IMG/VR virus record: IMGVR_UViG_3300025120_010481
Coordinates: 15,204 to 79,203 of that record
Source: a virus
Reading direction: 5' to 3' (one strand)
DNA length: 64,000 bases
The notes beneath the pieces are model-generated. The model ran no database searches and was not told where the DNA came from. It worked only from the letters and a program-made list of their open reading frames with translations. Within the stretch, counting starts at the first letter, position 1; each line of letters opens with the position of its first letter. Shown here in pieces: positions 1 to 64,000 of the stretch. The position numbers and the translations under genes were made by a program.

Positions 1-663
1 TAAGTGCTTGCACATATATTTAACTCTGATGACGCAATAGCCAGCAGCAACCAACAGTCCGTTTTTGATAGCGTCCTGTTTGATTGTTTTCTGTAGCTTT
101 ACTTCACCAAATATAGGCTTAAAATGTTGAGGCCCGTCTATCTCTATTATAGTCTTAATCTCAGGTAAAAACAAGTCAATTTCGTATTTTCCTTGAATTA
201 AATTCTTCTTGTGTAGCACTACCTCAAAACCTTCAGCTTCTAAGTTTTTCTTCAAAGACTTCTCGGCCTTTGAACCTTCTATTGTAGTCATCCTCAAGGC
301 TCTACCAGCACTTTCAAGCATCTCGCGTTTTTTCTCAGCGGGTATATTGTCCCATCTTTCTTTTGACGCTTCAGATACGGCCTTCCTGTCTTCTTTTGAC
401 ATGCTCTTCCAGTGCTTTGCTTTGCCTTCACTAATCTTACGCTTTTGCTCTTCTGACCTTTCTGTTCCTTCTGTTGGGTGCTTGGCACGTCCAGACTTAA
501 TAGCTAGAGCTTGAGCCTCTGATCTAGACCTTAATTTTACTCCATTCTTTTTTAGAATTCTTTCTATTTTTTTAGGATAGGTGTCTAGTTCTTTTGCTAT
601 AGAGTAGGTGCTAAAATTTTCACCGTACTTTTTAACCACATAGCTTTCGTTAATTTTGCTCAT
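1..663 (-). CDS. Endonuclease, NUMOD3-like basic region plus C-terminal Vsr/DUF559-type (EDxHD-like) nuclease domain; 3'-truncated by window edge; probable homing endonuclease
   Basis: Missing from the ORF track because it runs off the window. Manual translation from ATG at 663: MSKINESYVVKKY...HPTEGTERSEEQKRKISEG...YEIDLFLPEIKTIIEIDGPQHF...QDAIKNGLLVAAGYCVIRV. Confidence 0.75.
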   Translation of the reverse strand, partial: MSKINESYVVKKYGENFSTYSIAKELDTYPKKIERILKKNGVKLRSRSEAQALAIKSGRAKHPTEGTERSEEQKRKISEGKAKHWKSMSKEDRKAVSEASKERWDNIPAEKKREMLESAGRALRMTTIEGSKAEKSLKKNLEAEGFEVVLHKKNLIQGKYEIDLFLPEIKTIIEIDGPQHFKPIFGEVKLQKTIKQDAIKNGLLVAAGYCVIRVKYMCKHL

Positions 664-1117
664 TGTTTACTCCTAAAAATTCTTCTAGTTGATTTCTGTT
701 CCAGTCCTCGACTATTGCATCTACCTTTACGTTGTACTTATTTTCTAGCAACGCTTTTTGGTCAAGGCTTCTGGTGGCTATTTTAAGTCTTTTATCGTTT
801 AACATCCTGCAAGTCATATCAAAATCAGTGGGAAAGTCAAGCTCCCACAAGTAAAAGTATTTGTCACAAGATGTGTGCGAATCTAATATAAACGCAAGAT
901 CGGAAAAGTTGGTAGCCACTAGCTTACCAGCAAAATTTGAAACAAACGATATATTTTTACATGAAAACATAGGCTTGATTACTGGCGGCGAGGGCTGAAG
1001 CGTAAAGCAAGAAACAGACCTTTTTGGGTTTTTTGCTATTTCGTTAAATTCTTTTATCATGCAAAAGTTATTCTGTGATGCTGTTAAACTTCTGACTATT
1101 GTAGCTATTTCTTTCAT
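650..1117 (-). CDS. Hypothetical protein in glycosylation locus
   Basis: 155 aa ORF with GGAG RBS, coupled to neighbours; no recognisable motif. Confidence 0.6.
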   Translation of the reverse strand: MKEIATIVRSLTASQNNFCMIKEFNEIAKNPKRSVSCFTLQPSPPVIKPMFSCKNISFVSNFAGKLVATNFSDLAFILDSHTSCDKYFYLWELDFPTDFDMTCRMLNDKRLKIATRSLDQKALLENKYNVKVDAIVEDWNRNQLEEFLGVNNEQN

Positions 1118-1128
1118 TTTGTCAACTC

Positions 1129-1911
1129 CTAAAATTTAAAATACTCTGATCTCCACGTTCTTCCACCCGCCCAGTGTCGTAATATGGTGTTTTCTTTAAT
1201 TGTTGGGTTTATGTAAAACTTGTCCGACCCGTCTTCTTCTGGTATGTGAGTAACGTTCCATTCTGTTGGGAAAACTTCTACGTTTTCTAGCAATTCATCA
1301 ACAGAGTATATTGTCTCAGACGAGGGATTTGAGTTAAATCCGTAGTTTGGTAGTTTTGCAAATGGCTCCCAGCTATGCAGTGGCAACCCAGTCATTGTGT
1401 ACCACGATGCCTGCTCTCTAAAAATCTCCCACATGGGTAGCTTTGATATGGGGTGAAAGTGTTCGGGGGATGAATTATTTTTCATTCTTTCATAGAAGTC
1501 TTCATCTAGCATATTTCTAAGCATTTGTCTTGACCACTCATTAACCCTTATAGTGTAAGCACCCATACAGTGTGTGTTACACGAGTCAATAGCGTACCCA
1601 AAAGACTTACCTTTACTTGGCTCAAATGACTTTGTAAAATCAGCAATTGCTATGTCAGCATCTATGTGGGACACTATGTCGCCATCTTTTACAAATCCTT
1701 CTTCAATCCAATCATGTACTATCTTATGCTTTAACCATGTAGGGTTTCCCCTCCAAAAACTTCCGTCTTCTTCTCTTGGGAGCTTTAAAAACTCTATATA
1801 TTCAAACCCGTGAATATCTGAGTATATTTTATTTGCCTTCGACATGTAGTTTACAAAAAATTGTTGCCTTGCATCAGGGTATTCTGCCATGCAAAAGAAT
1901 ATTTTTTTCAT
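1129..1911 (-). CDS. Glycosyltransferase, GT34/nucleotide-diphospho-sugar transferase-like
   Basis: Y..IHGFEY, W.K, HIDAD (DxD), EQ and ILRHWAG motifs typical of GT34-like enzymes. Confidence 0.7.
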   Translation of the reverse strand: MKKIFFCMAEYPDARQQFFVNYMSKANKIYSDIHGFEYIEFLKLPREEDGSFWRGNPTWLKHKIVHDWIEEGFVKDGDIVSHIDADIAIADFTKSFEPSKGKSFGYAIDSCNTHCMGAYTIRVNEWSRQMLRNMLDEDFYERMKNNSSPEHFHPISKLPMWEIFREQASWYTMTGLPLHSWEPFAKLPNYGFNSNPSSETIYSVDELLENVEVFPTEWNVTHIPEEDGSDKFYINPTIKENTILRHWAGGRTWRSEYFKF

Positions 1912-1945
1912 AGTTTTTTCCTTATTTATTGATTGCTGTCATAAC

Positions 1946-2731
1946 TCATTGTATTCCCATTTCCTTCTTGATGTATTCTGCTACCTTTTTTCCGCGAACA
2001 CTTTCAGCGTATTCGTAGTATCTATCGTTGGTAATTTCTTCGTTGTTTATTTTGTTAATAATATTTTCTATCGAGGCAAGAGAAAACTCTTCGACTCTAG
2101 CTTCCTCCCATTGCTTTACGGTTCGATAAAACCAAAAGTCTGGCAAGTCGTAATTCATTAACGGTAAGCATCCAAATTCCATAGATTCAAAAAACCTAAA
2201 TGTTTCTGGACTTGCAGTCCCGTGAGGGCATATCGCAATTTTGGCATTGCTCATGATCTCGGAGTAGTCAAACTTTGAAAGACCGTTGTTAAATCCTTGG
2301 TAAAACCAGAAGAAGGACTTTAACGAACTGTTATCTAACTCATTCGCTAACTTGGGTATATCTAATCTATTATATGCTATCTGACCTAAAAATACCACAT
2401 CTAATTTTCTATCTTTTAAATTAGTTTTGCTTTGAACCTTTATGTCTTTAGATGGGCCGAGAGGTATAGGTCTCAGTTTTGAATTGTGCTGATAATCAGG
2501 GCAATATTGCTTAAATATCATTTTAACAGAAGGGTCTTTAACTTCTTCTGGTGTCCTATACTGCTCGTCAGCGTTCATCAGTATTATTTTGTCGCCCTCT
2601 ATTTCCGGCATCGGGTCTCCAAAGTTTTTTGCGATGACCGTATAAGGAGAGTCAGCTAGATTTTGCGATATTTCAGAAAACAGATATTTTTCAAAATTAT
2701 TTTCTGGGATTAAATCAATGTAATCACCCAT
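1946..2731 (-). CDS. Glycosyltransferase, exostosin/GT47-like
   Basis: YSEIMSNAKIAICPHGTASPETFRFFESMEFGCLP motif. Confidence 0.75.
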   Translation of the reverse strand: MGDYIDLIPENNFEKYLFSEISQNLADSPYTVIAKNFGDPMPEIEGDKIILMNADEQYRTPEEVKDPSVKMIFKQYCPDYQHNSKLRPIPLGPSKDIKVQSKTNLKDRKLDVVFLGQIAYNRLDIPKLANELDNSSLKSFFWFYQGFNNGLSKFDYSEIMSNAKIAICPHGTASPETFRFFESMEFGCLPLMNYDLPDFWFYRTVKQWEEARVEEFSLASIENIINKINNEEITNDRYYEYAESVRGKKVAEYIKKEMGIQ

Positions 2732-3731
2732 GATTGACGACCTCCGATTTTAAAACGTTTATGTAGTATTCTACGACTTCTTTAATTATTTCGTCTGTAG
2801 ACTTTGTGGGAGTCCAGCCCAACCCATGTTTGATCTTTTCGCTGTTTGGAATTTTTTCAGGTGCTTCAGAAAACATATCGCCATGCAGTACTTTAGGGTC
2901 TACGTGTGTTATGCTAGAGCTAGACTCAGTAAATTCTTTTACTTTTTGTGCCAGATACAAAATAGTTTCTTCGTTTTTCTCGTTGCCTATATTCCACTCT
3001 TGGTTCCAGTTCGACCCTTCTTCTGCTTGAGAACACAGCCAAATACCGTTTACAATATCTTTAACCCAAGTAAATGCACGTATTTGAAGGCCATTAAAAT
3101 AAACTGTTATATCCTTTTGTCTCAATGCTTGGTCTGCAAATCTAGGCAAAACAAACCCACCATCAACTAGCTGTCTTTCTCCGGTGACATTAAACGGTCT
3201 GATTATTTGATATTTAAAATCTTTATCAACTCTACCAGTGTTAAAGACTGCCAGTTCAGCTAATAGCTTTGCGATAGCATATTCGTTTCTAACAGTGAAT
3301 TCGCCGTGAAGAACTTTATCTTCATGCTCTTTAAGGTAGGTTTTTTCTTCTCTGTGACCATAAATTTCTGAGGTTGACACAAATATTAATGGACATTTAT
3401 TTATTTTAGCCCCTTCAATAACCTTGTATATATCGTCAATTATAATCTGTGCCATCTTACCAGAGTGTTTTAATACTCCAACTGGCCCAACGGGTGACGC
3501 AAGATGTAGAATCATATCTAATTCTCCAATCGAGTCCCAGTCTATATCCATTAGGTCGATAAGGCTCACCTGACACTTTTGAGCGATTTCACTATCTTCG
3601 CTTATACTGTTGGAAGTTTTATTGTCCACTACAATTAAATCCCAACCTTCTTCAATGCCCCATTTCTCTATGCAGTGACTACCGATAAAACCTAACCCTC
3701 CAGTTATCAAGGCTCTTTTTGGTTTACTCAT
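2724..3731 (-). CDS. NAD-dependent epimerase/dehydratase (UDP-glucuronate decarboxylase-like SDR)
   Basis: LITGGLGFIGSH, HLASPVG, STSEIYG, YAIAK (YxxxK), RPFNVTG. Confidence 0.9.
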   Translation of the reverse strand: MSKPKRALITGGLGFIGSHCIEKWGIEEGWDLIVVDNKTSNSISEDSEIAQKCQVSLIDLMDIDWDSIGELDMILHLASPVGPVGVLKHSGKMAQIIIDDIYKVIEGAKINKCPLIFVSTSEIYGHREEKTYLKEHEDKVLHGEFTVRNEYAIAKLLAELAVFNTGRVDKDFKYQIIRPFNVTGERQLVDGGFVLPRFADQALRQKDITVYFNGLQIRAFTWVKDIVNGIWLCSQAEEGSNWNQEWNIGNEKNEETILYLAQKVKEFTESSSSITHVDPKVLHGDMFSEAPEKIPNSEKIKHGLGWTPTKSTDEIIKEVVEYYINVLKSEVVNHG

Positions 3732-4491
3732 TAGTTTTATCCCTTACCTCTCTGTATTGAATTGAATTATTTATAAGAAAGTGATGCGTTCTAGACGGCC
3801 CTTGGTTGGGTCTTACTCCAAATTCTAGCCCTATCACTGAGTCATTCCAGCTTTTCCAGCTATCGACGATATCAGGTCTACTGTCGCCCAAGTCGAGAAC
3901 CCTATTTTCTTCTGCTATAACTTTTGTAATCGAACCCAGCCCGTTTACTTTGTTGTGATCGTCAATTACCCATTTTTTCCTGAAGAACGCTCCAGATTTT
4001 TCACCCTTTAAACCGTCTCTTGGCTGTAAAGGTGTTTTCCAGTGATAATCATACTCTGCCTCGCATGATTCATAGTAAGCTAAATTTGCTAGCTTTAATC
4101 TTAAAACAAAGTCGTCGTCTTCCCAGCCACCACCATAAAATCTTTGATCCCAACAGCCAATGGTTCTAAGTAGTTGTTTGGAAAAGCCCATAAATCCAAC
4201 ACTGTACTGGGTCGCAGCAGCAAATCCATTATCTAGGTATTGTATTATTTTTTCTACTTCGTGCGGCTTTGGGTGCGTTCTATCATTGATTAATATTACG
4301 TGCTCGGTTTCTGATGTTACCATAGAGTCATTTATTAGTTCAGAATACGTATCGTACCACTCGCGTCTATCAATTCTATTATTCCATTTTACGCTAAACT
4401 TTTCTTCAAGTGGCTTTAAAGCCTCCATTTGATTTTCGACAATAGTTTTATCGCACCCACAATGCAAGCATATTGTAAATTCGTTAATCAT
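3724..4491 (-). CDS. Glycosyltransferase, GT2/GT7-like
   Basis: IGCWDQRFYGGGWEDDDF motif; start moved to MINEF (ATG 4491, GAGG RBS). Confidence 0.75.
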   Translation of the reverse strand: MINEFTICLHCGCDKTIVENQMEALKPLEEKFSVKWNNRIDRREWYDTYSELINDSMVTSETEHVILINDRTHPKPHEVEKIIQYLDNGFAAATQYSVGFMGFSKQLLRTIGCWDQRFYGGGWEDDDFVLRLKLANLAYYESCEAEYDYHWKTPLQPRDGLKGEKSGAFFRKKWVIDDHNKVNGLGSITKVIAEENRVLDLGDSRPDIVDSWKSWNDSVIGLEFGVRPNQGPSRTHHFLINNSIQYREVRDKTNE

Positions 4492-4515
4492 TTTATTTCC
4501 TCGTTGATAGAGTTT
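4489..4515. repeat. 27-bp imperfect direct repeat, copy 1 (RBS+ATG segment)
   Basis: cattttatttcctcgttgatagagttt; 24/27 identical to 5117-5143. Confidence 0.8.
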
Positions 4516-4531
4516 ATTTCTGTTTTTACTC

Positions 4532-5119
4532 TCATTTAATCCAAGCTCCCCAAAATACATGCTTTAACTCTGTGTGGTATTCGTATTTTTTTAGCTCTTG
4601 CTCTTTTATCAAATCTTCAATATGATCTATCGCTATCTCGTAATCGAACTTCCAGCCTAAGCGACTTGCGTGTTGGTCAAATTCTACACCCGTTTCCGCG
4701 TAATCGTGAGCCATAATTACATCACTGGGCTTTAAATGCTTGCTGAATGTTTGAAACTCTTTTATTTTATCTCCACCGTCACACAGTAATAGGCATCGTT
4801 TTCCTTTTTTTATTTGGTCTGCGATCTTTGCCTCCATGTCAAAGCAAGAACCTAAAAAGAAATCTATATTATTTGATTTAAACACATTGTTCACGTCTGG
4901 AATTACATCGGTGTCAGTTCTTTGGCTTGGGTTTATTAAGTCGTATGTTAATATTTTTGCGTTCGTTTTGTCTCTCATCCATATTGTTAAGCCCCCTACG
5001 TAAGTGCCGATCTCTATGATTGTATCAAAATCTTTTAGAAATTTTTCAAATACTGGCCCAATTTCTTTTGGGTGACTTATGTGTACGCCCTTATACCAAT
5101 TATGGTATTTTTTCGTCAT
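4532..5119 (-). CDS. SAM-dependent methyltransferase (CmcI/Methyltransf_24-like)
   Basis: IIEIGTYVGG motif I, LLCDGG, MAHDY; start MTKK at 5119. Confidence 0.75.
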   Translation of the reverse strand: MTKKYHNWYKGVHISHPKEIGPVFEKFLKDFDTIIEIGTYVGGLTIWMRDKTNAKILTYDLINPSQRTDTDVIPDVNNVFKSNNIDFFLGSCFDMEAKIADQIKKGKRCLLLCDGGDKIKEFQTFSKHLKPSDVIMAHDYAETGVEFDQHASRLGWKFDYEIAIDHIEDLIKEQELKKYEYHTELKHVFWGAWIK

Positions 5120-6017
5120 CTTGTTTCCTCTTTGATAGAGTTTCAATTATCTGTTTAGCTCTAGCTTCTGCGGTTCCATATTTCAATAGCCATTCTCTTT
5201 GATCCTTGATTCCCTCAAGATATAAGTCTGTTGGCTTATTATTTACTATAAGTTTATTGACGATATGCTCAAGTTCTTCTTTGGATGAATAAGAGCCACA
5301 AGGCATATTTACCGGAGAGCAAGTCTTAGGCTTTTTATCGTAATCCCTAAAAAGCAAATACGCACCACCTGCCATTATTTCGTAGTGCCTCAAAGAATCC
5401 CAACCACCCTTCATGCAGGTTAAACCAAAAAAAGAAGTCTGTATATCATTATAATAGTCATTTTCTTCAGAAAAAACATATAAATTTCTAGCTGCTGGCC
5501 CTAATATTTGAGGCCCAAATAAAGCGTATGGTGGTGCAGTTTGTGCGAATAGTTGGGTTTTTCGATTAACCGCTATCAGCCTTATCCTGTGACTAGGAAT
5601 ACCAAAACCTATAGGGTATACGTTGTCCTGCTCAGAAAAAAGCTCTCTTTTAAAACATGGAGTCCTAGATATATTTGAATGATCGTGTCCATCTAAATAC
5701 CACACTCCGTATTTTGCTAGTTTATCTATCTCTGGGTAATTCTTGACACCGTAAGCGTCTGTAACACCATATAACACAAAATCTATATCAGATAATTCTC
5801 TACTTGCAATATCTTTTATAGGTTCTGTAAGCAAGCTAAACCCCCAACCGTGAAGTTCGTTTTTGGGCGACTCTGAAAAGTCTCCGTACATAATTTTCTT
5901 CCTAGGGTAGTCTATGCAGTCGTCTCCCAGAACTTTTCTTAGCCCGACCAATGTAGACACCTCTTGGTAATCCCCTTGAGATTTAGGGTCTGAGGTTGTT
6001 ATGTAGATAATTCTCAC
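5100..6017 (-). CDS. Glycosyltransferase (GT-B fold)
   Basis: YLDGHD, FKREL, KGGWDSLRHYEIMAGG motifs. Confidence 0.7.
   Translation of the reverse strand: MRIIYITTSDPKSQGDYQEVSTLVGLRKVLGDDCIDYPRKKIMYGDFSESPKNELHGWGFSLLTEPIKDIASRELSDIDFVLYGVTDAYGVKNYPEIDKLAKYGVWYLDGHDHSNISRTPCFKRELFSEQDNVYPIGFGIPSHRIRLIAVNRKTQLFAQTAPPYALFGPQILGPAARNLYVFSEENDYYNDIQTSFFGLTCMKGGWDSLRHYEIMAGGAYLLFRDYDKKPKTCSPVNMPCGSYSSKEELEHIVNKLIVNNKPTDLYLEGIKDQREWLLKYGTAEARAKQIIETLSKRKQDDEKIP
5117..5143. repeat. 27-bp imperfect direct repeat, copy 2
   Basis: catcttgtttcctctttgatagagttt. Confidence 0.8.
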
Positions 6018-6843
6018 CTAGCACCTCCATTATATTTTTAGCACAACCCTCAAAAGAGTAATATCCTTGATAAGCTTCTCTTCCCTTAGAAAGCATCGTG
6101 TTTATCGTGTCATTATCGTAACTTTTTAATTTGGTTAACAGGTCGTCAATTTCTTCAACGTGGCAAAGAACTCCATAATCAGAAAAATTAACTCTGTCTT
6201 TAAATGGAATCCAAGGTTCGTCGTATATGTATACCGGAATAGCCCCAGCCTGTAATGCTTCACATATTCTAAACGAGGTCTTTCCGTAACCTCTAGGACA
6301 TAAAGCAAAAACTGAATCGCTCATCAAAGAGGTGAAATAACCCCTTGGAAGTTTCTCCGACCTTTCCATGACCAAAATTTCATCAGAGCCTTGAGGTATT
6401 TCTCTGCTCCACATCCACATTTTTTCGCGTACAGAATGTCTCCCAAAGATAGCACCTATAAAAGAAGCTAAAAATCTTTTACTTTTATTTTCGGGGTACG
6501 CTTGCTGGTTGCAATTAAGTGGTATAGCATAGTCTCCGACACCGCCTGAGCTAAATGTAACCAAATCCAAATGGCTAACATCGTGCTGTATCCCATCGTC
6601 CCATTGGCAGATAGTATAATACTTTTTCGATGTGTCGAGTTGATTCAAGTAGTTTTGAAGATCGCTCATATCTAGATTGCAATAAGATTTACTAATATAA
6701 TAATTAGTCCAAAAAACATCAAGGTAATATCTTTGACTTTTCTCATGAAGTGCCGGAGGATTATAAACATTCCCAAAATATTCTTCAAATATACAATGGT
6801 TTGTTGGCGGGTTCTCATGATTTGTTGCAGTTCTGAAATTCAA
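5983..6843 (-). CDS. Glycosyltransferase, exostosin/GT47 family
   Basis: LASFIG, MSDSVFALCPRGYGKTSFRICEALQAGAIPVYI..E.WIPF; start uncertain (TTG 6843). Confidence 0.85.
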   Translation of the reverse strand: MNFRTATNHENPPTNHCIFEEYFGNVYNPPALHEKSQRYYLDVFWTNYYISKSYCNLDMSDLQNYLNQLDTSKKYYTICQWDDGIQHDVSHLDLVTFSSGGVGDYAIPLNCNQQAYPENKSKRFLASFIGAIFGRHSVREKMWMWSREIPQGSDEILVMERSEKLPRGYFTSLMSDSVFALCPRGYGKTSFRICEALQAGAIPVYIYDEPWIPFKDRVNFSDYGVLCHVEEIDDLLTKLKSYDNDTINTMLSKGREAYQGYYSFEGCAKNIMEVLGENYLHNNLRP

Positions 6844-7700
6844 AGGGTTTCTCCCATGTAAAATTTTGTATTCGGTTGCCAACTAGAGTGCCAAAGGTGA
6901 CACGCCATACTGTGATGTTTTAGGTATTTATTTATAATTTCTAGGCTCACTTCATTTCTATAAAAAGCGGGGAAAGGATGAAATGTTTGAGATGGCATAA
7001 TTAAAATGTCGTCTCTAAAAGCGTCACCGTTAAGGTATTTTAGCATAGATCGAGTTAGAAGCCAAGGCCCAGTTTGAAAAAGAACCCTACTTTGATCACA
7101 TGAGATAGAACTATAACCCTTTTCTAAGTCCGGTTTACTTACTTCTTCTACGCACATTTTTACTATTGGATGATTAGGACTGGATGCCATAATTCCATTA
7201 TTTAATTGTACGGGTCTTTCTAGGCATATACCAGCATAAAAAGACCAACTGTCATGCAGGTATTTAAACTTTTCAGAGCAAGTGCATAAAAAGTCAGTAT
7301 CTACGTAAAGCCCTCCCATCTCTAGGAGTATCTCATACCTAAGTATATCAGATTTAATCCCAAAACTTTTAGCGTTTGAAAAATTACTATAAGATGATTT
7401 GCTCTTCATAAAGGCTTCTGAGTCTTCATTGCCCCACAACTTAAATTCAAATGAAGGGTTTTTAGATTTCCAGTCTTCTATGTTGCCCTCATAAAATTTA
7501 GGAATATCATTTCCGAGCCATATAAAGTGAACAATTTTAGGTATAGGATTTTCAACTGCATCCTGTTTGATTTTAGCGTTGTCAAAAATCTGCGATATTT
7601 TAATCCAGTCTGGATCGTCCATAGCGTATCTAGGATTAAACAAAGAGGTTTCTATAAGGCATTTGTTTAAAAAGTTTGAAAAAAATTCATTGTTTAACAT
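6840..7700 (-). CDS. Glycosyltransferase GT32 (DXD sugar-binding, OCH1/TcdA-like)
   Basis: IPKIVHFIWLG, SDILRYEIL..GGLYVDTD, QTGP, HLWHSSW. Confidence 0.9.
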   Translation of the reverse strand: MLNNEFFSNFLNKCLIETSLFNPRYAMDDPDWIKISQIFDNAKIKQDAVENPIPKIVHFIWLGNDIPKFYEGNIEDWKSKNPSFEFKLWGNEDSEAFMKSKSSYSNFSNAKSFGIKSDILRYEILLEMGGLYVDTDFLCTCSEKFKYLHDSWSFYAGICLERPVQLNNGIMASSPNHPIVKMCVEEVSKPDLEKGYSSISCDQSRVLFQTGPWLLTRSMLKYLNGDAFRDDILIMPSQTFHPFPAFYRNEVSLEIINKYLKHHSMACHLWHSSWQPNTKFYMGETL

Positions 7701-8304
7701 ATAAAGCATCCCCCCAACTTTGAGACTGCCAAACAGCTTTAACTCTTGTAAAGCCTCTTTGGTCTAGAAAGTGATCAACCTCTTCAATTTGGCAGCAGTT
7801 TTCATAAACTTCATCTCTGTTAACTTCCACAATCAAAGAATCTACGTTTAGTAAGGTTTTTTCAGAGCCTTTTAATACGTGAAGCTCGTAGCCTTGAACG
7901 TCAATGTTCATAAAGTTAGCGTCAAAAAACTCGTAATCGTCTAAAATGCAAACCTTCACGGTTTCCGTGTGCGTAAACGTCACCTCTGGGTGTTCCGTCA
8001 GGTGAACTTTCGGTTTTAATAATGAGCTAGATGCACCATCCCCGTTCTCAACTCCACCAGAGCGATGAGAAATATTTAATTCCATTTCGCCTTTCTCGCA
8101 ACCAAGTGCTACATTGTGAACTGATTCAGTGGGTGTCAACTGACTTTTTATTATCTCGTACATTCTTTTTTGGGGTTCAAACATAATTGTGTCTTTAACC
8201 CCTATTGAGCGATACGATTCTAGCTCTTCACCTCTAAATCCCCCAACGTGAATTACTTTATTTATTGGAACTATTCTGTTAATTTCAGCAATGTTAAAAA
8301 CCAT
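7687..8304 (-). CDS. FkbM-family methyltransferase
   Basis: HVGGFRGEE, FEP, SSSLLKP, NIDVQGYELHVLKG, WGDALY. Confidence 0.9.
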   Translation of the reverse strand: MVFNIAEINRIVPINKVIHVGGFRGEELESYRSIGVKDTIMFEPQKRMYEIIKSQLTPTESVHNVALGCEKGEMELNISHRSGGVENGDGASSSLLKPKVHLTEHPEVTFTHTETVKVCILDDYEFFDANFMNIDVQGYELHVLKGSEKTLLNVDSLIVEVNRDEVYENCCQIEEVDHFLDQRGFTRVKAVWQSQSWGDALYVKQ

Positions 8305-8306
8305 AT

Positions 8307-9182
8307 TTAAATTACTCCTTTCATTATGTCAATTTCTGTGTGTGGGCAATCTATATGTCCTATTGGAATCTTTGAGAAGTCGATTCTTTTCCCCTGTTCG
8401 TATAGTCGAAGCATCTCATCGGGAGAACAGTAGTAAGTGTCTCCTGACGAGTTACTCTCAAAATTTCCCGAAACTCTATTGTTTGGACTGTTAACGTAAG
8501 AGCTTTCAAGTGAGCTAGACATCCACTGAGTTGTCGAACACCAAACCGCTTGTAGTCCAGCTTCGTAGTCGTTTGGCGTTTGGCACTTCAACCCATTATG
8601 GACTGATAGGGTGCATATCGAGTTAGTCCAATCAAAAATATCATTATGCCTAAAGGCGTGACCGTCAACAGAGTGAGAATAAGACCAGTAGTTACCGTAG
8701 AAGTGTGCAGTTTTATCCCAATACAAGACTCCATTTTCCAAGTCCACTCTAGACTTTTGTGGAATTTTACAAACTTGGTCAGGAGCACTCTGCCCCTGAT
8801 GCTCTCTACGTACCACATTTAAACCCATACGCATAGAATAAGTTACAACATTAGTATTTTGCATAACCTTTTCTATAATTCCAACGTCTTGCTCTTTAAA
8901 CATTATTCCGTCATCAGTAAAAAAGCACACAAGAGGGTTTTTGTTTTCTTTTGAAAGTATAGACCACGTACATTTAAACAGGTTTTTATCTGTCTGCTGC
9001 GAAAAGTTAACCTCTGGATGTTCAGTCTTTAACGTTTCAATGCTGTTCCGATATTTTTCTGAGTAGTTTTCTATTACAGTTATAGTAATTGCGTCCGAGC
9101 CTACAAGGTTTTTCTTTATAGACTTCAGGCAGAGATCGAGTTGCAAAGGTCTGTCTTTGCTAAATATAATCGTAGTAATCAC
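8307..9182 (-). CDS. Glycosyltransferase, GT-A/GT2-like
   Basis: IIFSKDRPLQLDLCLKS N-terminus, FFTDD. Confidence 0.7.
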   Translation of the reverse strand: MITTIIFSKDRPLQLDLCLKSIKKNLVGSDAITITVIENYSEKYRNSIETLKTEHPEVNFSQQTDKNLFKCTWSILSKENKNPLVCFFTDDGIMFKEQDVGIIEKVMQNTNVVTYSMRMGLNVVRREHQGQSAPDQVCKIPQKSRVDLENGVLYWDKTAHFYGNYWSYSHSVDGHAFRHNDIFDWTNSICTLSVHNGLKCQTPNDYEAGLQAVWCSTTQWMSSSLESSYVNSPNNRVSGNFESNSSGDTYYCSPDEMLRLYEQGKRIDFSKIPIGHIDCPHTEIDIMKGVI

Positions 9183-10113
9183 TTAATCTTTCCTTGTTTG
9201 CGTAAAACCATTCAATTGTGTCAACCAAGCCCAAATCCAAAGGTTTTGCCGCTTGCCATCCCAGTTTTTCTTTTGCTAGACTTACATCTAGACACCTTCT
9301 AGGTTGACCATTTGGCTTTGTGTTGTCAAAGTCAATAATCCCTTTGTAGCCCATAATTTGTGCTATCTTATTTACCAAGTCTGAGATGGATATTTCTTGT
9401 CCTGTTCCTAGATTGATTGGATCAGGAGATGTTTCTACTTCCACTGCTTTAACGATTGCGTCAGCACAGTCAGATGCGTACAAAAATTCTCTACTGGCAG
9501 TTCCATCGCCCCAAATTGTGATCTCTGGGTCTACCATTGTGTCCATTGCTTTTGCAATTTTTAAAATTAGAGCAGGAATAACGTGGCTACTTCTTGGGTC
9601 GAAGTTGTCGTCCATTCCATACATATTAACTGGAATTAAATTACAAGAGTTGAACCCGTATTGATTTTTATACGCGATAAGCATTTCCATCAGGGTTTTC
9701 TTGGCGATCCCGTATGGTGCATTGGTTTCCTCTGGGTAGCCATTCCAAAGATCGCTTTCCTTGAAAGGAACGGGCGTGAATTTAGGGTAGGCACAAACAG
9801 TGCCAAGCATTACAAACTTTTCTGTTCCGTACTGCCTACATCCTTCAATAAGGTTCATACCCATAGCCAAGTTGTCGTATAAAAACTTTCCGGGCTGCTC
9901 CTGATTGATTCCAATTCCCCCACAAGTTGCAGCTAGGTGGATAACCTTTTCTGGCTTTGTTGAGGTAAGAGCATGAAACACTTGCTTCTTGTCTGTTAAG
10001 TCAAACTCTCTTTTGCCGTTTAGTGGAATCACATCGTGCTGGGCATTTTTTAAAGCCCTGCAAACAGCCTTTCCTAAAAATCCATTTGCCCCAGTTACTA
10101 ATACTCTAGTCAT
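9160..10113 (-). CDS. fcl: GDP-L-fucose synthase
   Basis: VTGANGFLG, HLAATCGGIGIN, GTVCAYPK, PEETNAPYGIAKK, SHVIPALI, WGDGTASREFLY, KPNGQPRR. Confidence 0.95.
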   Translation of the reverse strand: MTRVLVTGANGFLGKAVCRALKNAQHDVIPLNGKREFDLTDKKQVFHALTSTKPEKVIHLAATCGGIGINQEQPGKFLYDNLAMGMNLIEGCRQYGTEKFVMLGTVCAYPKFTPVPFKESDLWNGYPEETNAPYGIAKKTLMEMLIAYKNQYGFNSCNLIPVNMYGMDDNFDPRSSHVIPALILKIAKAMDTMVDPEITIWGDGTASREFLYASDCADAIVKAVEVETSPDPINLGTGQEISISDLVNKIAQIMGYKGIIDFDNTKPNGQPRRCLDVSLAKEKLGWQAAKPLDLGLVDTIEWFYANKERLSDYYDYI

Positions 10114-11102
10114 CTATTCTTAAACTCCTTTAATATTTCCATCACCCTAACTTGATTAGAGTGATTTTTCAAAACAAAATCCTTACCCTTCGAGGCAATA
10201 GCATTTCTCTCAGAGTCATTTTTAAGGTAATGATCAACTTTCTCTTTAAAGTCTTTTGGGGATTCTGCGATTACAATGTTGTCACCAAACATTTTATATC
10301 CCTCTACATTATCGCTAATACAGAACCCTCCAGCACATAAAACTTTAAATATTCTTTCATTTACATCAAATCCAAACTTCTGTGCGTGAGGCTCAGAAAG
10401 ATTAGGACAGATTTTAGCTGAAGCAAATAAGTCTTTTACTTTATCGTCTTTGATTAGCCCACAATATTGATTTACATACCAGTTTTGATTTCCAAAAATT
10501 TTAACATTGTACTCGCCAACATTTTTAAGCAATGGGAAAAGGTAAGGTTCTATTACTTGCCCCTTGTAAGGCCAGTACCCGCCAACAAAACCAATGTCAC
10601 AGGCGTAGTTAGGGTCTAAAGTTGGGCTGGCGTAAGAATCTACATCTGCACACATCATTATAGAAGCGGCTCTAACCCCGATGCTTTCGTAGTGATTGTG
10701 AGTTTGTTCCAGTGCCTCTTTTGGGTAATGAATATGAACGAACGAAATTTGACCAGTTTCACCTTGCAGTCTTTTCAAGGTTTCAATTTCACCTTTCGTC
10801 GCGTAAAGTATATTGTAAATGCTTTTGTCTACTTCTTTTTCATGGTCTCCCCAGTCTCCTGCACGTAGGCCAACTTTTAAATGCGGTCTTTCTTTTATAC
10901 ATTTAATAACTGCTGGAGTCAAGTTATATAATTGCCCCAAAAAAATATCTGGCTCAAAACTATCGAAAGCGTCAAACGCTGGAACTGCATTGCAGTCCCA
11001 CAAAGCAACTGACACTCCATGTATATTTGAAAGTGCGTTAGCCCAAGACTGCCTCTGGTAGTAATGAGCGTGGTATCCATCGCTAGAAATTAATATCTTC
11101 AT
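10110..11102 (-). CDS. Glycosyltransferase (CgeB/Glyco_trans_1_2-like, GT-B)
   Basis: CDIGFVGGY, SAKICPN, NERIFKVLCAGGFCISD. Confidence 0.8.
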   Translation of the reverse strand: MKILISSDGYHAHYYQRQSWANALSNIHGVSVALWDCNAVPAFDAFDSFEPDIFLGQLYNLTPAVIKCIKERPHLKVGLRAGDWGDHEKEVDKSIYNILYATKGEIETLKRLQGETGQISFVHIHYPKEALEQTHNHYESIGVRAASIMMCADVDSYASPTLDPNYACDIGFVGGYWPYKGQVIEPYLFPLLKNVGEYNVKIFGNQNWYVNQYCGLIKDDKVKDLFASAKICPNLSEPHAQKFGFDVNERIFKVLCAGGFCISDNVEGYKMFGDNIVIAESPKDFKEKVDHYLKNDSERNAIASKGKDFVLKNHSNQVRVMEILKEFKNR

Positions 11103-11808
11103 TTTTTGCGTCCTTTATTGTGTCGATTTCCAGTATTTTCATGTGTTTAGGCTCTATACATTTAAATGAGCCACCCTCAGAAATGATTTGATTTATTAGT
11201 TCGAATGACAACATCTTTTTGTCTGTTTCGTTAAATTTATTAAATATATTTCTTAGCAGATACAATTCCTTGCCAGTAAAGAACGCTATCTGACACCATT
11301 TTTTTTCAAGACCATAAGATAAAACCGAGAGCCTGCCATCAACTTCAACCAAGCCAACTTCGTTTTTCTTCATCATTCCCGTTGAGTCTACGACCACAAA
11401 AGATTCATGGTAATTTATTTCAGCCAATAAGTCCCTATTAAAAACTAAATCTCCGTGAAGGAAAATAAAGTTAGAAGTTACAGAGGCGTTAAATGCCAAC
11501 CTTAAACTTTCTGAATTGTTAGTAGTTTCGTAAAGTTGATTTTCAACGATTCTGACCTTTTCTCCTATTTTTTTAAAAACTCTATGAGGCTTGCAGCCCA
11601 CAACCGTCACAATATCAGGCTTTTCAAAGGCAAATTTTATAGCATCCAACTGCCAATCAATTATAAGTTTATCTTTAATCTTTATAAGACTTCTCGGCTC
11701 GCATGATTTTATTCTAGCTCCCAGCCCAGCGTTAAGAATGGCGACTGATACATCCTTTAGTTTTTTTGAGTCCTTGGAGGGCAATATTTTTGCTGTATTT
11801 CTATCCAT
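11083..11808 (-). CDS. Sugar/choline-phosphate nucleotidyltransferase (NTP_transf family)
   Basis: AILNAGLGARI..PRSL, N.LYETTNN..SL, HGDL, EIDT..D. Confidence 0.8.
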   Translation of the reverse strand: MDRNTAKILPSKDSKKLKDVSVAILNAGLGARIKSCEPRSLIKIKDKLIIDWQLDAIKFAFEKPDIVTVVGCKPHRVFKKIGEKVRIVENQLYETTNNSESLRLAFNASVTSNFIFLHGDLVFNRDLLAEINYHESFVVVDSTGMMKKNEVGLVEVDGRLSVLSYGLEKKWCQIAFFTGKELYLLRNIFNKFNETDKKMLSFELINQIISEGGSFKCIEPKHMKILEIDTIKDAKNEDINF

Positions 11809-12532
11809 TGATACCTCTTATAACCTTGGCGTTTTCATTGAATATTTCTGATGTCATTTTCATTGATTGATTTCTACCATGCTGATTTGCATAACCTAAA
11901 TTTTCAGGCACATGAGTCATTAAGCAAACGTTTGAAAGCCTCAACCATAAATCGTAATCTTCTGTACATCCTATAAATGGCTGACTGGCTGGCCCATGTA
12001 ATTTACTATTGTAGAATTCTCCATTAGGTGAAACAATCATTTCTAAATATTTTTTCTTAATCAAAGAATTACTGTGAACGATACATTCATGGTGAAGTAA
12101 CTGCTTGTCGTAGGCTTTTTTAAATTCGCGTTTAGTGTAAGTAGGAAAAACATTTTCGTAATCAGCGTATGCCACTCCGACCTCATCGTGAGCGACAAGT
12201 TTGGCTACCAATTTTTCTACTTTTTCTGGGCGATAGCCATCATCAGCATCTAGTACGCCAATAATATCAGCCCAGTCCCAACACATTCTAATCGCCACAT
12301 TACGGGCGACACTAGCACCAGAGTTTTCTATATTTAAGATTTCGACTTCAATTTTGTCAGTATTAAAATTTCGTATCTTCTCCCAAGAATCGTCGGTTGA
12401 ACCATCATCTACGACATACAGGCGAAGCTCACCTTTGTATGTTTGGCTTGCAATGCTTTCCATAGCCTCAATAATATAGTCACTATAGTTATAATTAGCA
12501 CAAATAATAGCAACTTTAGGTAAATTATTCAT
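11801..12532 (-). CDS. Glycosyltransferase family 2
   Basis: ANYNY..YI.EA.ES...QT, VVDDGSTD, NSGASVARN, LDADD, EDYDLWLR. Confidence 0.92.
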   Translation of the reverse strand: MNNLPKVAIICANYNYSDYIIEAMESIASQTYKGELRLYVVDDGSTDDSWEKIRNFNTDKIEVEILNIENSGASVARNVAIRMCWDWADIIGVLDADDGYRPEKVEKLVAKLVAHDEVGVAYADYENVFPTYTKREFKKAYDKQLLHHECIVHSNSLIKKKYLEMIVSPNGEFYNSKLHGPASQPFIGCTEDYDLWLRLSNVCLMTHVPENLGYANQHGRNQSMKMTSEIFNENAKVIRGING

Positions 12533-13343
12533 TGTTGAATTTCTCCCATGTGAGAAGACACTCTTCATTGCTTCTACTTGCGGCATCTCTAACCTTTTCG
12601 ACGAACGGTCTACTGTCAGAATATTCGTCGTTAAAAACCTTTGTTTTATTTCCGTTCAGAAACTTAAACAGGGGAGTGTGAAACAACATGCCATCTGACT
12701 CGCTGTAAGGCTCAACAAGCGACAATCTTTTAAGTTCTATGTTTACCCGATTATGAACCCTTTTGATCAAGTCTCTAGCTACAGGCTCGCCAGAAGTAGT
12801 CACGTAAAGCCATCCGTTTTTAGCATGAGTAAATGCTTCGTCCACAACTCTATCAACATTTACAAACTTAGCTTCCATTTGCACTATGTGAAACTCTGTA
12901 ATGTCCCAAGTAAAATTGGATGTTAGAACGCCAAAAATTTCTTCGTTGTATTCAACTCTGTCGTTAATTACGGCGATATATCTTGCTGGCACTTCTTCTT
13001 GATTTGCGATATCTTGAACTGTTTTTTCTAAGTCCACAATGGGATTTTCGGATTCTGCATTAAACTTTAGAAAAAATCCAACGCGAGGATGTATTTCTTC
13101 TAGTACGTGAGATTTAGGGTCTTGATAGTCATCTATTTCATCTAGCCAGTCTTGCGGCCTATAGGTTGTGCAAAATCTTTCTAGTTTGAACCAATCTTTT
13201 TTTTCTTGGATTCCTAGTTTTTCAGCCCTGTTTAGCTCACATCCCGCTTGAACTTCATTTTCATCTAGGACTGCAAATACGCAGCCATCGCAACTTGAGT
13301 GGACTTGTAATTCCTGAGTTGTTTTATTTTCTGGTTCGCTCAT
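12525..13343 (-). CDS. Hypothetical protein (N-terminal CxxC)
   Basis: 272 aa ORF, coupled to neighbours. Confidence 0.6.
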   Translation of the reverse strand: MSEPENKTTQELQVHSSCDGCVFAVLDENEVQAGCELNRAEKLGIQEKKDWFKLERFCTTYRPQDWLDEIDDYQDPKSHVLEEIHPRVGFFLKFNAESENPIVDLEKTVQDIANQEEVPARYIAVINDRVEYNEEIFGVLTSNFTWDITEFHIVQMEAKFVNVDRVVDEAFTHAKNGWLYVTTSGEPVARDLIKRVHNRVNIELKRLSLVEPYSESDGMLFHTPLFKFLNGNKTKVFNDEYSDSRPFVEKVRDAASRSNEECLLTWEKFNNE

Positions 13344-13825
13344 TAGTTTCCTCCCGACTGAGATAGACCTGAAACTCTTTGCATAGTTACTTGAACAATA
13401 GGTTCAGTGCTAAAATTGACTTGCTTTTCAAGCCGTACACCTAATTGGTTTTCAATTGACTCGATGTAAGACAAAAGTGTCTCGTAATCAATGCCAAAGG
13501 AGCGACACTGTTGAATATCTGAAAATATAAAATTATTAAAGTCGTTTAAGGTGATATTGCCTTTTGTCATCTCCCTAGAAAGTCTAGGAATATCAAATGT
13601 GTTGATTTGCAGTATTCCACCTAATCTTATTTTAGACACAAGGTGAGCAAGTAAATCTCTGAAGTGTTCGGGCTTGCAGGCCGAGAAAAAATTGTCGCAG
13701 ACTAAAAGCCTACATTCTGAAGGCTCGCACTCCATGTCTAGTTCTGCAAGGCTGTGAACTACCTTCTCCGTGACCTTCCGAAGTTCCGCAGTTTGTAAAT
13801 TATATGGGGTAATAGTAATTCTCAT
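13343..13825 (-). CDS. Hypothetical protein, possibly a degenerate methyltransferase fold
   Basis: KIRLGGILQI resembles the LKPGG post-motif; GAGG RBS. Confidence 0.5.
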   Translation of the reverse strand: MRITITPYNLQTAELRKVTEKVVHSLAELDMECEPSECRLLVCDNFFSACKPEHFRDLLAHLVSKIRLGGILQINTFDIPRLSREMTKGNITLNDFNNFIFSDIQQCRSFGIDYETLLSYIESIENQLGVRLEKQVNFSTEPIVQVTMQRVSGLSQSGGN

Positions 13826-13838
13826 TATGTATTCCTCG

Positions 13839-14819
13839 TTAGTTTTTGGTGACAATTTCTTTAAAGTGTAAATTCCAATCGCTTACAAATCTCTCCATGT
13901 TGAAGCATTTATTTACCGTTTCCTTCGCTTTTAAGCCCATCTGTTGAGCTTTGTCTTCATCTTGCAATAACTCTGCACAAAAAGATATTAGCTCATTTGG
14001 ATCGTTGCTTAGATATCCATTTACGCCATGTTCGATAATCTCTGGGATCATGCAGTTGTTGGTTGAAACAATCGGTAGCCCGCACGCCATAGCCTCTAGC
14101 ATTGAAGTTGGAACGGGCGAGACTAAAGAGGTGTTCAGGTAAAGAGACGCTTCTTGGTACAGAAATCTTAGATGCCCTTTAGATTCAGCGGCACTTGAGA
14201 AGTTGGGGTGAGATGTGCATTTTCCAACAACCCCACACGGCACGCTCTCGCTAATCGCACGCCACAAATTAAAACCACAACACCAATCTCTTGTAGGAAA
14301 TTCGTTTACCACTGAAATACAGTGAGGTTTTTTGGCCGCACCAACTTCCTCGCCCCAAAACCCTACATCAATTCCATGCTCGATAACTTTAGCAAAGGGA
14401 TCAACACCCCATTCGTTCTTGCTGTAATTTGATATAAAAACATTTGAATTAGGCCATTTAAACATTTCCAAGTTTTCATTCGAATTTGGCTGTGGTAAAA
14501 TATGCGTTAAAAGAATTACGGGTGCTCCAAAGTTTTTAGATATTTCCATAGCGGCAGGCATATGGCTTTGGTGTTGAGCTAAAATCAAATCAATCTTTAG
14601 AGTGTTGGGAATCATTTTAATTTGATGGTAGTTACTAGGAACTTCCCCGTATTCAGTATCCCAAGTTTTACCGCCTATATCCAAGGAGTAAAAATTGTGA
14701 CCAGTTTTACAAAGTCCTTGCTCATATCGCTCGTGAGTAGCGAATGTCAAAATATTCAACTCGCTCAAATCTTTGCGAAACATGTAAGAGCTAATTGTTT
14801 CATGTGTTGCGTTATACAT
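13839..14819 (-). CDS. Glycosyltransferase family 4
   Basis: VIEHGID, SMLEAMACGLPIVST, EIIEHGVNG. Confidence 0.9.
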   Translation of the reverse strand: MYNATHETISSYMFRKDLSELNILTFATHERYEQGLCKTGHNFYSLDIGGKTWDTEYGEVPSNYHQIKMIPNTLKIDLILAQHQSHMPAAMEISKNFGAPVILLTHILPQPNSNENLEMFKWPNSNVFISNYSKNEWGVDPFAKVIEHGIDVGFWGEEVGAAKKPHCISVVNEFPTRDWCCGFNLWRAISESVPCGVVGKCTSHPNFSSAAESKGHLRFLYQEASLYLNTSLVSPVPTSMLEAMACGLPIVSTNNCMIPEIIEHGVNGYLSNDPNELISFCAELLQDEDKAQQMGLKAKETVNKCFNMERFVSDWNLHFKEIVTKN

Positions 14820-15912
14820 TTTTTCCCTTTAGTAAGTTTTCAATGTTTTCTTTCATTGCATTGCCCACAGATTGTAAGCTAAGTAGGGCGTGCCAGCTAG
14901 AATCCGCTTTTTCTATTGGGGTTTCGTACCGTTCTCTCATAGCTTTTCTCAGTTCTGTAACGTCGATTTCATTCCAAGTTTGATGTGCTGTCTGCAAAAA
15001 CGGCATAGTGTCCAACGCACCAAAACAAGGCTCGACCCTTGACGGAACAAACTTCATTAGTTCGTTTTCGTGAGGTATTAACTCTGTTCCCTCTGCTGAT
15101 ATAACAGGGATATTTAAAGCCATAGCCTCCCAAGCTGGGATGCACCATCCTTCTGCTCTACTTGGAACTACCAAGCAATTACACTGAGATAAAACGCCAT
15201 AGTAATCTTTTTCTTCCATCATGCCTGCTACGAAAATTTCTTCAATGTAGCGGTTTCTAATTTTTAAGCCCGCTTTGATTTGATTTGCGTACTGCTTCAA
15301 GGTATCTATATCTACGCCAGATGTTTTTATAAATAAGTTAACAGGCTCGCTTGGGTCAAACTCTGCATGAAAGGCTCTTAAAAGTGCTTTTAAATTTTTT
15401 CTTTCTACAAACTCACCTACGAACCCGAAGTTAAAACGATCAACCATTCTATCTATTTTTCCACCCATTCCAGATAGGTACAATATTTTGTCTGCGTCAA
15501 GAGGTATTGGGACAACCTTGATGGGTGTAGTTACGCCGCTGGCGATTGCATCTCTACGGTTTTTGTTCGTAGCAACCCAAAGCTCGTCCATCATATTTAG
15601 CTGTTTGATCCACTCGATTGGAACAGAGTTGGCCTCAAAATAAAACACTCCAATATTTTTATATCTACTATCATAGCTATAAAGATTCGGAAGCGTGTGT
15701 TGAATACAAACATCTGGAGAGCCGTCAAGTTTACCATTTTTGGCTTGTAGCAGAAGCAAAGCCTCGTTTTTAGTTTCGTAGCTACCGTTGAATGTTATGC
15801 CTTTAGGGTAAACCTTAACTCCGTCTGCCATTGATAAGGATAGAATATTGGCCCTTGCTGCGTTTCCCCAGCCAGTGCCGTCATTGTAATTTCCTATATA
15901 CAAAACTTTCAT
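14812..15912 (-). CDS. Glycosyltransferase family 4
   Basis: ERKNLKALLRAF, VVPSRAEGWCIPAWEAMA. Confidence 0.9.
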   Translation of the reverse strand: MKVLYIGNYNDGTGWGNAARANILSLSMADGVKVYPKGITFNGSYETKNEALLLLQAKNGKLDGSPDVCIQHTLPNLYSYDSRYKNIGVFYFEANSVPIEWIKQLNMMDELWVATNKNRRDAIASGVTTPIKVVPIPLDADKILYLSGMGGKIDRMVDRFNFGFVGEFVERKNLKALLRAFHAEFDPSEPVNLFIKTSGVDIDTLKQYANQIKAGLKIRNRYIEEIFVAGMMEEKDYYGVLSQCNCLVVPSRAEGWCIPAWEAMALNIPVISAEGTELIPHENELMKFVPSRVEPCFGALDTMPFLQTAHQTWNEIDVTELRKAMRERYETPIEKADSSWHALLSLQSVGNAMKENIENLLKGKNV

Positions 15913-17558
15913 TGTGAGAACTTCCTTTGGTTTGATTGGTGTCTGGCTGACTCCCAGCCATTTAACTGATTCCTAAAGTTAATCATTTCTTCTAGTGCTT
16001 GATCAATTGAAAACGGCTGCATACTTCCGTGACTTTTGTTGTGTGACTCATTAAAGTAAAAGTCTTTGCTGAGATTTTGGCATTTATATCCAAACGTGCA
16101 ATCCTTTATAACTTTTCTCCAAAAGAAACTTCCTATCCATTCCGGCTTGTGAAGAACGTCAGTAAACAAAAAGTTAACCTTATCTAAAACAGATACTATG
16201 TTTTCCGGTATCTGTCTAGCAGGCTGAAAGATTTTCGGTGGAGATAGCCAAGTGCTTTCTATTGGTGTTAGCTGTATTTTTTCAAAGTGAGACTTCCACT
16301 TTTCTGCTGTTTCCTTCCAGCTATACACTTTCAAAGCGTTTCCTCTAATCTCAAGTCCACGCTTTGCATTACCCTGCTTGCCTAGTCTAATCAAGTTTGT
16401 CATAACTTCAATAAACTGTTCGTTGTCTGGTATCGCCCTATCACAACCAGTTTCACATTCCTTGTAAAACGATAAAGGCTGAATTGGAATTCCGTCAATG
16501 TTTTTAATGACAGACTCCATTGCCGAATAGTTAATCGAAACAACAGGTAGTCCACAATACGCAGCTTCTAGTTGAGGCATACCAAAACCTTCGCTGTTTG
16601 CGTACTGAACGTAAACGTCAAATAGGTTATAGATTCCAGCCAACTGATTGGAGTCTATGCTATTTGAGATGCCAGCGAGTTGATTGGTAAAGTTTCCACA
16701 CTTTTTGCAGACTTGAACGCCATCGTTAAAAAAGTCAGTAGTAATTGCACCACAGGTTTTACATTTGTATGTAAACAGCACTCTACTTGACAGATTGTAA
16801 TCATTTAACAAACTTGGGATATCCCATCCGATATCTGGGTAGTATGTATGGCAATACAGAAATACATCATCTCTGTGCGTTTTGTCTAGTATTTTTCTAA
16901 ATGACGCAAATAAATCTGGGTATAGCTTTCTTTTCTGGTTCCTCATAACTGTGCCGATTATAAAAGAATCCCCAGACATACCAAGGGATTCTTTATGCTC
17001 GTGCTTATTTAGCGGCTTGAAAATTTCGGGGTCTGCCGATGGAGATGCTATATCAATAAACTTAATATCGTCACACTGGCTTTGCAGTACGTCTCTACCA
17101 AATTCAGAATATGTAAAAACTGAATCAGCAGAAGCGTAAGTGTTTACCCATTGAGGGTCTTGAGGTTGAGCGTCAACCGTTGGCATGATAGACCAGTGGA
17201 AAAAGTCTCTAAATGGAGACCTTTGCTCAAATTCGAACATCCACCAATCTCGAATATCCATGACTACATCTGGCTGAAAATCTAGCAAAACAGCATTGAA
17301 AGTCTGATCGCCAAACTGAGATGCTGGATTCCCAGAGTAAGCAGCAAATTCAGCGTCCTCTTTTAACGGCTTGTTGGGATATACTTTCCACGGCACGTTC
17401 TTGATCGCTTGATTGTTTCTGTCTACGTAGCAGGATAATTCGGCCACTTCAAAGTGAGGGACTTTAGACAAGTAGCCAAGTACATTTTTTGTGTAAACGG
17501 AATACCCTGTGCTTAACTCGCTAAACTCTGTAACGAATAATATCTTGGTTTTTCTCAT
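15909..17558 (-). CDS. Glycosyltransferase family 4 with internal CxxC..CxxC insert
   Basis: TGYSVY, VMRNQKRK, SEGFGMPQLEAAYCG; CKTC..CKKC insert; start MRKTK at 17558. Confidence 0.88.
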   Translation of the reverse strand: MRKTKILFVTEFSELSTGYSVYTKNVLGYLSKVPHFEVAELSCYVDRNNQAIKNVPWKVYPNKPLKEDAEFAAYSGNPASQFGDQTFNAVLLDFQPDVVMDIRDWWMFEFEQRSPFRDFFHWSIMPTVDAQPQDPQWVNTYASADSVFTYSEFGRDVLQSQCDDIKFIDIASPSADPEIFKPLNKHEHKESLGMSGDSFIIGTVMRNQKRKLYPDLFASFRKILDKTHRDDVFLYCHTYYPDIGWDIPSLLNDYNLSSRVLFTYKCKTCGAITTDFFNDGVQVCKKCGNFTNQLAGISNSIDSNQLAGIYNLFDVYVQYANSEGFGMPQLEAAYCGLPVVSINYSAMESVIKNIDGIPIQPLSFYKECETGCDRAIPDNEQFIEVMTNLIRLGKQGNAKRGLEIRGNALKVYSWKETAEKWKSHFEKIQLTPIESTWLSPPKIFQPARQIPENIVSVLDKVNFLFTDVLHKPEWIGSFFWRKVIKDCTFGYKCQNLSKDFYFNESHNKSHGSMQPFSIDQALEEMINFRNQLNGWESARHQSNQRKFSQ

Positions 17559-17566
17559 GGCTGATC

Positions 17567-17884
17567 CTAGTGAATTATTTTGAAACTTGTAACTCGGAAG
17601 TATGTCACTGGCGACTCTTCTCCATTGCCATGTAATTGAACGTGGTCGTTGCGTGCAACAGACTCTACGGCCATCAAAGTTCCCGCTTTTGCATATTTTT
17701 GAATAGCAAGGGCAGCAGAATCCCAAGCCTCAAGCTCTACATAGGTTACATTTCTCTTTTTCTCTCCACCAGACGACCTTCTAAACTCTTCTATTTCTAG
17801 CTCGAAGTTTACGACTGGGACACCATTTTCTTCATGTAGGTCGATTTCGTTCGAAACCAAACCCAAAAAACTACAATTATTCAT
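17567..17884 (-). CDS. Single-stranded DNA-binding protein-like (OB fold, no acidic tail)
   Basis: MNNCSFLG, VVNFEL, YVELEAW, KAGTLMAVE: SSB OB-fold pattern. Confidence 0.7.
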   Translation of the reverse strand: MNNCSFLGLVSNEIDLHEENGVPVVNFELEIEEFRRSSGGEKKRNVTYVELEAWDSAALAIQKYAKAGTLMAVESVARNDHVQLHGNGEESPVTYFRVTSFKIIH

Positions 17885-17893
17885 AAAAACCTT

Positions 17894-19522
17894 TCAAATT
17901 TGTGAAACTTTATTCAATATAAGGGAGTTACCATCTCTACTGGACACTGTTCCGTTTATAAGAACCGTGTTTCCTTCAGTCAGCAAGTTTTTGTTCTTGC
18001 TATAATCCTCTGGGAAGGCAGTAACATCTAAAGACCCACTGCTGTCTTCAACTGACAAAAACGCCATAATGCTTCCGGCATTTTTACCCTTTTTTGTTTC
18101 ATACTCTCTTACTGAGGCTATAGAAACAGCAATAGAAGTTTTACCAATTATAGTACTATTATGTACATCTTTGCACATATTTTTTGCTAAATTTGATTTT
18201 ATTGAACCATCTACCACACTGCAAGTTAAAGAGCATCCAATTATTCTATTTTCTAAGTTCGCTATAGTCCAAGCGTGATCCTCTGTCGAGTAAGGGGGGT
18301 TTTTCAAAGACTCGACTAAATCAAGTAATTCTGAAACCTTTTTGGGTTGAACGATTATCCTGCCCCCATCACATTCTTTTGCTATGTATTGATATTCTGA
18401 CGAATCTTTGATAGAAACGTATTTATATTCTAGTGCTAATGAAATCCAAGCGTGTAAATCATCAAACGCCCCAGAGTAATGTTTGTACAAATTAGCAATG
18501 TGCTTTTTGATTGATGCAGATAAAGAGTTCCACACCCCGTATTCATAAAGCATTTTATTTCTTTGCGTTTTATTGTTTTTGCCATTAAACGCACCAATTG
18601 AAATCAGTGACTCAATAGTTCTTTTGCCTAGCTTTTCACCTTGTTTAACCCCGCCAAACGTAAATAAACAGTCAAGCCAAGTAAAAGAAGGAATATCTTT
18701 TGTTTTACCTAGCTTTTCTATGACCTGCACATCTACCGCAGAAACATTTTTAGCGTTAGAAATACCAAAATAAATAACACTCTTATCCTTATCCATAGTA
18801 AAGTCAGGGAACAACCTTGAAAGCGAAGGGGGATAAACTTCAATACTGTGATTCTTAGCATCCATAACAAATTCTTTTACGTCATCGCTATCTTTTGCGT
18901 GATTTAAATAAACCTCAAAAAATTTCAACGGCCTATGAGCCTTGCAGTAAGCACTTTGGTATGTATTAACAGCGTAAGCAATGCCATGAGATTTATTAAA
19001 TGCGTATCTACTTGATTTTTCAATCCAAGAAAAAATTTCTTCAGCTATTTCTTCCGAGACAATGCCTTGCTCTCCAGCACCAGAGATAAACCTTTCTTTA
19101 ACTTCAAGCATCAACTTGGCTTTCTTTTTACCAATCGCTTTTCTTAGGTTGTCAGCTTCTTTCAAGTCGAAGCCAGATAAAACCTTGGCTATCATCATGG
19201 ACTGTTCTTGGTAAACCAAAACACCATAAGTCTCTGAAAGGGTAGACTCCAAGGACGGATGATGGTACTTAGAGGGTTCCTTGCCTGACTTTCTGTCAAC
19301 ATAGGTTTGAGTCATAGACTTGCCATCCATGATAGCCTTCAAGCATCCCGGTCTAATCAAGGAAATCAAAGCCGATAACTCTGTAATACTTCTAGGTTTA
19401 ACCTTTTTAGCCCAACTGGAACCAAGCTGACTTTCAAGTTGAAATACGCCCTTGGTTCTTCCTTCGCTGATTAAATCCCAAGTTAATTTGTCATCAAAAT
19501 CATTAATATTAAAATCGTTCAC
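17894..19522 (-). CDS. dnaE: DNA polymerase III alpha subunit, C-terminal half (fingers, HhH, OB)
   Basis: TKGVFQLES, SLIRPG, TYGVLVYQEQ, ADNLRKAIGKK, YAFNKSH..AY, MAFLSVEDSSG. Confidence 0.93.
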   Translation of the reverse strand: MNDFNINDFDDKLTWDLISEGRTKGVFQLESQLGSSWAKKVKPRSITELSALISLIRPGCLKAIMDGKSMTQTYVDRKSGKEPSKYHHPSLESTLSETYGVLVYQEQSMMIAKVLSGFDLKEADNLRKAIGKKKAKLMLEVKERFISGAGEQGIVSEEIAEEIFSWIEKSSRYAFNKSHGIAYAVNTYQSAYCKAHRPLKFFEVYLNHAKDSDDVKEFVMDAKNHSIEVYPPSLSRLFPDFTMDKDKSVIYFGISNAKNVSAVDVQVIEKLGKTKDIPSFTWLDCLFTFGGVKQGEKLGKRTIESLISIGAFNGKNNKTQRNKMLYEYGVWNSLSASIKKHIANLYKHYSGAFDDLHAWISLALEYKYVSIKDSSEYQYIAKECDGGRIIVQPKKVSELLDLVESLKNPPYSTEDHAWTIANLENRIIGCSLTCSVVDGSIKSNLAKNMCKDVHNSTIIGKTSIAVSIASVREYETKKGKNAGSIMAFLSVEDSSGSLDVTAFPEDYSKNKNLLTEGNTVLINGTVSSRDGNSLILNKVSQI

Positions 19523-19530
19523 GTTAACCT

Positions 19531-20232
19531 CTAAGTTATATCAAAATTTCCGTTAGCAAATGCGTTCTTGAATTGAACCTTATTGTTGTCAATAATATTT
19601 CTTTGGAGCTTTAAAAATCTAATTAGAATATTCGCAGTATCTTTTACGTCTTGCAACGCATCATGTGCGTTTTCGTTAGGCATACCAAAGTACTCTCTTA
19701 GATAATCCATGTTATACTTATTTACTTCGGCGTGATTTTCAAACCAGCAGTAAATATGCTGCATCAAGTCGATTTTGTGAATTGGGTGGAATATTTTTTG
19801 CTCCCCATTTTTATCGCTTGTTGGGCCGTACTCTTGACAAAGCCTGTCTACGATCTTCATATCGAACCCATTAATATTGTAACCCGCAGCTATTGGTGCA
19901 TACCAAGGAGTTTTCTTGAAGTTAAACTGATCGCAAAACTTAGCGAAGTTTTTCCACACAGTCTTTGGCATTGGCCCTTTAGCAAGACTAGCTCTAGTTC
20001 TTTTTGTTACTTCTAGAGCACCTTCCTCGATTGGGTCAAAACCAGCGGCAATAGCTTTATCATCATTAGTTATGCACCTCATGGTACTTTCGAAAATGCC
20101 GTTAGGCTGAATCTTGAGCTTTCTTGCATGGATAGCTACGGCAGCAATTTGAGTGGGTTGACACTTTTCTGCGTTTCTTCCTGTGGTCTCAAAGTCAAAA
20201 ACAATTATATCACGATAATTCATATTAGCCAC
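19531..20232 (-). CDS. DEDDh 3'-5' exonuclease (DnaQ/epsilon-like)
   Basis: VFDFETTG, AGYNINGFD, AHDALQDV. Confidence 0.9.
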   Translation of the reverse strand: MANMNYRDIIVFDFETTGRNAEKCQPTQIAAVAIHARKLKIQPNGIFESTMRCITNDDKAIAAGFDPIEEGALEVTKRTRASLAKGPMPKTVWKNFAKFCDQFNFKKTPWYAPIAAGYNINGFDMKIVDRLCQEYGPTSDKNGEQKIFHPIHKIDLMQHIYCWFENHAEVNKYNMDYLREYFGMPNENAHDALQDVKDTANILIRFLKLQRNIIDNNKVQFKNAFANGNFDIT

Positions 20233-20455
20233 CCTTTTTTGAAATTTTTATAAATAAATCTGTAGCATCACCTAAGTCTTGGAACAATTCGTAAACCTTT
20301 TCTTTTTCACACCAAACTTGGTATTTACCCTTGGGAGTGTAATTCCCCATTATAACATCCTCCAAGTTGCATATAGATGCACCCTTTCTATTGACAACGG
20401 AATACCCGTGATAAACAACAGACATAATGTCTTCTTTGCCGCTAATAACTTTCAT
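20225..20455 (-). CDS. Hypothetical protein
   Basis: 76 aa ORF coupled between dnaE-N and the exonuclease. Confidence 0.55.
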   Translation of the reverse strand: MKVISGKEDIMSVVYHGYSVVNRKGASICNLEDVIMGNYTPKGKYQVWCEKEKVYELFQDLGDATDLFIKISKKGG

Positions 20456-22076
20456 CGCAAATCTCCATAATTTTAGTTAAAACATTTAAACCTAGAATAT
20501 CAAACTTAACATGCCCTTGGCTTTCTAAATCTTGCATTTCAAATGCCGCCACTGGATCACCAGATTTATTATCAATTACCGGACATATATCACTCAGTTT
20601 GTTTTTTGATATAACGACACCACAAGCGTGGGTGCTTTTACTCTTGATCGCCCCCTCTAGCTTAATCGCTAAATCAAACTCGTGAGACAAACCACCTTGA
20701 AGTTCGTCATCGCTGTTAATAAAACACCAAGACTTTAAATTGTCTGGGTTGTTTTTTAAAGCCCACATAATAACTGAGCTTTCTCCAGAAGCAGAAATCT
20801 TGTCTGAAATTTCTTGAGTTTCTGGAATCTGATCTGTGATTTCATTCATCTCTGAGAAACCCACAGAGCCACACACACGCAGAGATTCTTTTAGTGCTGA
20901 CTTTCCCTGAAGTCTACCAAAAGTAATCACCTGTGCCACTTTATCTTCCCCAAACAGGCTCTTGATGTAATCAATAACTTCATCCCTGTGAGAAGGAGGA
21001 ACGTCCAAGTCAATATCTGGCAAGGAAATATTATCTTTGGTGTTTCTACCCTCGTTATAGAATCTTTCAAACAAAAGATCGTTCTTGATTGGGTCTACAT
21101 TAGTAATTCCTATAAGGTATGATACTAGCGAACCCGCAGCAGAACCCCTTCCGGGGCCAACAATCCAACCTCTTTCCCTAACGTATCTAACAATATCTTG
21201 AACGATTAAAAAATAACCTGACAGTTCAGCGTTAAATATAACACTCATTTCTGACTGTACTCTATCAAGATAAGCCCGCTTGATTTTTTCTGTGCTTAAA
21301 ACATCAGGAGTCAACTTAGATGCCCAGCCTTCTCTGCATAATTGTTTAAGGTAATCATCCTGAGACATTCCGTCTGGACATTTAAATTCTGGAAGCATGG
21401 GCTTTGCTGTGATTTCATAGTCTTCGCAGGATTCAACAATTTTAGATATTTTACTAAACTGATCTTCCTGTGTATTTGCCCCTAAGTAAAAATTACTAGA
21501 ATCAAAAAACCTTTGATTGTTAGACTCTTCCCATCTTTCCTTGTTGATTGATCTCATCTTTTTAAAGTTAGTTTTCATCCCAGAAAGAATCATAACTCTG
21601 TGAGCTTCCGCATCAGTTTCGTCAACATAGTATGTTCCAGTCTCTACGATTTCATGAAAGTTGCTTTTAAACATCTTACTTAAAACGTTTGACAGATTGT
21701 CCTTGGGTTTATCAGACTGACAGTCTCTAAAAACCACACACGCAATATTGTTTTTGGATGCCATAATCTTTAAGCTGTCTAGCTTTTTAAAATTTTCTGA
21801 TTGAAAATCTGAAGTAAACTGAATCAACTCAAAATAACCCTGCTTGTTTTTAGCAAACAAAGAGAAGTCATTGAAATCGCAACCAATTATTGGCTTGATT
21901 CCGTTGTCCTTGCAAGCCTTGTGAAAAGCTGGCACGCCCGACACGTTCTCGATATCGTTAATTGCACATGCTTGATAGCCATTTTCCTTGCATCTCTTTG
22001 CAATATTGTCGCATTGACAAAATCCTTTCTGGATGCTGTAGTCAGTTTTGACATTTAGTGGAGTATATTCGCTCAT
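20442..22076 (-). CDS. dnaE: DNA polymerase III alpha subunit, N-terminal half (PHP + palm/thumb)
   Basis: PHP-like N-terminus (GIKPIIG), YFLIVQD, GPGRGSAAGSLVSY, LLFERF, PDIDLD, STHACGVVI, VKFDILGL at the C-terminus. Confidence 0.93.
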   Translation of the reverse strand: MSEYTPLNVKTDYSIQKGFCQCDNIAKRCKENGYQACAINDIENVSGVPAFHKACKDNGIKPIIGCDFNDFSLFAKNKQGYFELIQFTSDFQSENFKKLDSLKIMASKNNIACVVFRDCQSDKPKDNLSNVLSKMFKSNFHEIVETGTYYVDETDAEAHRVMILSGMKTNFKKMRSINKERWEESNNQRFFDSSNFYLGANTQEDQFSKISKIVESCEDYEITAKPMLPEFKCPDGMSQDDYLKQLCREGWASKLTPDVLSTEKIKRAYLDRVQSEMSVIFNAELSGYFLIVQDIVRYVRERGWIVGPGRGSAAGSLVSYLIGITNVDPIKNDLLFERFYNEGRNTKDNISLPDIDLDVPPSHRDEVIDYIKSLFGEDKVAQVITFGRLQGKSALKESLRVCGSVGFSEMNEITDQIPETQEISDKISASGESSVIMWALKNNPDNLKSWCFINSDDELQGGLSHEFDLAIKLEGAIKSKSTHACGVVISKNKLSDICPVIDNKSGDPVAAFEMQDLESQGHVKFDILGLNVLTKIMEICDESY

Positions 22077-22090
22077 TTTCTACCTTAATA

Positions 22091-23131
22091 TTATCCGGGA
22101 GCCTCGTAAAAACCAATATTGAAATCAGGTGCAGTATATTTTTCTAAAACAACATCCATTCCATCTTCTTTAAGTGATTGCTCTACAGACTTGCACATGC
22201 AAGAGCTTTCACCTTCAAACTTATTTTTATAAAAATGACACAAGTACTTACATTTTGGGTCTCTCCGAGTAGGGTCAACAGGCTTTGGAGAAAGGTTATC
22301 TTTAATTTCCCCCACTCTGTTTTTGAGCATGTTTAAAAACCTTTCTTCGTCACTTTCATCAAAGCAAAAACTGTAAGGTACTGGGTCTGGGTTGCCTTCT
22401 GTGTCCTTGTAAAAGAAGATGCTCATAATTCTGTATTTAAAGTCTGGAAACATTTTAGACATCGCGTAAAAGTAAAGCAATAACTGTGGGTCATTCTGCA
22501 TCTTTTCATACGTCTTTTCTTCTCCTGTCGCCCAGTCTAAACGACGACCACTTTTCCAGTCAACAACTTCGATTGTATCTTTGTTAACTAACGTTACAAG
22601 GTCAATAGTGCCCTTAATCGCCAGTTGTCCCTTCTGTTGAGTGCCTTGTGCGTCAATAAAATCAAACTTAGCCCATTCTTCTTCGATTGGTATATCAAAG
22701 TGAGGCTCTGGGTAATAAATATTTCTCAATCTTGGGTCAAACTGACCATCATTCCAAGTTAAAAAAGTTTCTACGGTCTGCCTAATTTCTGCTCTTTCCT
22801 TGCGGTAAAATTTATGTCGCGAACCCTTTGCGTAATCACCTATAGCCTTTTCTGTCAACTTATCAACTAGCTCACCCGTATGGAGCTTGTCTTTATGTTC
22901 TCTTATTTTACCACACTTGTCGTCATTTACAACTAGATATTTCTTTCTTGGGTTATCTTGTTGGAATTTTTTTAGGCCAGCCAAAATTTCCATAACCTTA
23001 TGAGCCATAGTTCCCATATCTGCTTTCTTGCCGCTATTGGATCGCCAACCTAAAACATAGGTTAGAAAATACTGCATTTGGCAAAAGTCGTAATTATTAT
23101 ACGACGAACTTCTGATGTATGTTACTATCAT
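22091..23131 (-). CDS. PD-(D/E)XK exonuclease (RecB/Cas4-like)
   Basis: SSYNNYDFC, GTMAH, KGTIDL, VVDWKSG, QLLLY, C-terminal Cys cluster. Confidence 0.85.
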   Translation of the reverse strand: MIVTYIRSSSYNNYDFCQMQYFLTYVLGWRSNSGKKADMGTMAHKVMEILAGLKKFQQDNPRKKYLVVNDDKCGKIREHKDKLHTGELVDKLTEKAIGDYAKGSRHKFYRKERAEIRQTVETFLTWNDGQFDPRLRNIYYPEPHFDIPIEEEWAKFDFIDAQGTQQKGQLAIKGTIDLVTLVNKDTIEVVDWKSGRRLDWATGEEKTYEKMQNDPQLLLYFYAMSKMFPDFKYRIMSIFFYKDTEGNPDPVPYSFCFDESDEERFLNMLKNRVGEIKDNLSPKPVDPTRRDPKCKYLCHFYKNKFEGESSCMCKSVEQSLKEDGMDVVLEKYTAPDFNIGFYEAPG

Positions 23132-23937
23132 TATTTGCTTTCTTGGTTTGCTGTTATGGATACATTTTCCTCAAGCCATCCCCATTTCTCAATGAACTTC
23201 ATAACTTCCATGCTCGTGTCTAGAATTGACAAGCCCGAATTATCAATAACTGCGTCAAATTTATCCAGATGATTACCCAACTCATTTTCCGAAGAATGGC
23301 TGTCCTTAGAGCCTTCATTTCGATTTAAGTAAATAACTTTTCCCCCAACCTTTTGAATGGCTTCTAGTTCATTTAAAAATCGAACGTCGTCAATTGTTGC
23401 GATTAGAGATTCTTCAGACTCAATGCTGTCAATGCAGTATTTAGTCCAGATATCTTTGTACATGTTACGCATGATGTCTGTGCCCAAAAACTGTAAAAAC
23501 TCGCGGGCGGTCATTAACCCCTTTTTCTTGCCGAATTTAGTTTTTGATTTTGGCATGTTCTCCCACCGCAAATGTTCTTGTTTTTGTTTTTTCTGTTCGC
23601 CAGTCCCGTACAAACACTCTTCGGGTACGTTAAAAAGATTAAGAACCAATTGCTTGAGAGGTTCAGCAAAAGAATAATTCTTGATAAAGGGCCACATGCT
23701 ATAAGCTGCCCATTCCGCAAATTCGTAGTCCTTTCGATTAACGTCGATCATGGCAAGTTTTTGCTCTATTTCTTTTTCACTTTTCATGTCCTCTGTTTGA
23801 ACGAGCAGCTTTCCTTCTTTGCTCAACCCAAAATCGCTAATGATTCCTTGTGCTCTCATCTGGTATCCGTGTAGGAAGTTCGCACATGTGCTTTTACCAG
23901 ACTGCTTCTTACCCGCAAACGCTATAATGTTCGTCAT
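23131..23937 (-). CDS. Deoxynucleoside monophosphate kinase (T4 gp1-like)
   Basis: AGKKQSGKST, SFAEPLK, AREFLQFLGTD, DDVRFLNE, HSSE. Confidence 0.88.
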   Translation of the reverse strand: MTNIIAFAGKKQSGKSTCANFLHGYQMRAQGIISDFGLSKEGKLLVQTEDMKSEKEIEQKLAMIDVNRKDYEFAEWAAYSMWPFIKNYSFAEPLKQLVLNLFNVPEECLYGTGEQKKQKQEHLRWENMPKSKTKFGKKKGLMTAREFLQFLGTDIMRNMYKDIWTKYCIDSIESEESLIATIDDVRFLNELEAIQKVGGKVIYLNRNEGSKDSHSSENELGNHLDKFDAVIDNSGLSILDTSMEVMKFIEKWGWLEENVSITANQESK

Positions 23938-25033
23938 TGATTATTCCTTTTAGTGATGGATAAATTTCATTTTTAATTTCTTGAACTGTCATGCTGCCCA
24001 CATCCCACTCGCTCTGGGGTAGCCCTGTAGACTTAAACCAGTCTTTTAAGTTTGGTCTAATATAGTTAAATCTTCTTCCGCATTTATTGACTATATCTTT
24101 GTAGGCTGTATCACCAGCTTCATCGTAGTCAGTCAATATCACAACGTTGAAAGCTCCTGATTTTTCTAGTACTATTAGCTGCTTGTCCGACAAAGAGCTT
24201 CCAAAAATCCCTACAGACATAGCAAGCCCAGACTCGTAAAGCCTCCAAACGTCTGATTGGCCTTCAACCAATATAACTGTTCCAGAGCTTAATATATACT
24301 CTGATGCAATGTTAAACCCGTATAGATTAGCGGACTTAGAAAAGCCTTTACTGTTTCTCCATTTTGGGTTTGACTTCGAAACTTCAGTTTTAGTCCTGCC
24401 AACGCAACCAGAGTAATTACAATGTTCATCGTATATTGGAACTACCACCCGCCCAAACATTGACTGTTTAGAATCCTTGCAGTCACCAATATCAAAAGTG
24501 TCCAATGCTTCAGCCGAAAACCTTTTACGTTCGTCTTTGTTGTTTAGGTAGTACACTGAAGGAATTTCAAGTTTTCCCCTGATCAAATCTCTAGATATAG
24601 TAGGGGTCGAGTCAGTTAAACTTTCTTCGTTAAATATTTTAAACACTTGATTAACTCTACCCTTGTCATAGTTAGATTCTTCTACTTTTGCCACATCCAT
24701 TTTTAGAAAATCGCAACAAAATTTAAGAGCCTTATGGAACGAATTTTCTTCGCACCCGTTTCTCTCCATCCATCCACGAACAAGGCCAATCAAAGAGCCT
24801 GAAAACTCTTCTTCGCAGTGCCTAGTCCAGCAATGCCAATTTCCCTTAGCTGAATTGCCATCCGTAAATATGCAACAAGCCTCTGGATTGTCACCCCCAT
24901 GAACTGGACAAGGAAATGCAATTCTATTAGGGTACTCAATAAAATCAATATCCATGTGAGTCAAAAACTCAGGTAGCTGCTCTAGTAATTCTTCGCAAAT
25001 TTTAGAAATTTGTTTCTGTGTTAGACTCTTCAT
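23909..25033 (-). CDS. dnaG: DNA primase (CHC2 zinc finger + TOPRIM)
   Basis: CPVHGGDN..WHCWTRHC, GR, KWRNS, LVEGQSDV, DYDEAG. Confidence 0.88.
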   Translation of the reverse strand: MKSLTQKQISKICEELLEQLPEFLTHMDIDFIEYPNRIAFPCPVHGGDNPEACCIFTDGNSAKGNWHCWTRHCEEEFSGSLIGLVRGWMERNGCEENSFHKALKFCCDFLKMDVAKVEESNYDKGRVNQVFKIFNEESLTDSTPTISRDLIRGKLEIPSVYYLNNKDERKRFSAEALDTFDIGDCKDSKQSMFGRVVVPIYDEHCNYSGCVGRTKTEVSKSNPKWRNSKGFSKSANLYGFNIASEYILSSGTVILVEGQSDVWRLYESGLAMSVGIFGSSLSDKQLIVLEKSGAFNVVILTDYDEAGDTAYKDIVNKCGRRFNYIRPNLKDWFKSTGLPQSEWDVGSMTVQEIKNEIYPSLKGIINDEHYSVCG

Positions 25034-26444
25034 TTGATTTGAAACCTTCCTGATCTTCTTTACCTTTATAGTAAATCTGATTTCTTGTCATCTTCTGTAC
25101 AACTCTACCATACTCACCATCAACTTTTAAACTCACATAATCGCCTTGATCCATAAGCCCACCATGCCTAGCGTGTAGAGGCACTAATTTTGTATTTCCC
25201 TGATCTCCATCAACCTGATTGTCTTCAGCCAGTTCTTCAGGAGACTTTAATTTAAACAAACTCAAGCTGGTACAAAGCCAAACGAGCCTGTCAGAGCCAC
25301 TAATAACATCAGACGACTCTTTCGTTACTCCGTCCCTGTTCAACTGTACAAATGCCAGACACGGACAAGCGTACTTAACCATAAAGTTGTGCAGCTTAGT
25401 AATCTGAAACCCAAGAACTTGATACTCTTGCATAGAAGAAGAAATACTGTCACCGTCCATCAGCTTTAAATAGTCATAGATAATAACACAGTCTTTGGTT
25501 TTTCCGTCTTCGTCAAACCCAACGTGCTGATAAATCCACTTTCTCATTTGAGATAATATTGAATCGAACGACTGACCAGCAATACTAAGATAGTGGTAAG
25601 GCAATTCATGTAACTCCTTCGCGGCCTCTCCTACAGCGTGTGACTTAGAAGGTGTTTTTGCAAATAATCCAGTTTCTATTTCTTTGGTTTTTATATTTGA
25701 TAAACTAGCCAATATTCTATTGTAATGATCTTCCTTGGACATCTCGGTGTCTAGCATTAAAACGGGAACGCCCTGTCTTGCAATATTGATACCCACAGAA
25801 TCACCAAGCATAGACTTTCCAGTTTTTGGTCTAGCTCCAATTAAGTCAACGCAGCCCTTCCTGAGACCTCCACCGATGGCGTTGTCCCACTCCGAGAATC
25901 CTGTTGGTACACCTAAAGTCTCCCTTACGTTTTCAGAAAGGTACTCTATATAATCAAAAACGTCCGCACCAAGAACTTCCGTTTGATTTGAACTTCCAGA
26001 GAAAGCCTCTCCCGTTACATCTAGAATAGGTTCTTCAACTTTAGATATAATGTCCGCTAAATCCTCTGAGCCATTTAACTTTTTTAAATCATTCTTGCAA
26101 ATAGTCAGAGTGGAGTCTAAAGTTCTAATGGTTGCTAGTTTAGCAAGTTTTGCAGCGTGAGATGGGACATTGCTTTTCGAGATAGGGAAATTAATTAACG
26201 AGCGAATAAACGCCATTTCGTTCTTATCTATTGCGTTGCCAAGGTTGTTGGCCTCAGATAAAATTGACGAAACCTCAACCTCTCTACCTTCTGAAAGTAT
26301 ACTAGATATACAGTCAAACAAAAACTGATTCTGACTGTCAACAAAGCAGTCAGCAGTCAAAAAATCTAATTCCATGTAAACATCTAAGCCAAATTGTACC
26401 AACGCAGACAAGACTGCTCTTTCTGCTGCTAAATCTTTTATCAT
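25002..26444 (-). CDS. dnaB: Replicative DNA helicase, DnaB family
   Basis: AERAVL, TGFSEWD, GARPKTGKS, TEMS, YDYLKL, QLNR, RHG. Confidence 0.92.
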   Translation of the reverse strand: MIKDLAAERAVLSALVQFGLDVYMELDFLTADCFVDSQNQFLFDCISSILSEGREVEVSSILSEANNLGNAIDKNEMAFIRSLINFPISKSNVPSHAAKLAKLATIRTLDSTLTICKNDLKKLNGSEDLADIISKVEEPILDVTGEAFSGSSNQTEVLGADVFDYIEYLSENVRETLGVPTGFSEWDNAIGGGLRKGCVDLIGARPKTGKSMLGDSVGINIARQGVPVLMLDTEMSKEDHYNRILASLSNIKTKEIETGLFAKTPSKSHAVGEAAKELHELPYHYLSIAGQSFDSILSQMRKWIYQHVGFDEDGKTKDCVIIYDYLKLMDGDSISSSMQEYQVLGFQITKLHNFMVKYACPCLAFVQLNRDGVTKESSDVISGSDRLVWLCTSLSLFKLKSPEELAEDNQVDGDQGNTKLVPLHARHGGLMDQGDYVSLKVDGEYGRVVQKMTRNQIYYKGKEDQEGFKSNEESNTETNF

Positions 26445-26896
26445 CTTCTTGAGCACCTCCGGCAAGTGTACATTGACCCCGTTGCGTGTATTTTATTTAC
26501 TCTTTCTGCCTTGCTGCACTTGGAGCAAGTTCTCTCAATTAAATTTGATTCCCAATCTTGACGTTTTCTTGGGGACGGCTTGACAGATGGTGTCCTGTCA
26601 TCTTCCTCTTGAAATAGACTTCCGTCATCAACAAACTTATTCCCTTTGATCATTTTGTGAACTTCTTCAACTGACTCATCTTCTTCTTGAGAGCCACCCC
26701 AATCATTGTAATCAATATTACGTTTTGTTGGTGGGTCGAGTGCCGCTTCACTCGCAACAACAGCTTCAGTGGCGTTGAGGAATTCTGTGGCGTTATTTAG
26801 TTTATCAATTTTTTGGTCTATTAACTCGATGGCCTTTTTAATATCCATCATTACGCTTGTCAAAGACTCTATTACGTTTCTGTCCTTATTGTTCAT
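26441..26896 (-). CDS. Hypothetical protein with coiled coil and C-terminal CxxC..CxxC zinc ribbon
   Basis: CSKC..CRRC. Confidence 0.6.
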   Translation of the reverse strand: MNNKDRNVIESLTSVMMDIKKAIELIDQKIDKLNNATEFLNATEAVVASEAALDPPTKRNIDYNDWGGSQEEDESVEEVHKMIKGNKFVDDGSLFQEEDDRTPSVKPSPRKRQDWESNLIERTCSKCSKAERVNKIHATGSMYTCRRCSRR

Positions 26897-27363
26897 TAGT
26901 ATTTTTTCCTTGATAAGTTGCTCAAAACGTCTGCCATTCTCATTACTCTTTCACATTTTCCTTCTAGTATTTTAACCTTTGATTCAGCATAGTTTTTTAT
27001 TTTTAGTATCTCACTAGCTAAGGGATTTTCTTTTATGGCAGGGTAGTATTTAACTTGCCACTTGGTGAACTTGTCCCCATACTGATCTAAGGTTCCACTA
27101 ATTATAAACCAAATAGACGACTCTGCCCAGTCTAAAATGTTTTTTTGTTTGGCTTTTTCAGTCTCAATGTACTCAGCGTAAGCATAAAGTTGATAGGCGG
27201 CAGAACTGCACTCCACAGCCGTCAGCTTTTCAAAGTCAGAAAATTGGAAATTTAACAAATCTGAAATATTTTGGTTTTCTTTTACCTCGCTCAAGTGAAG
27301 TGATTTAGTGTACCTATCAATATTCTCTAAAAATTCTGATAAAATTTCTTCTCCTCTACTCAT
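26896..27363 (-). CDS. Hypothetical helical protein (UvsY-like mediator possible)
   Basis: Size, helical character and position near recA; inference only. Confidence 0.45.
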   Translation of the reverse strand: MSRGEEILSEFLENIDRYTKSLHLSEVKENQNISDLLNFQFSDFEKLTAVECSSAAYQLYAYAEYIETEKAKQKNILDWAESSIWFIISGTLDQYGDKFTKWQVKYYPAIKENPLASEILKIKNYAESKVKILEGKCERVMRMADVLSNLSRKKY

Positions 27364-27758
27364 ATTTTTTCTCTCCACTCTTCTTCGGTTTCGTTAAAGT
27401 TCAAATTAACTAACTTTATATCGTTTATCTCACACCAATACGCCTTGTCTCTGTCTCTGGCTTGAGCACGAAAAAAATCTAACTTTCTTTTAAAGTGAAA
27501 AGAGTTAAATTTAAAGTGCTGCTCTCCATTAGCTTCAACTATTATAGACCTTAGTGGCAACCAAAAGTCAGCACGAAGAAGACCCCCGAAGGACGAGGGC
27601 TTTTTAGTACCAGCCAGAGTTACTTCTTCCAGTATTCTATCATGCGGGAAACACTTGTCAAGGAATTTTCTAACTTTATTGTGAAGTTTTGATCGCTTGC
27701 CTTTGTTTGACTTTGGATTCCAGTTATAGTACTTATCGTCAAGTCCCAGCACTTTCAT
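27360..27758 (-). CDS. Vsr/DUF559-like endonuclease
   Basis: LRADFWLP..IIVEANGEQHF..RDRDK..WC..NDIKL. Confidence 0.75.
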   Translation of the reverse strand: MKVLGLDDKYYNWNPKSNKGKRSKLHNKVRKFLDKCFPHDRILEEVTLAGTKKPSSFGGLLRADFWLPLRSIIVEANGEQHFKFNSFHFKRKLDFFRAQARDRDKAYWCEINDIKLVNLNFNETEEEWREKI

Positions 27759-28852
27759 TAAAGTAAACTCTCTTTAATTAGCTTTTCTAAACTTTTAACT
27801 AACTTTGGGTTTTCATCAAACAAAGTCCTCAAATTTCTCATTCCTTGATATTTAAAACTTTTTTCAAACTCTTCAGCATTATCAAGGTCTACTTCTGGCT
27901 TTATCTCTTTGGCAACCTTTTTCATGTCTGCCATAAACAAGCAGTTAAACCAAGCACCTCTTTGTTCAATTAGCCCCAAGTCTAAACATAGATCGAGAAC
28001 TTCCTGAGTTTTGTCAATTCCGTGACCGTAGCGAATATGGCTTTGAATATTTCCTCCCGGCGGCCCCATAGAAGAGCAAACTACACGCCAATTAATTTTT
28101 TGACCCACTTGATTACCATTGTCATCCACTACGGCTTTTACGGCAGGGTTGCCTTCGCCGCCATGTGCAATCTCCAACCTCGTGTCAGCTTGGTATTGAA
28201 TCTTAACTCCACCGTCTGACATTTTAGACTTTCCAAAACCAGAAGTGTTAGAGATATAGTGCGTAATCGCAATAATCAAACCCCTTTGACTAGGAAGCAA
28301 CTGACCAACCTTTTTTGTGAAAACAGAAAGTATCTTAGGTAGACCCGCTCTTCTTGGAGAAAAATCCCCATCCAACTCTTTTTCTGAAATCAATGAAGAT
28401 ATAGAATCTATGATCAATATAGCTCGGTGATAATCTGGATCGCAAAGCATTTTATAGGCCGTTTCAAGCAGTAGCTCGGCAGACAGAGGCTTGTCCACAG
28501 GGGCTATAATGTCCATGTCTGAAGGGTCGAGTCCTACTACTTGAAAATTCAAATCTTTTAATCTACCCTCAGCGTCAATGTAAATAACTTTTCTGCCTTC
28601 TTCTATGCAGTTAGCCGCTATTTGCATTGCGGTCGTAGTCTTGCCGGATTTCGGGTCTCCTGTCAAGGTTAGCCAGCAACCCTCCCTTACTCCACCACCC
28701 AAGCCAACGTCCAGAGCGGGACTAATTGAGATAATTCCATAGTCTCCTTTTTCTTCAAGGACTTTGTTACCCTTCTTGATTATTTCTCCGTACTTCTTTA
28801 CGGTGTCCTTGAGGTAGTCTGGAACTTTTTTACTCTTTGTTTTCGTTGTCAT
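27758..28852 (-). CDS. recA: RecA/UvsX recombinase
   Basis: LDVGLGGG, GDPKSGKTT, YIDAEGR, IIDSISSL, GGVKIQYQAD.RL, YGHGID, GAWF. Confidence 0.92.
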   Translation of the reverse strand: MTTKTKSKKVPDYLKDTVKKYGEIIKKGNKVLEEKGDYGIISISPALDVGLGGGVREGCWLTLTGDPKSGKTTTAMQIAANCIEEGRKVIYIDAEGRLKDLNFQVVGLDPSDMDIIAPVDKPLSAELLLETAYKMLCDPDYHRAILIIDSISSLISEKELDGDFSPRRAGLPKILSVFTKKVGQLLPSQRGLIIAITHYISNTSGFGKSKMSDGGVKIQYQADTRLEIAHGGEGNPAVKAVVDDNGNQVGQKINWRVVCSSMGPPGGNIQSHIRYGHGIDKTQEVLDLCLDLGLIEQRGAWFNCLFMADMKKVAKEIKPEVDLDNAEEFEKSFKYQGMRNLRTLFDENPKLVKSLEKLIKESLL

Positions 28853-29294
28853 CTATTTCCCTTATCTTTGAAAATCTATTCTTTTTGTAACTACCTTTTC
28901 TGGGCTTGAATTCTTTATTATCGTGAAATTCAATCTCTGGCTTTTCTTCCAAAGCCTCTTTCTGTAGTACATCATAGCACTTAGAGACTCCATCTTGCAC
29001 AAAATAAAGAGGCAATACATACTTCCCGCTTTTATGAAGAAACCCCAAAGAGTAAATATTTTTACCTTTGGGGCTATTTATATATCTAACGAGTGCCTGT
29101 TCGTTGAATTTTTTTATCAGTTTCCACGCTACTTTGATCTGAGTTTGGTATTGATCTTGGTGTGATTTACTCCAGAATTTATATTCTAGGCTACCTTTAT
29201 TCTCTCTTTCGCGTTTCCTGATACAAACTATCTCCGCTACAAATTGTGCGGCATTACAAGGCTCCCCCGTAGATATACTTTGATAATTCTTCAT
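28830..29294 (-). CDS. Hypothetical protein
   Basis: 154 aa ORF, coupled. Confidence 0.6.
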   Translation of the reverse strand: MKNYQSISTGEPCNAAQFVAEIVCIRKRERENKGSLEYKFWSKSHQDQYQTQIKVAWKLIKKFNEQALVRYINSPKGKNIYSLGFLHKSGKYVLPLYFVQDGVSKCYDVLQKEALEEKPEIEFHDNKEFKPRKGSYKKNRFSKIREIDDNENKE

Positions 29295-29793
29295 TTTTTA
29301 ACTTTTCTGATCCGTTAGCAAAAATCATGTCCTTTAAATTGTCCACAGACAAATCCCTTTCAGACTCGCCAGTCTCAAAACTGTTGTGAGGCCAAAGATA
29401 CTTTGAAACCTTTATACCTGAACAGTCGTCCTTTAGTAAAAGAACTGTTAATGACTGATAAAGCGTAGAGGTTGACCCATCCATTAACTGATCTTTAGCC
29501 GCACCCCTCATAATACAAACGCCATCTAAACCGTTTTCGTCCTCGAAAAAAACTTTTTCTTGAGCACCAAGCATTTGTAATTGAATTTTGGCAGGAAGAA
29601 CATTGTGTTTTTTACAGTATTCTTTTAATCTAAGCCAAGGATTCATTGCGTCGGGTCTTTCATAGTCTCCATAAACAACTTTGAAAACTTCTGGGTCTTC
29701 ACTTTCTGTGAGAGTGACCTTCCAAGACATGTTAACCTTATTATTTACATAATCCTTAAAATGCGGATCAGGAGCACTTAACGGCTCAATCAT
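29254..29793 (-). CDS. Hypothetical protein
   Basis: ORF; start moved to MIEPL. Confidence 0.6.
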   Translation of the reverse strand: MIEPLSAPDPHFKDYVNNKVNMSWKVTLTESEDPEVFKVVYGDYERPDAMNPWLRLKEYCKKHNVLPAKIQLQMLGAQEKVFFEDENGLDGVCIMRGAAKDQLMDGSTSTLYQSLTVLLLKDDCSGIKVSKYLWPHNSFETGESERDLSVDNLKDMIFANGSEKLKNEELSKYIYGGAL

Positions 29794-30193
29794 TTTTGGC
29801 CTTTCTAATAGTCGTTGTACAGTCGCTATACCTATGAGTACTAGCATCCTTAACTCTTTGTTTTCTGCTGTCGTCGCCTGCTTCAGACGCTTGTGCGGTC
29901 ATTACGGTCACTCCGTACTTTTCGTTCCTAGCAAATAACTCAGAAGTTCTAGTTCTAGTAGCAGTTTCTTCTTGGGGTTCTGCTGTGTCTGCTTCATCTG
30001 TTTCGGTCACGGTAAACTTATCTTTGGCTACAGAGTTCGCGTCAACAAACTTTTTAATGATGTCCGGTGAACGATTTAGCCGTGTTGCGATAGCCGAAAT
30101 ATCTTCTTCTTTGCTCATGCAGTTTAAGATATCTGACTTTTCAGAATTAGACAGTGGCCCTTTTTTAATTTTTTTCAGTTTTTTATTTTTCAT
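29786..30193 (-). CDS. Hypothetical protein with possible N-terminal HTH
   Basis: ISAIATRLNRSPDIIKK HTH-like segment. Confidence 0.55.
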   Translation of the reverse strand: MKNKKLKKIKKGPLSNSEKSDILNCMSKEEDISAIATRLNRSPDIIKKFVDANSVAKDKFTVTETDEADTAEPQEETATRTRTSELFARNEKYGVTVMTAQASEAGDDSRKQRVKDASTHRYSDCTTTIRKAKND

Positions 30194-30606
30194 GCTGACT
30201 CCATTGCTGTTCTTCTTGCTTTAGTAAAATATAAAGTGTTTCTAGTTTCAAGGTATTTAGAGAAATTACTGAAAGTGTTTTCGTCAACCTTTCTAAATTT
30301 TAAGGTTTTTAGCCTTTGGTCTCTTGCACTGGGACTCATGTTAAAAGGGTCTACCAAGCCGGAACCCCCAAAAAGAACCCAGTACTTTTCGCTACCTTTA
30401 TTACCCTCGTCGTCCTTCAACCAAGAGCTAATAGCGAAAGTTGTCCTTGAAGTTTTTTTCAGTATTGACTTCATTGAGTAGTCGTTCATTGAAAAAACAA
30501 CATCCCAAGAAGCAGACTTGTTTTTGCTGTCAAGCTCAATATAGTGAGCGTACATCTGCTTGTTTTGTTTTTGATATTCTTGACCATCAAAAGTGTTTTC
30601 ATCCAT
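30190..30606 (-). CDS. Hypothetical protein
   Basis: 138 aa ORF, coupled. Confidence 0.6.
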   Translation of the reverse strand: MDENTFDGQEYQKQNKQMYAHYIELDSKNKSASWDVVFSMNDYSMKSILKKTSRTTFAISSWLKDDEGNKGSEKYWVLFGGSGLVDPFNMSPSARDQRLKTLKFRKVDENTFSNFSKYLETRNTLYFTKARRTAMESA

Positions 30607-30832
30607 TTAATCTATCTAGCCTTTCTTTTACTTTGTTTATGCAGTCGGCTTCATCAATTCCGCTAATCAATAACTGAGCCTTTTCCGACATTCCGTACTT
30701 CCTAAGTAACTTATTCCCCATAGGCATATAATCTAAAGTTCCATCTTCGTTTATTTTTCTTATGTCTACTTTGAAAGTTATAGTAGCGTGATGGGGATGG
30801 TCTCTACAATTAGTCTTACTATCCATTTTCAA
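30599..30832 (-). CDS. Hypothetical protein
   Basis: 77 aa ORF, coupled. Confidence 0.55.
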   Translation of the reverse strand: MKMDSKTNCRDHPHHATITFKVDIRKINEDGTLDYMPMGNKLLRKYGMSEKAQLLISGIDEADCINKVKERLDRLNG

Positions 30833-31157
30833 TCCATTTTATTTTTTCTTGAGGTGTCATGCTATTTATTTTATTATTTAGTTTAACCTTTTCTTTTTTT
30901 GCGTTTCTTTCCTCGATCTTGTCTTCCTTCATCTTGCTTTGAAGTTCATAAGTCCCCATGTTCTGGGTGTTTCTTTCAGCTAGATGTTTTACTGTTTCTG
31001 GCTCGCCTCTAACAGCTATATACGGTGCTGTAATAAAAACTTTTTTAAGTGTGGGCTTATTGCAGTGGGGACATTCTAGTATTGCGGGGTCGTTAATACC
31101 CTGCCTTATCTCCGTGTAAAAAGCACAAGGCTCACATTCAAAATCATAAAGTGGCAT
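30819..31157 (-). CDS. FmdB-family zinc-ribbon protein
   Basis: MPLYDFECEPC...CPHC. Confidence 0.85.
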   Translation of the reverse strand: MPLYDFECEPCAFYTEIRQGINDPAILECPHCNKPTLKKVFITAPYIAVRGEPETVKHLAERNTQNMGTYELQSKMKEDKIEERNAKKEKVKLNNKINSMTPQEKIKWIENG

Positions 31158-31219
31158 ATTTACTCCGTAGTTTAAAGTTTGGCAACAAGAGTTGTCACCT
31201 AATCAAATGTAGCTATTGT

Positions 31220-31248
31220 ATTATATATCAAAGACGTATGTTTAGCAC
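31220..31248 (-). promoter_or_regulatory. Putative sigma70-type promoter
   Basis: GTGCTA-N17-TATAAT upstream of the FmdB/recA/replication genes. Confidence 0.5.
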
Positions 31249-31264
31249 AATTAATTCAAATTTA

Positions 31265-31390
31265 TTATTCAGACAACCTTTTACGCAAATCTTTCTGTTT
31301 TTTAACAAACTCTATTCTAGCTAGAGCTTTGTCATTTAAGGGTTTTATTTTCGCAAAAAGCCTTTTGATCCATCTAATGAAGTTTAACAT
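31265..31390 (-). CDS. Small basic protein (41 aa)
   Basis: AGGAG RBS, then MLNFIRWIKRLF... Confidence 0.5.
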   Translation of the reverse strand: MLNFIRWIKRLFAKIKPLNDKALARIEFVKKQKDLRKRLSE

Positions 31391-31477
31391 AAAGCTCGCT
31401 CCTTTTATTGACCGTATCAACCCGATGAATAGGGGCGGCTTCCCACAAAACGCAAGAAGCCTACCCATTTATCGTCA

Positions 31478-32158
31478 CTAACCTCTTCCACCTGTCCTTG
31501 CCATAATTCTGCCAATGATAGGATTTCTAACAATATCGCAAGCCTCAAGCTCACAAATGCCTACGCCCTCTAAGTCTTCTAGTTCGTCCATCAATTGGTA
31601 AAACGCACCAGCTTCTCGACCTTTAAGGTCTGTTTGGTCTGGGTCTCCATTGATAACCGCAGTAGAGTGCATACCCAGTCGCGTAATAAACATAATGATC
31701 TGTTCGTAAGTAGCATTTTGTGCCTCGTCCAAAATTGTAAAGGAGTCATCGAACGTGCGTCCCCTCATAAATTCTAGTGGGCAAATCTCAATTGTTTTTG
31801 TTGCTCTCATAGAATTGTAAGTATCTAAACCTAAATACTTTTTCATTTCTTCTAGCACTGGAATCATGTAGGGGTGGACTTTTTCGTTTAGTCCTCCCGG
31901 AAGATGCCCCAGTCCTCTCCCCGCTTCAATTGCGGGTCTAGCAACAACCACGTTATTTATCTTGTTATTCAGCAACCAGTCACAAGCAAGCCCCACGGAG
32001 CAAGCTGTTTTGCCTGACCCTGCTGGCCCAGAGCAAAATGTAACATCACATTCTATCATTGACTCAATATAATCTGACTGGTTTTCGCTTTTGGGTTGTA
32101 GTTTTTTCCTTTGTGGTCTAATGTTTTGTTTACGTTGTTTATGTTTTCGTTTAGACAA
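31478..32158 (-). CDS. phoH: PhoH-family protein
   Basis: GPAGSGKT, RPAIE, LPG, FMRGRTF, LDEAQN, TRLG, GDPDQTD, DIVRNP. Confidence 0.95.
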   Translation of the reverse strand: MSKRKHKQRKQNIRPQRKKLQPKSENQSDYIESMIECDVTFCSGPAGSGKTACSVGLACDWLLNNKINNVVVARPAIEAGRGLGHLPGGLNEKVHPYMIPVLEEMKKYLGLDTYNSMRATKTIEICPLEFMRGRTFDDSFTILDEAQNATYEQIIMFITRLGMHSTAVINGDPDQTDLKGREAGAFYQLMDELEDLEGVGICELEACDIVRNPIIGRIMARTGGRG

Positions 32159-32170
32159 TTTCAGTCTCCG

Positions 32171-33409
32171 TTAAAATGGTGATGTTGGTTTATCAAAATC
32201 CCTCACTTGAGTATCCTTGACTGGCACGAAATCACTAGCATCATTTTGATAAGACAAAGTGTATTCTACCAAGCCTCCGTCTGTATCGCCTCCTGATTGC
32301 GATATTGCAGTCAGGTAGTTGCTTTTGCCCAAATCCCAAATAAAGTGTTGAGTACTTGGAGGTGATGGAAACTTTTTGGCGACAAGTCTAATTTCTCTAT
32401 CGACTTTATTCCAATCTGTGGCAACCCTTGTTCCGTCTCCCTCAGCTTGGGAAAATCTTATATCATTATTTAGTATCGAGAATGGATAAAGTTGTCGAGC
32501 GTTGCCTGTGAACGAGCACGTTACCTGAACAGGTAAAACAACGCTAGTCCATATATTTCTGTACTTTTTGTAAACAGTGTTTGAATCCCCGTCTTTGTAA
32601 TCAAAGTCGGAGTCATACAAATTCGAATAGTCAATAGTTGCTTGAATGTCTATAGATTGCAAACCTAGTATCCTTTGGTTTCTTTCAGCGGACTCTTGAC
32701 CTGCACTATTTTTTGCGTTAAACATTTGCTCGACTTCGTAGGGAAGTACAGAATCTCTAGAGGTATTCAGTAAGTCAAAGTCCTCCCTCTTTAGTATATT
32801 AGCACTTTGAGGTAGGTTAGCATCGTCAACAAAGTCTTCAAGCGAATAAGATGCGTTATATTCAAGTTCTTTAGATGTTAAAGTTATTGACTCGGTTACT
32901 CTGTCTGCTGATATTGAATAATTTATAGATGTTACCAAGCATTGTTTTAGAGTTGCAGCCAAAACCTTATCGGCATCACCCCCTGAGCCAGAACCTAAGT
33001 GCTTGAATTGGTCTGATCCTACCAATATTGTTATATCGTAATTTCTTAAAGATTTATCGTCACCGTCTGACGTTCCAGTCATTCCTATGTTGTGAGGTGC
33101 TAGAATGTGAGAAGATTCATACGTTAGATATTTCGTGTCAAGAACGTGATAAAAGAAGTTACTGCTTTGATCAATAACTCTGTCTATAGTGACAGAGAAA
33201 GATTGTGGGGAATAGTAGTGAAACTTTCTTTGAAATCTACCAATGTCAGGAAGTGACACAGACGGTAAGTCTCCATCTAGTCCAATATTTTGAACGCCCG
33301 TCAAAAACTCTCCATCGACTGGGGAGTCGCTGTCAAAGTTAATATTTCTACCTTTAAAGATAACGCCCATACAGGCGTAAAAAACTCTATTATTAATATC
33401 GTTAAACAT
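32171..33409 (-). CDS. Putative virion structural protein (tandem tail-tube-like domains)
   Basis: Two similar beta-rich halves (GVQNIGL/GLQSIDI; LVTSINYS/YLTAISQS); inference. Confidence 0.45.
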   Translation of the reverse strand: MFNDINNRVFYACMGVIFKGRNINFDSDSPVDGEFLTGVQNIGLDGDLPSVSLPDIGRFQRKFHYYSPQSFSVTIDRVIDQSSNFFYHVLDTKYLTYESSHILAPHNIGMTGTSDGDDKSLRNYDITILVGSDQFKHLGSGSGGDADKVLAATLKQCLVTSINYSISADRVTESITLTSKELEYNASYSLEDFVDDANLPQSANILKREDFDLLNTSRDSVLPYEVEQMFNAKNSAGQESAERNQRILGLQSIDIQATIDYSNLYDSDFDYKDGDSNTVYKKYRNIWTSVVLPVQVTCSFTGNARQLYPFSILNNDIRFSQAEGDGTRVATDWNKVDREIRLVAKKFPSPPSTQHFIWDLGKSNYLTAISQSGGDTDGGLVEYTLSYQNDASDFVPVKDTQVRDFDKPTSPF

Positions 33410-33413
33410 AATT

Positions 33414-33653
33414 CTATTTCTTAAATTTGAAGTGTATATCTTTAATGTGAATCGTGATAAATGTTTCATCTCCGATTTCTTTGACTGAGACATTTTTTAC
33501 AACACTGTTGATGATTTCAGTTACACCCTTAACAGCTTCCTCTGTGATACCGTAACGATTAAGAATGTCATCAACGAAGTTATCAACAAAACCCGTAGAT
33601 ACAGGCTCGTTTTTTGGTGTTTGCTTTTGACCACCTCTCCACCAATTATTCAT
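33414..33653 (-). CDS. Hypothetical protein
   Basis: 79 aa ORF. Confidence 0.55.
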   Translation of the reverse strand: MNNWWRGGQKQTPKNEPVSTGFVDNFVDDILNRYGITEEAVKGVTEIINSVVKNVSVKEIGDETFITIHIKDIHFKFKK

Positions 33654-34272
33654 TAATTTCTCCGTTTAATATGGCATCAATTAAATTGACTTTTTGTGCA
33701 AATTTTACAGGTTCTAGTACAGCTTCGCCCATTTTACTGAAAGAGAAATGAATTGTATTTTCTGTATCGCAAGGCAAAACTCGATTCCAAGGTCTGGCAA
33801 ACAGAAAGGACTTTCCTCCAGCTTTATGAAAATCCACGCAATTTTGAAACTTGTCGTCAATTAGAGCACAGTTTACGTTGGCGAACTTACTTTTTAACTT
33901 GCTGTCAGAAACGGTAATCAAAGAATCGCCAAGTTCAGGGAAATGTTTGTTAACCCACAACTGTTTACCCACTCGACAGTCTTCGGATACAGAATGAGAC
34001 AAAAACATAATTCTTTCAACATTTAAAAAATCAAAACCTTCGGTTAAACGCTCGATTAAATCAAAAGCCCAAGACGTTGGGGTCAAGTTACTCCAGAAAC
34101 TTATAGGTAATGAAGTAATAGACCTATAGAAGTCTTTTCTGTCTAGCCCATAATCTTCTCCAAAGTTCCACTTCGTTACCGTCTTTCTGTCTTGAATGGA
34201 ATAATGATCCATCCAGCCTTCGATAAAGTTAACCAAAACTCCATCCAAGTCTACGTAAAGTATTTTTTCCAC
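33646..34272 (-). CDS. 5'(3')-deoxyribonucleotidase (HAD, NT5C-like)
   Basis: YVDLDGVLVNF, GKQLWV, LIDD, RPWN. Confidence 0.85.
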   Translation of the reverse strand: MEKILYVDLDGVLVNFIEGWMDHYSIQDRKTVTKWNFGEDYGLDRKDFYRSITSLPISFWSNLTPTSWAFDLIERLTEGFDFLNVERIMFLSHSVSEDCRVGKQLWVNKHFPELGDSLITVSDSKLKSKFANVNCALIDDKFQNCVDFHKAGGKSFLFARPWNRVLPCDTENTIHFSFSKMGEAVLEPVKFAQKVNLIDAILNGEINE

Positions 34273-34281
34273 GGCTGTCCT

Positions 34282-35127
34282 TTACTTGTAAGTATTAATA
34301 TATCCGTAAGTGCCAGTCCAATAATTGTTAATTAAATGCCATTCTGTCGCAGCCAACCCTAGTGGAATTTTTTGTTCTATTATTTCATAAAGGTTGTCTA
34401 ATACTTCAGATTGTTTCTCTGCTCTATCTCCGAGGTCTGTTAAAGAGTCTCTCTCGACAATTAACCTATCTCTAACTTCATGTAAAGCATGGTGTTCTGC
34501 TTCTAATTCTCTAAATTTATCTCCAGCTAATTTAAGTGTGGCAGGAATAAACAGAACGTCAGGTTTACCGTCACGAGGTTTTCGTTGACCTGTAGAGTTA
34601 TTCATTCTATCTTTGTGTTTGCCAAACCTTTTCTGTAAATTATACACATCTGTTTTATTAAAGTACTTAGGTATGTCATAAGCGTGCATTATACTTCCGG
34701 GCACTAAGCTATGCTTCCACCTAAACATATGTAGTGTTTCGTGCTGTGTAACACTTTGCACAAATCTGTTACCCCGCTCCGTGTTTAACCCTATTTTTCT
34801 AGTACTATTTAACAGTATGTATCTTTTACTGGCGTAAGCCAAGCCTAAAGCCCCATACTCCATTTCGCTTTGTGGGCGAAAATAATAACGGATTTTAGCT
34901 TTTCTGGAGTCGCTAACCTTGATAAACTCAATGTCACAAATTGCTTCCATTTCATCAAGAGCTTCATCAATTCTTCTATGAGTTTCCTGTGAAGATATTT
35001 CAGCCATATGACCGTTTGGCTCCAGCCAGTATTTTACCTTTTGAGCCTGTAAATTACAAGTAAACAATGAACAAAAAGCGAAAAAAAGTAAGAATCTAAA
35101 CACGTCAGACCTCGAATAAATAGGCAA
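34282..35127 (-). CDS. Secreted matrixin/M10-like zinc metalloprotease
   Basis: Signal peptide, LGLAY, HETLHMFRWKHS (HExxHxxxxxH) and Met-turn SIM. Confidence 0.8.
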   Translation of the reverse strand: MPIYSRSDVFRFLLFFAFCSLFTCNLQAQKVKYWLEPNGHMAEISSQETHRRIDEALDEMEAICDIEFIKVSDSRKAKIRYYFRPQSEMEYGALGLAYASKRYILLNSTRKIGLNTERGNRFVQSVTQHETLHMFRWKHSLVPGSIMHAYDIPKYFNKTDVYNLQKRFGKHKDRMNNSTGQRKPRDGKPDVLFIPATLKLAGDKFRELEAEHHALHEVRDRLIVERDSLTDLGDRAEKQSEVLDNLYEIIEQKIPLGLAATEWHLINNYWTGTYGYINTYK

Positions 35128-35163
35128 ATTAAATCCTAATGTTTATCCTTCCTGAAACAATTC

Positions 35164-36234
35164 TTATAGTATTCCACCAAAATCCATATCTTCCATATCA
35201 TTTTTACTGGCTCCAATTTTATAACTGGTGATTTCATGCTCTTGCGGGGCTACTTGAACGCTTTCGCTGCTCATCCATGCTTGAGTCCATCCAGCTATTG
35301 GGTTTTTGCCAACATTCTCATAAGGTAATCCTATTGCTTTCCTTCTACTCATACACAACCATTCAATGTATTGATGCAATACTTGCTCATTTAAACCTAT
35401 AATTGAGCCATTTTTAAATAGATAAGTTGCCCACTCTTTTTCTTCTTTGGCTGCACTTTCAAACATTTTAATTGCATTTTCTTGACATTGCTCGGCGGTT
35501 TTGACGAAACCCTCTGATTCCTCGGAGTGCAATATCTTCAGTATTTCTTGTGTGTTTGTAAGATGTAGGGCTTCATCTCTCTTGATTAGCTTGATAATAT
35601 CCGCATTGCCTACCATCTTTTTGTTTTCGGCAAACGCAAAAGAGCAGATAAAACTAACGTAAAATCTAATAGCTTCTAGTATATTGATACTTACAATAGT
35701 CATATATATCTGCTTCTTAACGTCAGCTACCTTATTGCTACCAGAGGCCATACCCATTAGATTATTGTAATCTTCTATGGCTGTATTGGCTCTTTTCATA
35801 ATTTCTTTATCTTCGTAGATACCGCCAAACACCTCGCTGCTGTCAGCATATACGTTTTGGATAATATAGCTATAGCTTTCACTGTGGATTTGCTCGAAAA
35901 ACATCCATGTAATCAGACATGCTTCAAGCTCGGAATTGGTAACGTAGTCCAAAAGGGTGGGAACCCCACGACAAATTACACTATCAAGCATAGTTTGGTA
36001 CTTCAGGTTTGAAGTAAAAATGAACTTTTCGTTGTCTGTCAACGTGGCAAAATCAGCCCTGTCTTTTTTCAATTCGATTTCTTCGGGAGACCAGAAGTTT
36101 TCTTTTTGTTTTTTTGTCAACTTTTTGAAGACGGGATACTTGAGAATGTCGTACCTTTGCACTCCAAGGTCTTTACCAAGAAATAATGGTTGGCTCATAG
36201 GGTCTACGTTTTTTGTATTAAATATTGTTTTCAT
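35164..36234 (-). CDS. nrdB: Ribonucleotide reductase class Ia beta subunit
   Basis: FWSPEE, MLDS, EQIHSESY, ILEAIRFYVSF, RDEALH, QVAPQE.EITSY. Confidence 0.96.
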   Translation of the reverse strand: MKTIFNTKNVDPMSQPLFLGKDLGVQRYDILKYPVFKKLTKKQKENFWSPEEIELKKDRADFATLTDNEKFIFTSNLKYQTMLDSVICRGVPTLLDYVTNSELEACLITWMFFEQIHSESYSYIIQNVYADSSEVFGGIYEDKEIMKRANTAIEDYNNLMGMASGSNKVADVKKQIYMTIVSINILEAIRFYVSFICSFAFAENKKMVGNADIIKLIKRDEALHLTNTQEILKILHSEESEGFVKTAEQCQENAIKMFESAAKEEKEWATYLFKNGSIIGLNEQVLHQYIEWLCMSRRKAIGLPYENVGKNPIAGWTQAWMSSESVQVAPQEHEITSYKIGASKNDMEDMDFGGIL

Positions 36235-36344
36235 TTTTCTTTCTCTTTTTCTTTCTCTCTACACTCTGGGCATTTGATTGATTTTGAACTCTCGTACTCA
36301 TCCGTTACCTTGCCGCAGTCTGGACAGTGCCACCAAGTAACCAT
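36231..36344 (-). CDS. Small zinc-ribbon protein (37 aa)
   Basis: Manual translation MVTWWHCPDCGKV...IKCPECREKEKREEK*; ATGA overlap with nrdB. Confidence 0.65.
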   Translation of the reverse strand: MVTWWHCPDCGKVTDEYESSKSIKCPECREKEKEKEK

Positions 36345-36506
36345 CTAAGAGTCCTCTCTTTGCATTTTTTCTAGCTTAACTTCCTCGCCCGTTAGCACAT
36401 TACGCAGGCTACTTTCCTGTGGGCTATTGACCCCACAGACTCGCAAGACTTTTCTGTGCATCTTCTTCAAAATCTCTACATAATCTTGCTGTTGTTTGAT
36501 ATTCAT
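36345..36506 (-). CDS. Small hypothetical protein (53 aa)
   Basis: Manual translation MNIKQQQDYVEIL...; ATGA overlap with the nrdA stop. Confidence 0.55.
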   Translation of the reverse strand: MNIKQQQDYVEILKKMHRKVLRVCGVNSPQESSLRNVLTGEEVKLEKMQREDS

Positions 36507-38758
36507 ATCGCACACGCTCCTGACTCGCAGCCCATATCTTTTTCTTCTGCCCCGTCACCATCTGGGGTATTACAGTAGTAAAAATTCTTTAGTCCATACT
36601 TGTAACCGTAAATCTGATCTTTAATCAACAAACTTAACGGAATATTTCCATCTTCATAATGATCGTAGTTATAGTAAAGATTTGTGCTCATACTCATATC
36701 CACAAACTTTTGAATAACGGCGGCGGTATCTAAAACCGCCTTATTGTCTTTCATGTCCCAAGCTAAAGTGTAAAAGTTCTTTCTATTATAATAGTTTGGA
36801 ACCAACTGTTTTAGCACTCCATTTTTAGCTTTTTTGTAAATCAATAAACTTCTAACTGGCTCTTGACCGTTTGTCGAGTTTTGAATAACGCTAGAGGACT
36901 CACATGGCATTATAGCAGATAGGGTAGAGTTCCTCAACCCAAATTCTTTAACTCTGCCTCTTAATTCTTCCCAATCCATTTTGTGATTTGGTTTCACTAT
37001 TTCGTCTACGCTTTTTTTGTACCAGTCGATAGGCAGCAAGCCTTGAGCGTATTTAGTGTCTTCAAATCGACTACACTGACCTTTTTCTTCTGCCAATCTA
37101 CAACTAGCGTCTATCAAGTACCATTGAATTTTTTCCATAGTTTCATGCACTAAACTCAATGCGTCTTCTTCTCCGTAGAACATTTTATTCTTCGCTAGAA
37201 ATCCAGCCAAGTTTGTGATCCCAACACCCAAAGACCTTCTGTTTACAGTAAAGTTTTCTCCAGCCGCAACTGGATAATCTTGGTAATCAATGATTGAATC
37301 TAAAGATCGAACCGCAACGTCACACGCGGTTTTAAAGTCTTTATCGCCTGTCAACTCAAGTAAGTTTAAAGCCGACAAAATACATATACCTATCTCCCCC
37401 TCAGCGTCATCCACTGATGTGATTGGTTTTGTTGGATGTATAATTTCTTGACATAGATTACTCATGTAGCAAGGTATACTCCACGATCCATGTTCATTAG
37501 CAGAGTCGATGTTCATAGAGTATATTCGGCCAGTTTCTAGTCTTTCTTTAGCGAAAGAAGATGCCAATTTACTTGCTTGAATTTTCTTCTTGAATTTTAT
37601 AGACCTAGAGTTTTCGTATTTCAAATAAAGTTTCTCAAACTCTTCATTATTCCCGAAAGCCTCATAAAGACCTTCTGTTTCGTGGGGTGAAAACAAAGTG
37701 ATACTTTCATTCTTAATGAGTCTATCGTAAAACAATTTACAAAATTGAATACTGTAATCTAGCTTACGAACGCGATTGTCGTCCGTTCCAGCGTTGTTCT
37801 TTAGTACCAGCACATCTTCAATCTCGTAATGCCAAAAGGGTACGTGAACCGTGGCACTGCCGCCCCTAATGCCATTCTGAGAGGTTGATTTTACAGCAGA
37901 CTCAAAGTTCTTGAGATAAGGAATAAGCCCTGTGTGGATCACCTCTCCCCCTCTAATGGGAGAATTCAAAGGTCTTACCCTTCCTATGTTTAAGCCTATA
38001 CCCGCCCTACGTGCCGTATAACGCCCCACAGCATGTACGCTGCTAAAAATAGAGTCCAAAGTGTCATCAACGTCAACCAGAACGCAAGAAGCAAACTGCC
38101 GTATGCTAGTTCTAACACCAGCCATAACGGGCGTAGGGAGATTAATTTTAAAAGTTGAGTAAACATCGTAAGCATTTTTTACATCCTCCACATTATCAAA
38201 CAAACACATAGCAATGCACATATAGGCAAATTGTGGCGTTTCGTAAATTTTGCCCGTACTTCTATTTTTAACAAGGTACTTGTCAACCATTTGTTGCAAC
38301 CCAGCGTAGGTGAATTGGTCGTCACGAGAGTGGTCGATATACTTCTCTAGTTCTTCAACCTCTGATTTCGACCAAGCGTCTTCGGCAGAAGAGTCATTTT
38401 TACTCGGATTTAACTTTTTGTCGTAAACACCATTGTCTACGTTGTTCTGTAAAAAAGTAACAAAGTGAGGAGGGTTTTGTCCAGAACCCCAAACCTCTTT
38501 ACGTAGCTGCATGTTCAAAAGTCTAGCAGCAACATATTGATAGTTAGGAGCGGATGTTGAAATTAGATCGTTGGCTGATTTTATTAGAACTTTATGAATC
38601 TCAGAAGTTTTAATCTTGTCATAAATTGATAAATTTGCGTTCATCTCGATGTCAGAAAAAGAAACACCCTTAATATCGTTCGTTGCCCACTCTACCACTT
38701 TATGGATTTTTTCAACGGAAAAGTCCTCGAATGTTCCGTCAACCTTTGTTACTTTCAT
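36503..38758 (-). CDS. nrdA: Ribonucleotide reductase class Ia alpha subunit with ATP cone
   Basis: ATP cone, PTPVMAG.R, SCVLV, SNLCQEI, ICILS, NFYY, C-terminal CESGACAI. Confidence 0.97.
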   Translation of the reverse strand: MKVTKVDGTFEDFSVEKIHKVVEWATNDIKGVSFSDIEMNANLSIYDKIKTSEIHKVLIKSANDLISTSAPNYQYVAARLLNMQLRKEVWGSGQNPPHFVTFLQNNVDNGVYDKKLNPSKNDSSAEDAWSKSEVEELEKYIDHSRDDQFTYAGLQQMVDKYLVKNRSTGKIYETPQFAYMCIAMCLFDNVEDVKNAYDVYSTFKINLPTPVMAGVRTSIRQFASCVLVDVDDTLDSIFSSVHAVGRYTARRAGIGLNIGRVRPLNSPIRGGEVIHTGLIPYLKNFESAVKSTSQNGIRGGSATVHVPFWHYEIEDVLVLKNNAGTDDNRVRKLDYSIQFCKLFYDRLIKNESITLFSPHETEGLYEAFGNNEEFEKLYLKYENSRSIKFKKKIQASKLASSFAKERLETGRIYSMNIDSANEHGSWSIPCYMSNLCQEIIHPTKPITSVDDAEGEIGICILSALNLLELTGDKDFKTACDVAVRSLDSIIDYQDYPVAAGENFTVNRRSLGVGITNLAGFLAKNKMFYGEEDALSLVHETMEKIQWYLIDASCRLAEEKGQCSRFEDTKYAQGLLPIDWYKKSVDEIVKPNHKMDWEELRGRVKEFGLRNSTLSAIMPCESSSVIQNSTNGQEPVRSLLIYKKAKNGVLKQLVPNYYNRKNFYTLAWDMKDNKAVLDTAAVIQKFVDMSMSTNLYYNYDHYEDGNIPLSLLIKDQIYGYKYGLKNFYYCNTPDGDGAEEKDMGCESGACAI

Positions 38759-38800
38759 TCTTCATCCCTTATAAGTTTATGTTAATATCTATGTATAGTT

Positions 38801-38829
38801 ATTATAACTGTTATACCCCAAAAAGGCAA
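38801..38829 (-). promoter_or_regulatory. Sigma70-type promoter for nrdAB
   Basis: TTGCCT-N17-TATAAT. Confidence 0.65.
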
Positions 38830-38848
38830 GCTCAATCTGTAAATGTGT

Positions 38849-38880
38849 AAAAAAAAGACCCGTTTTTAAAAACAGGTCTC
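38849..38880 (-). terminator. Rho-independent terminator
   Basis: GAGACCUGUUUU..AAAACGGGUCUU stem followed by U-tract. Confidence 0.65.
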
Positions 38881-38917
38881 TTTCGGCCCGCAATAGCAAG
38901 CCACAGGCAATGCCTGA

Positions 38918-39238
38918 TTATTTGTTTTCCATAGAGCTAATTAAAGTCCCTATTTTGTCTTCAACCCTTCTCGTGTTCGAATTAAGCTCCGAAAAGTGAA
39001 GTTTAAAATCTACAATGTTACTATCTATTCTGTCGATTTTTTCTTCAACTTCGCCAACCGTCTTCTCAAGAGAAGTCATCCTATTATTTAAAGAATCGTT
39101 CACTTTCTGCTCCAGTATTATTATCTGTTTACCTTGCTGTATTAAATTGAAAACAACCCAACTAAACAATGGTATTGCAAACATGCCGACCAATCGGGCG
39201 ATTGATTCTATAAATTCCCATGTCTCATTCATTACCAT
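38918..39238 (-). CDS. Membrane protein (one TM + coiled coil), holin/hemolysin-like
   Basis: N-terminal TM segment, heptad repeats. Confidence 0.5.
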   Translation of the reverse strand: MVMNETWEFIESIARLVGMFAIPLFSWVVFNLIQQGKQIIILEQKVNDSLNNRMTSLEKTVGEVEEKIDRIDSNIVDFKLHFSELNSNTRRVEDKIGTLISSMENK

Positions 39239-39250
39239 TTCTCCACATTA

Positions 39251-39282
39251 GAAAAGAAACTCGCCCGCAAATGCAGGCGAGT
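39251..39282 (-). terminator. Rho-independent terminator
   Basis: ACUCGCC/GGCGAGU stem followed by UUCUUUU. Confidence 0.75.
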
Positions 39283-39297
39283 AAGTGAGGATGAGGA

Positions 39298-39966
39298 TTA
39301 CATTCCAGTGATAGGTTTGTAGTTGAAGAAGTTTCCACCAGTTGCTATTGATAGATCAACAAAGTCAACCAACATTACCAACTTACCCGGAATTGCTCTA
39401 GTTGGATTAGCTGCAACGTCAGACCTTCTGACCGCACTATCCGCATTAGGATTCCAAGGAAGGAGACCAGTTTTGGTGCCCGGTTTTTCGACTGCTGTAC
39501 CAGCGTTATTCAACCAGATCAATCTAGACTTAGTTGGGTTTCCATTTCTAAAGAAACCAGTTAAAGTGTAATGATTTTCTCTGAGTCTTGTCTGTACCTT
39601 AGCACCAAAGTCGTTCATAAACTGATGGATAGCATCTAGCTGACCACCTTGACCAGTGATAAGCATCTTGTTCGTGTCTACGCCAGATAAAGAAGTGGCT
39701 GAAGCCATAACAACATACTTTCCTGCTGCTTGGAACGCGAAAGTACCGCCAGCCAAAGCCTTTGCGTTACCAACTGATCCATTATTTAGTTCTTTAGGTA
39801 GATTGCCGGAAGCGGAATCTTTAGCATTGTCTTGCAAGCCTAAAGCCTTAGTGATAACCGAACCTGTGGTTTGGTTGCCGAGAAGTGTACCACCTTCATT
39901 AGCCTTAACAAAGACTCCACCAGTGGTATTTCTTAGATAAGCCGAAGCTGAACTAGGAACTGCCAT
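39298..39966 (-). CDS. Hypothetical, probable abundant virion protein
   Basis: Gly/Ala/Thr-rich; has its own TGTGTATA motif upstream and a terminator downstream. Confidence 0.5.
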   Translation of the reverse strand: MAVPSSASAYLRNTTGGVFVKANEGGTLLGNQTTGSVITKALGLQDNAKDSASGNLPKELNNGSVGNAKALAGGTFAFQAAGKYVVMASATSLSGVDTNKMLITGQGGQLDAIHQFMNDFGAKVQTRLRENHYTLTGFFRNGNPTKSRLIWLNNAGTAVEKPGTKTGLLPWNPNADSAVRRSDVAANPTRAIPGKLVMLVDFVDLSIATGGNFFNYKPITGM

Positions 39967-40034
39967 AATATATACTCCTACAAAATAAAACAAATTTCCA
40001 ATTCATCCAAAAACGCAATCCAAGTCCAACCCTA

Positions 40035-40042
40035 TATACACA
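40035..40042 (-). promoter_or_regulatory. TGTGTATA motif (putative phage-sigma promoter); also at 46418-46425(-), 50522-50529(-), 52127-52134(+), 54579-54586(-), 57389-57396(-)
   Basis: Six copies, each oriented toward and upstream of a gene or RNA start, mostly preceded by an A-tract. Confidence 0.55.
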
Positions 40043-40053
40043 AAAGTTTTTAA

Positions 40054-40623
40054 TTATTGCAACTTTCTACAAAATTTAATAGCTGAATTAATTCTTCTTC
40101 TAGCCGTTTCCCTGCTGTAGCCGTTAGCTTCGCCAATTTCTTGCATTGTCATATTGTAAAGGTATTTTTGCTCCAGTATAAACCTTACATCTGAAGGTAA
40201 GTCCATGATGAAGTCTTTAGCCATTCTTGGGGACTCACTTGAGGTTAAATAACGACCATTGACTGATTCTGTTTTTTTTCCTGCTCCCTGACTAAACTTA
40301 CCTTCGCTAGTATCAAAACTTCCCATCGACCTAAATTTATCCCTTTGCCGCTTTCTTAGCTCAATCTTTAAACCGTAAATTACCTGATTAAACAAGTATG
40401 ACGTAAATTTAGTGTTTGGAAATTTCTCGCTGTCAAATTTTCTTATAGCGTTCCACAACCACTGTAGCTTTACAGACTCCAACTCATCCTTCGTAAAGCT
40501 ATTCCTGTAAGAAGAAGATGCCTTAGTCATAAGGCTTTGAATACTACTGTCCCGATAATAAGACTCAAAATCATCCCCGTACATTTCAAAAAAACAAGTT
40601 CCAACTCTATTCTTTTCAACCAT
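40054..40623 (-). CDS. RNA polymerase sigma-70-family factor
   Basis: Region 2 LWNAIRKFD..KFTSYL; region 4 MTMQEIGEANGYSRETARRRINSA. Confidence 0.88.
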   Translation of the reverse strand: MVEKNRVGTCFFEMYGDDFESYYRDSSIQSLMTKASSSYRNSFTKDELESVKLQWLWNAIRKFDSEKFPNTKFTSYLFNQVIYGLKIELRKRQRDKFRSMGSFDTSEGKFSQGAGKKTESVNGRYLTSSESPRMAKDFIMDLPSDVRFILEQKYLYNMTMQEIGEANGYSRETARRRINSAIKFCRKLQ

Positions 40624-41251
40624 TTTCGCTCCTTAATACAATTCCACCAAAAGATTCTTTTTTAACTACCAATTTATTAACATCACGCAAATAACTCAAA
40701 TCCATAGAATCTGAAACGCAATAATCAATGTTTCCATCAGTCCCAACAAATATAGACCAAAACGGCTTGTCGGCAACCTGATTCTTAACTTCTTCGACGG
40801 CAATCTTAACGTTGCTATCAGACAATATTTCACTTTCAGTATAGACACAAGAAACTTTTTCTATCTCCTGCCTAACATCTCTAATGTTAAAAAGTTCTGC
40901 AACACCAATAAAAAAGGTATATCTACCAATAACTTTTAATCGCTCCACTCCAGCAACTTCTTCTATCTTGCTTTGCAGGCTGTATGTAATATCAAAATTT
41001 GTAAGACCCACCCAGCAATCCCATCTATTGCTTGGCAAAAAGTAGGAATCTTGCGGGAATACACCTATTGGGGTTTGAACCATTAGCGGAATTGGCACAT
41101 TATTTAATTCCTCAAAATGCCTTCCTTCTTCTTGATCGAAAGGCTCCTCCTGTTCCGGTCTTGTTATTTCAAACAGGAAATTGCTATTTTTTTCTATAAT
41201 CCCAGACTCAATCACATTCCAGCTTTTCCACGTTATTTTCTTGTGATTCAT
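40616..41251 (-). CDS. Hypothetical protein
   Basis: 211 aa ORF. Confidence 0.6.
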   Translation of the reverse strand: MNHKKITWKSWNVIESGIIEKNSNFLFEITRPEQEEPFDQEEGRHFEELNNVPIPLMVQTPIGVFPQDSYFLPSNRWDCWVGLTNFDITYSLQSKIEEVAGVERLKVIGRYTFFIGVAELFNIRDVRQEIEKVSCVYTESEILSDSNVKIAVEEVKNQVADKPFWSIFVGTDGNIDYCVSDSMDLSYLRDVNKLVVKKESFGGIVLRSENG

Positions 41252-41265
41252 TGAACCCCCCAGTA

Positions 41266-41637
41266 TTATTGAAAGTACGGATCGCTTAAAGGTGAAACGA
41301 CAACCGAGTCACCCACGCCCCCTGCGTTCTCAGCAGTTCCAGCGTTCCGCTCTCTAAGTAGTTTGGTTAAAATTAAAAGAATTTGCTCAAATTCTTCTGC
41401 TTTACCAGTCTTTACACACTCTTGTTCCATATCGTTTAGAATGTCGTCAAGTAAATTGGAGTAAGCCATTGAGAAAAACATTCTAGCGAAGTTCTCTATT
41501 CCCTTGCTCCAGTCTGCATTATAACCCATCTCTCCATCTTTGTCAACAAATAAAAGGATAAATGATTCAATATTGTCCATAGACTCGCCTGATTCCTCTT
41601 GCTGCTTGTATTTTTCTATGTCTTCAAATCTATCCAT
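41266..41637 (-). CDS. Hypothetical acidic protein
   Basis: ORF; start MDRF. Confidence 0.6.
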   Translation of the reverse strand: MDRFEDIEKYKQQEESGESMDNIESFILLFVDKDGEMGYNADWSKGIENFARMFFSMAYSNLLDDILNDMEQECVKTGKAEEFEQILLILTKLLRERNAGTAENAGGVGDSVVVSPLSDPYFQ

Positions 41638-41638
41638 T

Positions 41639-42040
41639 TTAAAAACCCCTTGATTTTGATGATAAAACTTCTTGATAAAACTCTTCAATCTCTATACCTG
41701 CATTGTCAATTTCTTGCTCTGTGAAGAAATAACCTGACCTCTCTGAACCTAGAATTACAGGCATGTAAGAGGAGTATACCAATTCAAATACGGGAGTTTT
41801 AAGCTCCAGAGATTCTTTCTGTAACTTTCTAAACCCCCGTATTTCTTTTGGAAGCCAATTGAAATCAACCCTTAAAAACTTATCCGACAACTCTTTGAGC
41901 GTGTCAAACTCGTCTTTCGTGGATATATACTTAGATGGAAAATTCATGTTGTCGTCTAGCAATACCCGAAATCGGTTAGGGTCTGAAATATTAGTTCTTT
42001 TGTCGCACTGTACTACAATAAAAGTTATTTTTAATTTCAT
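41639..42040 (-). CDS. Hypothetical protein
   Basis: 133 aa ORF. Confidence 0.6.
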   Translation of the reverse strand: MKLKITFIVVQCDKRTNISDPNRFRVLLDDNMNFPSKYISTKDEFDTLKELSDKFLRVDFNWLPKEIRGFRKLQKESLELKTPVFELVYSSYMPVILGSERSGYFFTEQEIDNAGIEIEEFYQEVLSSKSRGF

Positions 42041-42063
42041 TCAATTTCTTTCTTGACTTTTAA

Positions 42064-42282
42064 TTACTCTGACTCTTCATTGACTGCTGGCTCTTGATTC
42101 GAACTTCTAATGATTTCATCTATCATCTTTAGCTTTTGCACGTCAACAACGTAGTCACTCAGCAAATCATCAAGTTTAGACACTGAGTTTTCTTCGGGAG
42201 AGCTTAAAATAGCCTGTAGTTTAAATGCCATGCCTCCCAGCCTAGCTTGAATTAAGTTTTTTAAAATTTCAACCATATTCAC
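42064..42282 (-). CDS. Hypothetical protein
   Basis: 72 aa ORF. Confidence 0.55.
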   Translation of the reverse strand: MNMVEILKNLIQARLGGMAFKLQAILSSPEENSVSKLDDLLSDYVVDVQKLKMIDEIIRSSNQEPAVNEESE

Positions 42283-42283
42283 C

Positions 42284-42736
42284 TCACTTTGAAAAAGACC
42301 AAGACAATCCTTGGAAATCTGAACTTAAATCCTGCAACTCCGCAGGTGTAACAATATGATCTTCGTCTCCTAATGTATCAGACATTAACCCCGTAAGGTT
42401 GTCAGCGAGATTACTATACTTACCCTTTAGCCTCTGACCAAAAAAAATCTTAGCAGAATCAGTATAAATATCATTTATTTGCTGTGCTTTCACGTCAGAG
42501 TAGTCTAGAACCCTTTCAGAAAAAACATTATTGAAAACAGCTAAATTCAATCTATCCATATCATCGACAACTTCAGACGATATGCTTGAGACTTTTTCTT
42601 TTATTTCTTCAGAAGGCTCCATAATATCTATAGATGGCTTTGAAGGAATAGTAAAATCAGGAATCCGTTCCTGAATTTGAGACCAAAATAAACCTATGAC
42701 TAACAACGCCAAGCCAATTATAGCTTTAGTCTTCAT
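42284..42736 (-). CDS. Membrane-anchored protein
   Basis: N-terminal TM AIIGLALLVIGLFW. Confidence 0.6.
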   Translation of the reverse strand: MKTKAIIGLALLVIGLFWSQIQERIPDFTIPSKPSIDIMEPSEEIKEKVSSISSEVVDDMDRLNLAVFNNVFSERVLDYSDVKAQQINDIYTDSAKIFFGQRLKGKYSNLADNLTGLMSDTLGDEDHIVTPAELQDLSSDFQGLSWSFSK

Positions 42737-43046
42737 TTGCAATGCCCCCCTTTTTCGTGGGTGCTAACAAAGGAAATACTTTTTCTAATTCTTTGCAGGC
42801 AGCAACGCAACCCGCTTTATCGCAAGAACTCATTAAGTCATCCCACTTAGCTACTAATTGAACTAAGCTATATCCTCCAATATCTTCATTGCTTGAAGCT
42901 GGCAAATCAACATCATTACTATTTGAGAATTGGTTTTTGAACCATTCTAATAGCTGAGAAAAATTCATAGTGCCAGAAAGCAACATATAGATACCAATTC
43001 CTATAATCGCCCATTGGATTAAACTTAAACTTGACAGAAATTCCAT
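42726..43046 (-). CDS. Membrane protein
   Basis: N-terminal TM; C-terminal Cys residues. Confidence 0.6.
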   Translation of the reverse strand: MEFLSSLSLIQWAIIGIGIYMLLSGTMNFSQLLEWFKNQFSNSNDVDLPASSNEDIGGYSLVQLVAKWDDLMSSCDKAGCVAACKELEKVFPLLAPTKKGGIANED

Positions 43047-43057
43047 AGGTTAACTCC

Positions 43058-43246
43058 TTAATTTTCCTCTATCTTGGTTTCACGAATAGTGTCACCAATG
43101 ATCCAAGTAACAACAAGCGTTACTACGCCAATAAGTTGGTCTTGATCAAGTGTCACTCCAAATAGATCGGATGCAACAACTGCCGCCAATCCAACACTTG
43201 CTGCCCAAAAACGACGACTTGTAAGTAGTGATTTTACTTTACTCAT
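43058..43246 (-). CDS. Putative holin (2 TM)
   Basis: 62 aa: LTSRRFW + TM1 + TM2 + IIGD, a pattern common in small phage holins. Confidence 0.6.
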   Translation of the reverse strand: MSKVKSLLTSRRFWAASVGLAAVVASDLFGVTLDQDQLIGVVTLVVTWIIGDTIRETKIEEN

Positions 43247-43254
43247 AACTTCTC

Positions 43255-43650
43255 CTAATTAAAAAACAATCTTTCTAAAAAACCTCTACGCTTTGGATAA
43301 ACATATATCTTAGCGTTCGGTTCGGAATACTCTAAATCTGACTCTACTACCTGTTCTTTTTTCCCATGATAAGGACACTGAGTAATGTGACCATCACCCT
43401 GAATAATTTCGCCAGTACCACCGCAAATACATTTAGCTGGGTCTGGGTCTATACCTTTTGGAATATTAGGTTCTGGCTCAACGCCTAAAACCTGTAACTC
43501 CGCTTCATCAAATGCTTCATTCACTTGTACTATAATAGCATTGATTTCGTCATTTGACATAACATTTTTTGGTAATTGTGGTTTTACTTGATAAAAAACC
43601 ATAAAAGCAATCAAGCCAGTCCCTACCATTAATTTTTTCGAAGTGTTCAT
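43255..43650 (-). CDS. Membrane-anchored protein with CxCxGTG..GDG..CPYH zinc-finger-like motif
   Basis: N-terminal TM; CICGGTGEIIQGDGHITQCPYH. Confidence 0.6.
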   Translation of the reverse strand: MNTSKKLMVGTGLIAFMVFYQVKPQLPKNVMSNDEINAIIVQVNEAFDEAELQVLGVEPEPNIPKGIDPDPAKCICGGTGEIIQGDGHITQCPYHGKKEQVVESDLEYSEPNAKIYVYPKRRGFLERLFFN

Positions 43651-44576
43651 TAAAATACCTCATCTATTGTATAATCAATTTCTCTAGCTGGGAATCCTTC
43701 TACGTTTGAGAATACCCATCCACCACCCTGAGATAACATTCCGCGAGCATCTTTCTCGCGAACCCAGAAACTTCCTTCTGGCTGTCCGTGAACTTTTGGC
43801 CCAAAGTTAAATATGCCCCAACTATTTTGAATAAGGAATAAAGTTTCGTTGAGGCGTTCTCGCGTATCATCACAGGCTATCCATGCCATATCGTGATTCC
43901 AGCCCTTGCTTCGAGCAGCAATTCCGTTTTTGTCTCGCTTAGAGCTAAAACCGTAACCAGAACAAACGCCCAAAGCGTAACCATTTGCTAGTGCATCTCT
44001 AGCCTCTTCAACAGTCCTAATATTAGAAACAGTCTTGACTTGATGTTTTTGAGCTTCGTCACCATAAATTTGGCGAGGTATCATTTTTCTAGCCCCTAGT
44101 TTTGAATTGTAAACAGAAAGGTCTACCATTCCATAATCCTTGCGAATCAAAATCCCCCCTTGCTCGCTGACATATCTAGCAGCACCAGAGCATGTCATCC
44201 CTTGCTCGCTCCAAGGTCTGGACTGATAAATGGCTTCAGTGGCTCCACGAGCAACAAAATCTTCTCTTTGACCATCAATGTCTATCTCAACCGCCCGTGT
44301 AACATCTATAGCGTTGCGTGTAGCGTGAGCCACGCAGTCTCCCGTTGTTTGTGCCTCACTTGGCCCGAATGTAGGGTCAAACTTTAAAAGCGATTTAAAT
44401 GGCAATGAGAGCTTGCCTTCACCAGCACCAAAAAGATCGTGAGCGGCAGCACCAAAAACAGGCATTGGCAATTCACCTAAAAGTTTAGCTGTGTCTTCGT
44501 GATCACAAACACTCCCAATGAAACCACCCCTGTAATGATTTAAAATCTTTCTAGGTGACTTAAAGTTTAAGTCCAT
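43650..44576 (-). CDS. Papain-like (C1) cysteine peptidase
   Basis: QTTGDCVAHA (Q/C), NHDM (H), IQNSWG (N), GSFW. Confidence 0.85.
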   Translation of the reverse strand: MDLNFKSPRKILNHYRGGFIGSVCDHEDTAKLLGELPMPVFGAAAHDLFGAGEGKLSLPFKSLLKFDPTFGPSEAQTTGDCVAHATRNAIDVTRAVEIDIDGQREDFVARGATEAIYQSRPWSEQGMTCSGAARYVSEQGGILIRKDYGMVDLSVYNSKLGARKMIPRQIYGDEAQKHQVKTVSNIRTVEEARDALANGYALGVCSGYGFSSKRDKNGIAARSKGWNHDMAWIACDDTRERLNETLFLIQNSWGIFNFGPKVHGQPEGSFWVREKDARGMLSQGGGWVFSNVEGFPAREIDYTIDEVF

Positions 44577-45615
44577 TTAATAGCTCCTTTGCTGAATTTT
44601 CCCATGTAAATTTATTTGCTGTTTCTATACCTTGTGTGTTTGAGTGTTGACTGGCGGGGCGTTCAAAGTGATTGAGTCTCATGTGTTCTATTAGTGCGTC
44701 CTTTTCTTCCTGCTCAAACGAAGCCCAATAACCTTTACTTCCATCAAAAAACACGCCATCATATGCCCTTTCTCTTTTATTCATATTTATCAAAAACGAA
44801 TTGGCGGGGCTGCAAAACTCGGTGTGAGCAGAGTAATTTGTCGCAATAACGGATTTCCCACAAGCCATCATCTCTAGCAATTCTAAATTCCAACCCTCTG
44901 CTCTTGCTGGGAACACGCCACAATCTACTCTACGCATAATATTATACACATCTTCGTGAGTTTCTTGTCTCGGAATAAACTTTATCTTTTCGCCTAATCT
45001 GGAGTTTTTATAAAGGTTTTTCCACTGATCGTTCATTTTCCCAATAAACGGATTGTCGCACATCATCCATAGCTCTACGTTGTCTTTTGGCTCAAAAGCC
45101 GCGTTAAAACATCGAAGTAAAACATCGTGACCTTTTCGAGTTTCCCATTTTCCGCAATTGAAAAATACTGTTTTATCGTCATTTCTCGAAGGTGCTGGTT
45201 TGAAAATCTCAGTATCTACCCCCAAAGGTACTACATGAATATCTTCTGGGTTTTTAATATTGTTTTCAATCAAAACTTCTTTAGCCCATTTTGAGCAAAC
45301 AAAAAGCCTATCGCAATGCAACATGCTCAACTTTTCTTCATCGCTAAATTCTGTTAGCTCGAAGATGGGAAAGCCAATATGCTCCCCTTTTCCTATGTGG
45401 GCGTGAACATCGTTCTGATGCCACATTTTTACAGATGGAAATAAACTTGTACTTCCTCGATTTCCCAACCCTTTTGCAATATCGTCATCAGTAAATTCTG
45501 GCGTAGAAATAGGGTACAAAGCAGCGGATGGATGAATCTTTATAATCTTTTTAAAAATATTGTATCCAGCTACTCCATACCCCAAGCTATTTATTGGAGC
45601 TTGAAAATTTATCAT
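44560..45615 (-). CDS. Glycosyltransferase family 4
   Basis: LGYG, VPLGVD, GKWETRKGHD, PARAEGWNLELLEMMACG. Confidence 0.9.
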   Translation of the reverse strand: MINFQAPINSLGYGVAGYNIFKKIIKIHPSAALYPISTPEFTDDDIAKGLGNRGSTSLFPSVKMWHQNDVHAHIGKGEHIGFPIFELTEFSDEEKLSMLHCDRLFVCSKWAKEVLIENNIKNPEDIHVVPLGVDTEIFKPAPSRNDDKTVFFNCGKWETRKGHDVLLRCFNAAFEPKDNVELWMMCDNPFIGKMNDQWKNLYKNSRLGEKIKFIPRQETHEDVYNIMRRVDCGVFPARAEGWNLELLEMMACGKSVIATNYSAHTEFCSPANSFLINMNKRERAYDGVFFDGSKGYWASFEQEEKDALIEHMRLNHFERPASQHSNTQGIETANKFTWENSAKELLNGLKL

Positions 45616-45686
45616 TGCGTGCCCTTTGTTTGTTTTGTTATAAGCTAATAGTATTATAACTCAAAGGGTCGCTTAAAGCACATCAA

Positions 45687-46382
45687 TTATACTTCTTTTG
45701 TAATTTTCTTTCGCTCGTAGTTGTCTATGTAGAATCTAACCCTGTCTATGTTAGTTCCATGAATTGGCCCAACTATATACCTGTCGTTAAATCTTTCCAA
45801 AGCCGTACCAAAGCATATAACGCCTATTATTTTACCCTTGTAAAGAATTGGCCCGCCTGAGTCACCCTGTATAGCCCAAGAAAAAATAACGTGACCGTCT
45901 TGGGGGATTGAAGAGCCTGCGTATTTAGCGTTCCAGTGACGCAAGGAACCCGTTGCATATCCACACATTTCCACTTGCTCGCCACATTTTACTTTCTCGT
46001 CAGATATATTGCAAGTTTCCACTACTGGTATTTCGTCAGGTATAAGAGCCTCGATTAACGCGACATCATTATAGTTTTCAAACATGTACATAGAATTGTA
46101 AGCAACTATGCCTCCCTCAGATTTTTTTCCACCTGAGAAAAAGACATTAAACAAAGTACTTTTACCTTTAACGCAATGGCTGGCAGTAAGAATTAAACCA
46201 ATGTAATTTTCCCCAGCATCCTCAATAAATTTTACAACTGTACCAGAGCCTTGGAGTCCGTCACCTTGAAGTAAAACAACTCCCTTTTGATAATCTTTTT
46301 CTGGTGATATATCCCAACTTTGAGCTTGGCAAAACTGAGGAAATAAAACAAAACCTAAAAACAGAAAAAATAGCCTAAACAT
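45687..46382 (-). CDS. Secreted trypsin-like serine protease
   Basis: Signal peptide, LTASHCV, DVAL, QGDSGGP. Confidence 0.88.
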   Translation of the reverse strand: MFRLFFLFLGFVLFPQFCQAQSWDISPEKDYQKGVVLLQGDGLQGSGTVVKFIEDAGENYIGLILTASHCVKGKSTLFNVFFSGGKKSEGGIVAYNSMYMFENYNDVALIEALIPDEIPVVETCNISDEKVKCGEQVEMCGYATGSLRHWNAKYAGSSIPQDGHVIFSWAIQGDSGGPILYKGKIIGVICFGTALERFNDRYIVGPIHGTNIDRVRFYIDNYERKKITKEV

Positions 46383-46471
46383 AATATAACCTTTCTTTGT
46401 AAAACACACCAAAAGATTATACACACTTATTTTAAATATTTAGTTTTATATTTAAATTGACACCCTTTTCA

Positions 46472-47686
46472 TTATACAAACAACTCTTTTATAATTTTTC
46501 CTGAGTTTGCTATCTTCATAGGTCGCCCACCGTTGCTTGTATAAGTGGTCTCCAACGAAATGCCAAGAGCATTACAAATCGACACCATTACATCTTCCGA
46601 AGAGTGGCTTTCTGTTTCTACTTTTGTTCCGTCTTCGTTTGTTGAACCTACAGATATACCACCATTCATACCAGCCCCACCCACAACCACACTCCAGCTT
46701 CTTGCCCAGTGGTCTCGTCCGGCGTTCTGGTTGATTTGTGGTGTTCTACTAAACTCTCCCATCCATATGATAGCCGTGTCGTCAAGCAGTCCTCGCTGCT
46801 CTAGGTCTTCTATTAACGCACTCATGCCTTGGTCTAGCATGGGTAACTTTGTGTCTTTTAATGTTGGAAAAATATTCTGATGGTTGTCCCAGCCGTTTAG
46901 CCCGACCTCGATAAATGGAACGCCAACCTCAACAAGCCTTCTAGCCATTAGACATCCCTTGCCAAAGCTGTTGTCCCCGTATCGTTCCTTAACGGAATCT
47001 GGCTCTACGTCCACCTTCATTGCGTCCATCTCACTACTGGTCAAAACATCAAATGTTTTTCGCAGTATCTTTTGATGTTCTTTAGCGAGAGACCCTCTAT
47101 TGTTTTTTATGAAGTTGTTTTCCATTAAATGTAGGGCTTGTGCCCTTTGACGGAATCTATCATCTATTTTTAAGTCTAGATTTCTAATTCTACCATCGCT
47201 GTTTACCACGAACGGAGAATATTCAGCACCTAAAAATCCACCTCCAGCACTTGGCCCATTAACTGACACAAACTGAGGTATCAAAAGGTCTTCTCTCTCT
47301 AGCTCTTTAGAAAGAATAGCTCCGTAACTTGGGTGAACCATATTTGGATTAGGCACATAGCCTGTGTGCATGTAGTAACGACCCCGCATGTGGTCAGCTT
47401 CACGGGTACTCATGCTTCGCACAATAGCCATGTTGTGCATCTGCTTTGCCATTAGCGGCATATGCTCACAAATTTCTACATCTCCGGTTGTACTTATGGG
47501 CTTGAATGGGCCACCAGTTGGTGCGTCTGGTTTTAAGTCCCATATGTCCATCGTTGACGGGCCACCTCCCATCCAGAGAAGTATGGCCGATTTGCCCTTT
47601 TTCTTTAATTCCTTCTCGTTAGCCTTGAGGGTTTGCGTTAAAGCGGCAAGCCCAGCTAGTGATGATAAAAACTGTCTTCTTTTCAT
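46472..47686 (-). CDS. DUF1501 family protein with Tat signal (abundant in Planctomycetes)
   Basis: MKRRQFL Tat motif, LWMGGGPS.MD.WDLKP, GCLMARRLVE.GV.F, GWDNH, GEFSRTP.IN..GRDHW. Confidence 0.9.
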   Translation of the reverse strand: MKRRQFLSSLAGLAALTQTLKANEKELKKKGKSAILLWMGGGPSTMDIWDLKPDAPTGGPFKPISTTGDVEICEHMPLMAKQMHNMAIVRSMSTREADHMRGRYYMHTGYVPNPNMVHPSYGAILSKELEREDLLIPQFVSVNGPSAGGGFLGAEYSPFVVNSDGRIRNLDLKIDDRFRQRAQALHLMENNFIKNNRGSLAKEHQKILRKTFDVLTSSEMDAMKVDVEPDSVKERYGDNSFGKGCLMARRLVEVGVPFIEVGLNGWDNHQNIFPTLKDTKLPMLDQGMSALIEDLEQRGLLDDTAIIWMGEFSRTPQINQNAGRDHWARSWSVVVGGAGMNGGISVGSTNEDGTKVETESHSSEDVMVSICNALGISLETTYTSNGGRPMKIANSGKIIKELFV

Positions 47687-47704
47687 TTTTCTTGTATCCT
47701 TATC
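47629..47704. repeat. 76-bp imperfect direct repeat, copy 1 (5' end + RBS region of the DUF1501 gene)
   Basis: 70/76 identical to 48378-48453 by manual alignment. Confidence 0.9.
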
Positions 47705-47739
47705 CTGAATATTTTTGCTGTTGTTTTACTTTTACCGTG

Positions 47740-48435
47740 TTACTTGCGATTGTCAGGGTAGCGAAGAAACATGACTAAATCGTCACCGCACTCTGAAAGA
47801 GTAAGTTCACTGACTTCATTCTTTCCCGGTTTCATGTTCGCGATGTCATCGGGAGTTTCAATCTCCCCATTTGGCCCCGCTGAAACCACGCGAATGAATT
47901 TGGATTCTGTTTGATTGATGATTCCGTCTTGGTCAAAATCGACCTGTAACTCAAGTTCATTTCCCCAACCATCCACGATTGTTGGTTCACCAGTTTCGTT
48001 TCGCCCCGTCGCACGCACATAGGGGCCATGCCAGCCAATTTTGTTGACCGGATCGTAGTTTTTAAGTTCGGGGGCGGCTTCTTCCATGTGGGCTGGTGCA
48101 TCCTCTTTGAGGAGATCGTTGATTTCTCTTGGAAGAGCATTTGTCTTGTGTGACAGTGACTCAATAACACCGTCTTCCCCCGCCATCGCTTCACGAACGG
48201 TATTCAGCGTAGCCTGCGTAGCAATTTCGACAGGGCTGTTGGACTCACCAGAAGGCGAGGTGATATCAATATTGTTAAACGTGGTGAATATGAGGGCGGT
48301 CGCGATTAAAATCACCAATACGACTAATAGTTCGAGGAGCGTCAAACCACGTTGATTTAAGTGATGACGCGATCCACGGGTTTGAGTTAAAGCAGCAAGT
48401 CCAGATAGCGATGATAAAAACTGTCTTCTTTTCAT
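47740..48435 (-). CDS. Chimeric protein: duplicated DUF1501 Tat leader fused to a prepilin-type N-terminal cleavage/methylation (pseudopilin GspG-like) protein
   Basis: MKRRQFLSSLSGLAALTQT + QRG|LTLLELLVVLVIL, GWHGPY, DGWGN, VVSAGPNG; GC higher than the flanks. Confidence 0.8.
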   Translation of the reverse strand: MKRRQFLSSLSGLAALTQTRGSRHHLNQRGLTLLELLVVLVILIATALIFTTFNNIDITSPSGESNSPVEIATQATLNTVREAMAGEDGVIESLSHKTNALPREINDLLKEDAPAHMEEAAPELKNYDPVNKIGWHGPYVRATGRNETGEPTIVDGWGNELELQVDFDQDGIINQTESKFIRVVSAGPNGEIETPDDIANMKPGKNEVSELTLSECGDDLVMFLRYPDNRK

Positions 48436-48453
48436 TTTTCGTGTATCCTTATC
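48378..48453. repeat. 76-bp imperfect direct repeat, copy 2
   Basis: See 47629-47704. Confidence 0.9.
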
Positions 48454-48493
48454 TTTATATTCCTGCTTATTTTTTATTTTGTAAATCCGTTAG

Positions 48494-48510
48494 CGTGTCA
48501 AACTGACACA
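48494..48510 (-). promoter_or_regulatory. Candidate bacterial SECIS hairpin
   Basis: UGUGUCA-GUU-UGACACG begins 13 nt after the in-frame UGA at 48526-48524. Confidence 0.45.
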
Positions 48511-48511
48511 A

Positions 48512-49780
48512 TTACCAAGCTCGTCACGACCAATATCTGGCTTTCCATTTAGGCCCCGGAGTTTCGCATTTATGCCTAGCTCTAAATGACTTTCTCCTAG
48601 CTGGATCAGACTTCTTGATTCTCATATTTGGATCGCCAAAGTTAACCTTTACTACGTTACCCTTTTCGTTTTTAACATAAACAGATCGTTTTTTCGGGCC
48701 ATCTGGTGTTAGAAACGGTTTCCCTAGTTTAACTTTTCTACCTTGATATTCTGCTGCTCTTACGGGAACCAAGTTCCTGCCATCCTTTGTGTAAATACCT
48801 TTCCTTTCAAATTCATAAATTTGTCCGGTTTTAAGGTCTTTGTACTTGTACCCAGCCTTGTCTTTACGTAAAAGCTCAAAGTCTTCCTGAGTAATTTTAC
48901 CATCTTTATTTTTGTCTAGAGCTTTCTTCTGCTTGTCTGACATTTTAGCTTTAGATTTTCTAGGATGCCCCTTTGGTAAAAGATCGTTGTCTTGCGTATA
49001 AGCTGCGTTCTTTGGTCTGCCAGTTCTAAGCAGATGAATGAAAGCGTTTACTCTAGCCATAGCCCACCCATCTCTAGACATCTTGGGGGCGTGACTTGTT
49101 GAAAATGCTCCAGCACCTCGACGGTATACGGCTTTGAGCATACCGAGAGTCGCTTTTGATCCCTTGTCCTTGTCGTTATGTTCCTTTGCCTTTTTGGATA
49201 GTCTTTCAGTAGTGTTCTTACTGAAGGTGATTTTACCGCTAGGATTTTTTGCACTGTCTGGCTTGTTCTTTTTCGAGCCTTTTTTCTGGTCTTTTTTTGG
49301 AGCGGGGGTTCTTCTTGGATCACTAGGCTTTGCTTCTGCCTCAAAGAAATCTTTAACAGAATCATATTCTTGATTTTGGGCACGTTTCAATTGGTCTTTA
49401 GTTGGCCTGCCTTCTTTGACTGTCTTAGCAGGCTTATAATCGTCGCCCTCTCTTTGCTTTTTTCGTCTGATGTTTTCCCAAAGTCCCGGCTTTGCCACAG
49501 AAATATCCCATTCTTCTGTTTCTTCTCCCCAATCTTCATACTCTTCTTCGGACGGAACGTAAAAGTTGTCTTCGTTGATCGCCTCTGTGTAGCCATCGTG
49601 AATAACGTCATGGGCAAAAGCAGCAGAGCTTAGAGTTTCCAAGCCTTCTAACGCCTTGGACATGCAGACCGCCATTCTTTGGGAGTTGTCTTTAAACTCT
49701 TGAATTGACTTTTCGTCAGACATACATCTAGACAAAAAGTTTTCCCTTGATTCTCCGTCTTTTTTTGATGGAAGTGGCAT
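48512..49780 (-). CDS. Multidomain basic phage protein (DUF5824-like, EF-hand, C-terminal RARHxC..RYWS(C) domain); UGA at 48524-48526 possibly read as Sec
   Basis: LKAVYRRGAGAF..WAMARVNAF; EF-hand DKNKDGKITQED; KVNFGDPNM..RKSFRARHKC..KARYWS-UGA-RAW-UAA. Confidence 0.7.
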
Positions 49781-49790
49781 TGTTGCTCCT

Positions 49791-50459
49791 TTAGATTTTG
49801 TGCTTTATGTCTTGCCATATAGCTGAAGTGATAACCATAGCAGCATCGTTGTCTGAGGGGTAGTGAACCCCCTGTAAAACACGAGCGTGACCAGCTAGAT
49901 TGGCTATTTCGTAAAACTTAGATGATTGTTCTGGGTAAATATCTGATAGAATTGATGCCATTAAAGTGGCATATGCTGTGTGCCCAGATGGATAAGCTGG
50001 GGTTTGATGGCTTTTAGTTTTAATTACATTGATAGTAATATCGTTGTAAAACCTTGGGAAAGCCGAAACTAACTGTTCGGGTCTAGGTCTATTGAATTTA
50101 TTTTTCAGAGATATAACAATAGGCTCTAAAATATTCCAAGACTTTTTAAACTTTGCAGCAGGCAACGGAAGGATGTCCGCACCTAGAAGTTCAACGAACA
50201 ACAGGTTCGGGTCTTTGTCTACTAGCATTACTAGGTTTTTCTCAGCCGCCGTTAGTGACTGAGTAAGCTCTGAGACTAGCTTTAACTCTGATTTGGTAAC
50301 ATCGCTAGTGTTTTTAGGTGGTTCAGTAAGCACCCCATATGGCTTTATCGAAACCAAATCGCTGAATTCGGTATCTTCTGGGGGTTTTTCCTCTCTGTAG
50401 CCCAGTCTGTCAATATTTTTCAACATTGATTCGTTAGCTTGCAATATAAACTTGCTCAA
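49791..50459 (-). CDS. PAP2-superfamily phosphatase/haloperoxidase-like protein
   Basis: KNKFNRPRP, YPSGH, ARVLQGVHYPSD. Confidence 0.88.
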   Translation of the reverse strand: MSKFILQANESMLKNIDRLGYREEKPPEDTEFSDLVSIKPYGVLTEPPKNTSDVTKSELKLVSELTQSLTAAEKNLVMLVDKDPNLLFVELLGADILPLPAAKFKKSWNILEPIVISLKNKFNRPRPEQLVSAFPRFYNDITINVIKTKSHQTPAYPSGHTAYATLMASILSDIYPEQSSKFYEIANLAGHARVLQGVHYPSDNDAAMVITSAIWQDIKHKI

Positions 50460-50464
50460 TTTAC

Positions 50465-51043
50465 CTACCTCGACTTGAAAAATGCTTCAATTAAACTTTC
50501 AGAATTTTTAAACTCATTAGATATACACAAATTTTGAAGAGTTTTCTTGACTTCCCCTGACTTATAGCCCAATGTTTTTAAGGATTTTATTGACTCTTTG
50601 ATTAAATCGTTGTTTTTGTTTAGATTTTTTTCAGGTTGGGGCTTGGAAGAATTAACCTTGGCAGTCTTTAACTTTTTGCTTTTGACAGAAGTGTGGCTTT
50701 TTTCAGGGCTTTTCTTGCTTTTGATTGGCCTTGTCTGCTTAACAGGCTTGATTACCTGCTTAACGGGCTTGCTTCTCCGCTCAACGGGCTTGCTTCTCCG
50801 CTTAACGGGCTTGCTTCTCCGCTTAGGCTGTTGTGGCATTTTGCTTACAAAGTTGACGACAATCGGCTCGTAAGGTTCAGTCACTTGATGTGAGATACTT
50901 TTACTCTCATGCACCACGAATAATCCTTTAATCGTCGAAGAAGAACCAATAAAACAGTTGAGGAAGTGAATAAATATCGGAGAGGTAAAGCTCAAAAATA
51001 ATATTATAGCAAAGTAAGAATCGTAAAATCCTGTATCGTTCAT
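50465..51043 (-). CDS. Membrane-anchored protein with basic repeats and RuvA C-terminal-like domain
   Basis: N-terminal TM; (RRSKPVK/E)x3; SIKSLKTLGYKSGEV..LIEAF. Confidence 0.55.
   Translation of the reverse strand: MNDTGFYDSYFAIILFLSFTSPIFIHFLNCFIGSSSTIKGLFVVHESKSISHQVTEPYEPIVVNFVSKMPQQPKRRSKPVKRRSKPVERRSKPVKQVIKPVKQTRPIKSKKSPEKSHTSVKSKKLKTAKVNSSKPQPEKNLNKNNDLIKESIKSLKTLGYKSGEVKKTLQNLCISNEFKNSESLIEAFFKSR
50762..50824. repeat. 21-bp tandem repeat x3 (coding)
   Basis: aacgggcttgcttctccgct(c/t) x3. Confidence 0.9.
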
Positions 51044-51052
51044 AATCTTAGC

Positions 51053-51262
51053 CTAATTTTCTTGTTCTTGTTCTTGTTGGTTTTCTTTTAAGAGTGAAGC
51101 AGTTAACTTTCTAATTTCTTCTTCCATTAAGTGAGTTTCTCTCTCAGCCTTTCTTTTTTCTTGGCTGGCTTTCTTTCTAGTTAGAGACTTTGTTTTGTTC
51201 CTAGAATCTTTTTCCTTCTTCTTTTTCAGGGCGTGCTTGATCTGCTTATGTGATTTACTCAT
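51053..51262 (-). CDS. Small basic protein
   Basis: Lys-rich ORF. Confidence 0.55.
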   Translation of the reverse strand: MSKSHKQIKHALKKKKEKDSRNKTKSLTRKKASQEKRKAERETHLMEEEIRKLTASLLKENQQEQEQEN

Positions 51263-51443
51263 TTTCGCTCCCACTATTAACCAATTTTTTAGATAACTTT
51301 AGACGGGTTTTGTTTAAACCTTTGATTGTCTTGTTTAGCTTTTTTAGCTCGCTGTTATTGATAGTGTTCTCACAACGCCATTGTAAGCGAGATATATGCT
51401 CATCAATGTCAAAAATTTGTTCTAGTAATGTTATTTTTTTCAT
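51255..51443 (-). CDS. Small hypothetical protein
   Basis: 62 aa ORF. Confidence 0.5.
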   Translation of the reverse strand: MKKITLLEQIFDIDEHISRLQWRCENTINNSELKKLNKTIKGLNKTRLKLSKKLVNSGSENE

Positions 51444-51459
51444 AATCTTTCCAATAAAA

Positions 51460-51557
51460 AGGCGAGCGAAGGCTCTTGTCGCACTGGGATTCCTCTAACG
51501 GTGTTGATCGCAACTAGCTCAGTGATACATCAACTCTCTGCAAGAGCCTTAACGCCT
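51460..51557. ncRNA. Unassigned structured RNA element
   Basis: Perfect 10-bp AAGGCTCTTG/CAAGAGCCTT and 5-bp outer stems enclosing two crossing helices. Confidence 0.45.
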
Positions 51558-51575
51558 ATTCTAACAATTCGTTAA

Positions 51576-51998
51576 TTAAAACGGAATATCTCCACCACTT
51601 TCAGTTGCTCCAGCACTCGTAGTTGCTCCAGTACTCGTAGTAGCAGCATAATTCGATGATGAACTAGACTGATTTAAAGGCTTCACTGTTTTATGAAGGC
51701 TGACAGGAGAGATACTAAACGCAGTTCTCTTGCAGTCGTTTTTGTCAGTCCATTCTCTTGACCGCAATCTACCTTCGACAATAACCTTATCTCCCTTTTT
51801 TAGTTCACAATTTTTTGCATAGTCGGCATTGTAGCCCCATGCGTCTACGTCAATAAACAAAGTTTCGTCTTTGGTCTTTGAGACCTTATCGGTGACTGCA
51901 ATTCTCATTTCTGCTAGACTGCGATGATCGTCGCCAATCTCCTTGAAAACTGGGTCTCTTGTAAGATTTCCCTTGACTGTAATTCTGTTGTTGTACAT
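51576..51998 (-). CDS. ssb: Single-stranded DNA-binding protein
   Basis: GNLTRDP, FIDVDAWG, KKGDKVIVEGRLRSREW, C-terminal DIPF. Confidence 0.93.
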   Translation of the reverse strand: MYNNRITVKGNLTRDPVFKEIGDDHRSLAEMRIAVTDKVSKTKDETLFIDVDAWGYNADYAKNCELKKGDKVIVEGRLRSREWTDKNDCKRTAFSISPVSLHKTVKPLNQSSSSSNYAATTSTGATTSAGATESGGDIPF

Positions 51999-52069
51999 TC
52001 TTAAACTCCTAAAACTAAATAAATCTGCATGAATTACATACGCTCACACAACCGCGTTTAACTTACTAT

Positions 52070-52098
52070 ATTATAGGTTGAATAATCTTTTTTGTCAA
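52070..52098 (-). promoter_or_regulatory. Consensus sigma70 promoter upstream of ssb
   Basis: TTGACA-N17-TATAAT exact match. Confidence 0.85.
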
Positions 52099-52174
52099 CC
52101 TAAAATTAAAAATTTTTAAAACTATATGTGTATACTTGATACATATATCTTATGTCTTGTTTATACAGGTGAAA

Positions 52175-52471
52175 ATGATGACTAATAAAAAAAGAATTAT
52201 TTCTGTTGCTAGCTCATGCTTGTTAGTTCTGGTATTACTTTTTACGATTAAACCTATTAGGTCATGCAGGCATTGCGGTCTACCAATAGAAATGCAGGAT
52301 ATAGAAACAAAAGAAATCAAAATTTTCAGAGAATCTTTGATGGCAATTATGTTTAGCCCAAACGCCAGCTTTTTACACTGGCTTTGCGTTGAGGACTACC
52401 TACTAGACAATCCCATTGAAAGGGATGAAAAGGGTGCGATCATTCAAAAGATTAGTTATCCTGAACAATAA
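52175..52471 (+). CDS. Membrane-anchored protein with CxxC..HxxC; the only convincing plus-strand gene
   Basis: AGGTGA RBS, TM segment, CRHC..HWLC; TGTGTATA motif upstream. Confidence 0.55.
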   Translation: MMTNKKRIISVASSCLLVLVLLFTIKPIRSCRHCGLPIEMQDIETKEIKIFRESLMAIMFSPNASFLHWLCVEDYLLDNPIERDEKGAIIQKISYPEQ

Positions 52472-52880
52472 AGTCATCGTTTACCGTTGGCATTACCGCT
52501 ACAGGAAGAATAATACCTTGATGAAGCATACGATTAAATTCGGTTACTTCTGATGGGACTTTACAGCAGCCGATAACTCTTGGCCTAGACTGCATAGCCT
52601 TTTTAACACCCCCACGCAACTTAGATGGAATTGATTTAACGGCTTCAACGGTATTGCATCTAGCAGATTTAACAGCCTTGACAGTTCTACTCTTAGCTTT
52701 TTGGACATGACACATTACGTTTCGTGCGGTGTCCTTCAGGGAAACTCTGGCTTTGTTTTTTAGGCAGGCTAGACGATCAAGTGCCGGAGTGTCGCACTCT
52801 GCCATTGATACATTAGAAAGGCCAATAGCAACAACAAAAAACGCAGCACACACAATAAGATTCTTCATTAAACTCTCCAT
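52452..52880 (-). CDS. Secreted hypothetical protein
   Basis: Signal-peptide-like N-terminus; basic repeats (VKAVKS/VEAVKS). Confidence 0.55.
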   Translation of the reverse strand: MESLMKNLIVCAAFFVVAIGLSNVSMAECDTPALDRLACLKNKARVSLKDTARNVMCHVQKAKSRTVKAVKSARCNTVEAVKSIPSKLRGGVKKAMQSRPRVIGCCKVPSEVTEFNRMLHQGIILPVAVMPTVNDDFIVQDN

Positions 52881-52924
52881 TTTAAAAAAATTATTTCCGA
52901 TACAACACGGAATTTGAAATCATA

Positions 52925-52948
52925 AAAGTCCGTTTTTTACAGAAACGG
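52925..52948 (-). terminator. Terminator after tmRNA coding piece
   Basis: CCGUUU..AAACGG stem followed by ACUUUU. Confidence 0.55.
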
Positions 52949-52959
52949 TTTGCATAAAA

Positions 52960-53200
52960 CTGGCTATGTTGGATGATAAGGTATAGCACCTCAGACAGCC
53001 TACGCTGCCATTGCGAAACTTGCGTTTGCAAATAACATTTTAGTCTGATTTTTAGAGAGCCATCAGACCAACTCTCTGTTGCGGTCATTGTTTCTTTTTG
53101 TCAGTCGATTCCATTACGTCCCCTTGATTTGGCAAGTGGAGACGGCGGGATTCGAACCCGCGTCCTGCACAAACTTCTGCAATAACGTCTACAACAATAT
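52960..53200 (-). ncRNA. ssrA: Circularly permuted two-piece tmRNA: acceptor piece ~53200-53137, 13-nt intervening segment, coding piece 53123-~52960; tag (A)ANASFAMAA
   Basis: Acceptor piece ends GACGCGGG-TTCGAAT-CCCGC-CGTCTCC-A; coding piece starts GGGGACG-TAATGGAATCGAC; 7-bp acceptor stem with G3:U70; PK1 GAGAG/CTCTC + GTCTGAT/ATCAGAC; tag at 53029-53000. Confidence 0.92.
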
Positions 53201-53212
53201 CCCCGAAGGGAG

Positions 53213-53285
53213 AGCCGCCTGTGGGAGTCGAACCTACAACCTGAGACTTACAAAATCCCTGCTCTGCCAATTGAGCTAAAGCGGC
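53213..53285 (-). tRNA. tRNA-Thr(UGU)
   Basis: GCCGCTT/AGGCGGC acceptor, GCTC/GAGC D-stem, loop TT-TGT-AA, TTCGACT T-loop; CCA not encoded. Confidence 0.93.
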
Positions 53286-53299
53286 TTATTCTTACAATT

Positions 53300-53328
53300 A
53301 TTATAGCACCTAAAACTATATTTGGCAA
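53300..53328 (-). promoter_or_regulatory. Sigma70 promoter for the tRNA-Thr/tmRNA transcript
   Basis: TTGCCA-N17-TATAAT, 14 nt upstream of the tRNA. Confidence 0.75.
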
Positions 53329-53351
53329 CCTGTTTTTTATTTTATTTACAA

Positions 53352-53909
53352 TTATATCTCTTTTACGTATAGATTCCACTCTTTGGGCATCGACTTAGAT
53401 ACTAGACTTTTAGAGTAAATATGTGCCATGTTAGGTTCTTTTGGGCTTTTAATAAGTTTCATGTCTGCCTCGGAAGGGGTTTTATTTCCCTTCTTGAAGT
53501 TACATCTCTTGCAAGAGATAACAATATTTTCCCAGCTATGGCTTTGCTTTCTTGATTTAAACCTACATTTAGGTATCACATGATCTATAGTGGCTTCTTT
53601 GTGTTCTAATAATTTTTGACAATACTGGCACTTACCTTCGTCTCTAATCATTACGCTTTTCTTTTTTATTTTAATCTTGCGTTTTCTTTTTATGTACTTA
53701 TTAGAAACCGCAACAGCAGGAACTTTTACATGATTACCGCTAGAGCTTTTAACTAGGTCGTCTAAATACCACTCGACAACCCTTACTCCGTAACCAGTTG
53801 CTCCATCACCAATCATACCTAAACAGATCGCCCTTTTCCAGTTAACTACTGTCAAGGGCTTCCAGTCTTGATTTAGTATTAAGCAAGGCTTGTGGTTACT
53901 TGTTTCCAT
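53352..53909 (-). CDS. HNH endonuclease (McrA-like)
   Basis: LILNQDWKPL, RDEGKCQYC, TIDHVIPK, WENIVISCKRCNFKKG.KTP.EA.M. Confidence 0.9.
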   Translation of the reverse strand: METSNHKPCLILNQDWKPLTVVNWKRAICLGMIGDGATGYGVRVVEWYLDDLVKSSSGNHVKVPAVAVSNKYIKRKRKIKIKKKSVMIRDEGKCQYCQKLLEHKEATIDHVIPKCRFKSRKQSHSWENIVISCKRCNFKKGNKTPSEADMKLIKSPKEPNMAHIYSKSLVSKSMPKEWNLYVKEI

Positions 53910-53932
53910 TTAAGAGACTCTCAATGTCAAAG

Positions 53933-54005
53933 CTGTGAGAACAGGACTCGAACCTGTGACCAAGAAATTAACAGTTTCCCGCTCTACCAACTGAGCTACC
54001 TCACA
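53933..54005 (-). tRNA. tRNA-Asn(GUU)
   Basis: TGTGAGG/TCTCACA acceptor, G73, loop CT-GTT-AA, ACAGG-TTCGAGT-CCTGT. Confidence 0.93.
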
Positions 54006-54016
54006 GAATTAGATGC

Positions 54017-54130
54017 TTAGTTCATAGGATGGGCTGACATTCCAACCCCATACTTTCCTACCGAAGCAGATAACGAGCAACCTGAAGTAATAGCAACTCC
54101 AATCAAAATTACAATCATCAAATTACGCAT
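54017..54130 (-). CDS. Small lipoprotein (37 aa)
   Basis: Manual translation MRNLMIVILIGVAITSG|CSLSASVGKYGVGMSAHPMN*; lipobox-like; AGGA RBS. Confidence 0.55.
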   Translation of the reverse strand: MRNLMIVILIGVAITSGCSLSASVGKYGVGMSAHPMN

Positions 54131-54157
54131 TTTAAATCCTTAGTAAGTAGTTAAACA

Positions 54158-54358
54158 TTAAAATAGTTTTGTTGTAGCGAGCTTTATAAGTCTATTAAAA
54201 AAATTAGACTCTTTAAACTTAAAGCCTTTGTTTCTCATATAAACATTATCGGCTTCGCCTTCTGTGTCCTTGAGGAATTTTTGGGATTTTTTCTGTAAAG
54301 CTGACTGAATACGCATTGCCTGCGAGTCACTTGTAGTTTCAAAATTTTTCATATACAA
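54158..54358 (-). CDS. Hypothetical protein
   Basis: 66 aa ORF. Confidence 0.5.
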   Translation of the reverse strand: MYMKNFETTSDSQAMRIQSALQKKSQKFLKDTEGEADNVYMRNKGFKFKESNFFNRLIKLATTKLF

Positions 54359-54368
54359 CCCCTTGTGC

Positions 54369-54527
54369 TAAAAATAGTCAGACTCACGAGTATCTGACAC
54401 GCCCCTTGAACTGAACCAAAAAAAACATTCCGCGTTAAACGCCTTGTGTTATTCTTGGTAGGGTATTTAAAACTCTTGAACGCTCATTTTTCACAGTCAA
54501 AGTTTACGTCCGCGAGTTGTGATTTAC
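54369..54527 (-). ncRNA. Candidate rod-shaped ncRNA (~155 nt), possibly 6S-like
   Basis: Own promoter and terminator-like 3' end; nested long-range helices with G-U pairs that favour the minus strand. Confidence 0.5.
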
Positions 54528-54533
54528 AATAAT

Positions 54534-54562
54534 ATTATATACCTAATATCTAGAAATTGCAA
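54534..54562 (-). promoter_or_regulatory. Sigma70 promoter
   Basis: TTGCAA-N17-TATAAT. Confidence 0.7.
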
Positions 54563-54605
54563 CTTAAAATTCAAGGTTTATACACAAATTTTTAAAAAAA
54601 GGTAA

Positions 54606-55853
54606 TTAAATGACAATTTCACAAGGCGAAAAGTTAATTGGTGCTTGACTTTCCAATGATTCAGACCAATCTGAGCAACGCCAGCAGTTTCTTCTACCTT
54701 TATTTCCACCGTGATTTATCGTAGAATGTTCGGATATATGAGAAACTGGAGACGGATCAACGTACCACATGCTTCTTTTAAGCCTTCTAACTATATCCCC
54801 CATAGCGTAATCGCTATTGTTAATCAAGTGGGGGTTGTCTCTTCTTCTTTGCAATATTTCTTCCTTGTTGCTTTTAGGGTGAACCCCAATCCAGTTTTTA
54901 GCTCTATCTGTATTTATCACGGCCTCCAAAACTCTTCTGTCCCATATCATAGCACAGGAACCCCACAAAGACCTAGTAAATATTCTATTAACACCTACTG
55001 GTCTAAGCTCCTTGTTCTTCTTTATGGTGTAATGTTTGGGAGTGTAAAGCGATACAAACCCAGCATCCTCACTAGGCCAAAGAACTTTTTCAGCATAAGT
55101 GAGTGAATCTGGGTGAAACAAAGCGTCATCTTGAACAGTCATTATAATATCCGCATCAGAATTATCAAGGGCATACTTGCAAGAATACAACCAATTGTGC
55201 CAAACCCCTCTCTTTTCTTCATTTCTAATCGTCAAGGCGTTTGAAACTTCGTGACTGTCGGGTTCAGCAAATAACACTGGGTCAAACCCAGCAACTATCA
55301 AAGAATTTACACATTGGTCAATTGTTGGGTTGGGTCTTGGTGCAGTAGTAACCGCAGTAAACCATTTAAATTTAGAAGATTTTTTCTCTTTTTTTGCTTT
55401 TGCTATAGCCTTTTGCACGAATTTAGATACTACGGTTCTAGTAGCTGAATCTGGAACCCACGACAGTAACTTCTTTGCTTTGGCTTTATTCGCTAAGTAA
55501 TCCACAATCGAGTCAAACCTTTCTTCGCAACCTTCAATGCCCCACCTGTTCATTTTGAGTGCATAAGCTCTACAACTACAACTTCCGCTGTCAAGAAATT
55601 GAGGTATAAGTTTTTTAAGCTCTGTTCCAACTCCTTGCCCAATCAAGTAATTTTCAGTTACAAGCTGCTCATCCCTAGACTTTAATTTATTTATTGAAAC
55701 GAGTGCCTTGTTGTATTGATTGTACTCCTTTGGTGTGTCACACGCCAAACAGAGCTTGCAATTCTGTTCAAATGCAGGTATTGGCCTTCCTGCCACCTCT
55801 GAGGCAACACTACAAATGCCATCTTTTAAATGTTCACATTCAATATTGTTCAT
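54606..55853 (-). CDS. Cys-rich N-terminal domain fused to a GT-A glycosyltransferase-like domain
   Basis: C-rich N-terminus; VTTAPR, GVWHNW, VQDDALF, VSLY, PSPVSH. Confidence 0.65.
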   Translation of the reverse strand: MNNIECEHLKDGICSVASEVAGRPIPAFEQNCKLCLACDTPKEYNQYNKALVSINKLKSRDEQLVTENYLIGQGVGTELKKLIPQFLDSGSCSCRAYALKMNRWGIEGCEERFDSIVDYLANKAKAKKLLSWVPDSATRTVVSKFVQKAIAKAKKEKKSSKFKWFTAVTTAPRPNPTIDQCVNSLIVAGFDPVLFAEPDSHEVSNALTIRNEEKRGVWHNWLYSCKYALDNSDADIIMTVQDDALFHPDSLTYAEKVLWPSEDAGFVSLYTPKHYTIKKNKELRPVGVNRIFTRSLWGSCAMIWDRRVLEAVINTDRAKNWIGVHPKSNKEEILQRRRDNPHLINNSDYAMGDIVRRLKRSMWYVDPSPVSHISEHSTINHGGNKGRRNCWRCSDWSESLESQAPINFSPCEIVI

Positions 55854-57058
55854 TATGCTGCCCCGCAGCTAGTAACATACATTTGACCTGCATAATCTGA
55901 TGGTTCAGTTGGGTGAGGTTGACATACGCACACCTGACCATCAATGTTTGGGCAAGTCTGGAACGGAAGCCAGTTACCACTTCCATCCCCTATGTAAACA
56001 CACGGAATTTCTTCGCAAGAACCGTATATCATTCGAGGTGCTAGACCGCCGCCTCCTCCACCTCCACCACCGCCGCCACCGCCGCCACCGCCACCGCCAT
56101 AAGAACCAATCGGTGGACACCAACTCTCACCGTCTTTCGGCCCAAAATAATAATTACAAACCCAATCATCAACTAAACATTGCTTGGACATGTCTGTTCT
56201 ACATCTACTTTGAGCGTAAGCTGATACAGTTACAGTCAGAAAATAGTTAGGGTTATTGGTGTCAAATGGGTCTGTAGTCGAAACGGCATCTCTGCTGCAA
56301 GCTATATGCAGGCCAGTCGCAGTAAAAGTACCGTTGTTTCCGACACCACTTCCGTTTCCGCAGCCAGAGAGTGAGATCGGACGACCACTACCAGTGCTGT
56401 CGTCCGGCTTAGGGGGAAACGCACCACCGCAACAGTCACCCGCTGTAAAAACAATCAGCGTCCACGTATTGGTTATTTTACTTGCTATATACAGTGCAGA
56501 AGGATCGCTTTCTGGCACAACGACTGCTGTGGCAGGGTCTCTTGTTGTAACGTAAACAATCTCGCAGGTAGTAGACAAATGCCAAAAGGCTTTCTCGGTT
56601 CCATCTAGAGCGAGATCATTACCTACCCAAGCACATCCAGTTATTTGATTTCCTACAGCCCAGTTAGTACCTGCTGCCGAACCATCTCCATGCTCTTCAA
56701 ATAGCCAAAGATTGCTGCCAAAACAACTGACTGGAGTAGTTCCCCTATCAAGATGCCCCTGATTTGTTGCGTTCTCATCTAAAACGTAAGGAACGGCAGA
56801 GCTAGTGGGATTAAAATCTTGATGTATTTCCGCTAGCCCATGAATGGATGCACCGCCACTACCCGTTGGGGTAAATTGAAGAACCAAACATCTAGCACAA
56901 TGAGGGCAATTACTAGAAGTAGAAACAGAAGAGCTAGATCGAGAATCAGAAACACTACTTGAAGAACTAGATTGAGACTCAGATTCAGAGCTAGACGAAG
57001 AAGACGAGCTAGACGAACTAGACGAAGGCTTTTCACAGCATATACAAGGTCTTCCCAT
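55853..57058 (-). CDS. Cys/Ser/Gly-rich protein, possible virion fibre/adhesin
   Basis: N-terminal CICC, ~40-residue Ser-rich tract, poly-Gly tract, Cys-rich C-terminus; raised GC. Confidence 0.6.
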   Translation of the reverse strand: MGRPCICCEKPSSSSSSSSSSSSSESESQSSSSSSVSDSRSSSSVSTSSNCPHCARCLVLQFTPTGSGGASIHGLAEIHQDFNPTSSAVPYVLDENATNQGHLDRGTTPVSCFGSNLWLFEEHGDGSAAGTNWAVGNQITGCAWVGNDLALDGTEKAFWHLSTTCEIVYVTTRDPATAVVVPESDPSALYIASKITNTWTLIVFTAGDCCGGAFPPKPDDSTGSGRPISLSGCGNGSGVGNNGTFTATGLHIACSRDAVSTTDPFDTNNPNYFLTVTVSAYAQSRCRTDMSKQCLVDDWVCNYYFGPKDGESWCPPIGSYGGGGGGGGGGGGGGGGGGLAPRMIYGSCEEIPCVYIGDGSGNWLPFQTCPNIDGQVCVCQPHPTEPSDYAGQMYVTSCGAA

Positions 57059-57066
57059 TTGTCGCC

Positions 57067-57354
57067 CTAAATAATTTTAAAAGGATTAATTTCTGCAAGT
57101 GCTAGGGCGAGCATCAATAGGTATTGGTTTAGTTCGTTGGGGGTAAGTTCATAACCCTTTTCCGCTATCCTGTTCCTAAGACTCAAACGCTCTGGCTTTT
57201 TAGATTTAGCAAGTGTATGTAAATAATTTATAGTTTTTTGATCAGACTCATAACAAACTTGAAGCAGATTACAGTAACAATTCCAAGCTGCTTCTATGTT
57301 TAAGTGATCATTGTAACACGTTTTTAGTATAATTAATAGGTCTTTCTTGTTCAT
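57067..57354 (-). CDS. Hypothetical protein
   Basis: 95 aa ORF with TGTGTATA motif upstream. Confidence 0.55.
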   Translation of the reverse strand: MNKKDLLIILKTCYNDHLNIEAAWNCYCNLLQVCYESDQKTINYLHTLAKSKKPERLSLRNRIAEKGYELTPNELNQYLLMLALALAEINPFKII

Positions 57355-57397
57355 TTTAAATCTCGAATGTTAAAGATGTATACGATTGTATACACAA

Positions 57398-57709
57398 TTA
57401 CTTATTCAGATCATCTTCTTTTACGAAAATTCCATCAACCATCCTACCCTTTCGATCCTTAATATCTTCCCATGCTTTTTCCATACATTCCCGTAAACTT
57501 AGGTCATTTCTTTCAGCAATATTGATTAAAACGACAATCATATCGCCAATATCGTCAGCAATAGGCTGTCCTTTACATATGTGATCTGATAGCTCTCCAG
57601 CTTCCTGAATTAGCTTCATATATTGATCTTTGTCGGTTGAGCCATCAATTAGATTTCTGTCTTGATGCCAACCCACAATATTACTCTCAAGATGCTCTAG
57701 GTAGTTCAT
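57398..57709 (-). CDS. mazG: MazG-like nucleotide pyrophosphohydrolase
   Basis: QYMKLIQEAGEL, DDIGDMIVVL, IKDRKG.MVDG.FVK. Confidence 0.88.
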   Translation of the reverse strand: MNYLEHLESNIVGWHQDRNLIDGSTDKDQYMKLIQEAGELSDHICKGQPIADDIGDMIVVLINIAERNDLSLRECMEKAWEDIKDRKGRMVDGIFVKEDDLNK

Positions 57710-57978
57710 TGATCCTCCATTTTTAGTCTAGTTATATTAATTTTGGGGTTGTCTTTTAAGAATTCTATATAATCTTCTTCTTCCATCCGTAAATATAATT
57801 CAACTCCATTTGGGGTGATGGTGTGCAACATGTAGTCTTTTTGATTTGTATTTTCAGGTGGAATAAAATAAAATGTAACCAATACGGATGCTGAAATTAT
57901 TGCCATTACTATAAAAACCCACAACAAAAAATCAACAACAGCCTTGTAGTCACAGTTTAGAAACTTAATCATTGTCAA
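57706..57978 (-). CDS. Membrane protein
   Basis: Single TM. Confidence 0.55.
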   Translation of the reverse strand: MTMIKFLNCDYKAVVDFLLWVFIVMAIISASVLVTFYFIPPENTNQKDYMLHTITPNGVELYLRMEEEDYIEFLKDNPKINITRLKMEDQ

Positions 57979-58435
57979 CCCACCCTTCTATTCTTGTGTC
58001 GTAAACCCAACATTCAATATCACAATATTCAACTCGGTCGCGGTACTTTTCCCAGCCATCTTTCTTTGCAAGAAGAATCACTAGCGGAGGACGATCTGTT
58101 TTCAGTCCGTAATAAATCGACTGACCGATGCCTTCAGCCCATTTAGTGGCCCAGTCAATCTCACAGGCTTTGTCCACGAATAGTAGATCAACTCGCGTGC
58201 CGTCATCCAGCCTGTACTCCTTGACTCCACCAATTTCTTTTTGAATTATGTCCTGCCAATAAGTTTCTGTGCCATATCTTTGTGTGGTAAAAACTTCTGG
58301 TAGAACTTGCTCATTATTGCTTTCATTGTCAGCAGTAGGGGCAGATAACGTAAGAGCAGCATAAGCTATAAAACCTCCTGCAACTCCTATCATTATTGAC
58401 TTGCACCAAATTCTTAAATAAGTCCACCTATTCAT
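57965..58435 (-). CDS. Membrane-anchored PD-(D/E)XK-fold protein
   Basis: N-terminal TM; EYRLDDGTRVDLL..EIDW..KWAEGIGQS..Y. Confidence 0.6.
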   Translation of the reverse strand: MNRWTYLRIWCKSIMIGVAGGFIAYAALTLSAPTADNESNNEQVLPEVFTTQRYGTETYWQDIIQKEIGGVKEYRLDDGTRVDLLFVDKACEIDWATKWAEGIGQSIYYGLKTDRPPLVILLAKKDGWEKYRDRVEYCDIECWVYDTRIEGWVDND

Positions 58436-58540
58436 CTTTATTCTCCTTCTTGGCCTCGTTGCGTTTAATCCGCTCCATTGTCTCTCGATACGAATCGTAA
58501 TCTTTAGTTCTGTTTTTGTCTCCCTTGCTCATGCCGTCTC

Positions 58541-58819
58541 CTAAAATATTACCTTACAGTATAAGTATCCGTTGTTGCAAACTATAAGTAGCATAATCGC
58601 ACTAAGCACTATTAGAAACTGACTGCTAATCTTTTCTCTGAAGCAATACATCAATGAGCAAACTACAAACTTCTGAATCCAAAGCCCGTAAGGTATTGAG
58701 AGCATCAAAATAGCCAGAGGTGCGACCTCTTGATAAATAGGCCATCTTGTCACTTCGTATGTAAATATGTTATCTAGCACACAAAGTAAAACAAAGAAGA
58801 TGGCTAGTGCTAATCTCAT
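58541..58819 (-). CDS. Membrane protein (3 TM, DUF5658-like)
   Basis: LD..FT, E..P, K pattern. Confidence 0.5.
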   Translation of the reverse strand: MRLALAIFFVLLCVLDNIFTYEVTRWPIYQEVAPLAILMLSIPYGLWIQKFVVCSLMYCFREKISSQFLIVLSAIMLLIVCNNGYLYCKVIF

Positions 58820-59514
58820 TGTGTTTCTCCAGTTAATTTAAATGCTTCAAGCGTAAATTTAAATGGACTACCTTCTATGTTTTCTACTAAGTCCCACATG
58901 TCCTGTGCGATCTCTCTGATCTCAACCTGTGCGTGTTCGCTATTTCGTAGCTTGATAAAGTTAGCAAAGCTCCGCATATTAAACATAATGTCTGCTTGAA
59001 TCTGCGAGTTGTAAGTCTTGAAGAATCGTGCTGACTCTTTCGCTCGCTTACGTCCCACTACTGGGGTTAGGTCTTCTATGCACTGATGATACAGGTTATT
59101 TCCAATATCTGTGTACTCTGCAAGTATGTCTACCCACTTATGTTTTTCTGATGTTTTAAATCTGGTTTCAGCACTGTAGGTCGTATTGTATTTGCCTACC
59201 ATTGTGTCTCCCCAGTCTTCCGGCAGGTAATACTTATCTTCTTTAAGTTCTTTATACCTAGCAGACTCAGCATTAAGACTACTAATACGGTGCTTGAGAA
59301 GATGAATATGGGATGCAATATCAGTGTCAACAAGAAAATGAACAGAACCTTTTTCGAAAGGCGTTTCGTGTCCTTCGCCCCATAGCATCTTGATGAGTTT
59401 TTCAATTCTCGCTCTTTTCTTTTCTGTTAGGTTTCGGGAGGTCGATGTCCAAGCACTGCAAGCTATAACCTCATCACTACCGTAGAAACCTATTAATTCT
59501 ACTTTGTTTTTCAT
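58816..59514 (-). CDS. thyX: Flavin-dependent thymidylate synthase
   Basis: GHETPFE, KHRISSLNAESARY, ESAR, NMRS..NF..LR, HAQ.EIR. Confidence 0.93.
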   Translation of the reverse strand: MKNKVELIGFYGSDEVIACSAWTSTSRNLTEKKRARIEKLIKMLWGEGHETPFEKGSVHFLVDTDIASHIHLLKHRISSLNAESARYKELKEDKYYLPEDWGDTMVGKYNTTYSAETRFKTSEKHKWVDILAEYTDIGNNLYHQCIEDLTPVVGRKRAKESARFFKTYNSQIQADIMFNMRSFANFIKLRNSEHAQVEIREIAQDMWDLVENIEGSPFKFTLEAFKLTGETQ

Positions 59515-60114
59515 TTATTTACTATCCTCTGACCAATCATGCTCAATAAACCAATTGCTAAACTCTCTAGATTTTAAAACAATCCCACTTTTACCACCCA
59601 TATAACTTATCGGTTGGAATAAATTATTTTCTTTGCAGGAATTATAAAGTTTTTTTACTCTATCTGCCCACATTACCCCCCAGCGAATTTGCTGACTCTT
59701 GCTTTCCACTAATTGTTTATACTTGTCAAGATCATAGTCCTTTGGTTTTCTCATGTTTGTACCACAGTTAACACTGTTATAGATGAACAGAATACTCGCA
59801 CCTTCTTCGACATAGGCTTTAAGATCGCCCTCTTTCAAGGTAAACTTTCCAGCAGTTGGAACCCATTTAACTTCTAATGGTATATCCTCGCCACAGGTTA
59901 GTGTTATTTTGTAGTCAGCCCCAGCAGTATTCCCCTGCTCAATGAACTCTCCATCGTTGCCACAACCATTGTCTGACCAAGAATCAGCATTGACATATCC
60001 TTTAGCGGTCACAACCTTCATCCATTTATCAAAGAAATATTTTTCCATCATGGTAGAAAAGTAAATATCTTTTTTAAAAGTTTGCACACTTCTATTGTCG
60101 AATCTACTACTCAT
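59515..60114 (-). CDS. PD-(D/E)XK nuclease-like protein
   Basis: ADY..PLEVK. Confidence 0.55.
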   Translation of the reverse strand: MSSRFDNRSVQTFKKDIYFSTMMEKYFFDKWMKVVTAKGYVNADSWSDNGCGNDGEFIEQGNTAGADYKITLTCGEDIPLEVKWVPTAGKFTLKEGDLKAYVEEGASILFIYNSVNCGTNMRKPKDYDLDKYKQLVESKSQQIRWGVMWADRVKKLYNSCKENNLFQPISYMGGKSGIVLKSREFSNWFIEHDWSEDSK

Positions 60115-60575
60115 TTAAAAAGTCTCCTTATCCAGTTGACTTTACGATCTGGGAATCCGTTAGATGCGATGCTTTGAAATTGATCCCAAGTCACGACATT
60201 GATTTCTTTATTATGTAATCTTGACATTTCTTTTGCCATCTCAACTGCTCTATCAAAACACTTTTCAGTCTTTCCAGTCGAATCAGTGTATTTCCATACG
60301 GCGTAATACCTGTCACATGGCACGCACTTTGCCGCATTGTAAATATCCCAACAATAATTTTGAACCTTAGAACCCCACGCTTTGTAATGCTTACATTCTA
60401 CTGCAACATCCTGACATTCAACGTAAACATCAATTGGTCTTTCTTTTTTATTGTGATCAAGACTTTCATAGGTTAATTTACCTAGTGAATAACCCTGATT
60501 GTTCAAAAAGCCAGACACCCTTTTCTCGAAATTTGTTCCGTTGTTTTTAGCGTTTGACCCTTGACCTCCGTTCAT
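60111..60575 (-). CDS. PD-(D/E)XK restriction-endonuclease-like protein
   Basis: GTNFEKRV, IDV..VAVECK, GS..K. Confidence 0.65.
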   Translation of the reverse strand: MNGGQGSNAKNNGTNFEKRVSGFLNNQGYSLGKLTYESLDHNKKERPIDVYVECQDVAVECKHYKAWGSKVQNYCWDIYNAAKCVPCDRYYAVWKYTDSTGKTEKCFDRAVEMAKEMSRLHNKEINVVTWDQFQSIASNGFPDRKVNWIRRLFK

Positions 60576-60973
60576 TTTAAGGCTTTCTTTGCTACAAGTA
60601 GTGATTGCATAGTGATAGCCTTGTCGTCGATTACGAGGTCAACTGGTGGCTTTAGATAGTTACCTCTGGTTCCAGTTGATAGCTCGTTAAACTTAACGCC
60701 CCACTTTTTTAATTGCTTCAAGGTAAAATCATAATAGCACCTACCGGCTAGACGGCTTTCTTCTGAACTTCCTCTGGCAGTCCACATTATAATATAGTGA
60801 CCCTGTTCGTACAACTCGTTAACAACTTCAATAGCCTCTGGAATTGGCTTTGCCATATCGTATGTTCTGCGAAGACCACTTGCATAACGAGATATAGTCT
60901 CATCAATATCCACCATAATCATTTTCTTGTCGTCTGAAAATCTTTTTGAAACATGAAACTCTTGATCACTCAT
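60572..60973 (-). CDS. HAD-family phosphatase (capsule biosynthesis phosphatase-like)
   Basis: VDIDETI, WTARG, KP..DLVIDDKA. Confidence 0.85.
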   Translation of the reverse strand: MSDQEFHVSKRFSDDKKMIMVDIDETISRYASGLRRTYDMAKPIPEAIEVVNELYEQGHYIIMWTARGSSEESRLAGRCYYDFTLKQLKKWGVKFNELSTGTRGNYLKPPVDLVIDDKAITMQSLLVAKKALK

Positions 60974-61475
60974 TGTTGTCCCCTATGTATTCGTGAGAGT
61001 AGCAGACTCTCAAGCTAAGTTTTGTGTTCACCATATTATTATAGTTATTTCTGGTGCTTTTGACATGATCTTTTCTGGCTTTTTTATTTTTACTTGTCGG
61101 CCTCCACGTTTTTCGCTGACTCCGAGACTCACCTAATTTAATATTCGCGGTCTTTGAGAAGAACCTCTTGCCCTCAGAGAGCAATATCTCCCCAACGCAC
61201 TCGCTCATGGCGTTGCCTATCCCCATACCTTGATAATCGGACAGCACAACAAGCCTATGCTCTCTCCATGCGTGTTTAAGGCTACCAGAGGGCATTGCTA
61301 GGACGGAATTAAAAGCCACAGGAACGCCCCACAGGTACGCTACCCAGCACCTAGCACCCTTGTTGATCGCCCCGTTAAGATAGTGATGCTTCTTAAAGAT
61401 ATTCCAAAACATAGGCTTGTATTCTTTTGGAATCTCAAAAACTTCAATATCTAATTGCGGTTTGTTAAACTTCAT
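60966..61475 (-). CDS. GNAT acetyltransferase (partner of the adjacent ABC ATPase)
   Basis: WNIFKKHHYL, RLVVLSDYQGMGIG acetyl-CoA motif. Confidence 0.85.
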   Translation of the reverse strand: MKFNKPQLDIEVFEIPKEYKPMFWNIFKKHHYLNGAINKGARCWVAYLWGVPVAFNSVLAMPSGSLKHAWREHRLVVLSDYQGMGIGNAMSECVGEILLSEGKRFFSKTANIKLGESRSQRKTWRPTSKNKKARKDHVKSTRNNYNNMVNTKLSLRVCYSHEYIGDNNE

Positions 61476-61479
61476 TGGT

Positions 61480-61680
61480 CTATCGCCTTCCTAACATTTT
61501 CATGTGAAACCTCACTTCGTTAAATAGGTCTGCAATTATTACCTGCATGTCTGCCCTGTCCGCTTGACTTTCTTCCATCGAGTCAACAAAACCCCTCAAT
61601 GTATTTAATGCTTCATGGTATCCCTGTGGAGAGTTTATAACCTCCCCGTTTAAATCAACCAGTCTGGTGGGTTTCTTCAT
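61480..61680 (-). CDS. Hypothetical protein
   Basis: 66 aa ORF. Confidence 0.55.
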   Translation of the reverse strand: MKKPTRLVDLNGEVINSPQGYHEALNTLRGFVDSMEESQADRADMQVIIADLFNEVRFHMKMLGRR

Positions 61681-62330
61681 TACTCTGCTCCGATAGTTAT
61701 GCGTGCAACTCTGTTCATATTAGCCAAGACATGTTCGTTATCGTATCGTTCGCCAGTATCACAATCGAAAACCCAGTCAGGTTGTAGCCAATCAATTATA
61801 TCTTTATGGCAGGAGGCAAGCACGATGTTTTTCAAGCTCTTCTTTCGGATGTATTTACTCACACTTACACACAAACTCTTAGCTGTTTCGCGGTTGACCT
61901 CACTGGTAAACTCATCCATAATCAAGTCATCTTCCAGTAGTCGGGCGAACTTTGCACGATACTTTTCTCCGTTGCTTAGAACATAGTAAGGCTTACACAG
62001 AGTAGGAACTGACGCAAGCCCACAAGCATGTAGCTTTTCAATAGATTCATCTGGACTGTCGAAGTGAGATACAATCGCTTTATTGGGTTCCCAGTTAACA
62101 GGATTATTGTGATGTTGTTCTACCAGACCATCATACCACAAACCTTTTCTCAGGAGAGTGCTTTTGCCGCTACCGCTGGCTCCCACAATCAAACCAATGT
62201 TGTAAGAATCATATGGTGGAAAATTAAAGTCTGGAATCTCTGTTGTGATCTCACCTGAAAAATCTAAGTCGAACGCCTGTGCGACCTTTGCGGTGAACTC
62301 ATCTTGTTCTACTTTAACTTTTAATTTCAT
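61680..62330 (-). CDS. Soluble ABC-type ATPase (COG2401-like)
   Basis: GASGSGKST, LSNGEKYRA, MDEFTS.VNR, ASCH.D...LQPD. Confidence 0.88.
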   Translation of the reverse strand: MKLKVKVEQDEFTAKVAQAFDLDFSGEITTEIPDFNFPPYDSYNIGLIVGASGSGKSTLLRKGLWYDGLVEQHHNNPVNWEPNKAIVSHFDSPDESIEKLHACGLASVPTLCKPYYVLSNGEKYRAKFARLLEDDLIMDEFTSEVNRETAKSLCVSVSKYIRKKSLKNIVLASCHKDIIDWLQPDWVFDCDTGERYDNEHVLANMNRVARITIGAE

Positions 62331-62502
62331 TTGATCTACCTTGTTCTATTCTTCGGGTTGAAACTAAATCGCCGTATGGAAGTCCCATCTCGCGAGCTTT
62401 TTCGTCCACTGTATCTTGAACCAACTTAACAACAGACTCGCATTTAAATGTAGGTATTTTTTCTACATCTTGACCGTTCAAGGTTAGCATTACATATTCC
62501 AT
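62314..62502 (-). CDS. Hypothetical protein
   Basis: 62 aa ORF. Confidence 0.5.
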   Translation of the reverse strand: MEYVMLTLNGQDVEKIPTFKCESVVKLVQDTVDEKAREMGLPYGDLVSTRRIEQGRSNEIKS

Positions 62503-62503
62503 T

Positions 62504-62665
62504 TTACTCTCCCTTTAGGTATTCATCGTCTATCTTCTCGACCGTCATCATAGCATCCACATAATTTATGTCAACTATTTCGTAGAGAAAATCTCCAATT
62601 TTAATTTCATCATGCAGGTCAACACCATCCATTAAAGTGTAGTAAAAAGTTTCTGGATCACTCAT
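62504..62665 (-). CDS. Small acidic protein (53 aa)
   Basis: Manual translation MSDPETFYYTLMDG...; GGAG RBS. Confidence 0.55.
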   Translation of the reverse strand: MSDPETFYYTLMDGVDLHDEIKIGDFLYEIVDINYVDAMMTVEKIDDEYLKGE

Positions 62666-62675
62666 TTGTCAACTC

Positions 62676-62870
62676 CTACTTAATAGAGGCGGTTATTTTT
62701 ACGTTGCCGAGTTGCGTTGTTGTTCCAGCAGAAAATCCAAAGCTCTGCTTGACAGAAGTTGACTCATAATCCAAATCAAAATTAACATCTTCGTACTTCT
62801 CATTAAGTCCAGTCAGGATTACGTTAATATTTTCTTCTGCTTTTTTAATATCTTTTCTAATTTGTTTCAT
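62676..62870 (-). CDS. Hypothetical protein
   Basis: 64 aa ORF. Confidence 0.55.
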   Translation of the reverse strand: MKQIRKDIKKAEENINVILTGLNEKYEDVNFDLDYESTSVKQSFGFSAGTTTQLGNVKITASIK

Positions 62871-62880
62871 TTTTAATTCC

Positions 62881-63021
62881 TTATGTTCTGTCTTTCCATT
62901 TCAATCGCAGATGGGTGTCGTTAGCAACTCGCAACTGGAACGCTAAATCTTTCTCACCTAGTTCCATCAGTATTTTTATAGCCTCAAATAGTTTCTCTGA
63001 TTGTTCTGATTCTTTAATCAT
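62881..63021 (-). CDS. Small hypothetical protein (46 aa)
   Basis: Manual translation MIKESEQSEKLFEAI...; GGAG RBS. Confidence 0.5.
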   Translation of the reverse strand: MIKESEQSEKLFEAIKILMELGEKDLAFQLRVANDTHLRLKWKDRT

Positions 63022-63242
63022 TTGTCAACTCCCCTAATTAGTAAACCAATTTTATTAGTCTTAGAATCAAGAAATACTACGCCCTCATCCCCTTGTGAAA
63101 ATTCTTCCATTTCTAAAATTGCTCTACACGATAAAGGTTCATTATACATAGGGACTATAACATCTGATATTGGATCGTTATATGCTGTTTGGCAGTAACC
63201 AATCCAATGTTTCGCCTTTACAATCTCAACTTTCCAGTTCAT
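63018..63242 (-). CDS. Hypothetical protein
   Basis: 74 aa ORF. Confidence 0.55.
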   Translation of the reverse strand: MNWKVEIVKAKHWIGYCQTAYNDPISDVIVPMYNEPLSCRAILEMEEFSQGDEGVVFLDSKTNKIGLLIRGVDK

Positions 63243-63257
63243 TTGTCAACTCCTTTC

Positions 63258-64000
63258 TCAAATTTCTAAAGTTTTCCAAGAACAACCCTGCTCACGCACC
63301 GCTACAAGCCCTAACTTAACAGAAAGACTTAACTCACCACAAGAACGAATCGCTGCATCCTTGGACTTGAGTTCTACGTCCCAGTCGTATCGGTCAGTAG
63401 CGGGATAGTTTGTTGGCATGTCTGCGTGTTTGCGTGGATTCTTCTGGTCTGGCATTGACTCGCTGTAATGAAACAATGGCTTGACGCTACCCCAAGTAAC
63501 CGCACACGCTGCCATGTTTGAGGCACTTGGATTAGCAATTGACGGATTACACTTGTCGTGTAAATTGTCATATGTAACTGGAATATTAAAATGTTCTACT
63601 AAGTTAGCGACAGTCCAACAACCCTTGTCCTCATTTTCTACAACAAGACGACTGGTGACTGACTCATTGCACCTAGCAAGATTAGACATAAAGCGAGTAG
63701 CGATATCTGATAGCTCGCCCTTGGTATTGTTGACATGAATGTTGATAGGATTGTAGTAGCTACGCTCGCAACCCATCATATCCATAACCCAACCGTGATG
63801 ATTAAGTTCTGCAATGCTCTTGTCTACTGCTGGCTGGTTCTCGCTTGCAAGAACATTAAATTGATCTGGGTGACTAGATAGACGCACCTGCCAATCTTTG
63901 TTATACTTTTTAATAGCATTTAGCTCTTCCGCTATCTCACGGTACTGAGGAATGTCTTGAACAGAGAAAGAAAACTCTGGATGCGTCAAGCAAGGGAACA
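63258..64000 (-). CDS. uvsE: UV damage endonuclease UvsE (5'-truncated by window edge)
   Basis: RLSSHPDQFNVLAS, INIHV, RLVVENED, YDNLH, PLFHYSE, RKHAD, DVELKSKD. Confidence 0.92.
   Translation of the reverse strand, partial: FPCLTHPEFSFSVQDIPQYREIAEELNAIKKYNKDWQVRLSSHPDQFNVLASENQPAVDKSIAELNHHGWVMDMMGCERSYYNPINIHVNNTKGELSDIATRFMSNLARCNESVTSRLVVENEDKGCWTVANLVEHFNIPVTYDNLHDKCNPSIANPSASNMAACAVTWGSVKPLFHYSESMPDQKNPRKHADMPTNYPATDRYDWDVELKSKDAAIRSCGELSLSVKLGLVAVREQGCSWKTLEI

What the first reader, a model, noticed from the sequence alone, without database searches (positions are those of the whole stretch)
47629..48453. Apparent recent gene capture: host-like pseudopilin gene fused to a duplicated Tat leader of DUF1501
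Seen: a 76-bp segment (RBS region plus the first 19 codons, MKRRQFLSSL[A/S]GLAALTQT) occurs twice with 70/76 identity. The copies flank a ~640-bp higher-GC segment (45% and 58% in two hand-counted 60-mers, versus AT-rich flanks) encoding a prepilin-type protein (G|LTLLELLVVL, GWHGPY, SAGPNG). The product carries both a twin-arginine motif and a class III signal. Inference: a cellular gene was inserted by recombination that duplicated the resident gene's start and so gave it expression signals. The pilin could interfere with host pili or T2SS, for example in superinfection exclusion.
Basis: partly seen in the sequence, partly recalled or inferred. Interest (0 to 1): 0.72.

Follow-up and report, generated by a model that had tools for sequence, protein, structure and literature searches.

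The report
Phage captured host pilin gene
A marine phage of Mariniblastus-like planctomycetes has spliced most of a host pilus-subunit gene in frame behind a duplicated copy of its own DUF1501 gene start; donor gene, pilin-free site and both junctions can all be seen, and the phage copies carry tracts matching different host alleles.

Summary
Two minus-strand genes, a prepilin (47740-48435) and DUF1501 (46472-47686), start with the same 76 nt (70/76 identical). The repeat extends to about 104 nt at 86%.

Between the copies lie 641 nt (47737-48377) that match a cellular gene at 92.9% nucleotide identity, exactly from the leader junction to the stop codon. That gene is the middle of three prepilin genes in a type IV filament operon (PilT-, PilB-, PilC-like) of Mariniblastus-type Pirellulaceae.

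The window's closest relatives carry one leader and no pilin. About 80 other phage contigs with DUF1501 also lack it. At least four further phage contigs share both junctions, so this is one event and not an assembly chimera.

New here:
- Phage copies are not monophyletic. One is 97.7% identical to a host allele.
- Two are mosaics of different host alleles (p about 1e-4), which suggests allele exchange after capture.
- The pilin-free contigs nest inside the occupied clade, so they may be secondary deletions.
- The Tat-like part looks unconstrained: Asp sits in the h-region of several alleles.
- Some phage alleles replace the cell-invariant Pro22.

Function is inferred only. Phage-encoded pilins that block pilus-dependent phages are a published precedent. 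The scan noted this same stretch once more in an overlapping window, but not on other DNA.

The parts
48378..48480 (-). Repeat copy A: intergenic tail, ribosome-binding site and first 19 codons, now the start of the chimeric prepilin. The core is 48378-48453.
   Evidence: Upstream of the core it stays collinear with the single-leader relatives (L009/L010).
47737..48377 (-). Host-derived segment. It runs from 11 codons before the prepilin cleavage site to the stop codon plus about 3-5 nt.
   Evidence: 92.9% nt to cellular contig L090 over window 48379..47737. Junction alignments. GC 0.48, GC3 0.479.
47740..48435 (-). Chimeric prepilin ORF, 231 aa: 19 aa from the DUF1501 Tat-type leader, 11 aa of native leader, then a 201-aa mature pilin after RG|LTLLE.
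   Evidence: AF2 model of the mature part: pLDDT 96. Pilin fold closest to EpsG/PulG.
47629..47732 (-). Repeat copy B: the duplicated intergenic tail, ribosome-binding site and first 19 codons that still head DUF1501. The core is 47629-47704.
46472..47686 (-). Resident DUF1501 gene with a twin-arginine leader. It is an older host-derived gene of this phage group.
   Evidence: Pfam E 1e-102. Found in 80 IMG/VR loci at 63-98%. 69% aa to one ortholog in Mariniblastus MAGs. GC3 0.422.
47791..47878 (-). Tract inside the phage pilin that matches a different host allele (L088 / Mariniblastus sp. ANT-37 type) rather than the L090 type of the rest.
   Evidence: 16 of 17 discriminating sites; triplet test p = 1e-4. 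Phage contig L097 carries an L088-type tract over the same region and further 3'.
48524..49780 (-). Upstream 418-aa gene. The pilin start lies 88 nt after its annotated stop, on the same strand, with no promoter-like site between.

Best explanation
What happened (shown). A large tailed phage of Mariniblastus-type Pirellulaceae already carried an old host-derived DUF1501 gene with a twin-arginine leader. A promoterless, 5'-truncated piece of a host gene was then joined in frame after codon 19 of DUF1501. The host gene is the middle of three prepilin genes of a type IV filament operon. The piece runs from 11 codons before the prepilin cleavage site to just past the stop codon. About 104 nt of the target (intergenic tail, ribosome-binding site, 19 codons) ended up on both sides. 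The pilin therefore gained translation signals and an N-terminus, and DUF1501 kept its own. The event happened once and is shared by a small phage clade.

How it happened (inferred). The junctions share only 2-3 nt with the donor and nothing else was brought in. I infer illegitimate, microhomology-level joining of host DNA between two staggered phage genome copies, or template switching during replication. Transposition does not fit.

After capture (inferred, moderately supported). The phage copies kept exchanging sequence with chromosomal alleles of more than one host lineage.

How it works (inferred). The gene is translated from the duplicated DUF1501 start, probably on one transcript with its neighbours. 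The hybrid 30-aa leader stays cytoplasmic and is removed by the host prepilin peptidase at RG|LTLLE. The twin-arginine part would then be a passenger. The mature GspG-like pilin would enter the host's type IV filament machine. Most likely (about 0.45) it alters or blocks that filament and protects the infected cell from pilus-dependent superinfection, as phage-encoded FimU and PilA homologues do.
For: Capture and donor:
- 92.9% nt identity to cellular contig L090, delimited exactly by the leader junction and the stop.
- The cellular gene lies in a conserved pil265-pil236-pil298-p444 cluster followed by PilT-, PilB- and PilC-like genes, on contigs up to 108 kb and in named Mariniblastus MAGs.
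- Phage copies sit at the tips of a broad Pirellulaceae family (367 clusters at 50% identity).
- Host-like GC3.

Duplication and pilin-free site:
-.
- 80 DUF1501 phage loci, with the pilin in only one of them. Four more occupied contigs came from the metagenome scan.

Single event:
- Identical 5' and 3' junctions in all occupied contigs where that junction is on the contig, and three derived substitutions shared by the pilin-side leader copies.

Not an artefact:
- Independent assemblies, plus unitigs from other studies that bridge each junction.

Exchange after capture:
- L098 phage allele is 97.7% identical to the L090 cell allele (dS 0.056), while phage alleles differ from each other by dS 0.28-0.53.
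- Phage copies are not monophyletic.
- Mosaic tests give p = 5e-5 and 1e-4 for phage alleles, and no signal for cell alleles.

Leader as passenger:
- Native leaders of cellular homologues vary from about 5 to 45 aa.
- Position 11 is never charged in 72 DUF1501 leaders, but is Asp in five or more pilin-side alleles.

Pilin nature:
- N_methyl and TIGR02532 pass.
- AF2 pLDDT 96.
- Best structural matches are EpsG (Z 7.4) and PulG (Z 6.8), and the top 13 rows are all pilins.

Functional precedent: PMC12952977.
Against: - Function is not tested at all.
- The phage protein is 93-98% like host alleles, so it could simply replace or supplement the host subunit.
- Low dN/dS between phage alleles (0.03-0.07) may reflect selection in hosts if tracts are repeatedly imported. 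It therefore does not prove selection in the phage.
- One database allele (P0009) is frameshifted at its C-terminus.
- The PHI test is only modest (p = 0.014) and not significant within the five closest sequences.
- Mosaicism could also come from unsampled host alleles that are themselves mosaic.
- The pilin-free contigs nest inside the occupied clade, so they cannot by themselves show the pre-insertion state.
- Short-read unitigs break at the 31-nt identical core of the repeat. No single read-level record here spans both copies.
- No prepilin peptidase gene lies in the 79-kb record, which is about 51% complete.
Confidence: 0.8

Rival explanations
1. The captured pilin is a neutral or short-lived passenger. 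On this view it is an accident of illegitimate recombination, tolerated because the duplication kept DUF1501 intact, and easily lost again by recombination between the repeats.
For: Pilin-free contigs nest inside the occupied clade, consistent with loss. There is one frameshifted allele, P0009. The nonsynonymous rate is raised on the phage side (L098 vs L090: omega 0.21, against 0.007-0.025 between cells). Cell-invariant Pro22 is replaced and a residue deleted in the transmembrane helix in some alleles.
Against: The ORF is intact and the in-frame fusion kept in at least eight distinct alleles from many samples. It persisted while flanking DUF1501 genes diverged to dS 0.6-0.7. A 104-nt direct repeat should delete quickly without selection.
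Confidence: 0.2
2. The gene acts as an auxiliary gene that supports the host filament rather than blocking it. It would supply a rate-limiting subunit so that pilus- or T2SS-dependent functions (adhesion, uptake, secretion) continue during infection.
For: Very high identity to host alleles and a strongly conserved family (cell-cell omega 0.007-0.025). Several phage alleles keep Pro22. It sits next to another host-derived exported protein.
Against: There are phage-specific changes at otherwise conserved or polar sites: P22T, T143I, and a one-residue deletion in the helix. No other component of the machine is encoded in the record. The published phage pilins act in defence (PMC12952977).
Confidence: 0.2
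3. The similarity of different phage copies to different host alleles comes from several independent captures, or from mosaic host alleles not yet sampled. It would not then come from exchange after a single capture.
For: Host alleles are poorly sampled. The PHI test within the closest five sequences is not significant (p = 0.34).
Against: Independent captures would not reproduce the same in-frame 5' junction after codon 19, the same 3' junction a few nt after the stop, and the same derived substitutions in the leader copy. The sampled cell alleles show no mosaic signal in the same test.
Confidence: 0.15
4. The twin-arginine leader is functional. It would reroute or jam the prepilin, through Tat targeting or poor processing, and make a dominant-negative 'poison' subunit.
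For: The RRxFL motif is intact in all pilin-side copies. A basic stretch follows the h-region, as in Sec-avoidance signals (sequence).
Against: The h-region carries Asp in five or more alleles, which none of 72 DUF1501 leaders do. The signal-peptidase region of the DUF1501 leader (LKA|N) was not duplicated. Conservation of RRxFL may only reflect the short time since duplication or constraints on the translation start.
Confidence: 0.12
5. The arrangement is an assembly chimera of phage and host reads.
For: Metagenome assembly; the pilin body is 90-98% like host DNA present in the same waters; unitigs break at the repeat core.
Against: The same junctions occur in IMG/VR, JGI, TARA and ENA assemblies of different samples. 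A 778-nt unitig covers 47662-48439, and unitigs of two other studies bridge each junction. The leader copies carry copy-specific substitutions.
Confidence: 0.02

Closest known systems
Phage-encoded type IV pilus components: P-FimU of F10-like Pseudomonas prophages, and P-PilA of Xylella prophages and virulent Pseudomonas phages (Sztanko et al., Cell Rep 2026, PMC12952977)
   Same: A phage carries a homologue of a structural subunit of its host's type IV filament. In the published cases the phage protein enters the pilus and blocks adsorption of competing phages.
   Different: This copy is far closer to the host gene (93-98% nt, against about 50% aa for P-PilA). The host is a planctomycete. The gene is a chimera with another gene's leader, and donor, junctions and a pilin-free site are all visible. 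No function has been tested here.
T2SS major pseudopilin GspG (EpsG 4lw9, PulG 5wda, EHEC GspG 3g20)
   Same: Class III signal with Glu5, a long N-terminal helix, and a small alpha-beta head. These are the best structural matches (Z 7.4 and 6.8). The DGWGNE and SAGPNG motifs recall GspG motifs; that resemblance is from my own knowledge and was not tested.
   Different: About 70 residues longer. It fails the Pfam T2SSG and TIGR01710 thresholds. The host operon has a PilT-like ATPase, which fits a retractile pilus better than a classical T2SS.
Morons and auxiliary genes acquired from hosts by illegitimate recombination
   Same: A host gene with host-like composition sits between conserved phage genes and is absent from close relatives.
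   Different: Morons usually bring their own promoter and terminator. Here a promoterless, start-less fragment was rescued by an in-frame fusion and a 104-nt duplication of the neighbour's translation start.
Small phage proteins that inhibit type IV pili (Tip, Aqs1, PfsE)
   Same: Possible outcome: superinfection exclusion through the pilus.
   Different: Those are small inhibitors of PilB or PilC with no similarity to pilins. This is a full pilin.

Membership tests
Type IV pilin / pseudopilin (prepilin, class III signal) | Cleavage and methylation motif G|[FMLIV]TLxE with Glu at +5 | tested here: met
   RG|LTLLE. Pfam N_methyl 24 bits (cut-off 21.2). TIGR02532 20.1 bits (cut-off 16.3).
Type IV pilin / pseudopilin (prepilin, class III signal) | Long hydrophobic N-terminal helix followed by a compact alpha-beta head | tested here: met
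   AF2 model pLDDT 96, pTM 0.85, helix over residues 3-23 and 38-55. The top 13 VIA-align rows are all pilins, best Z 7.4, rmsd 3.3, 101 aligned. The PDB profile search hits pilin N-termini only.
Type IV pilin / pseudopilin (prepilin, class III signal) | Helix-breaking Pro22 (type IVa pilins and T2SS pseudopilins; PMC5059446) | tested here: not met
   Thr in the window allele, plus a one-residue deletion just before it. Pro in 27 of 27 cellular homologues and in phage alleles P0002-P0005.
Type IV pilin / pseudopilin (prepilin, class III signal) | Encoded with, or served by, an assembly machine (PilB/GspE, PilC/GspF, prepilin peptidase) | tested here: inconclusive
   The cellular orthologue lies upstream of PilT-, PilB- and PilC-like genes. 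The 79-kb phage record has none, and no Peptidase_A24, so it must rely on the host. The record is about 51% complete.
T2SS major pseudopilin GspG (PF08334, TIGR01710) | Passes the family model | tested here: not met
   No PF08334 hit for the window protein; 3 of 87 family members hit it. TIGR01710 14.3 bits against a cut-off of 88.85.
T2SS major pseudopilin GspG (PF08334, TIGR01710) | GspG head fold | tested here: inconclusive
   The best matches are EpsG, PulG and EHEC GspG, but at Z 7.4 / 6.8 and Foldseek E 0.05.
Twin-arginine (Tat) signal peptide | (S/T)RRxFLK-type motif | tested here: met
   KRRQFLS in both copies. RR and F are invariant in 72 phage DUF1501 leaders.
Twin-arginine (Tat) signal peptide | Uncharged h-region followed by a signal-peptidase site | tested here: not met
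   The DUF1501 cleavage region (LKA|N) lies outside the duplicated 19 codons. Position 11 is Asp in P0002-P0005, L097 and L102, but never charged in 72 DUF1501 leaders. The window allele has Ser.
Twin-arginine (Tat) signal peptide | Tat-dependent export | not testable with these tools
   Needs RR to KK and tat-mutant experiments.
DUF1501 (PF07394) | Passes the family model over its full length | tested here: met
   E 1e-102, positions 2-390 of 390.
Phage-encoded pilus component used for defence (P-FimU / P-PilA type) | Phage gene homologous to a structural pilin of its host | tested here: met
Phage-encoded pilus component used for defence (P-FimU / P-PilA type) | Incorporated into the pilus and blocks phage adsorption | not testable with these tools
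   No culture and no assay.
Transposable-element insertion with target-site duplication | Element ends and a transposase; short duplication of fixed length | tested here: not met
   The insert is host coding sequence right up to both junctions. It contains no other long ORF with a family match. The duplication is about 104 nt.

The most novel reading that the evidence does not exclude
The phage-borne pilin is in continuing allelic exchange with the chromosomal pilin genes of several Mariniblastus lineages. The phage would then both record its host range and move pilin alleles between hosts. The phage-specific changes (Pro22 to Thr, a shortened helix, T143I, the hybrid leader) would turn the subunit into a decoy or poison that shuts the host's type IV filament to competing phages.
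Probability: 0.2. Interest if true: 0.8.

Novelty: new variant of a known kind. Interest (0 to 1): 0.6.

Why it matters
Host-to-phage gene capture is usually inferred from composition and phylogeny. Here four things are visible together: the donor operon, both breakpoints, a pilin-free site, and the way a promoterless fragment became expressible by borrowing and duplicating a neighbour's translation start. That is a concrete route by which phages could domesticate host gene fragments.

It extends the recently described class of phage-encoded pilus subunits to uncultured marine planctomycete phages. It also links the phage group to Mariniblastus-type hosts. If the mosaic pattern holds up, the phage and host copies of one gene are still recombining, which would make it a natural marker of who infects whom.

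Tried and rejected
The contexts of P0007 and P0008 were obtained instead from a metagenome scan.
- The first AF2 run, with a 24-sequence alignment, gave pLDDT 53 and was discarded. A deeper 87-sequence alignment was needed.
- Foldseek against the PDB gave no match at E <= 0.001.
- The profile search of PDB sequences matched only pilin N-terminal helices.
- PHROGs has no family for the pilin or for DUF1501.
- The sigma-70 and terminator scan found nothing in or beside the repeat, and no more sites than in shuffles.
- The PHI test on the five closest sequences was not significant.
- No paper in the library mentions Planctomycetes, phage and DUF1501 together. A search on Planctomycetes, pili and phage gave nothing relevant.
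- No Peptidase_A24 was found in the 79-kb record, which is only about half a genome.
- An oligo-dT RNA run holds error-free pieces of the window's pilin allele. These are contigs and DNA carry-over cannot be excluded, so this is not counted as evidence of transcription.
- Logan unitigs cannot span the repeat because of its 31-nt identical core.
- Complex prediction was not used. No binding claim is made.
Full report
**Setting.** The window is part of a 79-kb IMG/VR virus record, estimated to be about half a genome. All long ORFs run on the minus strand. They include DNA polymerase III alpha pieces, a DnaB-like helicase and a ribonucleotide reductase, plus two tRNAs and a tmRNA. Mean G+C is about 0.38-0.40.

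- The repeat finder returns a single direct-repeat family, 47629-47704 and 48378-48453, 70 of 76 identical. blastn extends it to about 104 nt at 85.6% (47629-47732 vs 48378-48480).
- On the coding (minus) strand each copy holds the end of an intergenic region, an AAGGA ribosome-binding site, ATG and 19 codons.
- Copy B heads DUF1501 (46472-47686, Pfam E 1e-102).
- Copy A heads a 231-aa ORF (47740-48435). It passes the prepilin N-methylation models and reads RG|LTLLE with Glu at +5.

**The segment between the copies is host DNA.**
- The protein has hundreds of cellular relatives in Pirellulaceae. Their leaders vary in length and sequence, and their mature parts are highly conserved.
- A metagenome scan found contigs with G+C 0.47-0.50 that carry it at 81-93% nt. 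The best, L090, is 92.9% identical over window 48379..47737. That span runs exactly from the end of the leader copy to the stop codon.
- In these contigs and in named Mariniblastus MAGs (87-94% aa), the gene is the middle of three prepilin genes. These are followed by a 444-aa protein, a weakly GspM-like protein, a PilT-like and a PilB/GspE-like ATPase, and a PilC/GspF protein.
- GC3 of the captured part is 0.479. The 30 other phage ORFs average 0.362 (sd 0.028, maximum 0.44), and the host operon genes lie at 0.48-0.54.

**Junctions.**
- At the 5' side the phage sequence ...CAAACCC is followed by GTG(G/C)ATCGCGTCATCAC. Cellular alleles read ...GGCCGTTCATCGCG or ...GCAGTGCATCC, so two or three bases are shared.
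- At the 3' side, homology to host DNA stops 3-6 nt after TAA. The sequence then continues into the diverged outer part of repeat copy B.
- Nothing else was imported: no promoter, no start codon, no neighbouring gene, no element ends.

**Pilin-free sites and distribution.**
- Eighty IMG/VR loci carry DUF1501 at 63-98% aa. Only one of them also has the pilin (tblastn).
- Three contigs (L004, L005=L009, L006=L010) are collinear with the window on both sides, at 90.8% and 94.5%. Their two alignments overlap by exactly the 76 nt. They therefore have one leader and no pilin.
- The occupied state occurs in the window, in L003=L011=L098, and in L097, L099 and L102. It also occurs in several more protein alleles from ENA, JGI and TARA.
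- These contigs show the same junctions wherever the junction lies on the contig. The pilin-side leader copies aligned (window, L003, L097, L102) share two or three derived substitutions. This points to one event.
- In L003 the cassette lies behind a different upstream gene, with homology starting at the ATG.

**Not a chimera.** In the probable source run a 778-nt unitig covers 47662-48439. Unitigs from two other studies bridge the 3' junction (47662-47790/47840) and the 5' junction (48217/48298-48435/48437). All unitigs end at the 31-nt identical core of the repeat, as expected for k = 31.

**Polarity and age.**
- On a DUF1501 tree the occupied contigs and the three pilin-free ones form one clade (100/100), with the pilin-free ones sister to the window.
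- The simplest history is one gain on the stem of that clade followed by one loss, probably by recombination between the repeats. Transfer of the cassette between phages is the alternative.
- The single leader of L009 is what a crossover in the identical core would leave, but it is equally what the ancestor would look like.
- DUF1501 dS is 0.20 between the window and L010, and 0.6-0.7 between the window and the other occupied contigs. The two leader copies differ by dS of about 0.35 on only 14 synonymous sites.
- The capture is therefore young compared with DUF1501 itself, which is 69% aa to its orthologue in Mariniblastus MAGs. It is not brand new.

**Exchange with host alleles.**
- The phage copies are not monophyletic. 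L098 pairs with cell allele L090 (100/99), inside a five-member clade that also holds cell allele L096.
- L098 and L090 are 97.7% identical (dS 0.056), whereas phage alleles differ from one another by dS 0.28-0.53.
- In sliding windows the window allele is closest to L096 at 120-240 (98.3%), to L090 at 300-480 (97-98%), and to L088 at 480-600 (93%). L097 switches to the L088 type over its last third, at 93-97%.
- A triplet test gives p = 5e-5 (L097) and 1e-4 (window). The same test gives p = 0.4-0.5 for the cell alleles.
- PHI is 0.014 with phage sequences included and 0.28 without.
- The window's L088-type tract is 47791-47878, and L097 is L088-type over the same region. The tract is therefore not an assembly accident of one sample.
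- With identical junctions, repeated capture is unlikely. Gene conversion with chromosomal alleles during infection of different host lineages is the best reading. Unsampled mosaic host alleles remain possible.

**The protein.**
- With a deep alignment the mature part folds confidently (pLDDT 96, pTM 0.85).
- The nearest solved structures are the T2SS major pseudopilins EpsG (Z 7.4, rmsd 3.3, 101 residues) and PulG (Z 6.8). Other pilins follow. Foldseek agrees weakly.
- It fails the GspG sequence models. It is about 70 residues longer, and its operon has a PilT-like ATPase. I therefore call it a GspG-like type IV filament subunit and leave open whether it is major or minor.
- Between cells it is under very strong purifying selection (omega 0.007-0.025).
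- Several phage alleles carry changes at sites that cells never vary or keep polar: Pro22 to Thr (window, P0001, L098/L099); a one-residue deletion just before it (window, P0001, P0009); and T143I/M in most phage alleles.
- Pro22 is the conserved helix breaker thought to let the N-terminal helix melt on entry into the filament (PMC5059446).

**The hybrid leader.**
- Cellular leaders range from about 5 to 45 residues and are hydrophilic. A 30-residue leader should therefore be tolerated and removed by the prepilin peptidase.
- Only the n- and h-regions of the Tat signal were copied. The LKA|N region was not.
- In 72 phage DUF1501 leaders position 11 is A, S, M or F. In the pilin-side copies it is S, A or, in five or more alleles, D.
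- This argues that the twin-arginine part is a passenger, not a working export signal. It is not proof.
- No promoter-like site lies in or next to the repeat. The duplication thus supplies translation signals, and transcription probably comes from upstream.

**Function.** None of this was testable here. The closest precedent is the 2026 report of prophage FimU homologues that enter the pilus and block tip-binding phages, with PilA-like genes also found in virulent phages (PMC12952977). I rate the options as follows:
- a pilus-modifying or pilus-blocking role, about 0.45;
- a supporting, auxiliary role, about 0.2;
- a tolerated passenger, about 0.2;
- the remainder for a Tat-dependent poison mechanism or something else.

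**Verdict.** This is a real and well-delimited host-to-phage capture, with a rare view of the mechanism that made the fragment expressible. There is also evidence that the phage copies later took up tracts from other host alleles. It is a new variant of known kinds (morons, phage-encoded pilins) rather than a new category.

Noticed in passing
window 48512-48526 (end of the 418-aa ORF 48524-49780, minus strand): All 22 distinct homologues in related phage loci end ...ARYWSC[RK]xW-stop. The window and its nearest relatives (L004, L005/L009, L006/L010; independent assemblies) have TGA in place of the Cys codon, and still keep RAW-stop in frame behind it. It could equally be a shared nonsense mutation that removes four residues.
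   Followed up: partly
window 46472-47686 and loci L136-L138: The phage DUF1501 has one clear orthologue (69% aa, full length including a longer Tat leader) in each of five Mariniblastus-type MAGs. These MAGs hold 34-45 DUF1501 paralogues each. With GC3 of 0.422 it looks like an older, partly ameliorated capture from the same host group. It is present in at least 80 phage contigs.
   Followed up: partly
L003 3500-9500 versus window 46400-50500: Gene order around the cassette differs between related phages. In L003 the PAP2 gene follows DUF1501, and a short 205-aa version of the 418-aa protein plus a 113-aa ORF precede the pilin. In the window PAP2 and the long version precede it. The region is a recombination hotspot.
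   Followed up: no
window 48436-48523 versus L009 2180-2265: The intergenic region upstream of the leader is about 40 nt longer in the single-leader relatives than in the window's copy A. Indels have therefore reshaped it since the duplication.
   Followed up: no
window 52909-53285 and 53932-54005: ARAGORN calls a permuted tmRNA (tag ANASFAMAA) overlapping the tRNA-Thr call, plus a separate tRNA-Asn, all on the minus strand.
   Followed up: no
protein P0009 (ENA): A window-like phage pilin allele with a frameshifted C-terminus. It is either a sequencing error or a decaying copy.
   Followed up: no

What the first reader, a model, noticed from the sequence alone, without database searches (positions are those of the whole stretch)
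48494..48600. Candidate phage selenoprotein: in-frame UGA at an expected Cys followed by a SECIS-like hairpin
Seen: the 418-aa ORF ends ...RARHKC...KARYWS-UGA, but the frame continues CGA GCU UGG UAA (RAW*). Thirteen nt after the UGA is the hairpin UGUGUCA-GUU-UGACACG, whose apical loop starts with GU about 20 nt from the UGA. From my recollection of this phage domain family (not checked here), homologs end RYWSCxxW, which would place the UGA on the conserved Cys with the terminal W retained. Established: bacterial SECIS elements are hairpins just 3' of UGA with a G (often GU) in the apical loop. Inference: the phage uses host SelB/tRNA-Sec to place Sec in an HxC..C metal or redox site. Other genes here use UGA as a normal stop, so this is not global recoding.
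Basis: partly seen in the sequence, partly recalled or inferred. Interest (0 to 1): 0.8.

Follow-up and report, generated by a model that had tools for sequence, protein, structure and literature searches.

The report
Probable phage-encoded selenoprotein gene
A gene of an uncultured marine phage writes a UGA "stop" exactly where thousands of relatives have an invariant cysteine, and a small RNA hairpin of the bacterial selenocysteine-insertion type follows it. It therefore most likely encodes a selenium-containing protein, which no paper I could search reports for a virus of bacteria.

Summary
The 418-codon ORF (48527-49780, minus strand) ends KARYWS-UGA. The frame continues CGA GCU UGG UAA (R-A-W-stop). 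A 7-bp hairpin with loop GUU starts 13 nt after the UGA.

- **Cys correspondence:** 117 of the 120 nearest protein clusters end RYWSCxxW, so the UGA sits on an invariant Cys.
- **Not a private mutation:** 25 other contigs from many marine samples carry UGA there.
- **Two independent lineages:** one is the window's long protein, at 73-98% identity. The other is a ~97-aa single-domain protein.
- **Translation past the UGA:** both lineages keep the downstream residues in frame.
- **Same geometry, different sequence:** both have a hairpin with the loop 20 nt after the UGA (loops GUU and GGU). It shows two compensatory pair changes and one G.U change.
- **Cys forms lack the hairpin:** a strict SECIS-type test is met by 20 of 26 UGA forms and 0 of 116 Cys forms.
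- **One exception:** the only UGA form with no hairpin is nearly identical to a Cys form.

Not shown: the host, its Sec machinery, or selenium in the protein. A captured gene points to marine Planctomycetota. The hairpin alone is not thermodynamically exceptional.

This scan has noted phage selenoprotein candidates on other DNA, in other gene families, but none in this family.

The parts
48527..49780 (-). Codons 1-418 of the gene, up to Ser418 (the ORF as a gene caller ends it)
   Evidence: The nearest clusters are phage/metagenome proteins of 335-506 aa.
48986..49195 (-). DUF5824-like middle region (residues 196-265)
   Evidence: Pfam PF19141, E 2.6e-5, 24.8 bits against a cut-off of 25. PF19141 is precomputed on most homologues.
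48515..48778 (-). C-terminal domain (residues 335-422 read through the UGA): four strands plus two helices, with the invariant FRxRHxC and KARYWS[C/U]xxW motifs
   Evidence: phrog_7595, E 3e-9. 75-sequence alignment A3. AlphaFold2 mean pLDDT 84. Weak DUF5754 matches in 40 of 75 relatives. Virus-only clusters in the ESM Atlas.
48524..48526 (-). In-frame UGA, proposed Sec419, aligned to the invariant Cys
   Evidence: It is invariant in 15 distinct group A sequences, while 45 of 50 upstream third codon positions vary.
48515..48523 (-). Codons CGA GCT TGG (Arg-Ala-Trp) after the UGA, matching the CRAW end of the Cys forms
   Evidence: Across group A there is one Arg-to-Leu change, one synonymous GCT-to-GCA change, and an invariant TGG.
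48512..48514 (-). UAA, the proposed true stop codon
   Evidence: Invariant in group A.
48494..48510 (-). SECIS-like hairpin UGUGUCA-GUU-UGACACG (loop at 48501-48503), lying wholly 3' of the UAA
   Evidence: Two of six core pairs change compensatorily in relatives. It fits the published bSECIS consensus (PMC13188914).

Best explanation
The UGA at 48524-48526 is a selenocysteine codon. I infer that, when the ribosome reaches it, the 17-nt hairpin 13 nt downstream sits at the mRNA entrance. There it recruits the host's SelB.GTP.Sec-tRNA(Sec), as bacterial SECIS elements do. Sec is inserted, three more codons (Arg-Ala-Trp) are read, and translation ends at UAA. The product is a 422-residue protein ending ...KARYWS-U-RAW. 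If SelB or selenium is short, release factor 2 would instead give a 418-residue product lacking the last four residues.

Sec replaces an invariant Cys. That Cys lies in the last helix of a phage-specific C-terminal domain, next to an invariant RHxC motif. A selenol/thiol redox or metal-binding centre is the likeliest role, but that part is inference only.

Shown here: the Cys/UGA correspondence, persistence of the UGA, in-frame conservation after it, and a position-fixed, co-varying hairpin found only with UGA. Inferred: SelB recruitment, Sec insertion and the chemistry of the site.
For: 1. Cys/UGA pair. 117 of the 120 nearest clusters end RYWSCxxW. The three that end at RYWS are the window's own and its relatives at 88% and 81% identity. 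Cys85 and Trp88 are invariant in a 75-sequence alignment.

2. Persistence. 26 contigs, the window included, carry TGA at this codon. Group A spans 73-98% protein identity to the window. Of the 50 preceding third codon positions 45 vary, while TGA CGA GCT TGG TAA is almost invariant.

3. Two origins. Group A (long protein) and group B (~97-aa single-domain protein) fall in separate clades, each next to Cys forms.

4. Translation after the UGA. Group B continues RMWAGQKVSDILK-stop or RLWSGRKVSDMIDG-stop. This matches Cys-form tails such as CRMWSAKNVSDIL. The Arg is kept through different codons: AGG, CGT, and CGA in group A.

5. Hairpin. In both groups it starts 12-13 nt after the UGA, with the loop (GUU or GGU) 18-20 nt after it. 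The stem sequences differ. U-A to C-G, G-C to A-U and A-U to G.U changes keep the pairing.

6. Fit to the published model: loop of 3-9 nt with G in its first two positions, stem of 4-16 bp, spacing of 16-37 nt, MFE at or below -7.5 (PMC13188914). The window folds at -8.3.

7. Specificity. The strict hairpin test is met by 20 of 26 UGA forms and 0 of 116 Cys forms, and by 4 of 86 ORF ends in the window. Five further UGA forms carry variant hairpins.

8. Internal control. L147, the one UGA form without a hairpin, has zero branch length from a Cys form. That is how a private nonsense mutation looks.

9. All true homologues with TGA found by scans that did not require the Trp still keep xxW.

10. 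A bacterial SECIS placed just after the stop codon works in E. coli when Sec is near the C-terminus (review PMC11431864).
Against: - There is no direct evidence of Sec insertion.
- The host is unknown. The one lead is a captured pilin-like gene 75-80% identical to Planctomycetota/Pirellulaceae proteins. That phylum has a patchy Sec trait: 4 of about 20 genomes in PMC4807772.
- No tRNA-Sec or SelB was found in the phage record or in three related records, but all are fragments, 14-51% complete.
- The hairpin is small, -5 to -6.6 kcal/mol for the core.
- As a single sequence it is not exceptional: z from -0.25 to -2.2.
- No Rfam family matches.
- Only three codons follow the UGA in the window's lineage, so loss of the tail might be tolerated.
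- Within group A the compensatory evidence is two single-sequence events plus one mismatch variant.
- UGA plus hairpin counts as only two independent evolutionary events.
Confidence: 0.68

Rival explanations
1. Tolerated truncation. In these lineages the Cys codon mutated to a real stop, the protein works without its last four residues, and the hairpin is an unrelated 3' element such as a terminator or an mRNA-stabilising stem.
For: Only four residues are lost in group A. TGY to TGA is a single step, and L147 shows that such mutations occur. Hairpins after gene ends are common: 3 of 59 TAA/TAG ORF ends in the window pass the same test. The hairpin's energy is ordinary.
Against: The Cys and Trp that would be lost are invariant in the family. 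No cluster among the 120 is truncated at any other tail codon, although the W, Y, K and R codons are also one step from a stop. The untranslated 'RAW-TAA' would have to stay intact across lineages in which 45 of 50 third positions vary, while the 2-3 nt right after TAA vary freely. Group B keeps 13-14 homologous codons in frame after the UGA. No T-run follows the hairpin. The nearest Cys forms lack the hairpin. Two lineages have the same UGA-to-loop distance.
Confidence: 0.15
2. Programmed near-cognate read-through without selenium. The hairpin stimulates decoding of UGA by tRNA-Trp or tRNA-Cys, giving a mixture of truncated and full-length protein.
For: UGA is the leakiest stop. Downstream structures stimulate read-through in some viruses (general knowledge). 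One relative (L008) has TGG, Trp, at this codon. Sequence alone cannot tell Sec from another inserted residue.
Against: The position is an invariant Cys, the classic Sec/Cys pair. The hairpin matches the SelB-type consensus in loop content (G then U or G) and spacing in two lineages with unrelated stems. Replacing the invariant Cys with Trp would be unlikely to preserve function.
Confidence: 0.12
3. Artefact or global recoding: a sequencing or assembly error, or a phage that reads all UGA as an amino acid.
For: Single metagenomic assemblies can carry errors. Some phages recode stop codons (general knowledge).
Against: 26 contigs from many studies carry the TGA. Contigs of four further runs cover the site, and no difference there is among the rows shown (75 rows were not shown). 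27 of 86 ORFs of 100 aa or more in the window end in TGA.
Confidence: 0.02

Closest known systems
Bacterial selenoprotein genes with a SelB-bound SECIS hairpin just 3' of the UGA (prototype E. coli fdhF; consensus bSECIS model summarised in PMC13188914)
   Same: In-frame UGA at a site where homologues have Cys. A small hairpin 12-13 nt after the UGA. The apical loop starts with G followed by U or G. The loop lies 18-20 nt from the UGA, and the MFE is about -8 kcal/mol.
   Different: The gene belongs to a phage, not a cell, and the protein family has no known function. [quoted passage not shown] The stem is short, 6-7 bp. Dependence on SelB is untested.
Engineered E. coli expression of C-terminal-Sec proteins (such as thioredoxin reductase) with a minimal fdhF SECIS placed after the stop codon (reviewed in PMC11431864; Su, Li and Gladyshev 2005 is cited there but was not readable here)
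   Same: Sec lies a few residues from the C-terminus. UGA, a few codons, a stop, then a bacterial-type hairpin at SelB-compatible distance.
   Different: That arrangement is man-made. Here it appears to have evolved naturally and is kept across relatives of 73-98% identity.
Viral selenoproteins of eukaryotic viruses (poxvirus glutathione peroxidase homologues; from my own knowledge and review PMC6769590, title and abstract only)
   Same: A virus relies on its host's Sec machinery to decode UGA in one of its own genes.
   Different: Those use eukaryotic 3'-UTR SECIS elements and are captured host enzymes. This is a bacterial-type element in a phage-specific protein family that seems to have evolved Sec from Cys on its own, twice.
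Other phage selenoprotein candidates noted by this scan (small genes of jumbo and T4-like phages, MuF head proteins)
   Same: Each reports a UGA at a Cys position plus a bSECIS-type hairpin in uncultured phages.
   Different: They are different protein families on other genomes, and they are AI notes, not independent evidence. Here the SECIS lies behind the stop codon.

Membership tests
Bacterial-type selenoprotein gene (Sec-UGA plus bSECIS) | In-frame UGA aligned with Cys in homologues (Sec/Cys pair) | tested here: met
   117 of 120 nearest clusters have Cys at this position. Cys85 is invariant in 74 Cys-form sequences.
Bacterial-type selenoprotein gene (Sec-UGA plus bSECIS) | Protein-level conservation on both sides of the UGA | tested here: met
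   Group A keeps R/L-A-W-stop. Group B keeps 13-14 residues homologous to Cys-form tails, with Arg encoded by AGG, CGT or CGA. In the window's own lineage this is limited to three residues.
Bacterial-type selenoprotein gene (Sec-UGA plus bSECIS) | Hairpin fitting the bSECIS consensus: loop 3-9 nt with G in its first two positions, stem 4-16 bp, 16-37 nt from the UGA, MFE at or below -7.5 kcal/mol (PMC13188914) | tested here: met
   Window: loop GUU, 7-bp stem, 20 nt from the UGA, MFE -8.3. 20 of 26 UGA forms pass the strict test against 0 of 116 Cys forms.
Bacterial-type selenoprotein gene (Sec-UGA plus bSECIS) | The structure is conserved through compensatory changes | tested here: met
   2 of 6 core pairs change on both sides and 98.5% of cells are paired. 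There is a G.U change in group B, and groups A and B have different stems in the same geometry. The number of events is small.
Bacterial-type selenoprotein gene (Sec-UGA plus bSECIS) | It is expressed in an organism with selA, selB, selC and selD | not testable with these tools
   The host is unknown. The phage records lack tRNA-Sec and SelB but are fragments. I could not obtain a Planctomycete genome handle. The literature shows the trait in some marine Planctomycetes (PMC4807772).
Bacterial-type selenoprotein gene (Sec-UGA plus bSECIS) | Selenium is incorporated at the UGA | not testable with these tools
   This needs 75Se labelling or mass spectrometry.
Pfam DUF5824 (PF19141) | Score at or above the gathering cut-off | tested here: inconclusive
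   24.8 bits against a cut-off of 25, E 2.6e-5, residues 196-265. PF19141 is precomputed on most close homologues.
Pfam DUF5754 (PF19058), for the C-terminal domain | A significant profile match | tested here: inconclusive
   The window's domain gives no hit. 40 of 75 relatives match weakly, best E 1.3e-4. One Atlas cluster carries it on 25% of its members.
Rfam SECIS families | A covariance-model match | tested here: inconclusive
   No match up to E 10 in 48380-48640. A hairpin this short may be beyond what such a search can detect.

The most novel reading that the evidence does not exclude
A phage-specific protein family has twice converted its invariant C-terminal cysteine to selenocysteine, each time evolving its own SelB-type hairpin in place. 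In the window's lineage the hairpin lies behind the stop codon, which would be a natural bacterial-type 3'-UTR SECIS. These phages, probably of marine Planctomycetota, would then depend on host selenium metabolism for one of their own proteins.
Probability: 0.6. Interest if true: 0.85.

Novelty: new variant of a known kind. Interest (0 to 1): 0.76.

Why it matters
Selenocysteine decoding is well understood in cells, but no paper in the library I could search describes a phage selenoprotein. A 2026 review of the prokaryotic selenoproteome does not mention phages or viruses. If the reading is right, it matters in four ways.

- **Phage dependence on the host:** phages would use the host's rarest translational recoding system, tying phage fitness to selenium supply and to the patchy Sec trait of their hosts.
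- **Clue to function:** the invariant Cys of a very large phage-only domain family is probably redox-active or metal-binding, since Sec substitutions are typical of such sites. That is a first hint at what this unknown domain does.
- **SECIS evolution:** there would be a natural example of a bacterial SECIS working from behind the stop codon, and a clean case of a SECIS evolving twice within one family.
- **Annotation:** gene callers truncate these genes, so phage selenoproteins are invisible in current annotation.

Tried and rejected
- I therefore recovered the DNA of relatives by pattern scans instead.
- **Rfam:** no family matched the region.
- **Fold searches:** Foldseek against the PDB and VIA-align wide gave nothing for the C-terminal domain model (best Z 2.8, E 0.43). 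The fold gave no functional lead.
- **Sec machinery in phage records:** tRNA-Sec and the SelB wing domain were not found in the phage record or in three related records, all fragments. Two metagenome loci were not held.
- **Host genomes:** searching them for Sec machinery was not possible. The single genome-contig scan returned only a false positive.
- **Nearest isolate phage:** nothing close. The DnaE-type polymerase is about 30% identical to its best hits.
- **Single-sequence folding:** the energies are not significant, so I rest nothing on them.
- **Hairpin in Cys forms:** I tested whether Cys forms with long tails carry a conserved hairpin at the KSVTD codons. In 5 of 8 the third positions pair, which is what chance predicts, and the loops lack G. 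I rejected this as a SECIS remnant.
- **Read laying:** contigs of four runs, one from an RNA library, cover the UGA and the hairpin. No difference there is among the rows shown, but 75 rows were not shown and contigs drop rare variants. This proves neither expression nor the absence of a TGY allele.
- **Literature:** searches for phage selenoproteins and for DUF5824 found nothing relevant. Reports of 'tRNA-Sec' genes in huge phages (PMC10747093) name no selenoprotein.

Full report
**What is there**

On the minus strand, an ORF of 418 codons (48527-49780) ends ...FRARHKCETPGPKWKARYWS and then TGA (48524-48526). The same frame continues CGA GCT TGG TAA, that is Arg-Ala-Trp-stop (48512-48523). 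One base further on begins the hairpin TGTGTCA-GTT-TGACACG (48494-48510). It has 7 pairs, the outermost U.G. It starts 13 nt after the UGA, and its loop GUU starts 20 nt after the UGA.

The gene lies in an IMG/VR virus record of 79 kb, estimated 51% complete. Its neighbours are plainly phage genes: a split DnaE-type polymerase, a DnaB-like helicase, a UvsX-like recombinase and ribonucleotide reductase. UGA is an ordinary stop here. Of 86 mechanical ORFs of 100 aa or more, 27 end in TGA, and only this one is followed by a SECIS-type hairpin.

**The Cys correspondence**

The protein has thousands of relatives in phage and marine metagenome data: 7860 with E at or below 0.001 among the 8000 candidates scored.

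- Of the 120 best clusters, 117 end RYWSCxxW or carry that motif followed by a short extension.
- The three that end at RYWS are the window's own protein and its relatives at 88% and 81% identity.
- In a 75-sequence alignment of the C-terminal domain, the Cys under the UGA, the final Trp and the upstream F-R-x-R-H-x-C are all invariant.

**The UGA is not a private mutation or an error**

Pattern scans of viral and metagenome contigs found 25 further contigs of true homologues with TGA at this codon. A tree of the last 100 residues sorts them into three sets.

- **Group A** is the window's lineage, a long multi-domain protein: 20 contigs besides the window, with 11 distinct downstream sequences, spanning 73-98% protein identity to the window.
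  - In the 50 codons before the UGA, 45 third positions vary among these sequences.
  - TGA CGA GCT TGG TAA shows only one Arg-to-Leu change and one synonymous GCT-to-GCA change.
  - The 2-3 nt between TAA and the hairpin vary freely, and everything after the hairpin differs between sub-lineages.
- **Group B** is four contigs with three distinct sequences. It is a separate clade of ~97-aa single-domain proteins in other phage contigs, sister to Cys forms.
  - After the UGA the frame runs on for 13-14 codons: RMWAGQKVSDILK/R-stop and RLWSGRKVSDMIDG-stop.
  - This is homologous to the tails of Cys forms such as CRMWSAKNVSDIL.
  - The first Arg is encoded by AGG in one sub-lineage and CGT in another. 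That is what translation past the UGA predicts.
- **L147** is a single contig with TGA but no hairpin. It has zero branch length from a Cys form, so it looks like a plain nonsense mutation or an error. It serves as an internal negative control.

Scans that did not require the downstream Trp found no true homologue with TGA that had lost the xxW. No homologue had TAA or TAG at the Cys codon. None of the 120 clusters is truncated at any other tail codon.

**The hairpin**

| Lineage | Hairpin | Note |
|---|---|---|
| Group A, most | GTGTCA-GTT-TGACAC | window adds an outer U.G pair |
| L155 | GCGTCA-GTT-TGACGC | U-A to C-G |
| L146, L149 | GTATC-AGTT-GATAC | G-C to A-U, plus a 1-nt deletion |
| L165, L167, L169 | variant | one C.A mismatch |
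| Group B | GTCAGAA-GGT-TTCTGAC | unrelated stem |
| L180 (group B) | GTCGGAA-GGT-TTCTGAC | A-U to G.U |

- On the group A alignment, 2 of 6 core pairs change on both sides and 98.5% of cells are paired.
- In both groups the hairpin starts 12-13 nt after the UGA, and the loop starts 18-20 nt after it.
- In group B the stem is made from the codons for G-Q/R-K pairing with those for the conserved V-S-D. Cys forms have variable residues at the G-Q/R-K positions and no such stem.

The published bacterial SECIS consensus asks for:

- a loop of 3-9 nt with a G, usually followed by G or U, in its first two positions;
- a stem of 4-16 bp;
- 16-37 nt between the UGA and the loop;
- an MFE at or below -7.5 kcal/mol (PMC13188914).

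The window's element meets all four (MFE -8.3).

I applied a strict version of this test at the same site: a contiguous stem of at least 5 bp and a hairpin energy at or below -5.

| Set tested | Passing the strict test |
|---|---|
| UGA forms | 20 of 26; five more carry the variant hairpins above |
| Cys forms | 0 of 116; 1 of 116 at -4 |
| Nearest Cys forms to group A (L039, L053, L117, L017, L029 and others) | none |

**Caveats on the hairpin**

- As a single sequence the hairpin is unremarkable. Z-scores run from -0.25 to -2.2, and 49 of 200 shuffles of the window's 43 nt fold as well.
- No Rfam family matches.
- UGA plus hairpin counts as only two independent evolutionary events.

With a background of roughly 0-5% for such a hairpin at this position, two co-occurrences at the same offset are unlikely by chance, roughly 1e-3 or less. 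The case rests on that comparison and not on folding energy.

**Mechanism**

The most economical reading is standard bacterial Sec decoding by host SelB and tRNA-Sec, with the hairpin at the ribosome's mRNA entrance when UGA is in the A site.

In the window's lineage the hairpin lies wholly behind the UAA. A 2024 review (PMC11431864) describes bacterial SECIS elements as lying in the translated region. The same review records that a bacterial SECIS placed just after the stop codon works in E. coli when Sec is near the C-terminus. Group A would be a natural instance of that layout, and group B the usual in-ORF layout.

**Host**

- No isolate phage is close.
It has 75-80% identical homologues on megabase contigs named Planctomycetota, Mariniblastus and Pirellulaceae.
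- DUF1501 (46472-47686) is, from my own knowledge, a family expanded in that phylum.
- Some marine Planctomycetes have complete Sec gene sets: P1, the Rhodopirellula P2, Gemmata and Isosphaera in PMC4807772. Most of the roughly 20 genomes examined there do not.

So a Sec-competent host is plausible but not shown. The phage fragments hold no tRNA-Sec or SelB.

**The protein**

- The middle region is DUF5824-like, just under Pfam's cut-off.
- The C-terminal 88 residues match phrog_7595.
- They fold with confidence (mean pLDDT 84) into four strands and two helices. The RHxC motif follows helix 1 and the Cys/Sec lies in helix 2.
- No solved structure resembles the model.
- Relatives match DUF5754 weakly.
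- The nearest Atlas clusters are virus-only hypothetical proteins.
- The domain also occurs alone and inside longer proteins.

Its function is unknown. A Sec/Cys site beside an invariant His-x-Cys suggests redox or metal chemistry, by inference only.

**Rivals**

- **Tolerated truncation plus an unrelated hairpin, about 0.15.** This fits the short tail. It does not fit the invariance of the lost Cys and Trp, the absence of truncations at other codons, the preserved RAW-UAA, group B's 13-14 conserved codons, or the restriction of the hairpin to UGA forms.
- **Hairpin-stimulated near-cognate read-through, about 0.12.** Sequence alone cannot exclude it, and one relative (L008) has Trp at this codon. 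The Sec/Cys pattern and the SelB-type loop favour Sec.
- **Error or global recoding, about 0.02.** Effectively excluded.

**Novelty**

My searches of the library found no described phage selenoprotein. A marine trace-element survey found few or no viral sequences in known selenoprotein families (PMC9402790).

This scan's own notes list phage selenoprotein candidates in other gene families on other genomes. Those are unchecked leads, not support, and none concerns this family.

I class this as a new variant of a known kind: known recoding machinery, in a phage, in a new protein family, with the SECIS behind the stop codon.

Noticed in passing
window 47629-48487 (and L002, L010): The pilin-like gene 47740-48435 begins with the same MKRRQFLSSL..TQT leader as the DUF1501 gene 46472-47686. 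Its closest cellular homologues (75-80% identity) lie on megabase contigs of Planctomycetota, Mariniblastus and Pirellulaceae, which is a host lead. The relative L002 has a different gene directly after the hairpin, so the DUF1501/pilin block is a lineage-specific insert.
   Followed up: partly
window 52909-53227 (-): ARAGORN calls a tmRNA (flagged with an asterisk) with tag peptide ANASFAMAA, next to tRNA-Thr and tRNA-Asn. This is a phage-borne tmRNA.
   Followed up: no
window 17894-22076 (-): The DnaE-type DNA polymerase is split into two ORFs (17894-19522 and 20442-22076). They match consecutive parts of phrog_405 and have a 233-aa ORF (19531-20232) between them.
   Followed up: no
L008 (viral contig), match at 12815-12844 (-): One relative has TGG (Trp) at the Cys/Sec codon (KARYWS-W-RKW-stop) and no hairpin. 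This may be a derivative of a UGA form, or a non-functional variant.
   Followed up: no
L147 (metagenome contig), match at 2375-2404 (-): TGA at the Cys codon with no hairpin, in a sequence otherwise almost identical to the Cys form L019. This is probably a plain nonsense mutation or an error, and it is a useful negative control.
   Followed up: yes
L103, L112, L113, L123, L062, L060, L070 (viral contigs): In some phages the RYWSCxxW motif is internal. The domain is followed by tens to hundreds of further residues, so the motif is not an obligatory C-terminus.
   Followed up: no
L148, L152, L158, L162, L177 (group A metagenome loci): In several group A sub-lineages the core hairpin is extended by a lower stem, TAAT/ATTA, with a bulged C. 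This gives -11 to -14 kcal/mol. The lower stem includes the UAA stop codon itself.
   Followed up: partly

What the first reader, a model, noticed from the sequence alone, without database searches (positions are those of the whole stretch)
52960..53200. Phage-encoded circularly permuted, two-piece tmRNA with its own proteolysis tag (ANASFAMAA)
Seen (minus strand): the tmRNA 3' module comes first, with T-arm GCGGG-UUCGAAU-CCCGC, acceptor strand CGUCUCC and discriminator A at 53137. A 13-nt spacer follows, then the 5' module GGGGACG-UAAUGGAAUCGAC starting at 53123. The two strands form a 7-bp acceptor stem with the alanyl G3:U70 pair. Inter-piece P2 helices pair (CUG/CAG, ACAAA/UUUGU, CAAUGAC/GUUAUUG, CAACA/UGUUG). 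A PK1 pseudoknot precedes UAUUU-GCA, which matches the U85/A86 resume context. The tag reads ANASFAMAA-UAG (53029-53000), and one more pseudoknot (GAGGU/ACCUU + GCUAU/AUAGC) and a terminator follow. Established: permuted two-piece tmRNAs with fewer pseudoknots are known from alphaproteobacteria, some betaproteobacteria and marine cyanobacteria, and the well-known phage tmRNAs are one-piece. Inference: this may be an independent permutation in a phage of a probable planctomycete host, supplying or replacing ribosome rescue during infection.
Basis: partly seen in the sequence, partly recalled or inferred. Interest (0 to 1): 0.93.

Follow-up and report, generated by a model that had tools for sequence, protein, structure and literature searches.

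The report
Phage two-piece tmRNA, independently permuted
An uncultured marine phage, probably of a planctomycete host, carries a real "split and reordered" ribosome-rescue RNA (tmRNA) with its own tag, and related phages still carry the ordinary one-piece form, so the reordering most likely arose within this phage lineage rather than being borrowed from the bacteria known to have it.

Summary
ARAGORN calls a permuted tmRNA with tag ANASFAMAA, and Rfam tmRNA_permuted scores 97 bits against a threshold of 47. The gene lies mid-contig in a phage replication and tRNA region.

I first suspected capture from the betaproteobacterial two-piece lineage, which shares the FAMAA tag ending and gives the best clan model. 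Later evidence rejected this.
- Related phages (shared PAP2, glycosyltransferase, RNR, SSB and DnaE-like polymerase genes) carry full one-piece tmRNAs tagged VEENFALAA.
- Sister phages carry two-piece genes 74-89% identical to those one-piece genes in rotated order. They share the window's 13-nt spacer (11/13 identical), its UUCG hairpin, its missing CCA and an upstream tRNA.
- Lineage profiles score the window's rotated core at 82 bits for this clade, against 40 (beta), 18 (alpha) and 18 (cyano).
- The nearest cellular relatives are Pirellulaceae one-piece tmRNAs (AEENFALAA).
- Eighteen of 59 base pairs show compensatory changes.

Caveats:
- AU tests rarely reject other tree placements.
- Processing and function are inferred.
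- No SmpB gene was found.
- Two-piece phage tmRNAs are already published, and this scan noted planctomycete-phage ones before, on other DNA.

The parts
53300..53328 (-). Promoter-like site TTGCCA-17-TATAAT with an extended -10 TG (11 of 12 matches), upstream of tRNA-Thr
   Evidence: Promoter scan
53213..53285 (-). tRNA-Thr(UGU), no encoded CCA, directly upstream of the tmRNA and probably co-transcribed with it
   Evidence: ARAGORN; Rfam tRNA 58.1 bits
53200..53211 (-). UCCC-UUCG-GGGA hairpin between tRNA-Thr and the acceptor piece. It is conserved in the sister two-piece genes and aligns with the last hairpin before P2 in the one-piece relatives.
53137..53196 (-). Acceptor piece: 3' strands of P2 (UGUUGU, GUUAUUG, UUUGU, CAG), T-arm with canonical T-loop UUCGAAU, acceptor 3' strand CGUCUCC and discriminator A53137
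53124..53136 (-). 13-nt intervening spacer CUUGCCAAAUCAA. CCA is not encoded. It is 11/13 identical to the spacer of L204.
53078..53123 (-). Start of the coding piece: acceptor 5' strand GGGGACG (with G3), D-loop analogue UAAUGGAAUCGAC, and the 5' strands of P2 (CUG, ACAAA, CAAUGAC, GCAAC)
53041..53077 (-). Pseudoknot PK1: S1 AGAGAG/CUCUCU and S2 UGGUCUGA/UCAGACUA. Both stems are fully compensated in the relatives.
53000..53029 (-). Tag reading frame GCA AAC GCA AGU UUC GCA AUG GCA GCG UAG, encoding ANASFAMAA-stop. U at -5 and A at -4 precede the resume codon.
   Evidence: ARAGORN (tag not in its table); sequence
52963..52992 (-). Pseudoknot PK2 (GAGGU/ACCUU plus GCUAU/AUAGC), homologous to PK2 of the one-piece relatives
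52922..52948 (-). Intrinsic terminator CCGUUU-loop-AAACGG followed by a U tract; the 3' end of the coding piece
   Evidence: Terminator scan
53932..54005 (-). tRNA-Asn(GUU), part of the same small tRNA cluster. An HNH endonuclease ORF at 53352-53909 lies between it and tRNA-Thr.

Best explanation
This is a functional, phage-encoded two-piece (circularly permuted) tmRNA gene.

Likely expression and processing (inferred):
- It is transcribed with tRNA-Thr from one strong promoter.
- tRNA-processing enzymes would cut the precursor. RNase P would cut 5' of G53123 (the first G of GGGGACG). tRNA 3' processing would free the acceptor piece with its UUCG-capped 5' hairpin.
- The 13-nt spacer would be removed, and the host would add CCA after A53137.
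- The two pieces pair through four P2 helices and form an alanine-accepting tRNA-like domain with G3:U70.

Likely action (inferred): with the host's AlaRS and SmpB, the RNA enters stalled ribosomes, resumes translation at GCA and appends ANASFAMAA.

Origin (shown by comparison): the gene belongs to a family of tmRNAs carried by related marine phages, probably of Pirellulaceae-type planctomycetes.
- The ancestral form in this family is the ordinary one-piece tmRNA with tag (A/V)EENFALAA.
- In one branch the gene became permuted, probably by tandem duplication followed by loss of the outer halves and of about 100 nt (PK3-PK4).
- This event was separate from the alpha-, beta- and cyanobacterial permutations.
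- The window's copy is a fast-evolving member whose tag was rewritten. FALAA to FAMAA needs a single base change.
For: The gene is real.
- ARAGORN and Rfam both detect it.
- Consensus folding of the family gives 59 pairs, 18 of them with compensatory double changes across P2, the T-arm, the acceptor stem and PK1.
- Both PK1 stems and PK2 stem 2 differ in sequence but still pair in every lineage.
- A promoter and a terminator bracket the tRNA-Thr plus tmRNA unit.

It is phage-encoded.
- The record is a virus contig carrying RNR, a DnaE-like polymerase, DnaB, SSB and HNH genes.

Origin.
- L036's two-piece gene aligns with one-piece VEENFALAA/AEENFALAA genes in rotated order. Its 27-94 matches their 275-342 at 74-89% identity, and its 107-235 matches their 1-129 at 70-80%.
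- Those one-piece genes are full standard tmRNAs, RF00023 at 78-145 bits.
- They sit on contigs sharing 3-7 genes in the same order with the window at 33-64% amino-acid identity. L036's phage has a polymerase 50% identical to the window's.
- In trees of rotated cores, the permuted VEENFALAA genes nest within the one-piece phage clade (100/89). The window pair falls in a clade of phage and Pirellulaceae-type tmRNAs, with support 99/95 and 98/99. The alpha, beta and cyano lineages form their own clades.
- Shared characters: a 13-nt spacer (11/13 identical to L204), a UUCG hairpin followed by UGUAGACGUU, A|CUU instead of an encoded CCA, and a tRNA immediately upstream.
- Profile HMMs built without the window score its core at 81.8 bits for the phage EENFALAA clade and 70.9 bits for one-piece EENFALAA genes alone. 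The other lineages score 39.5/23.6 (beta), 17.9 (alpha) and 18.4 (cyano).
- The rotated alignment shows PK2 retained and PK3-PK4 missing.

Host.
- ARAGORN's tag table assigns AEENFALAA to Pirellula and Rhodopirellula.
- Contig L267, which carries such a tmRNA, has a gene 83% identical to a Neorhodopirellula pilleata protein.
- The window's pilin-like gene is 64-77% identical to Mariniblastus/Pirellulaceae proteins.
Against: - The window's tmRNA is very divergent, only about 66-70% core identity to any relative. Its tree position changed with the alignment method.
- AU tests do not reject placing it beside beta (p 0.11-0.30) or alpha (p 0.16-0.20). They reject cyano in only one alignment (p 0.027).
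- Even for the sister group, only beta is rejected (p 0.045), and not alpha (p 0.13) or cyano (p 0.09).
- Within Rfam's clan the best model is beta_tmRNA (67.9 bits, below its threshold of 84), and alpha_tmRNA is formally passed (55.9 against 50).
- The tag ending FAMAA was found in cellular two-piece genes only in Betaproteobacteria (14 of 14).
- The two-piece gene is not at the position of the one-piece gene in relatives, which sits next to PAP2.
- No SmpB was found on any of the four records, all of which are incomplete.
- Nothing here shows processing, charging or tagging.
Confidence: 0.75

Rival explanations
1. The phage captured a ready-made two-piece tmRNA from the betaproteobacterial permuted lineage, or from one of their phages, and it then diverged. 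No new permutation event would be needed.
For: - beta_tmRNA is the best Rfam clan model over its full length, E 3e-20.
- All 14 cellular permuted tmRNAs whose tag ends in FAMAA are Betaproteobacteria.
- Many IMG/VR contigs carry beta-type genes above threshold.
- AU tests do not reject a beta placement (p 0.11-0.30).
Against: - The score is below the family's gathering threshold (67.9 against 84).
- BLAST similarity to beta is limited to the T-arm and the tag.
- Profile HMMs score 23.6-39.5 bits for beta against 81.8 for the phage EENFALAA clade. For the 5' module the beta profiles give 4.8 bits or no hit.
- The beta genes inspected (L006, L007) encode CCA and have a different spacer, and they have GUCGUAAUU where the window has UGUAGACGUU.
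- FALAA to FAMAA is a single substitution.
- The sister two-piece genes nest in a one-piece clade, and grouping them with beta is rejected at p 0.045.
Confidence: 0.07
2. The window/L002 gene and the L036/L172/L204 genes were permuted in two separate events within the same phage family. The window would then be its own event.
For: - In the best trees the window pair is not the direct sister of the permuted VEENFALAA group.
- The upstream tRNAs differ: Thr in the window, Lys and Glu in the sisters.
- The window lacks the post-tag hairpin that the sisters have.
Against: - The spacer has the same 13-nt length and is 11/13 identical.
- The same UUCG hairpin lies at the same distance from UGUAGACGUU, and the break position is the same.
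- The AU test does not reject monophyly of the two-piece genes (p 0.18 and 0.40).
Confidence: 0.1
3. The RNA does not rescue and tag productively. It would act as a decoy that titrates host SmpB or AlaRS and inhibits host trans-translation, or it is a decaying remnant.
For: - No phage SmpB was found.
- A mycobacteriophage tRNA-like-domain-only molecule is reported to inhibit tmRNA (PMC4131195).
- The tag differs from the presumed host tag AEENFALAA.
Against: - The tag frame, resume context, PK1 and PK2 are all intact. They are maintained by compensatory changes across lineages that are otherwise only about 66% identical.
- The C-terminal half of the tag is conserved (FA-L/M-AA).
- A decoy would need only the tRNA-like domain.
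Confidence: 0.1

Closest known systems
Published phage-encoded two-piece tmRNAs: OM43 phage Melnitz, pelagimyophages and cyanophages (Buchholz et al. 2022, PMC9004378)
   Same: A permuted ssrA gene carried by a large marine phage, often inside or beside a tRNA cluster, with its own tag and no phage SmpB reported. ARAGORN detects it in the same way.
   Different: The published genes are assigned to the alpha, beta/gamma or cyanobacterial two-piece lineages and read as captured from hosts. This one fits none of those lineage profiles. Its nearest relatives are one-piece genes of related phages and of Pirellulaceae. No glutamine riboswitch was found (no glnA RNA match at E<=1).
One-piece tmRNA (Rfam RF00023) of Pirellulaceae (Pirellula, Rhodopirellula; tag AEENFALAA) and the one-piece VEENFALAA tmRNAs of related phages
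   Same: They give the best profile match over the whole rotated core (70.9-81.8 bits). The 5' end to the stop codon is 124-128 nt in both forms. PK1, PK2 and the UGUAGAC motif are homologous, and CCA is not encoded in the phage copies. The tag's C-terminal half is FA(L/M)AA.
   Different: The gene order is rotated. About 100 nt (PK3-PK4) are missing. A 13-nt spacer joins the 3' and 5' tRNA-like halves. The tag's N-terminal half is rewritten from (A/V)EEN to ANAS.
Betaproteobacterial two-piece tmRNA (Rfam RF01850; Sharkady and Williams 2004, known to me but not held in the library)
   Same: The same overall architecture: acceptor piece, spacer and coding piece, with PK1, tag and a single downstream pseudoknot. 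The tag ends in FAMAA.
   Different: The score is below the gathering threshold. The beta genes inspected encode CCA. P2 and PK1 show no detectable sequence similarity, and the profile score is 40 bits lower than for the phage EENFALAA clade.

Membership tests
tmRNA (any gene form) | tRNA-like domain: 7-bp acceptor stem with G3:U70, discriminator A, and a T-arm with a canonical T-loop | tested here: met
   Read from the sequence. G3:U70 is invariant across the family (pair 119:138). Detected by ARAGORN.
tmRNA (any gene form) | A tag reading frame with an Ala resume codon, a hydrophobic ...AA end and a stop codon, preceded by pseudoknot PK1 | tested here: met
   The frame GCA...GCA GCG UAG encodes ANASFAMAA. 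Both PK1 stems are compensated in the relatives.
tmRNA (any gene form) | Alanylation, SmpB binding and tagging of stalled-ribosome products | not testable with these tools
   This needs experiments. No SmpB gene was found on the phage records.
Permuted (two-piece) tmRNA gene form, Rfam RF04321 | The 3' tRNA-like half precedes the 5' half, separated by a spacer, and the match scores above the gathering threshold | tested here: met
   97.1 bits against 47 over the full model 1-213. ARAGORN reports 'tmRNA*'.
Permuted (two-piece) tmRNA gene form, Rfam RF04321 | The precursor is cleaved into two RNAs held together by base pairing | not testable with these tools
   Only the four inter-piece helices, with their covariation, are shown.
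Betaproteobacterial two-piece lineage (RF01850) | Score at or above the curated gathering threshold of 84 bits | tested here: not met
   67.9 bits for the window and 60-76 bits for its sisters.
Betaproteobacterial two-piece lineage (RF01850) | Sequence kinship of P2, PK1 and the spacer with beta genes | tested here: not met
   The nhmmer beta profiles score 23.6-39.5 bits, and 4.8 bits or no hit for the 5' module. The spacer, the CCA and the P2 motif all differ.
Alphaproteobacterial two-piece lineage (RF01849) | Score at or above the gathering threshold of 50 bits | tested here: met
   55.9 bits, but over a partial model only (40-293 of 355). The sisters L172 and L204 score 55-57 bits.
Alphaproteobacterial two-piece lineage (RF01849) | The unusual alpha T-loop (GGCGGUA in the alpha references inspected) and membership of the alpha clade | tested here: not met
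   The window has the canonical UUCGAAU, while the two alpha references printed in full have GGCGGUA. The alpha clade (100/98-99) excludes the window. The alpha profile scores 17.9 bits. The AU test alone does not reject an alpha placement (p 0.16-0.20).
Cyanobacterial two-piece lineage (RF01851) | Kinship with cyano-type genes (ANNIV...-type tags) | tested here: not met
   The cyano clade (100/99) excludes the window. AU gives p 0.027 in one alignment and 0.29 in another. The cyano profile scores 18.4 bits.
Phage/Pirellulaceae (A/V)EENFALAA tmRNA clade (defined here) | Best full-length profile match, placement in the clade, and the shared spacer, hairpin and missing CCA of its two-piece members | tested here: met
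   81.8 bits over the full length. Clade support is 99/95 and 98/99. The spacer is 11/13 identical. The carrying phages are related.

The most novel reading that the evidence does not exclude
The permutation of tmRNA happened inside a virus lineage, with the one-piece 'before' and two-piece 'after' forms both surviving in related phages.

The two-piece form would be tied to an upstream tRNA gene, whose 3' processing creates the acceptor piece's 5' end. After permutation the phage would have rewritten the tag's adaptor-facing half from (A/V)EEN to ANAS. That would give it a private tagging channel that differs from its host's.
Probability: 0.35. Interest if true: 0.75.

Novelty: new variant of a known kind. 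Interest (0 to 1): 0.62.

Why it matters
The literature I could search names three bacterial lineages with circularly permuted tmRNA genes (alpha, beta and cyano), plus mitochondria. It treats phage two-piece tmRNAs as copies of those.

Here a further permutation is traced to a phage family in which close relatives still carry the one-piece gene. This gives a natural before-and-after pair.
- It shows what is lost: PK3 and PK4.
- It shows what is kept: PK1, PK2 and P2.
- It shows what the spacer is made of: the start of the 3' trailer and the end of the 5' leader, as a tandem-duplication origin predicts.
- It shows what new context the gene needs: a tRNA directly upstream.

It also shows that the lineage-specific Rfam models can mislabel such genes (alpha by threshold, beta by best score). 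Finally, it adds a marker for phages of marine planctomycetes, whose viruses are poorly known.

Tried and rejected
1. Beta-lineage capture was my working hypothesis through. It rested on the tag, the best clan model and a pseudoknot loop motif. I dropped it. The ACCCAAA-type PK2 loop also occurs in the one-piece relatives, so it is not a beta marker.
2. Alpha lineage: rejected because of the T-loop, the clade structure and the profile score.
3. Cyano lineage: rejected by clade, profile score and tag, even though cyanophage genes show the same tRNA-Thr(UGU)-then-tmRNA arrangement.
4. A glutamine riboswitch as in phage Melnitz: no Rfam match at E<=1 in 52600-53500.
5. Phage SmpB: none found on four records.
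6. Isolate phages (INPHARED): no blastn match to the tmRNA. The polymerase is at most about 36% identical to any isolate phage's, and about 30% over its full length.
7. A tree of the native, unrotated genes could not resolve the lineage.
8. Naming the long AEENFALAA contigs failed. The homologues carried no names, the records are not held, and the Atlas gave only RNase R with mixed taxa. Those contigs, at about 38% GC, are probably Veillonella-like and are not close to the phage clade.
I therefore could not fetch tmRNAs from named planctomycete genomes directly.

Full report
**1. The observation**

These are the T-arm, the acceptor 3' strand with discriminator A53137, a 13-nt spacer, GGGGACG at 53123, four inter-piece helices, PK1, the tag frame 53029-53000 (ANASFAMAA-stop), a second pseudoknot and a terminator.

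ARAGORN calls a permuted tmRNA with that tag. Rfam's tmRNA_permuted model scores 97.1 bits against a threshold of 47.

**2. Context**

The window is part of a 79-kb IMG/VR virus record, about 51% complete. About 95% of its ORFs lie on one strand.

It encodes RNR, a split DnaE-like polymerase, DnaB, SSB, ThyX, UvdE, HNH and many glycosyltransferases.

The tmRNA follows tRNA-Asn, an HNH ORF and tRNA-Thr(UGU). A near-consensus extended -10 promoter precedes tRNA-Thr, and a terminator follows the coding piece. tRNA-Thr, a UUCG hairpin and both tmRNA pieces therefore look like one transcript.

A second viral contig (L002) carries the same cluster at 98% identity. No SmpB gene is present on this or three related records, all of them incomplete.

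**3. What is already known**

Two-piece phage tmRNAs are published. Phage Melnitz has one, and 53 of 133 unique phage tmRNAs were called two-piece by ARAGORN (PMC9004378).

A restrictive pattern found 110 permuted tmRNAs in IMG/VR. Most are cyanophage-type and sit in tRNA clusters, and at least 12 pass the beta_tmRNA threshold. "Phage two-piece tmRNA" is therefore not new in itself.

Planctomycetota genomes have 1,914 standard tmRNAs, 1 alpha-type and no beta-type (PMC11915505, Supplementary Table 2).

**4. First hypothesis, later rejected**

The evidence first pointed to the betaproteobacterial lineage. beta_tmRNA was the best clan model (67.9 bits, below its threshold of 84). All 14 cellular permuted tmRNAs with a FAMAA tag end were Betaproteobacteria.

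Trees of the native genes left the window on a long branch. AU tests rejected nothing.

**5. The turn**

Two sister genes (L036, L044) share the window's upstream hairpin, UGUAGACGUU block and 13-nt spacer, but carry the tag VEENFALAA. Notes from earlier in this scan recalled AEENFALAA as the Pirellula tag.

A metagenome scan for EENFALAA returned mostly one-piece tmRNAs plus a few permuted ones.

L036 aligns to the one-piece VEENFALAA/AEENFALAA genes in rotated order at 70-89% identity. That is far better than its match to any alpha, beta or cyano gene. Rfam confirms the one-piece genes as full standard tmRNAs.

The contigs carrying them share three to seven genes with the window, in the same order and orientation, at 33-64% amino-acid identity. 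The shared genes are PAP2, a glycosyltransferase, three unnamed proteins, RNR and SSB. L036's phage has a polymerase 50% identical to the window's.

Relatives of this phage therefore carry the ordinary one-piece gene.

**6. Placing the window**

- **Trees of rotated cores.** The permuted VEENFALAA genes nest inside the phage one-piece clade (100/89), which lies inside AEENFALAA tmRNAs. With module-wise alignment the window pair falls in that clade (99/95; 98/99 in the focused tree). Alpha, beta and cyano form separate, well-supported clades.
- **Limits of the AU tests.** The tests are weak on about 190 columns. For the window, cyano is rejected in only one alignment (p 0.027). Beta and alpha are not rejected (p 0.11-0.30). 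For the sister group, beta is rejected (p 0.045) but alpha (0.13) and cyano (0.09) are not.
- **Characters outside the tree.** The spacer is 13 nt in all five two-piece genes, and the window's is 11/13 identical to L204's. A UUCG hairpin lies at the same distance before UGUAGACGUU. The discriminator is followed by CUU and not CCA, as in the one-piece phage genes. The two beta genes shown in the same comparison (L006, L007) and the two alpha references printed in full (L135, L139) encode CCA. Those two alpha references also have a GGCGGUA T-loop. A tRNA gene abuts the hairpin in L172 and L204 too, but not next to the one-piece genes.
- **Profile HMMs built without the window.** Its core scores 81.8 bits (phage EENFALAA clade) and 70.9 bits (one-piece EENFALAA only). 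The other profiles score 45.6 (standard Pseudomonadota), 39.5/23.6 (beta), 17.9 (alpha) and 18.4 (cyano). For the 5' module the contrast is 33.9 bits against at most 6.7.

**7. Anatomy of the change**

The rotated alignment shows the two-piece genes collinear with the one-piece genes through the 5' tRNA-like half, P2, PK1, the tag and PK2. About 100 nt (PK3-PK4) are then missing, and the alignment resumes at the hairpin before P2's 3' strands.

The spacer begins like the one-piece 3' trailers (CUU) and ends like their 5' leaders (...AAAUCA). A tandem duplication followed by loss of the outer halves would produce this; that reading is an inference.

FALAA to FAMAA is one substitution (CUG to AUG). 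The N-terminal half of the tag changed at 7 of 12 bases.

**8. Selection**

Across lineages only about 66% identical, 18 of 59 predicted pairs show double compensatory changes. G3:U70 is invariant. Both PK1 stems and PK2 stem 2 are re-paired with different sequences. This argues for a working RNA.

**9. Host**

- ARAGORN's table lists AEENFALAA for Pirellula sp. and Rhodopirellula baltica, and also for Veillonella.
- The cellular-looking tmRNAs closest to the phage clade lie on 53-57% GC contigs. One of these carries a gene 83% identical to a Neorhodopirellula pilleata protein.
- The window's pilin-like gene is 64-77% identical to Mariniblastus/Pirellulaceae proteins, and a DUF1501 gene lies beside it.

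A planctomycete (Pirellulales) host is probable but not shown.

**10. Verdict**

This is a real, phage-encoded two-piece tmRNA with a tag unknown to ARAGORN. It most likely belongs to a permutation event that arose within a planctomycete-phage lineage, separate from the three classical lineages.

I found no paper describing this. This scan had noted planctomycete-phage two-piece tmRNAs before, on other DNA (e1-5737481, e1-5359861).

Noticed in passing
L006 / L281 (genome G001, Gallionellaceae MAG, contig C56:23746-24638); the same arrangement appears likely in L011: A full standard tmRNA (RF00023, 225.7 bits, at 23746-24115) lies about 300 nt upstream of a permuted tmRNA (RF04321, 139 bits, at 24428-24638; tag ANDENFAMAA), with weak tRNA-like-domain matches in between. 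One-piece and two-piece genes in tandem in a single genome could be a snapshot of how the permutation arose, or an integration scar.
   Followed up: no
L241:5753-6141 (metagenome contig): Another permuted tmRNA with the planctomycete-type tag AEENFALAA. It has an 88-nt spacer that begins with CCA, and it just passes beta_tmRNA (85.2 bits against 84). It sits on a long branch away from the window family and may be yet another permutation event.
   Followed up: partly
IMG/VR loci L024, L027, L029, L031, L037, L042, L045, L046, L053, L060, L062, L063, L066, L070, L071, L075, L082, L084, L088, L090: In many cyanophage-type contigs a tRNA-Thr(UGU) gene directly abuts the 5' side of the permuted tmRNA, the same arrangement as in the window. 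The recurrence suggests that upstream tRNA processing helps to mature the acceptor piece.
   Followed up: partly
window 17894-22076 (-): The DnaE-like (Pol III alpha-type) polymerase is split into two ORFs (20442-22076 and 17894-19522). Two small ORFs separate them (19531-20232 and 20225-20455). The same polymerase is 50% identical in L036's phage.
   Followed up: no
window 47740-48435 (-) and 46472-47686 (-): A prepilin-type gene is 64-77% identical to Mariniblastus/Pirellulaceae proteins, with 95-97% identical copies in marine metagenomes including Tara. It lies next to a strong DUF1501 gene (345 bits). Both look like host-derived cargo and serve as host clues.
   Followed up: partly
L222, L232, L261, L239, L253, L211, L231 compared with window 48436-50459: In related phages the one-piece tmRNA lies immediately downstream of the PAP2 gene, sometimes after a short ORF matching the C-terminus of the window's 418-aa protein. 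The window has no tmRNA at that site and instead carries its two-piece gene 2.5 kb away in the tRNA cluster.
   Followed up: partly
window 53352-53909 (-): An HNH endonuclease ORF sits between tRNA-Asn and the tRNA-Thr/tmRNA unit. It is a possible homing element that might move this RNA cassette.
   Followed up: no
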